Assembly: GCA_964016885.1 (NCBI GenBank)
Contig: OZ024741.1
Span: 162,378,001-162,442,000 of the forward strand
DNA: 64,000 nucleotides
Origin: Eledone cirrhosa
Taxonomy: Eukaryota
Direction of reading: 5' to 3'
Part shown: in pieces, positions 1 to 64,000 of the stretch
How the letters are laid out: every line of letters starts with the position of its first letter
How positions within the stretch are numbered: the first letter of the stretch is position 1
Notes under the pieces: model-generated
Told to the model about the DNA's origin: nothing
Seen by the model: only the letters and a program-made list of their open reading frames with translations
Database searches by the model: none
Translations under genes and position numbers: made by a program

Positions 1-50
1 ATAAATAAATTTCTCTTGGGATTCATTGTTTGAAGCCATTTTATTCAAAG

Positions 51-857
51 TTGCTCTAGTTATAATTTAAAAAAAAGACTTTATCAAAACTGTTCTGGGA
101 GTGTCTTTTTGTATGCAAATGCATACTATCAGGTATGTTTTATATTTCTGCAGAGATAGATACATTTTGAGAAAATTTAATTGCAAAATGGAGTCAAAGA
201 AATCACTATAACCTTCATTTAGTAATTAATAGGTTGTATTGGCAAGAGCTAAGTTAATTTATCTGTGTCAAATAAAACAATTGAATTCTATAAATATGAG
301 CATATGTTGGTTTTTTCGAAATAGCTCTAGTTATAGAAACTACATATATCAGACAAATAAAATGGAAAAGTGTACTTTTTTAACTAAATCTTTCATCATT
401 TATTTTGTTGACAGTACATAATTTCTGATTTCCAAATCTTTATTCCTCAAGAGCTGAGTGTCAGAAACTGTAAATGATTAAATGTCATGGAAAGTCTTTT
501 TCTGTTTTATGATTACACCCTGCCAAACCATGGTTGTTTTGGTTTTCTATATATAAATTAACTTATTTGGCAAGTGACTCCATCAGAGACCGTTGGTTGA
601 AATTGAATTGTTCACCGACACACTTATGTCAGCGACTGATCAAATCGCAGAGGTGCGATGAATATTTTGATACTATGGCTAAAATGTTTTTTTCACGATG
701 TAATTGTTAAATTAAGCCAAATTATTATGAATGTTTCGTAATTTGTCTCTTTTTTTTGTCTATATTGTAGGCCATATTGAACCTGACACAAAAAAGATCT
801 CGAGTCAATCTTTTCCAAACACCAAATAGCCTCTACATCCTTCAATTTGGGTTATGA
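51..857 (+). other. Possible 3' exons of an unidentified + strand transcript (exon ending at 132, next exon from 771)
   Basis: Donor-like CAG|GTATGT at 132/133 and a polypyrimidine tract with TAG acceptor at ~745-770. No recognisable protein is encoded. Confidence 0.25.
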
Positions 858-1342
858 CAAGTTCCTTTTTAAAATTTATAAACAGGTTAAATACTATGAA
901 ATTTGTCCACCTGTTTCTCTTCTGAAACAGAAGAATCTCTCAAAATCTTTCTTTCAAAGCCACAACAAAAAATAAGAAAAAAATGTTGCCCAAAACACTT
1001 GGATTCATCTTTTCATCAGTCAAATAGCGGCTGTTGGTGGCAGGGGCCAAGCCAGTGTTTGAATAGGAACCCCTTTTATTTAAAAGTTGGTTTTAGTTAT
1101 TTAAAAGAATTTTCTTTTGTAAACAGATATGCATACTAAACGTGTGTATAAACGATTAGTATGTAATGATTTTAAATTTGAAGTGGAAAATAAACATGTT
1201 TACCTCTTCTAAATAAAGTCAGCTTGGAATATATTATATAAATCTATATAAATATAAAGGATCCCATGAGCATTAAAGTAGAAAAGTGAATTACTTTTCT
1301 CATATGAAAACTAAAAAAAAATGTAGCTGTTTGAAATTGTCT

Positions 1343-1433
1343 GTGATGAGGACTCACTTTCAAGCAGTGTTCAAAACTGACCTCTCTTTCTCTCTCCACT
1401 TTCTACTGTTTGAGGAGCAGAGTCCATAACTGA
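1343..1433 (+). ncRNA. Candidate box C/D snoRNA
   Basis: C GTGATGA (1343), D' CTGA (1377), C' TTGAGGA (1410), D CTGA (1430) in canonical order over 91 nt; internal GGACTC/GAGTCC complementarity. Terminal stem is weak and no target was identified. Confidence 0.35.
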
Positions 1434-2010
1434 TAGCCAGAAACTAAAAATACAACCTAATATTTTCATTGGTTTAACTTGTATATTTCTGGAAAAACCT
1501 ACCCTCTATTTGGCTGCCATCTTGGACAAACACGCCTGATGCTCTTTTGTGTCTACTATTCCATTTATTTTATTTTCATGCTGTGTACATAAAGGTGTAT
1601 CATATTCACTGGAAAGTATTCTACTGTAAATAGTATTAAAGTGTAGAGATTAAGGAGAAACTTACATATATTTGTTGTTGTCTTTCATTGTTCGTCTGCA
1701 TGTTTGAATTATACAGGGATGACCCAGAAATGGCTGTTTAATTCTTAAAAATTTTTCATACACACTGGATAAGTACTTAGTGTTTTAATTAATGGTAACC
1801 AAAAAGAGCTCTTAACTCTTGATAGTAAGCTACTGTTTTAAAGTGTTTTTATATATAAGGTCGGGGGAGGACTCTTCAGCTGTGTCAAAAGCATAACTTC
1901 CCGAGTGCTGATGCCACGATAAAATGCACTGAGTACAGGAACGTATATAAGTGAAATGTGGGTCCCCCCAGGCATTAAATGAACAAAGGAAGATGAAAAT
2001 GCATTCAAAA

Positions 2011-2016
2011 TTTATT
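2011..2016 (-). promoter_or_regulatory. Candidate NIP7 polyadenylation signal AATAAA
   Basis: TTTATT on the + strand about 70 nt downstream of the stop codon. Confidence 0.5.
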
Positions 2017-2086
2017 TAAATGAATAGGCAAAACTAAAAAATATATATATATACATCTAGAAATATACAATTTAGTCTCATACAAT

Positions 2087-2206
2087 TTAAATTATTTTAT
2101 CTTCATTTCTGAGATATTCTCCTATGTCTGCTTGATGAAATGCTATGATATCCATTGGGTCTGCTCTTCGACAATCTTGGGTTGATTTAGATGCTACACC
2201 AAATCC
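2087..2206 (-). CDS. NIP7: NIP7 coding exon 5 (terminal)
   Basis: tttcAG acceptor, [42 protein letters not shown]. The five exons sum to 543 nt = 180 aa + stop. Confidence 0.95.
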
Positions 2207-2379
2207 CTGAAATATATAGAATTGAGAAACAATGAAAGTTTAACAAGCTTTAATTTCTATATATAGTCAAGAAAAAAATCAATATATTACAAGTGCATCC
2301 ACCTACACATTTCTTTATAGAATACACTCGTAACACATTTCATACTAGTGTTTAGATTTATCTCAAAACATTCCATCCT

Positions 2380-3060
2380 AATTTTATGCAAGAACCATTA
2401 AATTGAACACCAGATCAATAATCAGAAATATTCAAATAATTAAATGACCATAAAAAATATGAAGCCAGGGAAAGCAGTTGGCATTGGAAATATCCAACAA
2501 GTAGGGATCAATATAGCTCTAGAAAGAAGCAAGGTATTGTGGATCAAGCTTTGCACAACCGAAAAGGAATAAAATGCAGTTTGGATTTGTGTCAGGCTGT
2601 TGTGCTGCTTTCTATTAAGAGAACTGCAAATGAAGGTCTTAGCTAAGCATAAGCCATATTTCAAAGAATTTGTTGATCTTTGACAAGATAACATTTTATA
2701 ATATAGAATTTAATGTAAGCTAGGAAGGAGTTCAGTGAGGTTTTCAGCCCCTTCTAATATATTTTCTGGGTCATAACAGGAGTTTAAGACAGTCCATAAG
2801 AACATGACAGTACTTGAATCTACAGAGGATTTAGAGAAGAAATACCAGAAATGTAAACAAAAGTAGGAAAGACGACTATAGCCTGTTGCCACCAGGAAAA
2901 AGTGGCTGTGCTTCATATACAGAGAAGGTAGACTACAAGTAGTCAGCAGTAACACAAACGCCCTAATTAGCTGTAAAAGAACATGCCCAGAAAGCTTAGT
3001 AGCTGGAACATGAATACATTAGGAAAACGTTCAAGGAGCTATGGCATGTTTGCTTTTGCT
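2380..3060 (+). mobile_element. Highly decayed LINE reverse-transcriptase fragment
   Basis: Residual motif KNMKPGKAVG, with frameshifted RT-like stretches downstream. Confidence 0.45.
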
Positions 3061-3299
3061 GAGGGAAAAGTCATAATGCGTGTGTGTTCAGTGCATAAGA
3101 CATTGTCACTTTAGCCAAATCAGGTGACCATGTCTAGCTCATACAGATCTGTTTTCAGCTTGTCTTCTATGACTGGATGCCCTTCCTAATGCCAACCACA
3201 GTGTGTACTGGGAGCTTTTCTCATGGCACTATCACCTTACAAGGAGGACTGGAGCTTTTGAATGAAAGAAGTTAATTTTTCTATATGTATGTGTGTGTG

Positions 3300-4865
3300 T
3301 ATATATATGAACCTTCGGGAATAGTTGCTGAGAGCATCTGGAATGATGTGTCATATCATAGTCACCCGCATTGTAAACCAAGTAATTCAAAATGATGTCA
3401 TACCCAATGACTGGTGTGGCAGCATCGTCAACTGCAACAAGGGCAAAAGAGATGCTCTAGACAGAAAACTACAGATGCAGAAAGTTGGATGATCAGGTTA
3501 TGAAGGTCACAGAAAGAGTTTTAGCACAGCTGATTAGGGATCAAGTTAACCTACATGAGATGCAGTTTGGACTTGTACCATAGATGTCCTCCTTCTTGTG
3601 GGGGCAACTGCAGAAGTATCTAACTAAAGGTAAATCCCTTTTGTGGACCTGGAGAAAACTTTTGACAAAATCCACCATTCCATTATCTAGTGGGCTCTTA
3701 GAAAACTAGGAGTAGCCATGTATAGAAGAACAGTCAGCAAGGTTAGAATTAACAATGACTACAGCCAAGAATTTAACATGCAGGTTGGTGTCCATCAGGG
3801 CTGTTCTGAGCGCACTCCTGTTTATTATAATGGAGGAGTTTAAGACTGGCTGCCATGGGAACTCCTGAATCTATGGCAGAATTAGAGAAGAAATTCCAAA
3901 CCTAGAATCAAAAGGTCTTAAAGTTCTAGTATATAGGGAAAAGGCCTTGCTCAGTGTGTAGAAAAGGAGTAGGTAGAAATGCCATCCTATGTCCCAAATG
4001 AAAACTGAATACACAAGAGATGTAGTGGGATCTAAGGTAGGCTAGCAAAGAATGCAGTAAGTAGCAAGAGCCCACAGTAAAAAAGCTCCTTCAAATGTCC
4101 AGAAGGCTCTGTAGTAGTAGATAGTTTCTGCTACCTGGGTGACTAAATTAGTAGTGGAGATGGGTGTCTTGAAAGCACAGTAGTTAGAGTGAGAACAGGT
4201 TGGAGAAAGTTCAGCAAGTTACTACTGCTGCTAACTGCAAGAGGTTTTTTCCTCAAAATGAAGGGCAGATTATATGATGCATGTATACGCACAATAATGT
4301 TACATGGTAGTGGGACCTGGACACTACATGAATAGCAAAGCTTAAATGAACTGAGAGAGAAATTAGGTATAAGAGGGATCAGATGCAGGAGAGGAGATTG
4401 CATTGGTATGGACATGTGATGCATATGAAGGATGAAACTGTGGGGCAGGAAGACTTGGGATGAGATGATAATTGCACCTCTCGAAGGTGATGGCACAGGA
4501 TAGTGATCTCTGGTGTTATGCAGTAATACAGCAGACCTGCCTTCCTATGTATAAGGGTTGAGGCATCTAGTATGCACCACACCCCTTCCATGTCCCAAAA
4601 CCCACTCCCCTCATGTCCCCTATCCACACAGTAAAGTGGTCATTTTGGTACCATGAGTAAAGTGGTTGTATAGGGTGTTACGGCAAAAAGCACCCAGTAC
4701 ACACTAAATGGGGTTGGCATTTGGAAGGGCATCTATCCATAGAAACCAAGCCAAAATCAGTTCTGTACGAACAAAACACAGTCATCTGATGTGGCTTGTC
4801 TCACAATATGACAGTTCATCTAACGTATGCTAACGTGGAATATGGACGTTAAACGGTGATGATAT
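3300..4865 (+). mobile_element. Decayed RTE-type LINE, RT region plus 3' UTR with (GAT)n tail
   Basis: Frameshifted FVDLEKTFD, GVHQG and FCYLGD motifs; ends ggacgttaaacggtgatgat. Same family as 10725-11860. Confidence 0.8.
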
Positions 4866-5449
4866 ATATATATATATATACATATACATCTCAGAAATAC
4901 TGACTTGTGGGAGAGTGTATGTGTGTGTGCATGTTTTGGAATGTATTATCAATATATACAGATGTACGAAAAGAGAAAACTACATTTTTGATATGCAATT
5001 AATACTCGCATAAACATATTTTGCCTCCTAGTTTAATTTAATGTAATGAGGTTTTTTTTCGCAACAAAATTTTCTTTTATCAGCACTTGGATACTCAATA
5101 TGTAGTAAGTTGCATATAATTAGAAAGCAAAATATCATTCATGACAGGAGAATACTTATATTTAGTGAAGCCAGAAAGCTGTATAGATACAAGGACAGAA
5201 ATCCACACACACAAATAGTCTTGCATTCTAAATACAGTGAGTAGGAGAAAGCTTCAATCAACCAAAACTCTCTTTAGGGTTGTCAGAATAAGTATGCAAG
5301 GGAGAGAACTGATCTGAGCTAAGCTTTTTCGAACAATTTTAGACAATGCAGTGGGAATGGACCTTATATATAAGCCAACATGGTGAAAACAGCACATCTA
5401 TATATCAAGTTGGACAGGTTAGAATCTATTAACATATATATAATATATA

Positions 5450-6485
5450 TGTCATCATGGCTTGGCTTCGTGAATGAAGATTAAGAATGGAGTGGTTCAC
5501 ATTAGCTGTAGGCACACTCATGACAGTTTAGGCCAATGTAGGACAGACAGACATGGTTGCAGCAGCTACAACTGAAGGTCTGGTCAGGGTTTGATGACGT
5601 AGTGTGGCAGTACTTCCTCCTGCACCTTTTTTCAATTCAGTCTCGCTAATGGAGATATGGGAAGGGTGGTATTCTTCCCGAGGTGCGGGCCAGTGGAATA
5701 CTGACTTCTAGCCAAAGGATCTTGGCAGTCCCTGTGAAGCAGGAAGTGATGCGCTGCAAGGCTCTTTCCATGAAGGCAACTAGAGCAGCATCATTGGCAC
5801 AGGGGAGGTTTCGGATTTGTTGCTCCAGTCTTTGTGTGGGCCTGTAGTTGGTGAAGATTAAACTGGTTGCCATCAAGACAGTATCTAATGTAAACTCCGT
5901 CCCCTTCAAGATCTTTTGTGGCCTGCTTGAGCATCATGTTGAAGATGGTGTTGGCGCAGGGACACATTTACACCATTAATGATCGAGAAGGGCTCTGAAA
6001 AGTTACTTCTGAGTCTGACTTGGTCACGCTGGTCTTCATGCAGCTGGATGACCATGTTCAGGAACTTTTGGGGACAGCTGAGACGTTTCATGATCTGCCA
6101 CATTCCTTTTCTGCTCAATGTGTCGAATGCTTTAGACAAGTCAACGAACACTACATAGAACACTTTATTTTGCTCCTGGCACTTCTCTTGGAGCTGCCTG
6201 AGAAAAACACCATGTCTGTGAGGCTCCTGTTGACTCTGAAGTTGCACTAGCCCTCTGAGAGGTTTTCTCCAGTGGTATCAGTCTGTTCAGCAGAATCCTT
6301 ACAAGGATTTTTCCTGCAATAGAGGGTATAGCAATCTCCCAGTAATTTAAGTAGTCTGACTTCTCCCCTTTGTTCTTGTACAGTGATGATGACTGCATCG
6401 CAGAGATTTTGTGGGAGATTGACCTGCTCCCAGCAACAGACAAAGAGCTCATGGATTTTTGCATGAAACACTGGGCCTCCCTACT
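5450..6485 (-). mobile_element. RTE/BovB-like LINE fragment (RT with internal deletions, 3' end)
   Basis: SIAGKILVRILLNRL, LRQLQEKCQEQNK..VFVDLSKAFDT, LPCANDAALVA; 3' end tcttcattcacgaagccaagccatgatg. Confidence 0.85.
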
Positions 6486-9400
6486 TTTAAATCTTAAATG
6501 ACTAGTGCTAAACTTAACTATTAAAATACTATGCAGAATTAAAAAAGCAAACCAACATGAATAACACTTGCAGTAAAAATTAATTGTTTCTACTTTAGGC
6601 ACAAGGCCAGCAATTACCCAGTGCATTACTGGTACTTTATTTTATCAACCCCGAAAGGATGAAAGGCAAAGTCAACCTCGGCGGGATTTGAACTCAGATC
6701 GTAAAGGGACGTAACTATGCTAGAAAGCATGGCGTCCGACACTCTACCGATACTGCCAATCCACTTGCAGTAAAAATTAATGATGCTGACTTGAAATATA
6801 TTAGCGTCATTCATAATGTGTATATTATGAATAATACTATGTTAGTGCTACTACTAATTAATCCTAGCTAGTCAAGCCTGCACTATATGAAAATGAGCAT
6901 CTTCATTAGGTGTAAAAAAGTATAAAAGTATAAAAAAGTATAAAAGCTATAACCTATTCTTGTCTCAGTGCAGATGATGGATAAAAATCCTGAAACACTT
7001 GTGTCTAGCATTCTCACACAGTTACTGAGATAGCTGTGACATGATCACTGCTTAAAACATCTTCTTTCGAAGGCAGAAGCATGTAATTTGGCTGCTATAT
7101 CTAACTTGAGGTCTTGTGTTCGCAGCATCATTACGTATGTTTATCATACAACCCATGCTAGCATGGAAAATGGATGTTAAACGAAGATAATGATGAAACA
7201 TATTGTATATTCGTTCTATCATCTTATTCCTAGGAGGGTCATGGGGCAGAGTCCTCATATACACCTGCCAGTGGGTTTTATAAGAAGCAATTGTCTCCAA
7301 TTGATGGCTGGATCCCAAAGTAAGACCAGCCAAGCTCATGCATTTTATCCAACCATTTTGCCAGTTGGTTTTGCTTATAAAATCTCTCCAGTGATTCTTT
7401 CCTTAGACAATTCTGACATGTCCATAGTATCAGAGCTGTGATCTCCCAATTCAGAGAAGCAGTGGCTCTACTTAAAGCGAATCCCTCATCCCCGAGCTAC
7501 ACGCACTCTATCGAGCAACATTATTCCATAGACCCTACGAAGGAACCCCATTTCAGCTGCTAGTATTCTTTCGGTCATTACTCAAGATTCAAGACCATAG
7601 GCAAAGGTTGATATGAATACAGAATTGAAGATAGCAATTTTGGCTTTTACATCTACCTCCTTTCTTCTGATGACCAATTACTGCACTTGCAATTCTTACA
7701 CTTAATTCAGTTTATTATACATCTCTATTAACTCTAATATTGGATGCTAGCAATGTACACCATGCTAGACAGTGGGCAGCAAGTTCTTAAACTACAATGT
7801 AATAATTGTTTCTATGTTAGGCACAAAGCCAGCAATTACCCAGTGCATTACTGGTACTTTATTTTATCGACCCCTTAAGGATGAAAGGCAATGTAATAAT
7901 ATTTTCAAATCAGTCACTCCTACTTTTCCTTAGTATGAATTCACCAGAAGAGAAAAAGCTACATCAATCAATGATGTATGAGATTAATTTAGATTGAACT
8001 TCTGTTGGTTATATGGACTCATAACTCCCGATAGAGTCATAAGGGTGTCTCATGACTCCATCACTCTCCAGGTTTGAACAAGGCCAATTTCTGCCAGATG
8101 CTGATGTCAATATAAAAAAATATATGGTGAGGTAATAGCAGAATACCTGTAAAAAAATGTTTAGTTTGGGATGCAAGTGGTGAGACAGGATAATGTAGGA
8201 TAAAAAATAACAAGTACCATTGGATGGAAGTAGTCACAAGAATAGTGGACTGTTGTAGTGATAGAAAAGGCACAGAGAAGAACAAAATGCACCTGTGACT
8301 AAGTTATTGCACCATCTTGATAACTGAACATTTGTTGACCAGCCAACCATAATGACACTCCCAGATAAGTGATCAATGCTCTATTGATGATTTAGGATTA
8401 GCTTTGTAGAAAGCCAGCAATTGGTCAAAGATGAAGTATTTTCTGTTCTCTAAAAATCCTAGTCTTTCTGATACGGTTTTGACAATGTTATATATGTCAA
8501 CACTGTTTACACTCTCTGTCATGTTTAACTTAAAAAAACAAAGCCAAAGCAGAGTAGAGAGAATATTTTACCCTTGCAGGGAACAAAGCAGACTAGAATT
8601 AATGCTACTATAAAATGTACCCAGTAAGCTCTGTAATGTGGTTTGTATCAGGAAGGGTGCTCTACCAGAGAAACCATGGCAAAACAGATTCCATGAGTGA
8701 GATGTAGTCTTTCAGTATATCTAGCAACTCCGAATCGGAGATGACTTTGACCAAGAGAACCCATGCCAATATCTAAAACAGATACAAATCAATTGATAAT
8801 GACCTCACTATAGGTTACCGAGTTTTATTTGCATTATTCATGTGTAATGATTGTCTATTGGGGATGCTGTTGAAGGAGATGTCATTTAAGTTGACATTGA
8901 AGGATGCTATCATAGAAGCATTTAAGTGTAGTGTGAGCTAACTAGATTGTATGATGTAGCAGTTTAAGAATGAACATCTGTGTAAGAAAGTATTTGGTTA
9001 GAAATCACATCATTATCATTAACCCTTTAGCATTTACATTACACTATATTTACTATTGTATTTTCATGGTAAAGGCTTTACCTCACATAATATCGAATCT
9101 ATGAGATTTTGATATTATTTTAAGAACACCTCAATATCAGTATGAACAGAAAGAGGTGAGAAAATTCTGGCTAGATACGGCCGGTTTAAATGCTGAAGGA
9201 TTAATGCTAAAAGTTATAGCATAAAGTAATGATGTACAGAAAGAACATGAAGATATTAATGAATTTAGAAATGTATCACAGTTAAGAGAGACTCATCAGT
9301 ATACATGGTCATGGAGTAGACTGACAGGAAAATTGATCAGTATGTCAGCATCCCATGGATATAATGATAGTATATAGCCATAACTTAACTAGGATGGTCT

Positions 9401-10372
9401 CACTCCAGAAATAATCTAGTGGCAATAGCGAAAACATTGTTTCTTTTTTTACAAATGTACTCAGAAGCAAGGAACCATTGGGAAAGAGTTTCAAGGTGAT
9501 GAAATAAATCCTTTAAGACTGTCTTCATCACCTTTGAGATGGTAAACACACTCAACTAAGATACAATACAATATGATTGAACTCAATACTTCTAGATTGC
9601 AAAGTGAGCTTTCTAACCACTTACTTACCTTTAAAATGTAAACATTTGCTGTGATTAGTAAATATTTGTTTCTCCGTTTGGCACAAGGCCAGCAATTACC
9701 CAGTGCATTACTGGTACTTTATTTTATCGACCCCGTAAGGATGAAAGGCAAAGTTAACCTCGGCGGAATTTGAACTCAGAATGGCAAGGGTCGTAACGTC
9801 AAATATGGCGTCCGACCCTCTACCAATACTGCCAATCCACCGCTGTGATTAGTAAATATTGTACAAAAAATATATGTGACTTCACCCTAAATAAATTTCA
9901 CAACTGAAGAATTGCTGTTTTGACTAAGCTGTATTTACAAATGCTCTTCTACATACACTGCTTATATTTTCAGGATAATCATCTTATGAGATGTAAAATA
10001 CCATCACACAAATTATTTTTGTACACTTAATAGAGCTCCATTAGCTGGAGTGTCTGATGCAGCAGATATCACTGAGATATACTGCCTAGACAAGAGTGTA
10101 GAGCTTGCCCCTAGCCTTCCCCTTATTTTCATTAATATTTTCTTTCTTACTGTGTGTTTATTTGCAACTGTAAAAGCTGTTCCATAAATATTAGTTACAG
10201 AAGCTTACATCTCATTAATTTTCTGACAGTACATAAGGAGAATAACTCTTGTACAATATTTCAGTGTAGTCACCCTTGGCAATAATTTTTTTCTCTTTAA
10301 AATATTTTTTTGATCTTGCAGCCCTATAATCAAAAGCGTCTTTTTTCTTTTTTAATATAACTATAGAACCAA

Positions 10373-10488
10373 ATTGTCCGATTCTGTACCCACCATTTTT
10401 CTATTGAAGACAGAAGCACGTAATTTGGCTGCTATATCTAACTTGAGGTCTTGTGTTTGCACCATCAAGTGTTTTTCAAGCAGATTCA
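10373..10488 (-). ncRNA. Candidate intronic H/ACA-like RNA in NIP7 intron 4
   Basis: On the sense strand: hairpin ATCTG-CTTGA..CTTG/CAAG..TCAAG-TAGAT with an internal loop, then ATAGCA (ANANNA), a second hairpin with TTCTGT/ACAGAA, then ACA+3 nt. About 70 nt of it recurs at ~7060-7130. Confidence 0.3.
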
Positions 10489-10555
10489 ATTTGCCAAGAA
10501 TAAAAGTGTTAGTGTATATGTAAATATAATTACATGTATATAAAATAAGACTTAC

Positions 10556-10696
10556 CAAAGGCAAATCATTCATATTGTATACAACAACACCTTGATACTG
10601 GTTAGTGTTTTCTGTGATTCTGCCAAGACCAGCTTTCATTACATGGTTTCCATACAAAAATTGTTGTTCTGCATTTGGCTTCAGCCATATCTTGAA
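10556..10696 (-). CDS. NIP7: NIP7 coding exon 4 (PUA domain)
   Basis: acAG acceptor, [52 protein letters not shown] donor; 141 nt. Confidence 0.96.
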
Positions 10697-10724
10697 CTGT
10701 AATGGTAAAAAACAAACAAACAAT

Positions 10725-11860
10725 CATCATCATCATCATCGTTTAACGTCCATATTCCACGCTTGCATGGGTTTGGACGGGAATTTTACCACTTGAGGCA
10801 AGATTGGTTGTCTTGCTCGTATAGGACTGTCTGGCGGGTTTTCTATGGCTGGATGCCCTTCCAAACACCAACCATGTTTACAGTGTGGACTGGGAGGTTT
10901 TTGCCGTGTTACATACACGGCCACATTACAGCGTGGACTGTGTGTTTTTTTGTCGTGACACCTACACGACCTCATTTATTTAGGACTGGATGTTGCGGTA
11001 CCAACATAACTTTACATCGAAAGGGGTGGTGTGGATAGGGTGGGGGTGTATTTTTGTTAAGAGGTGCCTACTGACTGTAGGTTTCGCTTTCTACTTAGGT
11101 AAGGCGGGTCTTCTGTATTACTGTGTATCGCCAAAGATCTCGGTCCAGTGACACTGTCTTGGAGAGGTGTAAGTGTGTGAGGTCGGAATTTATCAAGTCG
11201 TCCCAGGTTTTTCTGGGTCTGCCTACTCCGTAGCTACCGTCTATTTTTATCACCCTGCACTTTTTTATACAGCTGTCGTCTTTCATGCGACCATACCAAC
11301 GTAGTCTTCTCTCGAGTAAACATCTGATCTCTCTTATTCCTAATTTCTCCCTTAGTTCATTTATGCTTTGCCATTCACGTATATTACTATTACACATCCA
11401 ACAGAGCATGCAAGCTTCGTTCCTCTCCAGTCTGCATATATCCTCTGCACACAAGGCCCATGTCTCACTGCCAGGTAGCATTGCTGTTCATATACAGGCA
11501 TCATACAATCTGCCTTTCCTTTTTAGAGAGAACACTTTAGCGGCCAATAGTGGTATAAGTTCTCTGAACTTTCTCCATCCCGTTCTGACTCTAGCTACTG
11601 TACTTTCAGAGCACCCTCCACCACTGCTGATTTTGTCACCCAGGTAACGGAAGGTGTCCTCTATTTCTATAGAACCACCTGTGCAATGGAATGAGCTAGT
11701 ATTCTGTGGGCATTTGCTGCTACTTATTGCACCAGAGCACCGGCCACATATAAAATCTATATTCTTAGTTAGCTTACCTGTGATCCCATTACATCTTTTA
11801 TGCACCCATACTTTGCATTTGGGACATAAAATGGAGTTTCTGCCTATATATGATATAACA
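10725..11860 (-). mobile_element. 5'-truncated RTE-type LINE (PHD-like C..C...VH..C region, RT thumb, 3' UTR, (GAT)n tail)
   Basis: CPKCKVWVHKRC, FRYLGD, GWRKFREL, GSETW, RRLRWYG, GRPRKTW; the 3' UTR is near-identical to 16405-16775. Confidence 0.9.
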
Positions 11861-12079
11861 CATATATCATCAGTCATTTTAACGTCCGCTTTCCCACACT
11901 ATGAATGTGGTTGCTGTAAAATCCCCGGCCAAATTTGGACGACCCATCGAACTCATGCAAACATGGAAAAATGGATGCTAACAGTGATGATGATTTTCCT
12001 GCTACCAAGGGTCGAATGGGTTTACATAGACAAAGTCAATACTGAAGTAAAGCTGCTGATCATCCAGGCAGGCCAGGAA

Positions 12080-12430
12080 TCATCATCATCATCATCATCA
12101 TTTCATTTCACGTCTGCTTTTTCCCTGCTTGCAAGGGTGGGACGGGAACTGATTCTGGCTTGATTTCTACAGCTGGATGCCCTTCCTAACACCAACCTCA
12201 TTTACAGTGAGTGCTGGGTGCTTTTTTGCCGTGGCACCTCCACGACCAGTTTGCAGTGGAATGATATGGACCCCAGTCCCTATCATCTCATTTCTACAGC
12301 TGAGTAAACTGGAGCAATGTGAAATAAAGTGTCTTGCTCAAGGAAACAACACATCACCCAGTCTGAAAATTGAACTCACAACCTTTCGATTGCAAGGCCA
12401 ATGCTCTAACCACTAACCCATGTGCCTCCA
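12080..12430 (-). mobile_element. Full-length tRNA-headed SINE with CORE-like body and RTE-type (GAT)n tail; near-identical copy at ~54505-54841
   Basis: Minus strand tggaggcacatggg.tagtggttagagc (A box), gagttcaatt (B box), ccttgagcaagacac, ggaagggcatccagc, tail gatgatgat. Confidence 0.85.
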
Positions 12431-14448
12431 TCTGTCTCGCTTATGTATAGTCAATCCTCGACTGAGTGCACAGGAAAGGTTGTCATGTCTTTGACACAAT
12501 TGTTTGGCAAGATTTCTATGACTGGATGCCCTTCCTATCACCAACCACTTTATAGTGTAAATTGGTTGCTTATGTGTAGATCATCAACACTAGGGAGGTT
12601 GCCATGTCCTTGACATGACTGAGGGTCCTTCCAGCTTTGTTTGGCAAGATTTCTACGACTTGGTGCCCTTTCTATCACCAACCACTATACAGCCTGTACT
12701 ATGTGTTTATCACGTAGGTCACCAAACATTAGGGAAGCTGTCATGTTCTTGACACAGCTGAATACCCTTCCCACCACCACCAACCACTTTAGGAGGGGGG
12801 GGGGGAGCTGCTAGGAATAGAAGCATGTGCTGTGGATTTGGAGTAGTGATGTTGAAAATAACCGTGTGTGGGTTAAAAAGACAGCAAATTGGCAGTCTTT
12901 AGAACATTGGATAGAATACTATTTGTTTCAGTTCTCTGAGTTCAAATCCTGCCTTTCATCCTTTTGAGGATAATAAAAAGAAGTACCAGTTCTGTACTGG
13001 GATCAATTTTTCCTCTATATCTCTTTCTCTCATTTTCACTGTATCCTTCTCTGGAAGTTATAAGGTGTTCAGACCTGGAGAGGGGACAGGCTCTGCCAGG
13101 TTTAAAGTGCCCAAGAGATACTTACGTCACTATGTTCCATACACACAAAATGGAGCCTTTTAGGTAACAACCAGCTTGTCATAAGTAAATAATTTTATGG
13201 ATTTAAATATGAAACCCAGAACACACAAAGCCAAAACTGATATAATGCATGGCAAAAGTGACCCCAGTGGGATTTGAACTCATAGTACAATGAGCCAGAA
13301 CAAATATTGCAAAGCATTTAATCTGATGCTCTACCGACTGTCAATTCACTAGGTAAAAACTCTGATGAACTTGAGATTGTATTTCAATGCCTCAGTATTT
13401 CTGTTAATCACTCCCTGAAATGCCAGAACAGCAGCTAGCAAGAGAGAATTAAAATCATTTGCATTCTCTTTCTCCGAAATATGTATAAATGTGTGTTTTT
13501 TGGTAGCTTCAGGTTAACACTGAACCAGCAGCTATACAATCAAAAGTATTCTAGCACTGAACATCTTGTCCTTTCCTTAATCCTTTTGATACAATATTTC
13601 CGATGAAATACACCACTTATGTTTTTCAGTTAATTTTGTAAATAATCAACATTTTGAATGAATAAATTTAATAAAATAACCAACCATAACAATCTTTATT
13701 TAACCCTTTAATATTCAAACCGGCCAGAATTCTCTACCCTTTTCTGTTGAAACTGGCTGTAACTGGTCACTCAAACTGATAAATAAATACTTTCATAATC
13801 TCATAGATTCAATATTATGTGAGATAATTATGCGAGGTAAAGCCTCTACCATGAAAATATAATAGTAAATATAGAGTAATGTGAATGCTAAAGGGTTAAA
13901 TATAAATACTTTAAGAGGATTGTCATCATAGAATTGGGGCAGTTTGGTATTAAAAGGGTTAACACAGTAGGGTGTGATTTGAAGGAAATTTGGCAGCTAT
14001 TTCTAACAGCTGGAGTATTCGCAACCATGTTTGTCTTTTGCTGGACTGCCCGAAATCATCATTATGATACATAAAATTATAATACAAGGTTTCAGTTTTG
14101 TAACAACCATCAATAACTTAGGTTCTAAACAGCTTAAAAATGAGAAAGCTATATTACTAAATCCCTACAAATTCTTGATTATTTTCAAAACTACTTGAAG
14201 ATCATTGGTAGTTTCTTGCATTAGAAATATGGTAGTGAAAGAGTTAAAGTGTAATATGGAGTTAAATAATTTGATATCATTTATTTTGAGAACAATACCT
14301 TAACATCACTATGAGTGGCCAGTTACAACCGGTTTGAACAGAAAGAAGTGAGACAATTCTGGCCAGATATGGCCGGTTTAAATGGAGATAATGATAATGT
14401 TGCAACAAGCAGAATGATATTATAGAGAGTAATGAATAATGAACAAAC

Positions 14449-14587
14449 CTGGGCATAAGGTGCAAGAAAATCTAATGCAGTAACATGAAGCCGAAATTTA
14501 TGGGTTTTGGTAAATTTGCCAAAGCAAGTGCCAAAACTTTTCAAGTTCTCTCTGGAAACATGGCAAGCCTTCTTCATTAAACTTTCC
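14449..14587 (-). CDS. NIP7: NIP7 coding exon 3
   Basis: tttcAG acceptor, [48 protein letters not shown] donor; 139 nt. Contains the conserved [18 protein letters not shown] motif. Confidence 0.96.
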
Positions 14588-14834
14588 CTGAAAATAACAA
14601 TCATAAACATTTAAATTTGAAACTAAAACGACATAAGTACATATGTTCAACTATATCCCATCAGCCTAGTACTCTGGTACCTGCAATGTTTGATTATATC
14701 TCACTAGCCTATATCCTACCAGACAAAACAAAACGTGAGTGACACTGCTGCTCCTTTCCTCACTAATTAATAAATAAAAGATCAAATTATACAAATATCT
14801 GACAATCTTACCCAATATTTAGGTTGAAGATGTT

Positions 14835-17125
14835 GAAATAATTACCCTAAAGATAAAAATGTTGGCATGGCCACATAGAATACCAAATATAAGGTAGTTT
14901 TCGGCTTATGTTGAGAAGGGAGAAGGGATGAGTGTGTGGTCAGCAACCTTACCCCCATTAATCGAAATTGCAAAAGAAATGACACTTTGTTGCTCAATCC
15001 TCTATAGGAAGCAAACGGAACTAAAGATAAACTTTAGAAATTATTTTTCAAACATGACATTAAGAAAAAGAACTGTTCCGCTAGAGAACTGGTCGTGGGT
15101 GGCAGATAGCGATACGGCTACCAGATATGATGGTTAGTTGCAATATAAGCGAGCAGCTGCTGGACGAATAAACAACCCCTGACCAACAGTTCTCAAGAAA
15201 ACTCTCACAACCCAGTGATGTAGCTATGACAAGCGAGTAAAGACAACCTCTAAAAAAGCCTAGTTTTCGCAGGTTTGAGAAAGTATCCAATTGGAGATTG
15301 GTTTGAATAAGACCATCAAAACTGCAATACAGTGCGAGGAACGAAAAAGAACCTTAGCGCATTGTCCTTTGCGTGAGTTAACAAGGGACGTTCAGGTCTT
15401 ATCTAGAAGGGCCCGTTCGAAAAATGTATTGCAGTCTCAATTTCATGCCACAAAAACTGGTGATGGGCCTACAACCTGTCCTGGGAGGCATGGGATGGAT
15501 GCTAAAGATTGGCTATCCTGAGACCTCAGAGGATTCAGAAAGGAGCAAACCATGACAATTGGAACCTGGAATATCACAACCCTTACAGGTAAGGAGCATG
15601 AGGCTAGATAGAGTCGAGGTTTCCTCAACAAAGTTCCATGGCTCTGATACTCTAGATTTGGATGAAGGATGGAAATTCCACTATTCAGGTGTAGTGCCAG
15701 AAACGACTGCATAGGCAGGAGTGGAGATACAAGCTCCTGGTTGTCAAATGTGATATGAACTGGATCCCATTAGGAGGGAGAATTTGCCTCTTGAAGCTTA
15801 GGCTGAAAGATAGGTCTCTAGGGTGGTGCAAGATGCACCAAACAAGGAGTCTGAATACCGATCCTTCCTTTATGAAGTCACTGCAGCATTAGATGTAGTT
15901 AAGACTGAGTCATATATCCTAAAACTTGAGACTACCTAATGCCAAAGAAGCCCACAGGTAGGTCTAGGGTGACATACAGGATAAAGTGGGAAGTGTTGGT
16001 GGATAAGGGAGTCAGGACCATGTATGCAGATACTATTGAATCCAAATTCAGAGAACTCCCTGAGAAAACTGAGGATGCCGAGACAGGTTGGAGATTATTC
16101 AGCTCAGCTGTTAAATGCTGCAGGCGAAAGAGGCTTGGTGTGGCACCGGATGGCAGGTTTCAATCAAGAGGCGAAAGATGCCATCCGAGTAGAGGAAGCC
16201 TACAAAGCTTGGCTTGGAAATAGGTCCTCCTTTTCGCACTTGCGGAACAAGCAGGCACAAAGAATTACAGTAGAGACAGTAAAGGCATTCAAAGTTAAGA
16301 CATAGGAAGACTTTGGGGTTAAGCTGGAATTTGACTTCAGATCAGCAAATAAAGTGTTCTGGCAGACCATCAGCCGACTTTGTAATAAGAAGTAATTATA
16401 CAGAAGACCCGCCTTGCCTAAATACAAAGCGAAACGTACAGTCAGTAGGCAACTCTAACAAAAATACACCCCTGTCCCACTACCCCCTTCAATGTGAAGT
16501 TATGTTGGTACCACAACATCCAGTCCGAAACAAATGAGGTCGTGTAGGTGTCACGACAAAAAAATACAGTCCACGCTGTAATGTGGCCGTGTAGGTAATA
16601 CGGTAAAAACCTCCCAGTCCACACTGTAAATGTGGTTGGTGTTAGGAAGGGCATCCAGTCGTAGAAAACCCGCCAGACAGTCCTATACGAGCAGGACAAC
16701 CAATCTTGCCTCAAGTGGGAAAACTCCCGTCCAAACACATGCAAGCGTGGAAGATGGACGTTAAACGATGATGAAGCTATCAGGAACATGTCTGGGGTTC
16801 TCCTCTCCTCAAAGAGGAGCATCCTCGTGAGGTGGAGAGAATACTTTCCTGATCCCCTAAGCCCGATCACAACAGCATCTTCTGATGTACATGAGGTGTA
16901 TCTGGGAGCGGTGACTAATCTCCTGGAGGCTTGTGGTCAGTTAAAGAACTCAAATGTGACAAAGTCACTGGGGAAGATGACATATGACCCTAGACGTTAA
17001 ACGCCTTAAATAGAGAAGGTATTCTCTGGCAGTGTTGGGTGGCCTGGATCTCTGGAAAGGCACCTAAGAATGGCAATCTCAATTTTTAAAAAGGGAGACA
17101 AGAGAGATTGTTCCAATTACAGATT
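14835..17125 (+). mobile_element. Decayed RTE-clade LINE (5' UTR, APE endonuclease, linker) with a nested 3'-end insertion of another RTE family at ~16405-16775
   Basis: MTIGTWNITTLTGK (APE N-terminus), ILVRWREYF, IFKKGD..CSNYR. Homologous to 24735-25735. Confidence 0.85.
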
Positions 17126-17154
17126 AACAAATAACAAGAAAAAGAAATTCTTAC

Positions 17155-17241
17155 TTGCAATAATAAATCCTTTCTTTGTGTAAACGGAAACAATATTTCC
17201 CATCAGTTCTTTCTAACAGTTGTGAAATATTATCTCCAATA
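17155..17241 (-). CDS. NIP7: NIP7 coding exon 2
   Basis: ttttccAG acceptor, (Y)IGDNISQLLERTDGKYCFRLHKERIYYC(K), GTAAG donor; 87 nt, in phase with exons 1 and 3. Confidence 0.95.
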
Positions 17242-18133
17242 CTGGAAAAAAAATTGAAATAAGAGTATATGAAACTAATTAATGTAGAACACGCAAGACT
17301 GAGTTTTTAAAGACAACTTATGAAAGAGAACCTAAATGTACAATCATTTTTACGTCGACTTTTTGATTCTGGGATGGGTTGGATAAGATTTTTGGTATTA
17401 TTATAGAACACCCCACTCAATTTTTCCTCGTGTGCTATCAACTAATCTAACCACCAAGATGCTGACAATCAACTCCTCGGAGTTTTCCCTACGATATTTT
17501 TCACGTGTTATCTCCAAACCAGTCGGAAACGACTAGATTTGTAGAAAAATGTGGGGCGAAAAGACCATCGGAGTTTCTCAGATAGACACATCTCTCGCGT
17601 TTGGTGGGAAATAATTATCTTTCCTCGATTTTGTCTGGACTTAAATGCTTACAATAAACTTTTTCCTCGGATTAAAGTCAAATTTAGGGTTAGGGTTTCG
17701 GTTTTCCAAGAAAGTTTTTTTTAAAATTTAAATACCATAACTAAAGTAATTTATTTTAACTAGTGGAAACATATCTTTAAAACTCTTCATTTTCGTTTTA
17801 AACATGTTTTCCAAACCAAAAATGAGACTTTAAAAATATTTCTTCCGAATGATTTTATTTCCGTTCACTATATCGTATATGGGTGTAAAACTGAATCAAA
17901 AAATAGTTGATAGTTGAGGTAGATTAAGTTTTCGATATATAAGGACGAAGTTGAAATTTGTGTCGTCTAAGCCTTTCTCTACGACAATATTTTCTTAATT
18001 AAAAATAATTAAGGTACATTAATTGGTAAACAAAACTGTACAGCTACACAAGAAGATAATTTAAAAAAACTATGATTTTGACAAATACACATCAATTGAC
18101 AATAATGGTGTGAAGTAGACAATATTTACTTAC

Positions 18134-18189
18134 TATTTGGTTAATTTTTCAAAAAATAATTTACATTCTTCATCAGTGAGGGGCCTCAT
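18134..18189 (-). CDS. NIP7: NIP7 (60S ribosome biogenesis factor) coding exon 1
   Basis: ATG at 18189 reads MRPLTDEECKLFFEKLTK(Y), then a GTAAGT donor; 56 nt. Matches the conserved NIP7 N-terminus (MRPLT.EE...FEK..KY). Confidence 0.95.
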
Positions 18190-18239
18190 CTTAAAATACG
18201 GAGTGATGGATATGAAAACACGTGGAGGAATTAACTTTT

Positions 18240-18340
18240 TTTCCTCTCGAATGCGCCTGCGTATTTTGTGACTTCCGATTGTTAAGACTTATTTATCTTA
18301 CTGTACTTAACCAATGAACGAAAGCAACCGGATCTCTCTC
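18240..18340 (-). promoter_or_regulatory. NIP7 proximal promoter / 5' region with NRF1-like and ETS-like motifs
   Basis: TGCGCCTGCG (18252-18261) and ACTTCCG (18271-18277) lie 60-90 nt upstream of the ATG, in a region (~17300-18350) that retains CpG, as in housekeeping promoters. Confidence 0.45.
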
Positions 18341-18805
18341 AAATTAAACCATATCATCTTTTAAATAATCTCAAAGAACACATTGAGTAATATTCTTAAT
18401 ACCTGAAAAAATAAAAAAGACAATACAGTTGTATGAAAGGCCTTTGATCATAAGCCTGCTTCATTATAGTAACCAAGGGCGGTGGATTAGCAGTATCGGT
18501 AGAGAGTCGGAAGCCATGCTTTGCAGCAAAGAGTTACGGCTCTTTATGGTCTGAGTTCAAATCCCGCTAGGTTAATTTTGCCTTTCATCCTTACGAGGTC
18601 GATAAAATAAAGTACCAGTAATGTACTAGAATAGTTGCTGGCCTTGTGCCAAAAATAGAAACAATTATATTAACCTTCGTATAGGGTGCACGATGACAGA
18701 GTGACGAATATGAAATCTTTTATTTACAGTTGTAAAAAATATAATATAATTGTTTCTACTTTTGGCACAAGGCCAGCAATTACCCAGTGCAATATAATGC
18801 TTACA

Positions 18806-19052
18806 GAAAGAAAAAACAAACACAAATGATATATACAAATATAAACGCATAAAAGAGAAATAAAAAAAACATTAATAGGAAGAAAAAAGAGGGGGGGGGG
18901 CAATTTACCATTTAGTGTGACTGTGCGGCCGATTGTCGCACTTGATGGTGAATTGCCCCCCCTCCTCCTCCTTCTTTTTTTTTCTTAATGCTTTTTTAAA
19001 ATTTCTCTTTTATGCGTTTATATTTGTATATATCATTTGTGTTTGTGCTTTC
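18806..19052. repeat. Inverted repeat (~115-bp arms) upstream of NIP7
   Basis: acaaacacaaatgatatatacaaatataaacgcataaaagagaaa...ggggcaatttaccat pairs with atggtgaattgcccc...tttctcttttatgcgtttatatttgtatatatcatttgtgtttgt. Confidence 0.92.
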
Positions 19053-21721
19053 AAATCCCACCGAGGTTAACTTTGCCTTTCAGGGGTCGATAAAATAAAG
19101 CACCAGTAATGCACTGGGGTAATTGCTGGCCTTGTGTCAAAAGTAGAAACAGTTATATTGTTACGTATAATGCTGTTGTCAGCAAGCATTTCCAGAGCTG
19201 CTTGAGGCGAGTAACCGTTTTAATTTCATGTCTTAACAAAAGAATGGTGTGACGGAGAGGTAGATGCGATTGAACAGCTAAAGGTATTTGGTATTCTTGT
19301 TTCCTAGCCGACCCGGGCGAACTCACTGTATTACTATTAATTGTTTCTACTTTAGGCACAAGGCCAGCAATTACCCAGTGCATTACTGGTACTTTATTTT
19401 ATCGACCCCGTAAGGATGAAAGGCAAAGTCAACCTCGGCGGGATTTGAACTCAGACCGTAAAGGGACGTAACTATGCTGGAAAGCATGGCGTCCGTCCCT
19501 CTACCGATACTGCCAATCCATTACTATTAATGCGTAGGTTTTATAGCAGCAGGAACATTGTAAAATAAACGAATATTACTTGATTAAATGCCTGGCCTTA
19601 ATTTAGCTTCAGCGCTCTACATTTTCAAATTTAAATACGAATAGGCTACTTTGCTGGTGCCGGTAAAATAGACAAACATACTTTTTATGCTTATTTTACC
19701 GGTCCCCAATAAATATCAATAGTAGTAGATTTAAATTGTCTTAATAATTGGTGGTGAAAATAAATAAAATTCTGTGTTAAATCTGTGTTGTTTTTTTTAA
19801 CATTTCCTGCTTTCATAATAATTGTTTCTACTTTTGGTACAAGGCCAGCAATTATTCCAGTGCATTACTGGTACTTTATTTTATCGACCCCGTAAAGATG
19901 AAAGGCAAAGTTAACCTCGGCAGGATTTGAACTCAGAACGTAAAGGGTTGTAACTTTATGCTGCAAAGTATGGCGCTCGACCCTCTACCGATAATAATGC
20001 CCTAGAAACATCGTATGTCGATATAGCGCCCCTACAACTCCTCCCTAAATTACGGGGATCTGCAAGCATTGTGAATCCTATCAACTCTGATTTAGGCACA
20101 AGGCCAACAATTTTGGGAGATGGGAAAGTCGATCAAATCGACCCCAGTGCATTACTGGTGCTTTATTTTATTGACCCCGTAAGGATGAAAGGCAAAGCCA
20201 GCCTCAGCGGGATTTGAACTTAGACCGTAATGGGTCGCAACTCTAAGATGCAAAGCATGGTGTCTGATACACTTACCGGAAAAATAGCCTGGGGTTCATT
20301 TTACCAGCACCGGCAAAATAGCCTCTTCCATTTAAATACTGCCTGATTCACTTTGCCTTTCAACTCTTCGAGGTCGATGAAATAAATAATGTACCAGAAT
20401 CCATTTAATCGACTGATACAGGTGTCTCCCAGACCTTTTCAAGCAAAAGTCTATGGTTGGGTATTCAAACGAATCTTCTTAAGATGAGATAAGGGACTAA
20501 ATGTCAATAGTCAAAACATTTGAGGAGTTGCAACTAAGGGTATTTTCAAAGTCACCGTAATCGACATGAGTATAAGGTGATATCAAAAGAAGAAAAAAGA
20601 CCGACAATGCACAGGCTCACAATTCAGGAGCGAGCAATAACGTTTAATTCTCTTAACATATAGTGTGAAACTTATTTAGTGTTACAACTAGTGATACTTA
20701 TTTAGTGTTACTACTAGTGTTTGAGGTTGGCCTGCTGCCTTCTTTCCGTGGTCGCTGTCCAAGACCTCCGAACTGTCGTTTTTCTCCTCAAAATTGGGAG
20801 GAGTGCATTCCGCGAGGTTGTGTAGATGATGCAGCGGGTTTCGCTGGCTGTTTTTCGCGGCAATACTTTCGCCATCTTGTCCACGGGACGCAGCTGAGAT
20901 ATATTACCTTGACTAGGGTGTAGAGTCTACCCCTTTTCCCCTTTTGTTCATGATTTTCTTCTTCTTTCTACCTGTTTATTATGGAAAATAGTTATGTAAA
21001 TAAAACTGTGATCTCTTCCTACGTTTACATTTAAAAAAAAAACTGACTCACTTTATCTGATTTCTATCGGAAGTTACAATCAAACCTAATACTTTCTCGA
21101 TAGTTAAACAAACATACAAATGCTTATGCACGATGAGAGCTATTTAGAAAACGCGTAAATCCTCAACACAGAACAATATTAAAACTTCATAAGGAATGTT
21201 TACCTCCCAGAAATTCCTGTAATATCTCAATGACGCTATTCGTTCATAAACAAATATTTTAAAATACTAAATTATACACTCTTCTTTTTGAAATGATACG
21301 TTGGAGAAACCAGATACGTTTTTTTTTTTTAATTGTTATATATTTTCAAAATAACATCCACAACGCTGCTAAAACTTTCGAACAAAAGTTTTATTTCATG
21401 AACATGTTGGGTGGATGTTTCCATACTTCTATAGTGTGAAATATTTGAATGTAATGTAAAGGCCCTTAACTCCTAATGAAGTTTTAGGGAGACCACCGTG
21501 TTTTGAGCATCTTAAACCCGGGGGAGCCCTAAGTCGTGACACAACCGATGTCGAACAGAGAAAGAAAGAGAGGGAGAAAGTAATAAAGAGAGATAAGGGG
21601 AGAATCGACACCAGAACCGGACTGGTATTTTATTCATCGACCTCGAAAGGATGAAAGGCCAAGTTGGGATTTGAGCACAGTGCAAATTGGTCTGGAACAA
21701 ATACCGAGGCCTTATTGGATT

Positions 21722-22273
21722 GGCGGTGGATTGGCAGTATTGGTAGAGTGTCGGATGCCATGCTTTGGCGCATAGAGTTACGGCCCTTGCCATTCTGAGT
21801 TCAAATCCCGCCGAGGTTAACTTTGCCTTTCATCCTTACGGGGTCGATAACATAAAGTACCAGTAATACACTGGGTAATTGCTGGCCTTGTGTCTAACGT
21901 AGAAACAATTATTGGATTGGCAGTGTCAGTAGAGAGTCGGACGCCATGCTTTCCAGCATAGTTATGTCCCTTTACGGTCTGAGTTCAAATCCCGCCGAGG
22001 TTAACTTTGCCTTTTATCCTTACGGGGTCGATAAAATAAAGTACCAGTAATGTACTAGGTATTTGCTGGCCTTGTGCCAAAAGTAGAAACAATTATTGGA
22101 TTGGCAGTATCAGTAGAGGGTCGGACACCATGCTTTGACGCATAGAGTTACGGCCCTTGTCATTCTCAGTTCAAATCCCGCCTGGCCTTTCATCCTTACG
22201 GGGTCGATAAAATAAAGTAGCAGTAATGCACTGGGTAATTGCTGGCCTTGTGCCAAAAAGTAGAAACAATTAT
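21722..22273 (+). mobile_element. Three head-to-tail copies of a tRNA-derived Meta/MESC-domain SINE (~190 bp, (ATT)n tail)
   Basis: A box TGGCAGTATTGG, B box GAGTTCAAATCC, Meta-like aactttgcctttcatccttacggggtcgataaaataaagtacc. Many dispersed copies, e.g. ~6580-6762(-), 9665-9843(-), 18477-18668(+), 19338-19520(-), 19816-19992(-), 20088-20278(-), 22963-23138(-), 29835-30047(+), 35240-35432(-), 35892-36032(+), 41068-41175(-), 49890-50105(-). Confidence 0.9.
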
Positions 22274-23883
22274 TAACCCAAGGTCCTAACGATTCTGCCA
22301 ATTCGCTGCCTTCTTAGATAGATTGGTTGTCTTTCGTTGCTAAATATTCTTGTGAAAAGAATCTAATTTTCCATTGCCTTTTTAGCGAACCACTGGTTAA
22401 TTTTATGGTATTGCCATTACCTATACCATCTATGACCTATTTAGAAGTAGTTAGATCCGGCTGTGAATACAGCTGAGTAGTGGTGATACGATGTGAATCG
22501 ATAGTCACTTGCTCTCTATTTATATTGCATTGTTTAACTTTACATACACAATGAAGTTAAAACTGATCAAATCAAAAAAGTTTTTGGAAGCAAGAGTTAC
22601 TTCCCTTTAAAAAAATTTATAATGAGATTTTTTACTCATACAATGTAATGAAGTATCTAGTCTAGCTCCAGACGTAACTTTTATTCAACAGTTTTAGCAG
22701 CAGTATTGCAAATCCTGGGGTGACGAATTGCCAGAGTCGCTAGAGCGTCGGATAAAATGCTTTACGGTATTCGTTTCGGCACTCTGTGTTCAAATCTCGC
22801 CGAGGTCAACTTTTCCTTTCATCCTTTCGAGGTCGATAAAAAAAGTATCAGTCAAGAACGGGGGTCTATTTTTCCTCGATATCTCTTTCTTACTTCCATT
22901 CCTTCACTCTCTACCCAAATCTGCTGTATTCAGACTTGGAGAGGGATAGAACCCGCCAGGATTAATAATTGTTTCTACTTTTGGCACAAGGCCAGCAATT
23001 ATCCTAGTGCATTACTGGTATTTTATTTTATTGACCTCGTAAGGATGAAAGGTAAAGTTAACCTGGGCGGGATTTGAACCCATACCATAAAGGGCCGTAA
23101 CTCTTTGTTGCAAAGTATGGCGTCCGACCCTCTACCGATAATAATGCCCTAGAAACATCGTATGTCGATATAGCGCCCCTCCAACTCCTCCCTAAATTAC
23201 GGGGTCATGCAAGCATTGTGAATCGTATTAACATAATTAATAAAAAATAAAAAAATAAAAAAAAATATTTGATTCGAAAAAAATTGTTGAATTGATATTA
23301 AACTATTGCAATTTTCAATAAAACAAAGAATTAAAATTCCTATCTCTCTCATCGATTTCTGTTTGGAAATGTACCACTAGCGAAAATAATCATTGATTTG
23401 ATCATTTATCCATTGGTCAGCCTTAATGAAGCGGACCAACAATCAAAGCATTCTGGCGGTGACCAGTTCGTCTTTTTAGGGGAATTTATAGGACTACATT
23501 ACGTAATGTGTTATTTTTATGCTTGATACGGTAGGGAGTGATTTAAAGGAACCAAGTATTTATTTCGAGCAGGTCGTAGGCAACGGGCGGCGAATTTGTA
23601 GAGTCGTTAGAACGTCGGATAGAACACTTCGCGGTATTTATTTCGGCACTTTGTGATCTGAGTTCATATCTAGCCAAGGGAAAATTTTCCTTTCATTCTT
23701 TCCAGGCCGATAAATAATCTGCTAATTCGTTACTTTATGTCGAGAGTAGATACTATATTATATGAGACTGTTATTTATGATTAACTAAGATCCTGTCAAG
23801 ACGAGGAATTACGCTTAAATTCAGAGCTAAACATCAGATCCCAGGGTTAAAGACGCATTCATGTTTACACACACACACACACA

Positions 23884-23921
<38 letters not shown>

Positions 23922-24734
23922 TATGTAAAAGGTAAACAGAAATAACAACACAATCGGTACAGTATATGGAAGATATATTAGGTTAACGCTTGAAATAACA
24001 GGTCCATTCATGTTGCCATTTCTCTCTCTCTATATATACACGAAAATGTCATATACTGTTGACGAAGTGCTACATAGCTACATGGATGAGCATGCATACG
24101 ACATATATTTTATTATTATTTACTTGTAGCAGAGCAGTGAATTAGCAAAATTGTTAGAGAACGGGACAACATGCTTAATAGTATTTGGTGATGGTTCTTT
24201 AGGTTATGAGTTCAAATCCCACCGAGGTCAACTCTGTCTTTCCGTGGTCGATAAAAGTACCTGTCATGTGCTAGGGTCGATATAATCCACCCGATATAAT
24301 GGCCTTGTGCCGAAAGTAGAAATCATTAGTAAATAAAGAAACCAGCATTTTAGTACCTAAAATAAATATAATCATTAATTTTAGATGAATTGCTGATTTA
24401 CTCGGAATTTCTGCATCTAAAATACGATATTAATTTATATAATTCTCCAAAGTATTTTTCTAAGCAGAATCTACCCTAGACAACACTGTAATGCGTCCCT
24501 TTATATTATGACGGCAGAGGTGTGAGGGGCATTTAGCTGCTACTCTTAGCAGGGAGAGTGATTGATCACTAATACCACACATCGGACTGGAAACATGACA
24601 GGAGTTATCACCCATACCGGGCGATGGAAATGTGTTCATACACACTGAAAAACCATATATTTGACCTATCTTATAGCAAACTATTTTTTTCCGCCCTAAA
24701 TAGTCTTTCTTCTTCTACTTCTTCTTAAAGACCC

Positions 24735-25735
24735 TTTGGAGGAACACCATGTCGGTCACTTATATTCGAGCCGAATTCCATCTTCCCCAGTGGCTTTGCA
24801 ACATCTGAGATCTTTAATTGTTCTTGTGACTTCAGCCTCAGAGAGATTAGTCATCGCTCCCAGCTGCACCACGTGTACATCAGGACATGCTGTTATGACC
24901 GGGTTTAGGAGATCAGCAACGTATTCTCTTCACCTCACAAGGATGCACCTCTCTGAAGATAGGAGCACCCTAGATGCGTTCCTGATAGCAAGTGTGGAAG
25001 AGAACTTCTTATGAAGTCGGTGGATGGTCTGCTTGAATACTTTATTTGCTGATCTGAAGTCGGATTCCAGCTTAACCCCAAAGTCCTCCTATGTCTTTAC
25101 CTCGGACACTGTTATTGTTTCTGCTGCGACTTTTCGCGTTTGCTTGACCGCGTGCAAGAAGGAGGACTTATTTTTAAGGCAAGCTTTGTAGACATTTTTT
25201 TTTGCCCGGATGGTATATTTGACCTCTTGATTGAACCAAGGGGTCTTCCTGCCATCTGGCACTACACCAAGCCTCTTTCATTCGCAGCATTTAACAGCTG
25301 AAGCAGAAACTGTCGAGCTAAACAGTCTCCCCTCCATTTAACGTCCCCGGTCTGCTCAGGGAGTTCTCTGAATTTGGATGCAATAGTATCTGTATACCTG
25401 GTTCTGATTTCCTTATCCACCAACGCTTCCAACTTTACCTTGTATGTTGCCCTGGATCTGCCAGTTTTGTTGGCTTCCTTGGCTTTAGGTAGTATCAAGC
25501 TGCAGATAACTAGATGGTGATCAGTTGACAGCTCAGCCCCTCTTTTAACTCGAACATCCAGCACAGAATCGAAAAAATCAGAGACAATAACAAAATCAAT
25601 TACTGATCTCTGCCCCATGTATATTTATGGATGCCTTTGTGCTGGAAGGTGTTCATAATAGAGAGTCCATTACTAGAACAGAAGTCTAAGGCCTCTCCAT
25701 TCGTATTTAGATCGGGATCGCCGTTGTTTCCAAAT
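24735..25735 (-). mobile_element. RTE-clade LINE fragment (APE C-terminus and linker)
   Basis: RSVIDFVIVS..VRVKRGAELSTDHHLV motif; KTPWFNQEVK; same family as 14835-17125. Confidence 0.88.
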
Positions 25736-26129
25736 ATGAATGACAAAATAATTTTTTTTTCCTAACATATACTGGATGCTAGATTTGTTATTTTAATTCT
25801 TCAACTACTGAATATGTTTTATCCTACTTGACATATATTTATAATTTCGGATTGGTGATTCAGAATTATCTCATTAAAATAAATAAATATTAATAAAAGT
25901 TTTGCCTATCAACGTAAAAATAGAGAGAAACGTATGTGTTGTTAAATTGAGTGTAAGCACCGAGTGAGGAGGGTCATGTTGTGACTAACAAAGATAGGCA
26001 AGTGATAGAAGAAGGTGGAGATGAAAGCAGTGCGAAGAGGGTCAGAATATGTTGGCGGGAGAGAATGAACCGGAGAAAACAAAGAAAAATAGGAGAGCAG
26101 AATGTTCTAAACACTGACTCTGAAGTATC

Positions 26130-26360
26130 CAGAGTTAACTAAGAATACTGGAATACAATATGGAAAACACAGATGTAAACTATTTCTTTTTTCGGTCCAT
26201 GGCGTTCGAGACGTTCGGAGGAAATGGGCCCTTGAGAACGCAGATCTTATCATTGTTGACAGTTTGCCTTATCAATATATTAAATAATACCCACCAGGGT
26301 GCTTGGTTATTCCAGTGTCTTAGACTCACTATCACCCACGGCAATGCCGTTTCTTTCTAA
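26130..26360 (+). mobile_element. CRE-clade (REL endonuclease) non-LTR retrotransposon C-terminal remnant
   Basis: YFF..MAFETFGG.G...GAWLFQCLRLTITHGNAVS resembles the CRE C-terminal pattern F.P.A.ET.G..G...L.QRLS....GNA (from recall, not searched). Confidence 0.5.
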
Positions 26361-26614
26361 AAAAGTTTTAGAAGTAAACTCCAGGGCCCCTTCTGTGGTG
26401 TGTAGGTCTCCACCGATTTTTTAGTAGAGTGTGTGTGTGTATGGCAATATATATATATATATAAGGGAATAGGATTTCGCTTCAAGCATGGCTTATACAA
26501 TATGTATAGACATTTCGTATTTCGAAAGGAATACGATTTTAGGAAGCCGTAGCTATGCGAACACCGGCGGGGCTAACACCCTCTGGTGTTGTCCAGCAGA
26601 AGCAAGGGGGACAA

Positions 26615-26656
26615 CCGTCTATGCATTTCAGGCTTGACTGGCCATCATCAGGACGA
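26615..26656 (-). ncRNA. Minimal type I hammerhead ribozyme
   Basis: Minus strand: UCGUC-CUGAUGA-U-GGC cagucaa GCC-U-GAAA-UGCA-UA^GACGG. Stem I UCGUC/GACGG; palindromic AUGCAU as helix III. Confidence 0.8.
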
Positions 26657-26827
26657 TCCCTCCCACTGCTCTGCAACTGCTGGACTTCAAAACAGCCGAG
26701 AACAAATAATTTTCTCGTCTGTGTAAATGAGGTGATTAATCTCATTTGCATATGAAGCTGCATAAGTTGGCTCAACTTATAATAGAAAAGAAATAGGATT
26801 TCGTTTCAAGAATAGCTTTATACAATA

Positions 26828-27603
26828 CTAGCAGTAAAGCCCGGCGTTGCTCGGGGTCGCTCAGTAGCTGTGTTAAAGTTACAATGTTAAGTTTCTTTTT
26901 TGGCTTAAAAACTGTAATGTCTACTGTGCAGACTTGCATGTGGTGTTTTTGATTAATATTCCCTCAACCAACAATATGCCTTATGAAGTTAAGAAAACAT
27001 AACGATAACCAGAATGTTATAACAAAAGAGGATGCTGGGGATAAAAACTGCACTGGTTATTTATTAACAAAGATCGAAAATGTAAACACTGCAACGCAGA
27101 GAAAAACATTAGCGTAACCAAATTATCAGTTGTCTGTCTGCACGCCTATATCACCTCTCTGCACGACTGTCTGTCTGCACGCCTGAAATATTTGCTTGTT
27201 TTAAATAGACTTGTTTTCAAGTAAAAATATTGTTTTAAAATGCTTTTAAATGGAAATGAAGCAAAACGGAAGCTTAGTGTTCGAACTGATGAATTTTGCA
27301 GGTCAATATTTTGCTGGCTCGACAACTGTTCGTTGAGAAAGCCAGCGTAATTTTTTACGTAAGACGCTCAATGTAAACAGAACAAAGGGAAATAACTGAT
27401 AACTTACGCTCAAAAATCGATACATTATATTCGATTTCGTCACATAGGGTGGGTCAATTTGAAATATTTTTTTTTCCGATGTCTTCGCTAGGGCTCAATG
27501 TACAAGTATAGCAATTTCGGTGCAATTCCGTGAGAGATTCTAAGAGGAGATGTGTGCCAAAAATCGATAGACAGACAGACAACCACAGTTTTATATATAT
27601 AGA
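26828..27603 (-). mobile_element. Non-autonomous Helitron (776 bp)
   Basis: Minus strand starts TC and ends CTAG; subterminal hairpin CCCGGCGTTGCTCGGG; (GACA)n. Inserted between A and T with no TSD, and the empty site is preserved in the paralogous repeat (acaata|tgtataga, ~26497-26510). Confidence 0.9.
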
Positions 27604-28459
27604 TGTATAGAAATTTCGTATTTCGAAAGAAATACGATTTTAGGAAGCCGTAGCTATGCGAACACCGGGGGGTTCACGCATTTTTTTTTTGTCCCGTACA
27701 ACTTTTGCATATTAATTACATAGACCCTCTCAGTTAACCGAAGATTTTCACCTCACAATATTATATATGTGAAACCCTAAAATCTCACAGATAACATTAA
27801 GCTAAATAAATAATGTAATATACATTTATATTTTTAATATAAAGAGTGGTGTGCTCATGCGCGGATATGCTATAAAATAGGGTGAAGACCCTTAAAGACG
27901 ACCACTACTAGGAATCGAACTCTGTATCTCCCAGGTATCATACATATATCATAAACACACACACTATATATGTGTGTGTGTGTGTTTGTATGCATACATA
28001 CATGAATATATATATATATATGAAGACAGGAGATTGATAACATGAAAAATAATCTCTTTTCTTCGTATTAATTTGTGTATCTATACTCAGTTAACTACCA
28101 ACTATAGTCTCATATCATCTATGGAACGGTACTTTTCACTTTGCATAATGTATATAGATTACACCCGGATTAATTATGTATTATGGGGCAAATGACACAC
28201 ATTACATTAATAGTTTGAACGAAGAGAAATATATATACATATTATAAATTAGTCTGAAACTAGCTGTTGAAACGCAAGAGCTCAGCTGTCGGGTCCCGAC
28301 TCTTTATAATATAACAATACTCTACTACTCTACAAGTATCGAGTACTATGTTGAGTAATGGTCTAACCAGTTTCAAACTGAATCCATCCAGTTTATATAT
28401 ATATATCGACCTGCAGTATTTGTTGTTATTCATAATCAGTATGACTACATTTTCTTAGT

Positions 28460-28503
<44 letters not shown>

Positions 28504-29037
28504 TTCAAGAGTAACCAATCTTAAAGAGAGAGATGGAGATAGGAGAGAAGAGAGATTGGTGAATTAGTTAGAAGCCAAAGCGTAAAGGCATGTGTGAGAT
28601 CTGCCTCTGGGTAACAAGATGGCTGCCAATCTTGTTACTCATAGGCAGATCTCACACAATGCAGCCTCGACAGAAGAATACTGCTCGACTATGGCAGACA
28701 ATAGATATACCCAGGATACCATAGTGAAATACCAATATATGGAACATTACATTCATGTAACATTCTTTCCTTATTTTAATTTATATTCCTTTTGAAGTTC
28801 CGATGAGCTGCTCTAATTTTACCTAAGTTAATTATTTTCAACTGAACCAGATCAATAATGATCTATAATCATTTGATCCAGAAATATTATATGGAGTAGC
28901 GAAATAATTGTAAACGGACATTATTATTATTATTCTCTACATTCCTTACATCAAATTAAAATATGTTGACAATCTTTTAATAATGTCTTCCTTGTGAAAT
29001 TTGTGGTCTTGTTTTGCTTAACTAATGTATATATATA

Positions 29038-29346
29038 TATATCAACTAGAAATAGATTGACACATATATATATAAAATAAACACATGAAACAATCTCAGG
29101 GAATAATTTGTAAAGTGTGTAAGCACACATAGCTAGGTATGTAACTAATTAAAGTTGAACTAGAACTTCAAATATAGATACCTTTTAAAATGATTAAAAG
29201 GTATCTATATTTGAAGTTCTAGTTAAACTTTAATTAGTTACGTACCTAGCTATGTGTGCTTAAACACTTTACAAATTATTCCCCGAGATTGTTTCATGTG
29301 TTTATTTTATATATATATATGTGTCAATCTATTTCTAGTTGATATA
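29038..29346. repeat. Near-perfect ~310-bp palindrome (foldback)
   Basis: ~150-bp arms with few mismatches around a 5-nt loop (29189-29193). Confidence 0.95.
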
Positions 29347-30237
29347 AAATGCTCGGATCTATTCATTGAAATCTTTGAGCTTATTCTGCAGTGAATATGG
29401 CGCATGTTTCTTAGACATGACAACCTTAATTTTGTATATATATATATATATATATATACCCCAGCATGGCCTCATCCGAATGGGTGGAACAGGTAAAAGA
29501 GTAATATATATATTGATAACTTTAATTTTGCCAAAGTAAATAGAATATGCCACCGAGGAGATCATATATGGCCAAAATATGTTCGTTGGTTTCAAGACTG
29601 CATTTTCTATATTTTCTGAACATTTCAATAGTGAGTTTATTGGAATTATCTCCCTTAACTTGCGTTTCTACCAATCTATTGTGATTTTTGACCAGACTTG
29701 TAATAAAATCGTATTCTATGGTACGGACTGAGCCAGGTTTAAATTCCAAAAATGTGTCATGTGGCATGACGGCACTTCTACAACTCCACCAGAAAGAGCT
29801 TCCTGATATTGTTTGTTAATATTATGTAGTATAGAGCGATGGATTGGTAGAATCGGCAAAGCGTCGAACAACATGCTTTGCGGCACAGCGTTACGGCTCT
29901 TTACGTTCTGAGTTTAAATCCCATCGAGGTTAGCTTTGCCTTTACAGGGTCGATAAAATAAAGTACCAGTAATGCACTGGGTCGATTTAATCGATTTCCC
30001 CTTTCCCCCAAAAATTCTTGGCCTTGTGCTTAAATCAGAAATCATTATGTAGTATAAAGTGGCAATGGCAGATCAGCTATAAGAGAAGCAGACTGGAAAA
30101 TTAATGATTCACTTCATTTTTAAATGATCTTTCATTTACTAAAAAATAAAACCCTTGATAAAAGTAAGGAAATTCTTCTGAAGGCATAACAACTTTGTAT
30201 ATCTTGATACAGTGATCATTACTACTTGATTATGACA

Positions 30238-30550
30238 CAGTATGGCCGAATGGTTAAGGAGTTCACTGTGCAATCATTAAGTCCTGTGTTCGATCCCTCT
30301 ACTTGTCATTTTGGGTAAGTGCTATTTTCCATAGCCTTGAGTGAAATTTGGGAAGACGGAACCTGTTTGGAAGACTGTACTTGTAATTCAAAGGGTCAGC
30401 CTTGTCACACACTGTGTAATACTGCATCACTGAGAATTTGGTTAAGGGTACACATGTCTACAGAATGCTTAATCACATACATTTTAATTTCATTGATTGA
30501 ACAACTAGAATATTCATCATCGAAACCGACAAATGTTCATCTCATCTGAT
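30238..30550 (+). mobile_element. tRNA-derived SINE (decayed)
   Basis: TGGCCGAATGGTTAAG A box and GTTCGATCC B box, followed by SINE body; no tRNA acceptor stem. Confidence 0.65.
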
Positions 30551-32129
30551 TACTTGACGGTAAAGATATTTTGTGAACATATCAGTTAAAAATATAACTG
30601 TAAATCCTTCTCAATTTATATATAATCTCTTGATTGAAGTTAGGGCTTCGAAAAAGAAAAAAAATTATTGAAAAGATGCAAACTTCATGTTGATATCTGT
30701 AAGAATTCCAAAGCAAGAGAACAAAAAATTTCAATCAAGTCCTTCCATATATTATATCAAAAACTGATTTATTTAGGAGTGATGACTTAAGGAGTGAATT
30801 AAGTGCTGCTGGAGCAATGGTTTGAAACATTACTGCTGGGATGAAAGCTGCATGGATTAGATAAAAGTTAACTTGAATCATTGTATACAATCTGGAATCA
30901 TAAATACCTGACATGTTTTAGGATTCAAGATAGAATTGTTAAGAGTTACGGTACAAAACTGAGAAAAATAATTCAATCTTGCATCTAATTAGCTGTCTAT
31001 GTTGAAACAATGTGTTACTGTTTGACATGTCTAAAATATAATGTTACTACTGCCAGGTAGGGCTACAACCAGTGTAGCTACTGAGGTTTCACTCTGCATT
31101 GGATTGACAATGGCTGGGTGGAGAAAGTGTATGTGTGTGGGTGTGAAAGAGGGAGAGAGAGTATGTGACTACTTCGGATGAATGTTGATCAGCAGTTAAT
31201 CAAATTAATTTTAATTTGGGGGAAAATATATCAGTGTTAATAGCATATAAGTACCAACATGCTAGTTTTAAGATAGCGTATTGGTGATAATATATATGTG
31301 TGAGTGAATATATATATCATCATAATCGTTATTTAACATCTATTTTTCCATGTTTGCATAGGTTTGACAGGGTTAGGGATATATATATATATATATATAT
31401 ATCTGATGTGTGTGAGTGTAAAGTTGGTCAAGTTGCAGATTAAGAGCGATAAAGAGATGGGAAGATGTGATATAAATGTCTGTCCTAGAGGCATAAATAA
31501 CTTACATGATAAAGTTGTAATAAAAGATTGTTGGAGATGAATTCAGCCCAAGAACTTACTGAGTTTCAAACTTTGCTTTGTATTTGGATAACTCAATGAT
31601 AAATCTCAAGTGATTGACATTTACTACAGACTAGGCAGATTTAATTCTCCTACATCTTTCTATATATAAACCCTCAAAGAAAAATACAAAAACAGAAACA
31701 AAGCAAAACAAAAAAGACTGGACATCAAACTGGATACTATAGGAAAAAAATTAAATGGAATGAAATTTAAAGCTCTCACATATGTAGATTTAGCTAGCCT
31801 CCTATGAAGTTGCATCACATCGGAGGTTTCTTGGGTATTTTAATGATAGAAGCCCAAATCCTATCACACACACGATTTGTTGTTATAGCTCACATCTTTG
31901 TAGGAGGTTTTTTGTATAGCCTTACATTTATGTCATTTGAAAATGTCTGGTGCCTAATGCCCCAAAGAGATTTATTTTTGTCACAAATGTTTTCTCTAGT
32001 TGTCAGAATACACAAACACCCAGGTAAAATTGATTTGTGGAACATTTATACCTATATACAAGCAAAGAAACATTCCTTGCTTAGTCTATTTGATTTTCAT
32101 TGTGTAAATAATAATAAAAAATGCATGGT

Positions 32130-32920
32130 CTTTAATGCCTCTCCACACCATTTTTCCCTTCAGAAGGTACAACATTAAAAGAAGACTGATGGTGGCAGGA
32201 AAAACTATGCAAATAGTCAGGAAATGGCTGATGCCTACAAATCAGTAGTGTAGGAGCTGTCTGCTACTCAGGTGGCCAAATACTTTGGTGTTTGTAAAAA
32301 GTCTCTTCTGAGGAGGGTTAGAGAAGAAATTCTGATTAATGTGCATGCACTTTATCCCCTTGATCAAGAGTTGGAGCTTGCAGAATGCTTGAAACTTTTA
32401 GCATATTGGGGATGGGGCTTCAATAAGGCTGAGGTTAAGGATCTGGTTCAAGATTTTTGTACATATCATTGCATGGAGACCCCCTTTACAATCAATCACC
32501 CAGGCAGTGATTGGTTGGATGGATTTTTACGACATCTATTGCTCTCTGAAAGATAGAACAGCTGAGCTCAGCTTGGAGCCATGAGGTTGTGAGGGCCTGG
32601 TTTCATTTATTAGATAAAGAACTTTCATAGGCTGGAGTGAAGGGTGTGCCTGAACAAATATTCAATGAATTGTGTTGGTCTCCATTGCACTCCAGAGGAG
32701 ATGTAAAGGAGGAATGGATGTGCGATAACTGCACCCAATAGGCCTAAATTGGAACTAAAACTTGTGTCTTGAGCTTAATGCCCCACTTTAAAGGTGACTG
32801 TTTTAAAATAAATTTGCTGTAATTTCATTGACAACTTGTTTGTTTGTTTATCTTTCCCTCCTATGGCTTAAAAATTTTTAAAAATCAAATGTGGAGCTTA
32901 ATGCCTCCATTTGCCCTATA
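32130..32920 (+). mobile_element. pogo/Tigger-like DNA transposon remnant (HTH-psq and CENP-B-type HTH)
   Basis: SATQVAKYFGVCKKSLLRRV...ELELAECLKLLAYWGWGF..EVKDLVQDF...PGSDWLDGFL; stops and deletions; repeated ttaatgcc motifs near the ends. Confidence 0.7.
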
Positions 32921-33074
32921 TATTTAAAAAATTATTTTACAAATATTTCCAGGAGAGAATTAATTAAAAAAATATTACTGTATATACAGTAATACCTTTC
33001 TCATTTAGAACCCCCTTTTTATGTAACAAAGAGGGCGTAGGAGAGTGTATAACAGAGAAGAGTTGAATGTGGAA

Positions 33075-33630
33075 GTTATATGTTGAACCCCTATCTTGCT
33101 CAGAACATTGACCGCCTGGAAACTGTTCAGAGACGTGCAACCAAACGAATACCCTCCATCAGGCATCTACCATACTCTGAACGCCTTGCTTCACTGGGCA
33201 TAGATACATTGAAGCTCTGACGCCTGGCAACTGACTTGGTAAACACCGACAAAATTATTAACCATCTTGCCAACAACAACTCTGAGTACCTTTTTGATTT
33301 CCATGTGTCTAACACATGTGGGCATGCCCACAAAGTCAGAAAACAGCTCAGTTCCCATGACTTTCAGAAACATTTTTTCACGCTCAGAGTTTCTGAAACA
33401 TGGAACAAACTACCTGCATCAGTTGTTAGCTGTCGAGACACTGCATCCGTCCTGAGATTCACCAACAGTACACCTAATATTCCCCCTCCATACACATTCA
33501 CTCATGTATATCATGACTCATACACTATTCACTTCCCTGACATTTGTATATTATTCTATGTACTATACATGCACCTTTGATGAGTTGTAGTGCACCTGAG
33601 CACTTTACACAATAATTTCATTATTATTAT
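33075..33630 (+). mobile_element. CR1-type LINE 3' fragment with (ATT)n tail
   Basis: IDRLETVQRRATKRIPSIRHLPYSERLASLG, RKHFF-like, RVSETWNKLPASVV; ends ttattattat. Confidence 0.88.
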
Positions 33631-36612
33631 AGTCCTATATGAGCGAGACACGGTTACCCGACCAACCTTGCCTCGAGTGGGACAACTCCCGTCTAAGCCA
33701 TGCTAGCGTGGAAGATGGATGTTAAACGATGATGATGATGATTATACAAAAACAGTGGTGCTCTTTGTAAACATGAGAAAATATTCCAACGAAAAATTCT
33801 AAATTGCAAGATTTGATAAGGCACTTGTTCACTAATTAATTAATTAATCAATCAATCAGTCATCATTCGTTGTTAAAATGAATTTTAGCTTTTTCTTTAT
33901 TATTTTCAAATATCGAATTAAATTATAGTTTAGTTTAATTTTATTTTATTTCATGTTGTTTAGAAATGGAATGGACATCCATAGGTTTCAATGATGAGTT
34001 TCATGTTATTCAGTCAATGGAACAACCTGTTCATTAAATTAACATGGCTGAGCCTTTAACAGAAATATGTATCCTTAACACTTTAGCATTTACATTACTT
34101 TATATATACTATTGTATTTTTGCGGTAAAGGCTTTATCTTACATAATTAACTCACATAATATCGAATCTATGAGATTTTGATGTTATTTATTTTGAGAAC
34201 CATACTTTAATGTCAGTATGAGTGGCCAGTTACAGCTGGCTTGAACAGAAAGAGGTGAAAGAATTCTGGCTGGATTCGGCTGGTTTAAGTGCATTACTGG
34301 TGCTTTATTTTATCGATCCTGTAAGGATAAAAGGCAATGCTAACCTTGGTGGGATTTGAACTCAGAACTTAAAGGGCCAAATAATATCAATAGTAGAATA
34401 GAAGAGAAGAGATATATAGATGATGTGAGGGCAAAGAAAAAAAAAAACCCAAAAGAGAATTAATGTTTTGCTGCAACAGGAGACATTTTGTGTAGATTTA
34501 AGGTGTATCTGTTGCTGGGCCTTCGTCATTTCTGAGGATGAATGTTCCAGCTGATTTCACCAATAGCGCAGCCTACCCATGAATTTAAAGTGCAAGTGGT
34601 CGAGAATTCCACTGGCATGTATACCTTTAATGTAGTTCTCAGGTAGATTCAGTGTGACACAGAATGTGACAAGGCTGGTTCTTTGAATTACAGGTCATGT
34701 TTTCCAGCTGAGTGTACTGGAGCAAAGTGAAATATAGTGTATTGCTCATGCTGCTGGGAATCAAACTCATGACGTTATGATTGTGACCTAAACACTAAGC
34801 TATGCATCATCACAAACAAGATAATAAACCTGATTCACTTAGACATTTGATTATAACTTATCTTGAAGGATTCAAACACAGAAACATGAAGAACTGAACC
34901 AAGTTTTCTTCTCTGGCACAGTATTGACAGTGGGAAGACATGTGGCCAAGTGGTTAAGGTGTTGTACTAACAATTATAATGTCATGGGCTCAATTCCTGG
35001 ACTGTGTGTTGTGTTGTGTTCTTGAGCCAATACTTTCACATTGCTCCAGTACACTCAGATAAAAAAATAGTACAATCAGTAGCTGGGGATTAGCCCTGCA
35101 ATGGACTGATGTTCTGTCCAAGAAGGATTTTTGTACTCTCAGTTGCTTAACTCCAATGTAACTGGGATAATCAGCTTGATGAACCCCTGATGTTGGAACA
35201 GACTTTAACCTTGCAATGTACTGGCATTCTATTCCAAATAATAATGTTTCTACTTTTGGCACAAGGCCAGCAATCACCCCAGTGCATTACTGGTGCTTCA
35301 TTTTATCAACCTCGTAAGGATGAAAGGCAAAGTTAACCTGGCGGGATTTGAATTCAGAATGTAAAGGGTTATAACTCCTCTCTTGCAAAGCATGGTGTCT
35401 GACACTCTACCGATACTGTCAAACCTCCGCCCTACTCCAAATAATAATGATGATGATTTCTATCAAAGGTACAATGCTACAAATTTTCAGAGGATGGGTT
35501 AATTAATGACTCTGGTACTTTATTTTATTGACCTTGAAAAGTTGAAAAGGTAAAAATCAACCTCACCAGAATTTGACACAGAACATAAAGAGACATAACT
35601 AAATGTCTGTTGCTCTACCCATTCTACCAATTGAAAGTCTTAATAATAATAATAATGGTTTCTGATTTAGGCACAAGGCCAACAATTCTGGGGGAGGGGA
35701 AAGTCGATTAAATTGACTCCAGTGCATTATTGGTACTTTATTTTATCAACGCTGTATGGATGAAAGGCAAAGCTAACCTCAATGGAATTTGAACGCAGAA
35801 CAAAGGGCCATAACTATATGCCACAATGCATGTTGTCCGGTACTAACAATACTGCCAATTCAGCATCCTAATCATTATTATTATTATTCACAGTTACGTC
35901 CCTTTACAAACCGAGTTCAAATCCCGCCGAGGTTAACTTTGCCTTTCATCCTTACGGGGTCGATAAAATAAAGTACCAGTAATGCACTGGGTAATTGCTG
36001 GCCTTGTGCCAAAAGTAGAAACAATTATTATTATTACTGCCAATCCACTGCCCCATAATAATAATAATAATAATAATTATCATTGTGAATCTACAAAGAG
36101 TTATTGGTGAAGAGTGGTCTGTTTGAAAGTTGAAGGAAAAGTAATTTGAGATTCATGGACAGGGTTTAAGGTAAGGTATGGCTAATGTATGAAACTTATA
36201 TTAATGTGCTATACATATAGTAGTTACATATATGTCCACAACAGTTCTAGATAAGGAAGTAAATGGCATTCACAACACCTGTAGTTTTGTATTTAACAGC
36301 TTATACCAATGTAATCTACAACAACTTAAGATCTTTATGTAGCAGTATATGTTACAACATTCAAAGGTATGTTATCATTGTGTTGTTTACAAAAGCATCA
36401 AAACTGCTACTTCATGTTGTCTACAATAACACCACCCAGTGCATTCTGCAATTGATGGCACTGGAATGAAAAAATGTACCCAGTAAATCGGTTTAGTGGT
36501 TGTCACCAGGAAGGGCATCTAGCTGTAGAAACCATGCCAAACTGGAACATATAAGCAAGTTGTAGTCATCCGACATGCCTAGTCTCAGCATGGAAAGCAT
36601 ATCAAACAGTGA

Positions 36613-36661
<49 letters not shown>

Positions 36662-36699
36662 AAGTCCAATGATTCTTAACCTGATGCTCAGTGAAGAAT

Positions 36700-36740
<41 letters not shown>

Positions 36741-36969
36741 TCAGTTATTGATGGTTCCAATAAGAATTCTTTCTTCCCCATATGAAACCATGGTAGGGCG
36801 ATCTATATATAAGCGAGTCTAGATAATTATTTTTTTTGTCTATCTGGTTTGTACTCCCATAATAGAGTTTTTCTCAATTAAATTTAATATATAATATTGC
36901 TTCTCTGAGTGATTTCTCTCATTGAGTTGTTTAAGTATTAGAGACTAATTAACCTTCAATTAATATATA

Positions 36970-37630
36970 TATATATATATATAAACAAATAGTAGATTTG
37001 AAAAATATTTTTTCAGTAGAAAATGTTGAAGAGATATTTTTAGTGAAATTTCAAAGCATTAATTTATTTACAATACCAGTTTCAGCATTAAATGCATTGT
37101 CAATTGCAGATATGCAGAATATTGTTAAGTTGCATATTTGTACAAATAGTGGTAATAATGATAATAACAAAATAAAATATAGAGAGGGAAGAAAAGTTAA
37201 TTTTCACATCAGAAGAAATCATCAACCTTGTATCCACTATTCAAAGGGCCCCACATAGCAGTCTACAGCCACAACAACCATTCCCTGTCTCCTCCCCCTC
37301 CTCCTTCTTCTCTCCTGCTTCTACCATCTCCAGTCACAACAAAGCCATTAGCAGAGAAGGATGGACAGATAAATTTACTTTCTTCTCTGAAGGATCAAGT
37401 ATGTGAAAATTAACTTTTTCCCTCTCTATATTTTTTTTGTTATCATTATTTTCACTATTTGTACAAATATGCAACTTAACAATATTCTGCATATCTGCAA
37501 TTGACAATGCATTTAATGCTGAAACCGGTATTGTAAATAAATTAATGCTTTGAAATTTCACTAAAAATATCTCTTCAACATTTTCTACTGAAAAAATCTT
37601 TTTCCTTTCTACTATTTGTTTATATATATA
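36970..37630. repeat. Long inverted repeat (~235-bp arms, ~190-bp spacer)
   Basis: The same translated sequence appears on opposite strands in the ORF track (36998+, 37334-); flanked by (TA)n. Confidence 0.95.
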
Positions 37631-37955
37631 TCAACTCGTGTGTTACATTTCTACACTTGTTATATACACACACACACTACTTAGATATTGAATTCTCTAA
37701 CAAAAGTAACCATCCCTAGTATTATATATCATAATGGGACCACCAAGTTCCATACTGTCAATGTGGTTGGAGTTAGGAAGGGCATCCAGCTGTAAAAAAT
37801 TGACCATAATACAGTTCCGGTTGAGCAAGGTACAATGTGGCCAAAAGGCCAGACTTGCCTCATAGTTTCCGTCAAATGGGTTGTCCACGCTAAGACATTA
37901 AGAGATGATGATAAGAGATGTCAACATGAATGGACTTATTATTTTTATCTAAAGA

Positions 37956-38134
37956 CATTTTTTCCAATTCCATCTCATCCGTCCCCTTAATCTATTTTAT
38001 TTCTCATTCTTTCTTCTGATGAAGAAGTAGTGTCCGAAACGTTAAGACCCTCTTCCTGCTATATCAAGCGTTAACCTAATATATTCCTTCCATATACTGT
38101 ACTGATTGTGCTGTTATTTCTGTTTACCTTTTAC
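37956..38134 (+). mobile_element. ~180-bp (TA)n-associated element with a minimal hammerhead (38012-38047); copies at 58747-58926 (-) and truncated at 23925-24003 (-)
   Basis: TCTT-CTGATGA-a-g(a)a(g)TAGTGTCC-GAAACGTT^AAGA. The other copy reads TCTT-CTGATGA-a-GGACTAG(cgca)C-GAAACGTT^AAGA. Confidence 0.75.
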
Positions 38135-38450
38135 ATATATATATATATGAAAAAATGGTGTGCTGCGTGGTTGCAAATGGGTTACATATGAATAAATTTA
38201 GTCCTTCATCAGTGATCTTCCAACCTTCATTGGTATTTCATCGCTTTAAAGACCATATACCTCTGGTTGGTGCGAGTAACGGCTAAAGAAAGTCGTTGGG
38301 ACAAGTAAATAAGGGGAACGAGCGAGACAGTAAACAATCAAAGATGGTAATGCAATGAAAAGTGAGGAAGAAGGAGTCAAGTCCCTGAAATCGATGAAGG
38401 ACTGTGATCACTGATGAAGGACTGTGATCACTGATGAAGGACTAAATTTA

Positions 38451-38496
<46 letters not shown>

Positions 38497-38899
38497 TCCA
38501 AAATCAACATGTGGGACAAATTAGGGAGACAGGAAACATAGAAAGGCTGGACATATGGAGAATGCATGTTATCAGTTGTCAACTGGGTGTCTTTTTAGTT
38601 TTAGGTGCTTTAAAAGGCAGTACAACTCTCTCAGAAGGGCACCAATGGACTCTAAGGAAAGAGCTATTCAGCTATCAAAACATACTGGATACTGGACAAA
38701 ACAACACTGGTACAAATCGGGTCTTTTTGAACAACTGAACAGGGAAACAAGATGAAAAAAGTACATACTGACATGGAGAAGGAAAACGCCTGCAGTAAAA
38801 TTCAGGGTAAATGTGATAAATAAATATCGGAAGGTAACCATAGAAGAAATAGAAAGATTATTACATGTTAGTCCAAGCAATAGCACTGGAACTAATAAT

Positions 38900-39011
38900 A
38901 ATAATATATATATATTATCTTTTATACATATATATATACATACATACATACAGATAGATAGATAGATATACATAGATATACATACATACAGAGAGAGAGA
39001 GAGAGAGCTAG

Positions 39012-39042
<31 letters not shown>

Positions 39043-39110
39043 AAGAGAAATATACACATATTTATATACATATTCATATATACATACATATACACATATA
39101 TACATACATA
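38900..39110. repeat. Compound TA/TACA/GA microsatellite (one of many; also ~23867-23918, 28465-28500, 36615-36737, 39723-39915, 55359-55409, 58930-58980)
   Basis: Simple-sequence repeats seen directly. Confidence 0.95.
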
Positions 39111-39723
39111 TACAGCTCTGAGTTTTCATCCTCAGTGTATACTGATTAATGTTCAGAGCCATCCTCAGCATTCTCGTGTAGCACCCATCCACCATCTGAG
39201 TGAGTTTCTTGGTCAGTGTCCAAGTCTCAGACCCGTACAGCAGCACAGACTCCACTACAGCAATGAAGAGGCGGATTTTCAAGTCTTTACGAAGGTCCGA
39301 CTTCCACACCGATCTCAAGCTGTGGCATGCCACCCAGGCTTTGCTCTTCCTCTCAACCACATCATCTTCTGTATTCCCAATCTTTGCTCCCAAATACAGG
39401 AAGTCCTCAACCAATTCTAGCGGCTTCCCGCCTACATTAGTGATCCCCTCTGGCTTCTCTACCAAAAGTCAGCTCAAAAGTGACACAGGAGACTGAGGTT
39501 AGCTGGACATGCTCACCGACATCCAGAGTTGACATTGCACTCAGTGCTCTGTGGGAGCCCCTACATGGACACACTGGAAGAGGAAGACCAAGGTTAACAT
39601 ATGTTGATGCCCTAAGGGCAGACACTGGTCTGTTGGAGACGCAGGACATGGCAGCGATAATGAGGGACAGAGACTGCTGGTGAGAACTCATCCATGGATC
39701 TCGGGAATTTTACCCGCCCTAGA
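39110..39723 (+). mobile_element. RTE-like LINE 3' fragment with 5' inversion
   Basis: 39110-~39460 codes on - (FLYLG...VLLYGSETWTLTK...RMLRMALN..ELY). ~39460-39723 codes on + (LPKVSSKV..RRLRLAGH..LWEP.HG..GRGRP). Confidence 0.88.
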
Positions 39724-40318
39724 TATACATATACATATATATTTATATACATATATATACATACATATACATATATACATACATTTATACATATTTATAC
39801 ATATATATATTTATACATGCACACACACACACACACACATACATGCATGCATATATATACACATATATATATATACATACACATATATATATATATGCAT
39901 ACAAATATACATATACATCATCATCATCATCATCATCTTCGTTTAACGTCCATTTTCTACGCTAGCATGGGTTAGTCGAGGGTTGTCCCACTTGAGGCAA
40001 GGTTGGTCGGGTGACCGTGTCTCGCTCATATACACACACACACACACATGCATGCAGAATAGAGACTTATACTAATATCAATATGCGACAACAATACCAG
40101 AGCAACATACATACATTCCACATTAACTGCATACATACATTACGATGTAAAATGTATGTGTCAGCATCAACAGGTAATAGCATATAAGGTAAATCTCACT
40201 TTACTTGTACCAAGTTGCACCAGGCAACTTCATGCCTTTTACCATTCCACAGAGATCAAAACTGTGTCAATAGGAGCTATATTTCCAGTTTTCTTCATAA
40301 AAACTATTTTTTAATATC

Positions 40319-40324
40319 TTTATT
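40319..40324 (-). promoter_or_regulatory. Candidate G alpha 12/13 polyadenylation signal
   Basis: TTTATT on +, about 120 nt downstream of the stop codon. Confidence 0.35.
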
Positions 40325-40441
40325 GATTTCACTATTAACATTTGTACTATTCAATATATAATTATCGATATAGGTTTAATGAAACAAATTATATGTAATA
40401 TTTACAGCAGGTTCCATTTTACACTTTTTCCCCTTCCCCCC

Positions 40442-41011
40442 TTATTGTAGCATCAAAGACTTAAGGTTGTCTTGTAAGATTTTAGACTTGACAGAGTCAA
40501 ATACAAATCGGATATTTTCTGTATCGATTGCCGTTGTAAAATGGTGATAGAGTAGTCCTGTCTTGTTGCGTCTTTTATTATCAAACATGTCCAGTATAAA
40601 ATCCTGGACATCTGTAATGGAATGTGGGTCCTTGTCAAAATTTGAAAAGTAGTCCTTTATGCTAATTTCTTTGACTTTTTCTTCAAGCAGATCAGTTTTA
40701 TTCAAGAAGAGGATAAATGCCATCCCAGCAAACAATGAATAATTGACTAATGTTTCGAAAATATCACAGGATTCAACCAATCGGTTGGTGTGACGATCTT
40801 CCTGGAGAACTTGGTCGAATTCACTGCTGGATACAAGGAACAGAATGGAGGTTACGTCATCAAAACACTTGTACCATTTGGGTCGCTGTGATCTTTGGCC
40901 ACCAACATCAACAAAAAGGAACGGAATGCCACAAATTTTTATTGGATGCTCCACAATACCTTTTGTTGCCTTCCTTGCCAACAGAATGTCAAGTTTTGAT
41001 GGAATGTAACT
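40442..41011 (-). CDS. GNA12/13: Heterotrimeric G protein alpha 12/13 (concertina-like), terminal coding exon
   Basis: tttcAG acceptor, then [18 protein letters not shown] (switch I), DVGGQRSQR (G3), FLNKTD (G4), HHFTTAIDT (G5) and the G12/13-type C-terminus NLKSLMLQ-stop; 570 nt. Confidence 0.96.
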
Positions 41012-42389
41012 CTGAAAAAAAAAAGAAAAAATAACAATAATAGTCATCTTTATTATGTTTATCATAACAATAATTGTTTCTACTTTTGGCACAAGGCCAG
41101 CAATTATCCAGTGCATTACTGGTACTTTATTTTATCGACCCCGTAAGGATGAAAGGCAAAGTTAACCCCGGTGGAACAATAATACAACAAAAATAAGGAT
41201 TTAATTAAACATGAGACAAAGATAATTTGGTAGTAAAAAATTAACCCTTTCGTCCCATATTTCTAATGAAAGACTGCCTTTAATTTTTAAATCATTTTGA
41301 AAATAAAAAGAAATTCGGAGGGATCTAATAATATAACTAACTTTTCAGTGTTAATCTGGTGTTTGGAACATAGCTTAAAACAAAGCATAATGTAATATTA
41401 TGATGGAAGGTTTTTAGATAAATATAAATACTTCAAAATTATAATAGTTTTCTATTGTAGATACAGGTGGTTTGGTTTCAAAATGATTAAAAAAAAAAAT
41501 GCAACACATTTAGTAAATATCTTTTATTACCACAATAAAATTAATAATTAAAAAAATATAATGTCATGAGGGGAAGAGTAGCATGTATAACAGTTTTTAG
41601 GGCTCAGTGACTTGTGGGGAGAAGTTATTCTCTGTGGAAACCTATACCAAGTGCCTGCAACATATTGGTCTCTGCTAAAGGCACCCAAAGACTAAGTGCT
41701 GGTGTTAAACTTGGGGACAGATTAAGTCAATATGAAATACTTTCGACAAAAAAAAAGTTGATAATACATACTAATATATATGTCCTCATTTTGGTTGTTA
41801 TAGTCACACAAACTTGGTGCTAAATAACATCAACACTTCAATCACTAAGCACACACAGACTTAAAATTTAATCTCTTTGCCACTAATACAACAGCTTCTG
41901 TTATCTGAACTAGTTAGCTACATCGTGTCTCAGCCAGACACTCTTGTCCCACCTATCTCTATCACCTTGTTACCTCCTAAAAGCATGTAGACCACCATGT
42001 TAGGTGGTCATGCTGGTCCCGTGACATGGGTACTCAGCCTACCCTGTAAAGTGATCATACTGGTGCCATGCCAAAAATCATCCAGTCAACTAGGTGGCAG
42101 TGGTGATGCAACTAGAAAGGGCTTTCAGAAAACATGCCAAAATATAGCATATGAGTAAGACAGTCATCTGACTTGTCTAACCTCAGAATGTGACAACCCA
42201 TCTAACCTATGCAAGCATGAAAAATAGACATTAAGTGATGATGATGATGATGATTCATAGAGTGGGTAGAAAAAATGCTTTTTTGTAAAACATAAAAAAG
42301 TTGTATATATCCAGTTTAGAATAGATACACTGAATCGCTACGTATTGTAAGACGTTACTAAAAGGGTTGACACCAGGAAGGACATCATC

Positions 42390-43470
42390 ATCGTTTTTAT
42401 GCCTGCTTTTCCACACTTGCATGGGTTGCATGGTGTCTCTCCATTTGTTGCATTCATTTGTGATCTCCTCTATGAGTCTCAGCAATTTGAGGTCAGCTCT
42501 CACAACCTCTGTCCAGATCTTTCTTGATCATCCTCTACAGCAGCTTCTTTCCACTGGCATTTCCTGGCATGTCTTCACCCACTGATCCTTGTCCCTTCAC
42601 ATCACATCTTCATACCAACATGGGTCTTCTCTCCTCGGATTCCTCTTAAACCCAGTTCCTCCTTCAGCTCGTCCAAGCTCCGTCTCACTCTCACACTTTA
42701 TTGCACATCCAATGAAGCATGGTTACTTCATTTCTCTCCAATCTATGCATGTTTTCTGCATTCACAGCCCATGTTTCACTATCATGCAGCATCACACTTT
42801 GCACACAGGCATCATACATTTGTCTTTTTGTACGCAGGGAGAAACTTCTTGTGGTCAACAGTGAGAGTAGCTCTCTAAATTGTTTCCATCCTCTCTTTAT
42901 TGTAGCTATTATGCTCTCAGAGCACCCTCCTCCACTGCTAATTAAATCGCCTTGATAGCAGAAGCTATCAACCACTTCTATGAGCCCTTCCTGTGACTGG
43001 AAAAGATTTATATCATTGGCACTCTTCCCCTTGGTTACCCATGTGCAGCTTCTACATACAAAGCTTTCCCTTCCTGTTAAGTCTACCCGTTATCCCACTA
43101 CATCTCTTGTGTACCCAAGATTTACATTGTGTATATCATATGGAGTTTATGCCCACTCCCTTTCTACATACTGAGCAGGGCCACTTCCCAGAAGGAATCA
43201 GGGTCCTATCTTCTCTTCTCCTCACTAGCACTTTAGTTTTGGCTAAGTTTACCCTGGCTAAGTTTACTCTCAGACCTTTTGATTCCAAATTATGTTCTCA
43301 TAGTTGGAACTTATTTTCTTGTTCTTTTATGGATTCAGCTATAAGGACCAGATCATCTGCACAGAGAAGTTCCCAAGGGCAGCTGGTCTCCTCTGTTATA
43401 GCCTAGAGAACTATAATGAATAGCAGTGGGCTAAGAACCGAACCCTGATGAACACTTATCTGTACGTAAA
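42390..43470 (-). mobile_element. RTE-type LINE fragment (family of 10725-11860)
   Basis: GVHQGS-like, WELL.ADDL, FCYQGD, GWKQFREL and SETWAV motifs; (GAT)n tail near 42390. Confidence 0.85.
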
Positions 43471-43969
43471 ACATTTCCACAAAAATGATTCAATGATAAG
43501 TATGAATTCTAGATACCGACCAGGATAACCCCCTGCTTTAGAAAATGATCTTAAAATGTTTATCTTTGTGATTGCTGAAGAACACAAAAGAGACATTTCA
43601 GGTAAAAAGTTAACTGTCTGCACAAATCAATAACTAGAAAGTTTAAAAGATTAACCATATTAGAACCAATAGAATTTCACCTTGAGGCCAAATAAAGAAG
43701 AACAAAGGAAGTTGAACATGTACCTACACACAGTTTTACACATGGGTGACTATGAATACACACCAAGGAAACTGTAACATCAGGTAGACAAAAGGAACCT
43801 GTATTTCCTACAAAGCACTGAATACAGCAGGTGTGAAAGTGACCCAGTTTTGCTCATGAGATATAGTGGAGTGAAGTTAGTTTTTAAATCATATTAGGGC
43901 AGTAACAAAAGTCAAAATTACTGCACCCTCCACCCAACTCCTCCATTAAATGATATAAGGTTCTACACT

Positions 43970-44720
43970 TTAACCCTTTCCTGGCCATATTTCTTGTGAA
44001 ATACACTGCATTTGAATTAAGAAGTATTGAAAATTTTGGAGGGATTTACTGAAATTATTAATTCATTATTAAAATCTTATTTGTAACATAATTTAACAAA
44101 AGGTTTTTGTATATAATTATGTTGGCAGATTTTAATTTAGGTAGAAACATTTTCATTCATAGAACTTCTCCCATATAGTCTATTAATTAGAAATATATAG
44201 TCATGAAAGTGTTAACCCTTTTGATACCAAACTGCTTGAAAGCACCCCTTATTTATTTTTAAGTGTTTATATTTATTTAAGAACTTTCCATCATAACTTA
44301 ACAAAGGTTCTTGCAGAAAATTATGTTCTAAACACCAGCTTAATGAGAAAGTTAGTTATATTACTAAAACCATCCATATCTGATTATTTTCTAAATTATT
44401 TGAAATACATACAGTGTCTTTCATTAGAAATATGGTAATGAAAGGATTATGAAAATAAGAATAGAGCTTTATGACTAAATCAAATTATTTGATACTAAAC
44501 TGCCTAAAACCTGTTTATCTTAAACTTTAGAAATATGGTAATGAAAGTTTATCTTAAACTTTATCTTAAACTTTAGAAATATGGTAATGAAAGGATTATG
44601 AAAATAAGAATAGAGCTTTATGACTAAATCAAATTATTTGATACTAAACTGCCTAAAACCTGTTTATCTTAAACTTTCCACCATAATTTTAAGTAAAAAC
44701 CTTTGTTAAGTTATGTTCTA
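43970..44720. mobile_element. Cluster of a second TTAA-CCCTT MITE family; related copies at ~13568-13961, 41241-41450, 58010-58563, 59270-59513, 62066-62480
   Basis: ttaacccttttgatac...gaaatatggtaatgaaagggttaa termini. Confidence 0.65.
44424..44677. repeat. Local tandem duplication (~105 bp) with short scrambled intermediate repeats
   Basis: ttagaaatatggtaatgaaaggattatg...ctgtttatcttaaacttt occurs at 44424 and again at ~44572. Confidence 0.9.
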
Positions 44721-46079
44721 AACACCAACTTAATAATGAGAAAGTTATATTTGTTTCCATTGATCTTTCCATTACTAAAACTATTTGCTGTTGCAACTCC
44801 TGGCAGAATAGACAAAGCTGGATAAGACACAATAAAGAATCACATCTGACTCTTGAACCATTCTGTTAATTCACTGCCCATGGACAGATAGTTTACTGAC
44901 CCCAAAAGAATGAGAAGCAAAGTTGAATCCGGTTGGATTTGAACCAGAGCAAAGAGAAAAAATAGCAAGGCATTTAATCTGACACTCAAACAACTCTGCC
45001 AATTCACTACTGATAGGTAAAGTAGGTTAAATTAAAACAACTATTCCAGTTACATGTCTCATATTTAGCTTTTGAGACAGAATTGGCTGACTGACCCGTG
45101 TGTCATGGAAAGTATTAAAGAGAAAATTTATATCACATTCTGTGTGGAATAAGAAGTTCACTTTTCAGTTTCAGTCGCACTGTGTAGCATTATGGGAAAG
45201 TGTCTTCTATCATAGCCTTGGGTTGACCAATATCTTCTGAGTGAATCTGGTTGATAGAAATGGCAGAAGCCCATTGTTTGCATGTATGTATGCATTTGTG
45301 CACCCTTTTTTGTCTTCAGAATACCATTAAAACAAACTTTATTCAGGATAATACAAAGAGAAAAATGTTTACAGTGAAAGTGAGTTTGTAAGAGTGTTGT
45401 CTATTTATTATCAGTAAGGTGGTGGTTGTTGTTTAGCCCTAGGTCAGCAGCTCTGATGAAATAGATGTAGACCTATGACCCAAATCCTTTGGAACATGAT
45501 CATCACAACTTTTTTTTTCCAGACATATCCTGAGGTCTACATTACACAATATGCTATTAGTTAAGTGTGATTTGAAGGAGATTTAACTGATTGCTATTGT
45601 ATGAAAGTGTTGAAAGTTTTTATCAATACATATATTGTTTCCCACCCTTCATTTTACATATAAAAATTAAGGCCAGGATCTGGGTATTCGGTGCCTCCAG
45701 CTAACCCTGCAATGTCCGTTCACTTCTCCCAAATTAAATAATTTTAACTTACACTTTGTTAAGTTGATGAACCAAGTTTTTGATACCTCAAGCTCTCAAA
45801 GCACTAAGAAAATTACCAAGCCTGCATTTTCCACTACACAGTCTACACCCACTCACACCAAATCATGTGTTAAAGTCATAACACTATAAGGTGTTCTCCA
45901 CTGATTTGGATATTTACACAATGCTATATTGTTAAGATATTTAATGATTAATAGTGATTTTGGAAAATTATATATTTGTAAATAAATATTGGAGTATTGA
46001 GTCAGTTGAAATGCTTAGAAAATGTAGAAATCTTGAATGCAGGAAGTAACTGTGAACACAAGTTGATTACTACTAAATT

Positions 46080-48700
46080 CATCCACTTCTTTGTGGTGAC
46101 ATTATAAAACCTTTCCATCTCATATGATCCAACATTTACCTCAGTTCTTCACTGGACAATTATGTATGTTTCTCATTGACTCCCTTTAATGTCTTGAGAG
46201 ATCTTCTCTGTTCGTGTTTCACATTAGTGGTCTCCCATAGTAATGGTTTTGTAGCAGGTTTGTTGCCTCTCATAACATAACCTGCAAGTTGGAGATGCTA
46301 TATTTACATGGTATGGCTAAAGGGCAGAGGGCAAGCTGCCGTAGAGAATTTTGTTTGTAACACACGGTGAAGAAGTTTGATGTTTTGTATCCTTCTTAGC
46401 ATTTGGGTGTAGCAACCTTATAAAGCTTTGTTGATAGTTATTGTCATTAACCATGATTCACAGGAATACAGTAAGATTGATTCTACTGTAGCTTTGAATA
46501 GTCTAACTTTTGTTTCATGGTTATGTTATATTTCCTCACCATATCTAATGTGTACACACCAGACCATACTTTGTTTACATCATTTAACAAGTCAGTGTAT
46601 ACACCAAGGTATTTAAATACATCTACTTTTTCAAGAACAGAATTGTTTAATGATTTGATTGTTTCATCTGAGTGGATAGCCATGTATTTGGTTTTGTTGA
46701 CATTTAGGAAGAGTCCCATTGCTTAAGTAGAAACTTCTAGCTAGTGTAAGAGATCCTCTGCATTAATTAGTGAATTTGCACATAAGACAGTGTCATCAGT
46801 GAATTCCATGTCTCTTTGGTGCTGTGGCAGATGTCTCATGCTTCTACGTTTTAGAAGGGTGAAGGCATCAGAATCATCAATAGCAATACATAGTGCATAA
46901 CAAATTAAATAAATTAAAATAAATACAGAGTGAGAGAATTACCTTGTGACTACCTGAAAATAAGCCAGTTTCTCCTCCTGCTGTAGTGAGATTGTTTTAT
47001 ACATGATCCTGATTCCATTAACGAGTTTGTGAGGAATATTGTAAACAAGTAGAACCTCAAACTTGTTCACGGTTAATGCTTTCAAAAGTTTTTTGAAAGT
47101 CTATATAAGTCAATACAGCTTCTTTTTGATAATTTCTTACTTCTTCAGTTAGATGTCAGAGAGCCATAATCTATGATGATGTGGATCTAGATCAGAGGCT
47201 CTGAAACTTTTTGTCCCCCGCTCCCCCTCATGGTCGCATAATACATTCAGCGTCCCACAAACCTATTTCCAGAGAGACCTGCCTCACGCAAATTGTAAAT
47301 AATATATAATAATTGTTAATTTATATATGATATATACTATGTATAAATAAATATATATTTTTTATTTTACTATATCTATATATAATATGTATCATTTGAT
47401 ATTTAATATACTATTATATCACCTCTACCACCCTCTGCAGCCCCCTTAGGCTGCAGCACCCACACAGAGGTGGTAGCGCCCACTTTGAGAACCTCTGATC
47501 TAAATCCATTTTGGTTTGGGCGTAGGTTTTTTTTTTATTTCTGGTCAAAGCCTGTTCAAAATAAGGCAATTATAAATTTTGGCAGCCTCCTGTGTTAGAC
47601 TTATTCCATGATAATTGCCTGGTTTCCTAAGATTACTTTTCTTAGGAATAGGTACTATCATGGAAATACTACATTTTTCTGGTTGGTTTCGGTTAAAGGT
47701 CTCATTAAAAAAGTGCAGTAAGATAGTTTGGAGTTTTTGAAGTATCCAAAATTTTAGCGGAAGCCCATTTAGGCTTGGTGTCATTGTTTTCCATCTAATT
47801 AAGGGCACTTTTAAGTTCATCCAGAGATAAATTTTCAACAGAAGTATTGATATTAACATTGTATAAATGTTTGATAGTGAATTGATATTAACATTGTATA
47901 AATGTTTGATAGCGACATTTATGGAGCTTTTGTTATTTAGCAGTGCTTTGAAATGATTTTTCCATGCATTGATACATTTCTCACCCTCGTTAGATGTGAC
48001 ACTCCAATTCTTTATGCCTGATAATTTCTTTATTAATTTCCATGTGTTCTTTTGGTTGTCAGTAGACTTGGAATTGTCAAAGAAGTTGAGAATATTGATT
48101 CTTTTGTCTTCATCCTTGCAATACACTTTTTGTAAACATTGTTGGTTTGCTTGTATATCCATAACCTTAGCTTGCAAGACATTGGAGCAAGCTGCAGTTA
48201 TTAAGTGCAGTTCTGAAGACAAGATTTTTAATTTTGGGGGGAGGTTATACCTTCCTATCTCAGAGCTGATTTCAATTAAATTCTTGCATGATTTGACAGA
48301 TGAGAATATCCATTTTTCTATTATTTCATTTTCAATTTCTGCAGCTACATTAGGGTTAGACAAAGCATTCCATTTAAGAATTTTTGATGGAATTTTTCAT
48401 GGTGCACAAAGGCTGAGTTTTCATTTACTAAAAACTATTCGGTGATCTGAGTCAAAGAATGGGCTTGGAAATCATAGATGCTTTTGCACCATTTCTTTCT
48501 GCAGAGAATGTAATCAATTTCATAAAGACCAAGATTAGGCAATCTCCAAATCAACAGACAATTTAGACGTTTTTTGGAAACTAGTATTCAAAGCAATTAG
48601 GTTATGTTAATTAAGGAAACTTTGAAGACAGATCCTGTTTCTATTACTGGTCTGATGTAGGGAGTGGTCAGCAGCTTCTCTGCTGGCCACTTTTTCCATT
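46080..48700 (-). mobile_element. Decayed RTE-like LINE (APE end, linker, RT)
   Basis: SDHRIV, VPIPKKSNLRKPGNYHGISL..AAKIYN.LILNRL, GLFLNVNKTKYM, FKYLG; interrupted by a hAT MITE. Confidence 0.85.
47193..47497. mobile_element. hAT (Charlie-like) MITE
   Basis: TIRs CAGAGGCTCTGAAA / TTTGAGAACCTCTG; 8-bp TSD ATCTAGAT/ATCTAAAT. Confidence 0.85.
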
Positions 48701-49254
48701 TTACCCAATGCTCTAAGTTATTTATAGTAATCAACTGTTACTACCTGTGATCCAGATTTCTACATATTCTAAGCAGTTCACCTCACTCAATGCTCCTATA
48801 TTTATTTACAAATGTTGTCACATTTAAAAAGCTGTTTATTTCGCTTCTATTTAAGATGGTAATTGTCGTCAGGAGTTGTTTAACTCAATAGTACAGCGTG
48901 CTCAGCTGGAATTTCAGAGATACAGAGTTTGCTTCTCTGTAGCAGTTGCTGGCCATTTTTTCCTTCTATAAGGATATTTTACCCAATTTCCTAAGCTATT
49001 ATTCATTGCTATCAACTACACTGTCCATAGTTATTTCCTGCCTTCAAGATTTCTACATTTTATAAGTATTATATATTTGATTTTACATATTTGGATGAAA
49101 TGGTGACCCTAAAAGGTTCAGTAATATGCCTCTCTGGAGTTTGCATTGTAGGTTGCTGCCTAGCTTGTGTAATGTAACACCAGCACTGCTAAAATAGTGG
49201 AACTGCTTGGTATTTAAGAAACATTCAAAGTGATTTGTATGTAAAAACACCTAC

Positions 49255-49305
49255 CTTCTGTCCTATTCTGAGAATATTTTCCAAAAAATATTTCAGTGAA
49301 TCACC
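49255..49305 (-). CDS. GNA12/13: G alpha 12/13 internal 51-nt exon
   Basis: ttcAG-GDSLKYFLENILRIGQK-GTAGG. Homologous to the GESVKYFLDNLD.. segment and splices in phase 0 to SYIPS. Confidence 0.92.
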
Positions 49306-50240
49306 CTGAAAAATAGTAAAGATGAAAAAAAAATCAATTTAAATCATTTGAGAAAACAGAGTAACAAAAAACCAAAACAAAAATAAAACAACATATATAC
49401 AAAAAAAACAAACAATCCACAAGTGTTTTAAGAGGTTAACCTTGCAGGACCCATGATAGACCACATAATCATCATGGGGTCTTAATTTGAGGCAAAGTTT
49501 TGCTGCTTGATGCTTGTCAATGTGCTGATCATTTTAGTCGTCTCTTACAAACATGTAGGGACAATGTGCATCTATTCTAAACCAGATAGACACAATAAAC
49601 TGGATATACAAAAATAATGTGATTATGAGTTTAGAAATAAAGGTTCCTAGTCTGAATCCAGATCTGTACTATGCATATATCCAGGTATAAGACACTTGAG
49701 GATGATGACAAATCAAACAAATTAAAGATCAACCAATCAAAATTTAGTGTAGATATAAATATTGATTTTTAATTTAGGCACAAAGCAAGTAAATTTTAGG
49801 GAAGGGCAAAGTTGATAAAATCAACCAAAGTACTTTTATCAACCTTCGAATGATGAAAGTTAAAGATGACTTTGGCAGGATTTGAATAATGATTTGTAAT
49901 TTAGGCACAAAGCCAGCAATTTTGGTGGGAGAGGATAAGTCAACTGTATTGAACCTAGTATTTGACTGGTACTTTATTTTATTGACCCTTAAGAATGAAA
50001 GACAAAGTTGACCTCAGTGGGATTTGATCTCAGAAAGTAAAAAGCTGGAATAAATGCTGCTATGCATTTGTCCAATGCTCTCACTATTCTTGCTAATCTG
50101 CCACTCTTAACAATGTAAATATTTTAAAATTCTTTTGTCTCAAAAGATGTTATCCAAAATACTTATAATCTCATTAGCATTAACTCATCTTTGTCATTTA
50201 GAAATAATGTAAAGTAAAACATAACATAATAAAAAAAATA

Positions 50241-50454
50241 TTAACCCTTTAACATTTACATTACTCTATATTTACTATTGTATTTTCGTAGTAAAGGTTT
50301 TACCTCACAATATTGAATCTATGAGATCTTGATATTATTTATTTTGAGAACAATACCTTGACATAAGTATGAGCAGCCAGTTATGGCCAGTTTGGACAGA
50401 AAGAGGTGAGAGAATTCTGGCCAGATCCGGCCGGTTTAAATGCTAAAGGGTTAA
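50241..50454. mobile_element. piggyBac-like MITE (~210 bp); other copies at ~9019-9204, 13701-13898, 34075-34290, 61059-61287
   Basis: TTAA-CCCTTTA.CATTT ... AAATGCTAAAGGG-TTAA termini and shared internal sequence among copies. Confidence 0.8.
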
Positions 50455-50837
50455 CTTAGAAAGTCTGTAAAAACAAAGAAGGTTAAGGCAGTAAAGTGTG
50501 TTGTACATAACAACCATGCTTTGTTGGATGTGCAAAGTAAGTGTGAGAGAAAGGATGAGCTTGGATGAGTTGAGGGAGAAGCTGGGTTTAAGAGGGATCT
50601 GAGGTCGTGTGTAGGAAAGAAGACTGCATTGGTATGGATGTGTGATGTGTATGGACTAGGAAATCCCAGTGGAAGGAAGCTGCAGTAGAGGTAGACAAAG
50701 AAAGACCTGGGCAGAGGGTGTGAGAGCTGACCTCAAATCACCGAAACTCACAGAGGAGATGGTGTGCTGAGATGGACTCGTTCAAATCATGCAAGCATAG
50801 AAAAATGGGGGGAAAAACAATGATGATGATGACAAAT

Positions 50838-51790
50838 ATAGTATAAGGAATGTTACAAAACACCATATAAGGTATGAGATAGAACACTGTATAATATGAT
50901 AATACACCATATAAGGAATGTGGTAGAACACCATATAAGGTAAGTGTTAGAAGAAGGTAAGTGATAGAACAGAGTATAATGTGATAACACACCATATAGG
51001 GAATGTTACAAAACACCATATAAGGAATGTGAGAGAACACTGTATAATGTGATAACATACCATATAAGGAATGTGAGAGAACACTGTATAATGTGATAAC
51101 ATACCATATAAGGAATGTGAGAGAACACTGTATAATGTGATAACATACCATATAAGGAATGTGAGAGAACACTGTATAATGTGATAACATACCATATAAG
51201 GAATGTGAGAGAACACTATATAATGTGATAACATACCATATAAGGAATGTGAGAGAACTCTGTATAATGTGATAACATTCCATATAAGGAATGTGAGAGA
51301 ATGCTGCATAATGTGATAACATACCATAAAAGGAATGTTACAGAACACTGTATAATGTGATAACATACCATATAAGGAATGTCACAGAACACTGTATAAT
51401 GTGATCACATACCATATAAGGAATGTGAGAGAACTCTGTATAATGTGATAACACTCCATATAAGGAATGTGAGAGAATGCTGCATAATGTGATAACATAC
51501 CATATAAGGGAATGTTACAGAACACTATATAATGTGATAACATACCATATAAGGAATGTTACAGAACACTGTATAATGTGATAACATACCATATAAGGAA
51601 TGTCACAAAACACTGTATAATGTGATCACATACCATATAAGGAATGTTACAGAACACTGTATAATGTGATAACATACCATATAAGGAATGTGAGAAAACG
51701 CTGTATAATGTGGTAACATACCATATAAGGGAATGTTACAGAACACTGTATAATGTAATAACATACCATATAAGGAGTGTGAGAGAACAC
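50838..51790. repeat. 44-bp minisatellite (~21 units)
   Basis: Unit AACACTGTATAATGTGATAACATACCATATAAGGAATGTGAGAG, with degenerate edges. Confidence 0.95.
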
Positions 51791-52418
51791 CCTCTATGTA
51801 TAATATGATAAAACACAGTATGATGTGGTAAACACTCTAACAAACATGGTAAGCACTAATGTGATATAACACTATAACAAATGTGATAAACAAGATGTCT
51901 ATGATATAGAGAAAGACATGTAATATGTTCTATATCTAAGATCTGACTACATCATGTCAGTGCTGATATCATTACATTCAGTGGTTTCTGCAGAGTTCTA
52001 TCCTCAAATACATGATATTAACATTTATACACAAGTGAATTTTAGCAAATTGAAAAGAAGTCAACAACACAGTTTCCATGCTATTACAACCTGCTGGAAA
52101 TAGCAGCCACATCTTCCTGAAATCAAACCCTATCATCATTGAATAATGTAGCTGCTTTTATATATAGATATATAATCATCATCAACGTCAATTTTTCCAT
52201 GTTAGCATGGGTTAGATGAGTTATTCCGTTGTGAGACAAGTCAGATTAGATGATCATGTCTTGCTCATATAGAACTGTTTCTGGTTTGATTTCTATGGCT
52301 GGATGCCCTTCCTAATGCCAACCACATTTACAGCATGGACTGGGTGCTTTTTATCGTGACACCAAATTGCCCAACTGACAGGCTGGACAAGGTGCCTTTT
52401 TTGTGTATATATAAATAA

Positions 52419-52453
<35 letters not shown>

Positions 52454-52939
52454 GGTTGGTCAAAGCTGGAATGTTTTGACCAAAGATATTAGAGTTTACC
52501 TAGAGCTAAAGAACAACAACCAAAATGAAAAGCACAGGCATAGTTAGCTGAACTAGGAGCTGCACTACAGTATTAATTGGTTTGCCTGATTCTATGCAGT
52601 GATAAACCAAATGAGAGGAAGTTGGCATTTAAAAAAAAAATCTAATATCACGAGAACAAAAGTTTATAAGTTGTTAACTAATCCTGTTCACACACAGACA
52701 TATAGGAAGAAAGTAGGAGAGCAGCAAACAAACAGCAATGAATGTTGTAATACTAGGTCTCTTTTGAGAGTTGGGAAACCAACATAGCTGAACGTTAAAA
52801 AGTTTGATTTTTTTAACAATTTATTTATTTATTGAATAATAATATAGATGCAGGCATGGCTGTGTACCTTGACTCATGCTTTCTGAGTAAAATTTAGTAG
52901 ATAGATATTGTATGGAAGCCTGCTACATGTATGTATGTC

Positions 52940-53485
52940 GGGTCACTCTTGAGTGCTACTGGTAACATACAACCCAGTACAACCTGTCGCATGGTCGGGT
53001 CGTCAGCGACTAAACTGGCAACCCCACCAAGTTTACTTGGTGAGGAGGGCGATTTTGGACACCCTGCAGGACAAACAACAAAACCTGACAAAGGGTGAAA
53101 GACCTCATAAGAGTCAACGGCCATCTAAAAGTGTGTAAATATGTATATACACTTGTATCGCGCAGTTAAACCACTGGGAGTGAAGTACCCCTAGCCTTTC
53201 TCAGGGCATTCTTCTAGGAAAAGGCAACTCAGGAAACTGGGATAACTCCTATATAAAACCTGCGGTTCAGTAGTTACCGATGATGTTGATCTTTTCTTCT
53301 TTTCAGGTTATAGCTACTGTCGCTCAGAGAGTGGGATTGGCTCAGTGCACAGTCTTTCCTCACTTTAAAAAATATCTTCACGCACAGGCATTGCACGATA
53401 GAATTAATTAATAATTATTAATAATGGTATATCATGCAATGGCCATACTCGATAACGAGGGGGCAGCCATCATGTATGTATGTAT
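52940..53485 (+). mobile_element. ~550-bp non-coding retroelement with a candidate 5' HDV-like ribozyme, flanked by CATGTATGTATGT
   Basis: The same CATGTATGTATGT sequence lies on both sides (52926-52938 and ~53472-53484); GC-rich structured 5' end; no ORF. Confidence 0.55.
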
Positions 53486-55357
53486 AGATTTCGTCTACAG
53501 ATTGATTTTTCTCAGTTTCAGAAGATCCTGGAAAAGGGTGAGAGTAACGATTCTTTGCTTAAACTTTAATCTGTACTAATAAATAAATAAATGAATAAAT
53601 AAATATATATATATCCTTTACCTTTCCTATGGAAACACTTCATATATATATATATTGGGACCTTGGTTCACTAACAGTTTTTCCGAACATAAAACATCTC
53701 AGTTCATGAACGGTGTCTTGTGTAATGAACATGCAAACTGGCAACAAAGGTTGGCAACAAGCTTGGAGTACGGGAAAGGTCTACTGGATAAATGATAATA
53801 AATAAATTTATTTAGAGATTCTGACCAAACTCTTAGGACATAGACTTAGGAAGTATATCCTGTTATCAGTAATACTTGTGATGTGTCCTTGACAGCTTTT
53901 CAATGGCTCATTCCTCCTCACTACTACAGCATATGCTTCAATATAAAGTGAGATTTATAGTTTTGAAAAAAATCTGTGTTGGTGAGCAGGACTTTGAAAA
54001 CTTTTTGTATAAGGATTTGAAAATGAATTGCACCTTCCTTTTAAGAAAGATAGAAAAAAAACTACTTTATATTCAAGTGTAATTTAGTAAAAAACCAGTG
54101 AGCCTCAAGTAGGCCTGCTACAATTTCATAGTGCTAAACAAATCAGATAAATCTTTCCTCATATAAGATGTTACAGTCCAATGTTATATTGCAAAAAAAC
54201 TTTATATGAACACACAATGCAATGCTTCCTATGAATTTAAACCCAAAACTTCCAAGCTGGTGATGCAATACTCAGTTTGAAAGAGACATGATAAAGGGAG
54301 CCTCATGATGTCCACTCAACCTGCTAAAATAAACAGATACCCTGATATCACATTCTACTGCCTGTAAAAAAATGAGGGCACATTGGATAATATAGATTTA
54401 GATTCACTTGCTTCAATAAAAGACAGGATGATCATGGTTGGAACAAATATAAAGACTGTTGTAAAATATTTAATCTTATATAGACTTATAACAGATTTGT
54501 TTTACATCATCATCATCATTTTACGTTCGCTTTTCACTGCTTGCATGGGTGGGATGGGAACTGATTCTGGCTTGATTTCTACAGCTGGATGCCCTTCCTA
54601 ACACCAACCTCATTTACAGTGAGTGCTGGGTGCTTTTTTTCTGTGGCACATCCACAACCACTTTGCAGTGGAATGATAGGGACCACAGTCCTATCATCTC
54701 ATTTCTACAGCTGAGTAAACTGGAGCAATGTGGAATAAAGTGTCTTGCTCAAGGAAACAACACATCACCCAGTCTGAGAATTGAACTCACAACCTTTCGA
54801 TTGCAAGCTCAATGCTCTAACCACTAAGCCATGTGCCTCCACATATATATATAAAACACACACATGTATGTAAGTTGATTTCATTTTCTTACTACATAGC
54901 TACTGTGTTTCAGCAAAGCCAGTGTTTCTTAAGTGCACACTTTTTCTCTCTCTATATATATATTCTGTATTCCATCACTGTTTTAAAACAAGTAGCAGTT
55001 GTTATCAAGAAAACAATCACAATATGCTATTCTTAGTTTGACACTTGTCAACTATTTCAACACATCTATACTATACTGTGACACTTGATTCTAAAAATGT
55101 AGGTCATTTCACTACTGCCAGATAATACTATACCTATACACCTTCAGTACATTACATGTAATATCAATCATAATATTTACCAAATGTGTTTCTATATTTA
55201 CATATTAGTCTGTACCTTTTCCAAATTTACACACAATACATTTCTATATCACTCATGTTGCTACAATAACCAACCATAACAATATGCTCTATTTATATAT
55301 ATCTCCAACATAGATAATGCATTTCTTATATAGGTCATTTCTATATCACTCATGTTG

Positions 55358-55415
<58 letters not shown>

Positions 55416-55899
55416 TTGACATATCGACCCTGGACTCCAAAAATGAAATATGTTCAATGCTAATGCTGTCATTATTAATGGCACTAATCCTCTAGTTTTA
55501 TAGAGAGAGGATACATTCCTAACTCTTACTGATAATCAGGACAGTACAAACTAGTCATTAAATATTTTAGTTCCACCCAGCCACTCTCATCTACTGCAGG
55601 ACAATGTTTCAGCAACAACACTGTTTTTAGCAAAACAGTGCATAATAAATACAATTTATGCACAGATTACAGATGTATACTTGTTCATGTAGTTTACAAT
55701 AGAAGAGAATAACAGAACTAGAACCTGGTTTAAGTTACTATCTTAGTAACGAAATAATCAATAATTTTAGAAAGCCCCACCAAATTCTTCATTAATTAAA
55801 TGAAATACTATGTATTTCATTAGAAATAAACTAGTGAAGAAAGTTAAGTAAACAGAAGAGTATTGAACCAGGTGGTTTTCTCTAAATCACAAGGCAGAA

Positions 55900-57425
55900 G
55901 TGGTAGTGCTGGTACCACAATAAGATGCATTCAGTACACTCTGTAACGTGGTAGTGCTGGTACCACAATAAGATGTACCCAGTAAAACTCTATAAAGTGG
56001 TAGTGCTGGTACCACAATAAGATGTACCCAGTAAAACTCTATAAAGTGGTAGTGCTGGTACCACAATAAGATGTACCCAGTAAAACTCTATAAAGTGGTA
56101 GTGCTGGTACCACAATAAGATGTACCCAGTAAAACTCTATAAAGTGGTAGTGCTGGTACCACAATAAGATGTACCCAGTAAAACTCTATAAAGTGGTAGT
56201 GCTGGTACCACAATAAGATGTACCCAGTAAAACTCTATAAAGTGGTAGTGCTGGTACCACAATAAGATGTACCCAGTAAAACTCTATAAAGTGGTAGTGC
56301 TGGTACCACAATAAGATGTACCCAGTAAAACTCTATAAAGTGGTAGTGCTGGTACCACAATAAGATGTACCCAGTAAAACTCTATAAAGTGGTAGTGCTG
56401 GTACCACAATAAGATGTACCCAGTAAAACTCTATAAAGTGGTAGTGCTGGTACCACAATAAGATGTACCCAGTAAAACTCTATAAAGTGGTAGTGCTGGT
56501 ACCACAATAAGATGTACCCAGTAAAACTCTATAAAGTGGTAGTGCTGGTACCACAATAAGATGTACCCAGTAAAACTCTATAAAGTGGTAGTGCTGGTAC
56601 CACAATAAGATGTACCCAGTAAAACTCTATAAAGTGGTAGTGCTGGTACCACAATAAGATGTACCCAGTAAAACTCTATAAAGTGGTAGTGCTGGTACCA
56701 CAATAAGATGTACCCAGTAAAACTCTATAAAGTGGTAGTGCTGGTACCACAATAAGATGTACCCAGTAAAACTCTAAAGTGGTAGTGCTGGTACCACAAT
56801 AAGATGTACCCAGTAAAACTCTATAAAGTGGTAGTGCTGGTACCACAATAAGATGTACCCAGTAAAACTCTATAAAGTGGTAGTGCTGGTACCACAATAA
56901 GATGTACCCAGTAAAACTCTATAAAGTGGTAGTGCTGGTACCACAATAAGATGTACCCAGTAAAACTCTATAAAGTGGTAGTGCTGGTACCACAATAAGA
57001 TGTACCCAGTAAAACTCTATAAAGTGGTAGTGCTGGTACCACAATAAGATGTACCCAGTAAAACTCTATAAAGTGGTAGTGCTGGTACCACAATAAGATG
57101 TACCCAGTAAAACTCTATAAAGTGGTAGTGCTGGTACCACAATAAGATGTACCCAGTAAAACTCTATAAAGTGGTAGTGCTGGTACCACAATAAGATGCA
57201 CTCAGTACACTCTGTAAAGTGGCAATGCTGGTGTCACAATAAGATGCACACAATACATTCTATAAAGTGGTAGTGCTGGTACAACAATAAGATGCATTCA
57301 GTACACTCTGTAACGTGGCAATGCTGGTGTCACAATAAGATGCACACAATACATTCTATAAAGTGGTAGTGCTTGTGTCACAATAAAATGCATTCAGTAC
57401 ACTCTGTAAAATGGAAGTGCTGGTG
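55900..57425. repeat. 49-bp minisatellite (~31 units, ~25 essentially identical) derived from a SINE body
   Basis: Unit GTGGTAGTGCTGGTACCACAATAAGATGTACCCAGTAAAACTCTATAAA; runs into SINE sequence aagtggttaacattaggaagggcatccagc. Confidence 0.97.
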
Positions 57426-58746
57426 CCATGAGCAAGCGCTCCCAGTGCACATTGCAAAAAGTGGTTAACATTAGGAAGGGCATCCAGCCATAGAACCTTT
57501 GCCAAAATATGGAATATATAAGAAAGACATGTTTCTCTGAACCATCTAGTTTTTGAACTGCAGAGGTCCATGCTGGCATCGAAAGCGGACATAAAATAAT
57601 TGTTTCTACGGTTGGCACACGGCCAGCAATTACCCAGGGCATAAAATAATGATGACGATGAACATACGCTTCCATAAATTAGAAGTATTAGTTACAAAAC
57701 AGAAGTTTCAGAAGTATTAGTTACAAAACAGTAAAACCGAAAAGTTAGCAAGTGCTTTTAAATAAATCACATTATAAGGTCTAAGCAAAAATTAAAAGAA
57801 TTATACAAGAAAAAAAAAATGAACAAGCAAAATAAAGAGCATTTGTCTATCTGCTGATGTGTGTTTATGTGGGTGAAGTAAAACAAGGACTTATGAATGA
57901 ATTCTTGATACATACAGTTCAAATCTGAATACAATTTATAAGACAAGTATAAAGAAAGAAAAAAGAACAAGCGACTTAGTTTTTTTATCTTTCTGTAATG
58001 TTTATTTAAAACCCTTTTGATACAAAACTGTGTTTTTATTTATCTAAGAACTCCTCATCGTAATTATATGTAAATACCTGTGTTATGTTATGTTCCAAAT
58101 GCAAACGTATTTAATACTAAATACTGCAAAATTCTTGAAAATGATTTAAAACTCATAGGCTATGTCTTTCATTAGAAATATGCTAATGAAAGGGTTAAAG
58201 AGCAAAAGAAAATATCAAAACATTGAGAAACCAAATATTGTAGACAATAGATATGGCAGTAAAGTTGATTATTGTATAAACAAATTAAGTCCAACAATGA
58301 AATATAAACAAAAGCCTGGTGACAAGAATCGAAGTGGGAATTAACCTTTTGGTACCAAACCTACCCCAAACCACCTCTGGTTCTATGAAATAAAACAACT
58401 TATTCACAGGGTTCCTATTTAAATAAAAGTCTTCCAAACATAAGGACCTTTTGATATGTTAAAAATACATCTTAATAATGAAATAATAATTTTACAAAGT
58501 CCTTCCAAATTTTACATTCAAATACATAGTATTTTATTAGAAATATACTAACAAAGAGTTTAAGTAACATAAAATAACATACAAACGATTTGAATTCAAT
58601 CCCACTGTATAGTACCTTGGGCAAGTCTACTACAACCTCAGGTTGACCAATGCCTTGTGAGTGAAATTATATAGATGGAAACTGTGTGGAAGCCTGTTGT
58701 GTATATGTGTGTGAGTGTATATATATATATATATATATACATATAT

Positions 58747-58926
58747 GTAAAAGGTAAACATAAATAACAACACAATCTGTACAGTATATGGAAGGAATAT
58801 ATTAAGTTAACGCTTGAAATAGCAGGAAGAGGGTCTTAACGTTTCGTGCGCTAGTCCTTCATCAGAAGAAAGAATGAGAAATTAGAAAGATTGAAGGGAC
58901 GGGTGGGGCGGAATCAGAAAAAATGT
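58747..58926 (-). mobile_element. Second copy of the ~180-bp hammerhead-bearing element (ribozyme 58834-58869)
   Basis: Reverse complement of 37956-38134, flanked on both sides by (TA)n. Confidence 0.75.
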
Positions 58927-58928
58927 TA

Positions 58929-58980
<52 letters not shown>

Positions 58981-58982
<2 letters not shown>

Positions 58983-59120
58983 GGGTGGACCAAAAGTCGC
59001 AATACATAGGAAAAATAATTATATTTTTAAGTTTCCACGTAGAGCATGTTATAAGAATAAATTGTTTCTTATAAAAACATAACTATTTTTCCTATGCATC
59101 GCGACTTTTGGTCCACCGTG
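58981..59120. mobile_element. Tc1/mariner-like MITE
   Basis: ~40-bp TIRs GGTGGACCAAAAGTCGC.AT.CATAGGAAAAATA, inserted in microsatellite. Confidence 0.8.
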
Positions 59121-60139
59121 CGCGCGCGTGTGTGTATGTATGTATAATGTGCACCCCCACCTATGTGTTTGTGTCTCATAGCAGTTTGACAAAAGGGTAC
59201 CAATAAAAGAAGTACTAGACTTGTAAAATAAGTATTGGGTTTGATGTGATCGATTAAATCTCTAATATTTTTGATACCTAACTACACAAAGCCAGTTCTG
59301 ATTCCACAATACAAAACTGTTTATTTTAAAGTGTTTTATATTTATTTAAAGACCTTTCATTATAAATTCATGTAAGAACGTTGTTGTTCCAAATGCCAAC
59401 ATAATAATGAAAAAGTCAGTTATATCAGTAAATAACACTAAATTCTTGATTATATTCAAAATTATTTGAAAACCATAGGCAGTGTCTTTCATTATATATA
59501 TGGTAATGAAAGGCTGGTGCCCCAATCTGGATGCAGTCTAATGATTGAAACCAGTAAAAGAAAATAAAAGAATAAAAAAAATGAAAGGTGATTATTTAGT
59601 GCAATATTAACGATTTCTATAATATATATGCAAAAAAGTAGTATAAAATTAACAAAAACGTTTTTACTTTTAAATTCACAATTCTTTAAAACAGAAGAAA
59701 AAAAATGTATACCCATCAAAGAATCAGCTATACTATATTTAAATACTAATATAATTATGAAGAGTTGCAATTATTATTTTCCAAGAAATTATTCACCGAT
59801 TGAATCATCTCATTCCTGAACATCAGGTAATACTGTTAATACACACATATATATATATATATGAGTTTGCAACATTTTCTTACTGCTTTATCAGAGAGTG
59901 AAGGTTGTGCACATAATCATTTTCATGGTCTTCAGGTTTGGTGGGAGGAGGAAGGTATTGCCAAACTGGATACCTTGTCTGAATGTTTGCAACAGTGCCT
60001 TTAACAGTGGCTCTACTAAAGGTACCCAAGTGTCAGGTGGTAAAGTTTGAACTGATTGATGGATTAAGTTTACTACTGAAGGAAGTTATGAGATTTTCAC
60101 ACAGCATAAAGACAATACTTTTTCTTCAATGCTCTAACA

Positions 60140-60321
60140 CAGTGCTTCCCAAAGTGGGTTTTGCAGAACTCAAGGGTTCTGCAAATGAGTGTCTAGGGTT
60201 CCATGAAAAAAGGTAGAGGAGTATATTTATATTATGACCATACAACAGTATTAGACTTTGGGATTCCCCAAATTTCTGAAACAAAAAGGGTTCCACATTT
60301 TAAAAAGTTTGGGAAACCCTG
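60140..60321. mobile_element. hAT-like MITE
   Basis: TIRs CAGTGCTTCCCAAA / TTTGGGAAACCCTG; flanks share tctaaca (imperfect TSD). Confidence 0.7.
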
Positions 60322-63300
60322 CTTCTAACAATTTAATCAATTCACCAACCTGGGCTGGTTATTTTTTTTACCACCCCAATAGGATGAATAGCAAAGTTGA
60401 GTTTGGTGGGATTTAAATGCAGAGTGCACAGAGCCAGAACAAATACCACAATGCATTTTGTCCTCAGTTCTAATGACTATGTCAATTCATGCAATTAATC
60501 AGCATTTTATTAAGAACTAATGTTTCTCTAGCTAGAATTTAGCCAACTGCTAACAGGGTTCATTATTAACAAGGCAAGTGGAAAGAGGAGGTCACAGAGT
60601 TGAAAAGTAGATAATAAATGAACAAATGAATTATGCAATAGATTACACACACACACACACATAAATTAAATGTGTGTGTGTGTGCGTGTTTGTGTGCATG
60701 TGTGTTTGCATGCATATGTGACTAATTTTGCCAAACAGGAAGTTCTCAAAGTTATGAATCTCTCAACTTGGCTAGAGCTATAATCACACTAATAATCTCT
60801 GTGATATGAATTTTAAAAGTTGAACATCAGCAATAGTGACCTTCAAATCTATTATCATTATTTCATATTTTTTATGTCCTTCAAATCTATTATCATCATC
60901 ATTTCATAATTTTTATGTCCATATTTTTTGAGGCAGTTTTTCTACATGTGAATACCATTCCTGATGTCAACTTATACTTCATTTATAAGTATGGTATGTA
61001 CCACTCATATTTGTCATACCACTAAATTGCAGGTCATAAACAGATGTCACCAGCTGCTTTAACCCTTCAGAATTTACATTACTCTATATTTACTATTGTA
61101 TATTCATTGTAAAGGCTTTATTTCACATAATTACCTCACATAATCTCGAATCTACGAGATTTTGATGATATTATTGTTTATTTTAAGAATGATGTCGTAA
61201 TGTCATGTGAGCTGCTGATTATGGACAGTTTCTAGAAGGGGAAAGAATTCTGTCCAGATACAGCCAGTTTAAATGTTAAAGGGTTAAGCATTGTTGATAT
61301 GAAGATGCAAGAGGTAAACTGACATACATACACCTTAACAGTTTTTGCCTCCCAAATTTATTGAGAAGGCATTAGTTGAACCAGGACTATATATAGTAAA
61401 AAACATTTTCTCAAGGTGCTTCAGAACAGGATTGAACTCAGAATCACAAATCTAGTGGTTGTAAAGAGAAATTTTCCAGCACACTGTAAAGTGGCTGGTG
61501 ATAGCAAGGGCATCCAGTCATAGAAAACCTGCCAAACAAAAGGTTGGGGAACTGTTAAACAGTGTCAAAGACATGACAACTTCCCTAGTGTATGGTCACA
61601 ATAAAATGTACATGATAGAGTGCAGGATCATATGTAAGCAAGATGTTGACTCCCAGCCAGTCTGAGCAATTGTTAAAGTACGGGAACAGATGTAAGCGGG
61701 ATAGGGATCCCCAACACTCCAAACGCTAGGTAGTGTGTGGGAGTGAGATGCAGGCCCCTGGACAATCTGTGAGGCTGATAGCTTTGCTTGATACTAACTT
61801 GGTCTGTAATGACCAGTCCAATCCTTGATAGCAGGAAAAAAAAAAAAAAAAAAAAAAAAAATCGAAATCAAATGATGATGATGCAATGAGAAAGATATGC
61901 AAATATGGAGGTGAAAAGTTATACATACCAAGTGTATATTAGTGTATATGTATTCATATCGTGTATTTGTTCAGAAAAGTTTCATGCATAGATATTTTGA
62001 TAGCAACTCAGTTGAGACTGACCCTCATTCTACGATACAAAACTACACATTTTAAAGTATTTTATTTAACCCTTTTGATACTAAACTGCCTGAAACCACT
62101 CCTAGTTCTAAGATATAAAGCTGTTTATTTTAAAGTGTAACTAAAACCCTTCTGTGATAATTTTATGAATCTTAAGTTATGTTTGAAACAGCATTTTAAT
62201 AATTTCAAAGCTTGTTATATTACTAAATCTGTCCAAGTTCTTGGTTATTTTAAAAACTATATATAGGCAGTGTCCTTCAATAAAAATATAGTAATGAAAG
62301 AGTTAAATTCAAACCCGCCGAAAATTTTACATAAAATTATGTTCCAAACTAAAATAATGTTTCGGAAATGGAGAAAATTAATTACTTTATAAAGTTCCTC
62401 CAAATTCTTAATTATTTAAAAAGTTAATTGAAACATACAGACAAAGTATTTCGTTAGAAATATGGCCACAAAAGGGTTAAATACTTAGAGATAGATAGTT
62501 GTTTGTTATTGAGAAATTTCTAGTGCATGAGGCAACAGTTTTGTGGCATGAAGAAGATAGGGCTCTCTGGAAGGCATGGCTGAGAACTGTCCTCAAAACC
62601 CTCACAGGAATAAGTTGTGTTGGGGGAGGAGGAGTAAACAATGACGAGAAGAAGATGAAGAAGGAGAAGATGAAGAAGGAGAAGGTGAAAAAAGAAGATG
62701 ATGAAAGACTATTTAGGGTGAAAAAAATAGTTTGCTACAAGATAGTTCAAATATATGGTTTTTCAATGTGTTTATGAACTGACATCAACAAGGAATTTTA
62801 CTTATGAAAAAAACCCCCCAAAACCAGTCATCCTAGGACTAATTTCAACCACCAACCAAAAATAATGGGAACAAGAAGAACTAACAAAGGAACCTCAGTT
62901 GCTCAATCAATTTGAAACAGCAGCCAGATTCACTCAAATCACACCCTGTTGTAATCCAAACTAAATAAAATAAAAAAAACAACAAAAACAAATGAACAAA
63001 TAAACAAAAAACTGGATGGTCATGGCTAGATTCTTTTCATTATAAGTATACTCAATCAGAACTGACTTGGTGTTTTTACCATTTCAATATGTTATGGTAT
63101 GGTATGTCCTGTAACTCCCGATAGAGTTGTAGGGGCGCTATATTGACATACAGCATTTCTTGGGCATTTTAAGACTGGTTGAGCCCATCCCCGAGGCCTG
63201 AGTACAGCAGATTTCTTTCAGAGAGAGGAAGAGTCAATCCCAGTACTAGACTGGTACCTTTTTTTTTATTGAACTCAAAAGAATGACGGACAAAGTTGAC

Positions 63301-64000
63301 CTTGAAGGGATTTGAACTCAAAGAGCAGAGAACCGGAAGGAATACCATAAAGCATTCTATCTGACATTCTAATGACTCTGCCAATTCACCGCCTCAATCA
63401 GAGCTGACCTAGGGATATATGACAGCAACAACAATGATTAAAATGGTTTAGATATTTCATGATGCAATAAGTTTCATGATTTGTTTTACAGTTTGAAATT
63501 AAATGCCATGTAGGCTAATTGAATTTCTATTATCTGTTATAAACCTATCATTAGAATTATTACTTTCATGGCTGTATTTCTAATGAGTAGACTGTGCATT
63601 GCGTGCGTATGTGACAATAGTAGGTTACATTTCTGCACCTAGATATCTGAAATTTTGCATAGAGACATACCTTTTCAAGGAAAAAGATCATGAGCTATAT
63701 AACATTTTCATTCTTTTTAGTTCCAGATAGAAAAATTAAGAAGGTTGCAACTTTCCAAGTATTGCGATAGACATTAGTAAAATAGTACTCACAAAAAGTA
63801 TCTCTGACTTAGTTTTCTTAACTCTTCCTTCTCTCATTCTTTTTTTCCGACTAATTAAGATCTCCTTCGGCCACAAATGACCAAGGGATTTATTTGCACC
63901 TATAAACTTCCCCTGTGAAGCACAAGTCTGGCCAAGGTTGTTTGAAGACCAGCAGTCGCCTATGCATACCAGTCTCCCCTCTTCACACCACTAATGTTGT

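Follow-up and report, generated by a model that had tools for sequence, protein, structure and literature searches.

Animal retrozymes are known from coral, mussel and axolotl (PMC7229834) and from many vertebrates, and further related literature is found in PMC6765202, PMC2837043 and PMC6155905. The canonical animal hammerhead has a helix I of 6 bp, a helix II of 4 bp and a helix III of 1-2 bp with a small palindromic loop (PMC4209133), whereas the minimal hammerhead of Penelope-like elements has a bulge after A9 and a G10.1-C11.1 pair directly before GAAA (PMC4209133, PMC8557442). Xenopus retrozymes derive from Penelope terminal repeats, and 8 of 9 predicted Xenopus dimers did not cleave; the samples of that study (Li, Clavereau and Pollet 2026), as described in its text, include no mollusc (bioRxiv 10.64898/2026.07.22.740005). 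A search for a cephalopod report of the retrozyme, hammerhead and Penelope kind found none, subscription papers, repeat libraries and supplements being places that may hold one under another name; the word ribozyme is absent from the 2026 O. vulgaris repeat paper (PMC13282606). A preliminary description of the present locus had called its family possibly uncharacterised in the lineage; the class itself is well described in animals, including mussel (PMC7229834). The class, dimeric cleavage and the Penelope link are already in print, and what would be new here is the lineage, i.e. cephalopods, and the test case that it provides.

The window, i.e. the whole stretch of DNA analysed, is 64,000 nucleotides long, and on the identity of its NIP7 exon (94% with Argonauta hians, at most 85% with the other 47 matches) the host is an octopod. 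Between NIP7 and a G-alpha exon lies an insert (Table 1) that is a dispersed 1.33-unit copy of a multi-copy octopod repeat family with a type I hammerhead motif. It is likely to be a non-LTR retrozyme brought here by a reverse transcriptase of the Penelope-like kind, and this copy has probably lost its activity. The hammerhead points the same way as the genes on either side, which suggested a regulatory role in the host; nothing supports such a role for a motif 8.3 kb upstream of the NIP7 start codon, nor on the other side, 13.8 kb past the G-alpha stop, and no host function of the 324-bp unit is indicated. The window also holds probable miniature inverted-repeat elements at 29060-29322 (129-nt arms, 96%, 5-nt spacer) and 28591-28658 (30-nt arms, 93%), and minisatellites at 55898-57428 (49-bp unit, 31 copies, 95%) and 51015-51790 (44-bp unit, 18 copies, 91%). 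An abundant repeat of ~185 bp that resembles a SINE family is dispersed at 6581-6764, 9661-9843, 18483-18668, 19335-19520, 35238-35425 and other places, and occurs once as a three-unit tandem at 21727-22274.

Table 1. Features of the insert and its surroundings (window coordinates).
Feature	Position	Strand	Basis
NIP7, five coding exons	18189-2090	minus	
G-alpha subunit exon, codes for C-terminal half	41131-40445	minus	
(TA)8 microsatellite adjoining insert 3' end; likely target site	26447..26463		
One full period of repeat unit, 324 bp, non-coding	26463..26786	minus	repeat comparison, multi-copy in runs
Terminal direct repeat, downstream copy (insert 3' end)	26463..26571	minus	
Terminal direct repeat, upstream copy, one side of Helitron	26787..26827	minus	
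Terminal direct repeat, upstream copy, other side of Helitron; insert 5' end at 27672	27604..27672	minus	
Helitron of 776 bp, non-autonomous, with TC...CTAG ends, between A and T	26828..27603	minus	
Type I hammerhead motif, predicted cleavage 26620/26619	26613..26658	minus	
Predicted long helix I extension with internal loops, closing the hammerhead domain	26591..26685	minus	prediction
Octamer ATGCAAAT, possible promoter element, ~95 nt upstream of core	26744..26751	minus	
Second-family copy	37955-38148	plus	
Second-family copy	58926-58733	minus	
Second-family copy	24002-23892	minus	

The two copies of the terminal direct repeat are about 109 bp long, are set one period of 324 apart, and differ by 7 substitutions and 2 indels. 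The period of 324 bp and the total of ~1.3 units next to (TA)n, after removal of the Helitron, were correctly read in the preliminary description (1.33 units, (TA)8); its start at 26468 has to be revised, the element starting at 26463. The insert contains one hammerhead, lying outside the repeated part, the unit has a GC fraction of 0.444, and no second copy of it occurs in the 64-kb window. No target-site duplication was found, only T-rich matches of 6-7 nt away from the insert ends; a microsatellite target can hide such a duplication. The longest stop-free stretch of the unit, 88 codons, has no Pfam match, and neither a tRNA gene nor, on the hammerhead strand, a pol III A or B box is present. 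The linkage to a Penelope GIY-YIG frame that had been envisaged is absent from the window, where 0 of 62 stop-free frames of at least 85 aa match GIY-YIG; the one RVT_1 match, at 5909-6277, is 20 kb away from the unit.

Eight public sequencing runs were candidates for holding related copies, and five of these, from two organisms, contained the stretch or part of it. No RNA run is among those listed as containing it, which has no bearing on expression. Four, designated X1, X4, X5 and X6, were compared at 80% identity; X5 is from organism B, and X1, which contains the exact left flank, may be the source sample, X4, X5 and X6 being more independent. Summed depth in X1 is 6,400-167,000 per bin across the unit as against 15 and 1.6 in the flanks, and X6 gives 206-635 reads per bin across the unit as against 0 in the outermost flank bins. 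The unit is thus not single-copy in either organism: in X1 and X6 every part of it is multi-copy, in X4 and X5 all or most of it, and the ratio of unit to unique flank suggests hundreds to thousands of copies, summed contig depth not being a copy number. Beyond 27672 depth drops to the single-copy level, and loose ends at 26463 are dominated by microsatellite reads. Other copies bridge 26571/26572 (X1 records 2-4) and 26786/26787 (X1 record 7 and, in organism B, X5 record 19), and the empty-site joint of the Helitron (26825-27603) is present in four contigs of X1 and one of X4; since all three links occur in other copies, the 324-nt period closes on itself. Two X4 contigs hold inner parts of the unit only (26593-26759 and 26676-26776), so that the ends of the unit are not fixed. 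No tandem dimer or multimer was seen, there being one hammerhead here and at most 237 nt of the unit in the contig pieces listed, and pattern scans for related copies gave 0 matches in metagenome contigs, prokaryote genomes and viral contigs.

The 776-bp element within the upstream repeat copy has TC/CTAG ends on the minus strand and lies between A and T, the signature of a Helitron. It is a later insertion into the second-lap repeat, because only one of the two repeat copies contains it and other members of the family lack it. The Helitron has high depth in all four runs and is non-autonomous; internal 37-bp repeats at 27131-27184 vary in number between its copies, and its common form skips 26909-27158.

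On the minus strand the motif has a helix I with its 5' arm at 26658-26652 and 3' arm at 26619-26613, the core CUGAUGA at 26651-26645 followed by U26644, a helix II of GGC (26643-26641) and GCC (26633-26631) with a 7-nt loop, U26630 preceding GAAA (26629-26626), and the palindrome AUGCAU (26626-26621), with A26620 as H17. Helix III amounts to 1 bp capped by the palindromic tetraloop UGCA, and helix I to 6-7 bp; with majority bases there are 6 Watson-Crick pairs and then an internal loop. The core, GGC/GCC and palindrome given in the preliminary description were confirmed, and its predicted cleavage position, which would lie after A26620, is unchanged; the AUA triplet at the cut site occurs in natural hammerheads (PMC1636495). 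Stem II was given as GGC/GCC, which holds but overlooks a U·U mismatch at positions 10.1/11.1 (U26644, U26630), so that helix II has 3 bp plus U·U in this copy and would have 4 bp with the majority A at 10.1.

That the motif might resemble a hammerhead by chance, or be an old relic that was never catalytic in this family, is extremely improbable. A hammerhead scan of both strands of the 64 kb with a descriptor, the search proposed earlier, gave two matches, this motif and one at +38016, against a mean of 0.03 matches of any kind in 100 block-wise doublet shuffles, and 0 of 100 shuffles gave a 4-nt palindromic loop with a helix I of at least 5 bp; the motif is beyond chance. Rfam hammerhead models, the other arm of that search, matched nothing in the window (E 1) and, even at E 10, nothing in the unit, which speaks for a look-alike, as do the U·U closure of a helix II of only 3 bp in this copy and an unconstrained best fold that mispairs part of the core. 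Against it stand the shuffles and also the variants listed from other copies, which improve or preserve helices and spare the core, as detailed below.

Predicted pair probabilities are 0.89-0.99 for helix I and 0.66-0.67 for helix II. The 324-nt circular monomer of the hammerhead strand is more stable than every one of 100 shuffles (z -2.9), and a fold constrained to contain the hammerhead costs 1.4 kcal/mol above the minimum; since the plus-strand circle reaches z -6.3 and, of 25 other 324-nt stretches of the window, two score z -2.9 or below, folding gives weak support. In a nested dimer model the energy is -21.0 kcal/mol before and -24.3 after a helix III of 6 bp is formed between the two molecules (monomers -8.8 each), and the lowest-energy two-strand fold is a non-hammerhead duplex at -31.3 versus -24.3 for the hammerhead dimer.

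Variation among copies bears on whether the ribozyme has been under selection. Of 180 variant rows, unphased, 40 are listed, and six of these fall within the 47-nt motif. U26644>A (minus strand; 427 of 454 X6 reads, 13,682 of 19,412 depth in X1) makes an A10.1-U11.1 pair with U26630 and hence a 4-bp helix II, and U26656>C (400 of 445) turns a U·G into a C-G pair. G26642>A with C26632>U swaps a G-C for an A-U pair in helix II; in X4 each change has 53.6 of 55.6 depth, in two contigs, and X6 has the same swap (217 of 454 and 166 of 565 reads, respectively), while in one contig of X5 (depth 8.8) 26642 seems to be changed and 26632 not. C26636>U is the helix II loop variant among those listed, and U26647>C (204 of 444) falls on N7, which is free and is the one place in the core for which a variant is listed. 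Of the 6 motif variants listed, 0 hit the other core positions or helix III (16 positions in all), with a probability of 0.07 by chance alone. Among the 40 of 180 variants listed, no change in the catalytic core except at the free N7 thus appears, in line with the conservation anticipated earlier; minority core changes may be present in the rest. These variants, in which pairs are improved or preserved and the core is spared, point to selection on RNA structure. The reads of X6 have just 12-16 different start points within the motif, so that a few loci dominate its counts. A listed variant at 26663 would break a pair in the predicted helix I extension unless its partner also changes. The U at 26644 is kept in the X4 contigs and in part of X5, and on this sequence evidence the U·U is to be seen as the mark of a subfamily and not only as decay of this copy. 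The stretch 26710-26786, which holds the octamer, had 0 of 27 listed variants (chance 0.001); this was not taken as conservation, single contigs (X4 record 12 and X5 record 19) differing in ~15% of letters there and the listed variants being a minority.

The hammerhead had been assigned to the minimal Penelope type; by the definitions of PMC4209133 the motif instead fits the canonical metazoan type I of retrozymes, and it has none of the Penelope minimal features (bulge after A9, G10.1-C11.1, short helix I). This assignment bears on a reading in which an autonomous Penelope-like element is the origin of the insert, which would then be a piece of its pseudo-LTR or 3' end, 5'-truncated and with a short internal partial tandem, and not a member of a free-standing family. 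The partial-tandem layout, the 3' (TA)n and the palindromic helix III are Penelope features, Xenopus retrozymes and Penelope terminal repeats are homologous (bioRxiv 10.64898/2026.07.22.740005), and an exit into a Penelope ORF may lie among 814 loose ends beyond those listed. A Penelope fragment is nevertheless unlikely: the period closes on itself in other copies of both organisms, the 88 codons without Pfam match are all that the unit has as an ORF, and two marks of the minimal type, the bulge and a G10.1-C11.1 pair next to GAAA, are missing from the motif but present in the second hammerhead family of the window. The best reading remains a non-autonomous hammerhead retroelement family, as had been proposed, one that is multi-copy and has no core change among the variants listed.

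The second family is a short repeat with three copies that are 89-90% alike, each with (TA)n at its 3' end. In two of these there is a minimal hammerhead of Penelope type, its core at +38016 and -58865, respectively, with a bulged A after the core, a G-C closing pair, a loopless ACGU helix III and a 4-bp helix I; helix II is decayed in these hammerheads, and the third copy is without one. The copies are likely 5'-truncated Penelope 3' ends, and similarity between them and the 324-bp unit is confined to the core heptamer. At 38393-38443 (plus strand), just before (AT)20, a 20-bp unit repeated 2.5 times contains CTGATGA and the start of the second-family helix II, and appears to be what slippage has left of that hammerhead's 5' half.

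The geometry of the 324-bp family member suggests how it arose. The 3' end of the insert lies 157 nt past the predicted cleavage site, which is crossed once; since the insert crosses it, a cleaved linear monomer is excluded as template, and a circle or an uncleaved multimer fits. Three rare bases are common to both repeat copies: at 26536/27637 the other base is found in 271 of 278 and 101 of 106 X6 reads, at 26559/27660 in 242 of 321 and 80 of 86, and at 26524/27625 in 212 of 257 and 88 of 121. The repeat copies are on this account from one template or one subfamily, and a subfamily or a local duplication of DNA would explain the shared bases just as well. Taken at the sequence level, the layout suggests that reverse transcription went round 1.33 times, on an RNA that was either circular or an uncleaved multimer. 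The 5' end corresponds to the position equivalent to 26571, just 3' of a predicted hairpin and long stem (26575-26685) at which the polymerase might stall. The Jukes-Cantor distance between the repeat copies (0.07) corresponds to about 10 million years at the octopus calibration of PMC13282606, a rough figure that depends on 7 differences.

It is quite improbable that the family is a hammerhead satellite or minisatellite spread as DNA by unequal exchange, extrachromosomal circles or Helitron capture, with no RNA intermediate here. A DNA circle or array segment would likewise leave 1.33 units, circularly permuted and with the rare bases in common, neither a target-site duplication nor a poly(A) tail was found, and a Helitron is present in the locus. 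Capture of the unit by that Helitron is ruled out by its later arrival; the 3' end of the hammerhead strand adjoins (TA)n as in retrotransposed Penelope-type inserts, 3 of 3 window copies of the second hammerhead family also end at (TA)n, and the pair-preserving changes point to selection on RNA.

For copying through RNA the enzyme is likely Penelope-like, because O. vulgaris carries 31 Penelope-like families with recent activity (PMC13282606), Hydra, Naiad and octopus Naiad elements insert into (TA)n (PMC8557442), and Xenopus retrozymes have the derivation noted above; cephalopod Naiads are described as long inactive (PMC8557442). In the mechanism proposed, the hammerhead strand of source loci with at least two units would be transcribed, perhaps from a promoter within the unit, and two hammerheads would pair through their AUGCAU palindromes to form helix III and cut after UA, releasing 324-nt monomers. 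A host ligase, as suggested by the mussel, coral and axolotl work, would close the monomer to a circle. A Penelope-like reverse transcriptase/endonuclease would then nick (TA)n and prime cDNA 157 nt downstream of the cleavage site, cross that site, finish one lap and stop 109 nt into the second, just before the ribozyme domain. The sequence itself shows that the Helitron entered the second-lap repeat later and that the repeat copies are now ~7% different. A dimer within its own transcript is impossible for this locus, which has one hammerhead only, and because of the single hammerhead and the Helitron in its repeat it is probably a dead copy.

Compared with metazoan non-LTR retrozymes, the unit is likewise non-coding, within the 150-450 bp range, below 50% GC and present in many copies, with a canonical type I hammerhead, a predicted self-paired circle and an accessible ribozyme fold (PMC7229834). 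By sequence it thus has the hammerhead type, size, GC, copy number and predicted circle fold of a retrozyme. In that class a target-site duplication, where there is one, exceeds 4 bp, and a primer binding site and polypurine tract are lacking. Those elements form arrays and circular RNA, whereas this locus has 1.33 units and one hammerhead; and the tested invertebrate retrozymes cleave well as monomers (PMC7229834), whereas helix III of the unit is of the weak kind. The axolotl HHR_Amex1 and HHR_Amex2 and newt satellite 2 have similar units of ~330 nt (PMC7229834, PMC6155905). Amex1 has the same 1-bp helix III with palindromic tetraloop and cleaves better as a dimer, and Amex2 shares the U·U at the base of helix II with this copy and the X4 and X5 contigs (PMC7229834). 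This likeness is one of described features; the amphibian elements form large arrays, and the host here is a cephalopod. Among the non-autonomous Penelope derivatives of Xenopus, for which Penelope-like mobilisation is proposed, the unit resembles the dispersed 'monomer' class (bioRxiv 10.64898/2026.07.22.740005); for their 'active' class Li, Clavereau and Pollet 2026 require two hammerhead units, both complete, and this locus has one. Penelope-like elements with minimal hammerheads share the partial tandem, the palindromic helix III region and the 3' (TA)n (PMC4209133, PMC8557442). They differ in having an RT/GIY-YIG ORF and a minimal hammerhead in both terminal repeats, whereas the unit has no ORF and a canonical hammerhead outside the repeat.

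The snRNA-type promoter of newt satellite 2 includes an octamer, and the octamer ATGCAAAT of the unit, a possible promoter element noticed after the fact, is expected ~0.011 times in 324 nt of one strand; the window as a whole has 6 versus 4.5 expected. Newt satellite 2 is transcribed from that promoter, which is internal to it (PMC2220036). A wider reading, which we regard as doubtful, is that octopods with an undescribed retrozyme family have converged on the amphibian satellite 2 design, i.e. a ~330-nt unit with a dimer-dependent hammerhead and its own snRNA-type promoter, and that its dispersed copies preserve the trace of a circular RNA that was reverse-transcribed into (TA)n by a target-primed, rolling-circle process.

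If the retrozyme assignment is true, animal retrozymes extend to cephalopods. The geometry of the insert, with its 157 nt, single crossing of the cleavage site, 1.33 laps and shared rare bases, is the trace that would be expected of reverse transcription of a circle, and a family this large offers many junctions at which integration may be examined. Should the reading as an undescribed family also hold, the ends of its copies across the genome would directly test an integration step that has so far only been hypothesised for animal retrozymes.

Follow-up and report, generated by a model that had tools for sequence, protein, structure and literature searches.

The window analysed here is a stretch of 64,000 nucleotides of the Eledone cirrhosa assembly (GCA_964016885.1, contig OZ024741.1). 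On its reverse strand it carries exons of a G-alpha 12/13 gene (40442-41014 and 49255-49305); the frame at 40445-41014 is 93% identical to an Argonauta hians protein, which makes the host an octopod, and the first 154 residues of the protein were not found in the window. Two minisatellites lie further along, with units of 44 bp (51015-51790, 17.6 copies) and 49 bp (55898-57428, 31.4 copies). Scattered over the same 64 kb are three copies of a short element, none of them in tandem arrangement. Their existence and their hammerhead ribozyme motif had been claimed in a preliminary description of this DNA, and both proved real by alignment and by descriptor matches. Copy 1 lies about 2.3 kb beyond the G-alpha stop codon, in antisense orientation. 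From the layout of the exons, copy 2 probably sits in an upstream intron of the gene, on the sense strand.

Copy 1 (37913-38136, plus strand) comprises about 224 nt of the 3' end of its family, as judged from family depth and from alignment to the other two copies. It is 5'-truncated relative to longer family members: family depth in public sequencing runs begins in the bin 37905-37913, and loose ends of reads and contigs accumulate before 37913 and behind 38135-38148. Copy 2 (58747-58926, minus strand) has 180 nt, its 5' end falling 42 nt short of that of copy 1, and has a (TA)n run on either side (58718-58746 and 58927-58976). Copy 3 (23925-24019, minus strand) consists of a 5' piece and a 3' piece of the family, fused at a 10-nt microhomology (24002-23993). 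Expressed in copy 1 positions, the 5' ends vary (37913, 37955 and about 37918 for copies 1, 2 and 3, respectively), and the 3' end falls on the identical base in all three copies, each time beside TA. The (TA)n run in which copy 1 ends (38134-38148) is the likely integration target, to judge from the sequence and from runs X1, X10 and X5, where the loose ends beyond 38135-38148 are TA or CA repeats. Past the 3' end of copy 3 stands a (TA)16 run (23886-23918), and its 5' flank is a mixed short microsatellite. The association with microsatellites was thus correctly recognized at the outset. The accompanying statement that the element lies within (TA)n is accurate for the 3' end of every copy, but only copy 2 is flanked on both sides, copy 1 having the repeat at its 3' end only.

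A gapless alignment of copies 1 and 2 covers 180 nt (37955-38134, plus, with 58926-58747, minus) and shows 21 differences. None of these differences affects the 16 core positions or the 8 helix I positions of the motif, so that the exact retention of the core and of AAGA reported for both copies stands. Between these two copies alone the identity of the core is not significant (chance 0.05), and another identical run of 26 nt sits outside the motif. Helix II and its loop (38024-38035 and 58846-58857) differ at 5 of 12 positions, vs 16 of the 144 positions beyond the motif (binomial 0.008, post hoc); this excess contrasts with a helix that is kept in the majority of the family. In copy 3, positions 24019-23993 match 37918-37944 at 24 of 27 nt. 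The joint runs through a 10-nt near-repeat (37935-37944 and 38055-38064), with 120 nt deleted internally and the entire ribozyme gone; one contig of run X5 holds a similar joint (37935 to 38052). Copy 3 had been taken for a truncation close to the cleavage site. Because it is an internal deletion, the 11-nt gap between its breakpoint and the cut site is incidental, and the breakpoint is uninformative on cleavage.

From its sequence, the published consensus and a pair table, the motif of copy 1 (38012-38047, plus strand) is a minimal type I hammerhead. Helix I pairs UCUU (38012-38015) with AAGA (38044-38047), and its 4 bp lie within the 2-6 bp expected of minimal hammerheads. The core CUGAUGA with an extra A (38016-38023) is followed by helix II (38024-38035, two pairs broken), GAAA (38036-38039) and the palindrome ACGU (38039-38042), with the predicted cut after 38043. 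In the motif of copy 2 (58834-58869, minus strand), the 3' arm of helix II carries changes that break its two middle pairs. The changes fall on opposite arms, at 38025 and 38027 in copy 1 and at the equivalents of 38033 and 38034 in copy 2, and leave two of four pairs in each full copy. Helix III is reduced to A15.1-C-G-U16.1, a palindrome at 15.2-16.2 that forms no stable helix, and the predicted cut follows GUU; the sequence agrees here with the earlier view that dimerization would be needed. A descriptor built on the published minimal-hammerhead consensus matched the window at copies 1 and 2 only, and found nothing in 200 dinucleotide shuffles.

The size of the family became apparent from public sequencing runs (four of 12; X7, X8 and X9 were excluded) aligned to 37896-38150 at a likeness of at least 80%. 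Matching sequences numbered 12,225 contigs (run X1) and 13,134 reads (run X10) in organism A, 6,969 contigs in organism B and 106 contigs in organism C. These are counts of contigs and reads and not copy numbers, yet the family is plainly high-copy in three organisms, and its description as abundant was justified. In runs X1, X10 and X5 the majority base is G at 38025 (94-98%) and C at 38027 (91-98%), which restores the helix II arms GGAC/GUCC with four pairs, closed by G10.1-C11.1. An ancestral hairpin GGAC-TAGT-GTCC had been reconstructed from the opposite-arm changes of the two window copies; its arms are those of the majority, but C at 38031 (74-87%) gives the loop UAGC and not UAGU. A consensus without stem II pairing had been named in advance as grounds for refuting the ribozyme claim, as had a core kept no better than the rest of the element together with consensus RNA that does not cleave. 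As to conservation of the core, 0 of 32 stem and core sites are variable vs 28 of 192 sites outside (Fisher p 0.01), a test that is weak because the 40 of 109 variants listed for it were chosen by the tool, and one drawn from reads preselected for likeness of at least 80%. Among the same 40 of 109 variants, helix II showed no change that would compensate for another. For organism C the match covers mainly 38008-38051, and loose ends flank 38008-38010 and 38045-38051, so that the motif is shared and the flanks are different. The motif is the best-kept part of the element.

These data bear on the possibility that the likeness to a hammerhead is accidental, or that the motif is a relic free of constraint in this family. 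Helix II is broken in both full copies, the majority monomer is not predicted to fold into the motif, and none of the 58 matches of an Rfam scan of the window (E up to 5) was to a hammerhead family. The Rfam miss, however, would be expected for a motif devoid of helix III, and coincidence agrees poorly with the empty shuffles, with a helix II that is restored in the majority and with a motif that outlasts its flanks across organisms. We regard this explanation as scarcely credible.

The element is longer than any copy in the window, as follows from its 5' continuation in reads and contigs. In run X10, 1,554 reads extend 5' of 37913 (median 93 nt, agreement 0.72), as do 80 contigs of X1 and 48 of X5; these share a consensus end, and the X5 consensus is nearly that of X10. 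A 13-letter motif of the continuation gave seven matches with two mismatches in the window vs 3.2 expected, none of them exact. Depth in X10 falls from about 7,500 near 38080 to about 2,500 near 37930, a slope that may come partly from subfamily divergence at 37966-37999. In that region a second type of upstream sequence joins at 37995-37999 in both reads and contigs, a sign that one subfamily may differ in its 5' part.

A unit of about 180 bp, as first proposed, does not fit this picture, since family depth starts at 37913 and many members reach further 5'. The wider idea of a stand-alone ribozyme element of fixed length, mobilized by a partner other than Penelope and with ends set by self-cleavage, could draw on the starts of copies 1 and 3, which are about 5 nt apart, and on the failure to find a coding partner in the window or in protein searches. 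Against it stand the 5' continuation in many family members, the origin of copy 3 by deletion, a motif of the type found in Penelope-like elements (PLEs), and the loose ends: none of the 24 of 862 loose-end positions listed for organisms A and B falls at the cut site (38043-38044). Copy ends had initially been tied to that site, a connection that the deletion in copy 3 and these loose ends do not sustain. We consider a stand-alone element very unlikely.

The minimal hammerhead leads instead to a known class of retroelements. Such motifs have been described in the pseudo-LTRs of metazoan PLEs (Cervera and de la Pena, 2014; PMC4209133), and every position of the motif fits the consensus given there in Fig. 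S3, namely a U-rich 5' flank, CUGANGAH, G10.1-C11.1, GAAAN, NUH and a short helix I. As described in that paper, PLE hammerheads share with the present family the type I topology, a helix III consisting only of the palindromic 15.2-16.2, the extra base after A9, closure by G10.1-C11.1, the short helix I and U-rich 5' flank, and an occurrence as mostly solitary, dispersed copies in large families. By our count by eye, 15 of its 56 examples have the same ACGU palindrome and GUU site (C-G-U-U), and eight of these are tied to PLE ORFs (PMC4209133). An unusual class is not supported, as this ribozyme architecture is the published signature of PLEs. The family departs from the 56 examples in its cephalopod host (none among them) and in being a family with no linked ORF, and its helix II of 4 bp with a 4-nt loop stands at the short end of their range (PMC4209133, same examples).

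The behavior of the copies is also that of a PLE: a fixed 3' end is combined with variable 5' truncation, and the (TA)n microsatellite target is one used by several PLE clades. Truncation at the 5' end, partial tandems and a preference for (TA)n are recorded for several of these clades, octopus families included, in PMC8557442. We conclude that the copies, members of a high-copy octopod family with a minimal type I hammerhead motif, probably represent 3' ends of a Penelope-like retroelement, truncated at 5' and derived from its pseudo-LTR region. As no reverse transcriptase or endonuclease is linked to the family, we infer its membership in PLEs from this resemblance to a PLE 3' end.

Under this PLE reading, a Penelope-type GIY-YIG endonuclease would nick (TA)n and the element would be pasted in by the reverse transcriptase. 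Reverse transcription would begin at the 3' end of the element and usually stop early, so that most copies would hold the last 100-300 nt and one ribozyme. Where source copies lie in tandem, the ACGU palindromes of two ribozymes would give them a common helix III of 4 bp and allow a cut after GUU, which would trim the element RNA from a longer transcript. Solitary copies would not cut, and decay would follow.

Neither the window nor our protein searches yielded a reverse transcriptase or GIY-YIG sequence for the family. Of the 54 stop-to-stop frames in the window with at least 90 aa, 14 were scanned against Pfam, and none of these gave a PLE protein. In copy 1 the motif lies within a frame that runs from 37913 and is interrupted by one stop. 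Its 55-residue translation was considered as the end of a Hydra-clade endonuclease (CxH), an idea set aside because this frame contains a stop (37998 A) in copy 2 and in the organism B majority. Protein searches with the 55 residues returned four candidates, none of them scoring, and another search returned none; two tandem-repeat proteins were artefacts.

Among PLEs of octopuses, the Hydra clade with Hydra-1_Obim of Octopus bimaculoides (Craig et al., 2021) resembles our family in host, in (TA)n targeting and in having its hammerhead 100-180 nt from a fixed 3' end (PMC8557442). The distance from the hammerhead to the 3' end, about 144 nt here when counted as in a table of PMC8557442, lies within the 104-183 nt given there for six novel Hydra elements. 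However, all Hydra hammerheads listed in that paper have a helix III of 3-4 bp, which the family motif lacks, and for this reason we do not place the family in the Hydra clade; the 3' end of Hydra-1_Obim also looks unrelated by eye. The Naiad PLEs of cephalopods similarly share (TA)n targeting, 5' truncation and remnants in octopuses, but according to PMC8557442 they have no canonical hammerheads, and the octopus Naiad entries hold half a core at most. More generally, Penelope elements are abundant in octopuses according to two of six papers (PMC7229834, PMC6765202, PMC7761336, PMC13282606, PMC6962438 and PMC8967140), and the giant squid has 235 Rfam hammerhead-1 hits (PMC6962438).

A further relationship to be weighed is with the non-LTR retrozymes of animals, which share a short non-coding unit, a type I hammerhead and a probable reliance on PLE enzymes (PMC7229834; bioRxiv 10.64898/2026.07.22.740005). 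The source would in that case be a non-coding unit of some 240 nt or more, transcribed in tandem, cut by its hammerheads, circularized and re-inserted in trans by a PLE enzyme, the dispersed copies being its monomer offspring. A tandem joint does exist: 41 reads connect 38137 head to tail with 37913 by way of a 16-nt stretch of the upstream consensus, a partial tandem with a 241-nt unit, which is within the 150-300 bp given for animal retrozymes in PMC7761336. A 2026 preprint moreover derives retrozymes from PLE pseudo-LTRs and describes families rich in monomers (bioRxiv 10.64898/2026.07.22.740005), and to that extent a retrozyme origin overlaps with the PLE reading preferred here. However, the 41 reads have only two starts, and a joint to the opposite strand at 38112 was seen with one read start. 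A circular template should yield permuted ends, whereas the 3' end of the family is fixed. Retrozymes, as described in PMC7229834, form tandem arrays and circular RNAs and use canonical hammerheads with loop-loop contacts and a certain amount of helix III. The motif here is minimal, showing neither helix III nor the loop 1-loop 2 contacts of the retrozyme type, and the family is found mainly as monomers, with the reservation that short reads and contigs may hide arrays. A retrozyme source is unlikely in our estimation.

The core and the same helix II arms recur at nine loci of a metagenome collection with unrelated flanks, in matches to a pattern that fixed the core but not helix I. Helix I has 3 bp in five of the ten matches, 2 bp in one and none in four, three of these four being one locus counted three times. 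No match to the core pattern was found in prokaryote genomes or viral contigs. The nine loci were rejected as members of our family, as BLAST aligned only the motif in two of them and gave a 21-nt chance match in a third. At one locus (L009) a fragment of a reverse transcriptase (154 residues, PF00078) ends about 90 nt upstream of the motif on the same strand. It scores below the Pfam cut-off (E 6e-5, 23.3 bits vs 29.6), and its atlas neighbours carry PF26215 and PF00078; from its motifs we take it to be of Penelope type. By analogy, and at one of nine loci, its position next to the core would support the PLE reading. Eight loci (L001-L003 and L005-L009) belong to another, unrelated family of animal origin that has this core. 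Several of its copies start just a few bases ahead of the core, and one copy, in L006, is inverted.

With respect to activity, the copies in the window are likely inactive, as each full copy keeps just two of the four helix II pairs and stands alone. For the majority monomer, folding predictions favor two competing hairpins, with probabilities of 0.10 for helix II and 0.01-0.03 for helix I, and the ACGU duplex has a predicted energy of only -1.7 kcal/mol; given these values, the active fold draws no support from energy alone. Such weak predicted folding agrees with the low in vitro activity of minimal hammerheads, even as dimers, reported in PMC4209133. We also entertained a more specific form of the PLE reading, in which the family is a short, non-autonomous Penelope-derived unit that is itself mobile in octopods, its ribozyme, devoid of helix III, shut by two competing hairpins in the monomer and firing only when two element RNAs meet. 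This is speculative and on balance rather unlikely. If true, its thousands of copies in three organisms would provide the first direct in vivo test of minimal hammerheads in Penelope-type transposition.

Thousands of minimal hammerheads are on record from animal genomes, which makes one more family ordinary. Our literature searches turned up no report of the minimal motif in a cephalopod, and the family extends it to this group. The cellular role of these ribozymes is still called a mystery in PMC7761336, and the chief use of the family is as a large sample on which to study what they do. With three organisms deeply sampled and at least one tandem found in nature, the family offers material for studies of covariation, of intron depletion on the sense strand and of RNA ends.

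Two neighbouring features of the window deserve mention. At 26600-26660 (minus strand) lies another hammerhead, with a palindromic UGCA tetraloop, a GUA-like site ending in A and a TA run nearby. It shares no sequence with copies 1 to 3, and the family was rightly distinguished from it; a 70-nt piece of its 3' part (26502-26571) recurs at 27603-27672. Beside copy 1, at 38183-38460, is an element of about 280 bp that is single in the window. Its ends form an inverted repeat of 35 bp (38183-38217 and 38426-38460), and a 20-bp unit occurs in it 2.5 times. It could be a MITE, or the 3' end of another PLE with an inverted truncated copy. Its ends hold CTGATGAAGGAC, which is the first half of the family ribozyme with no second half behind it.
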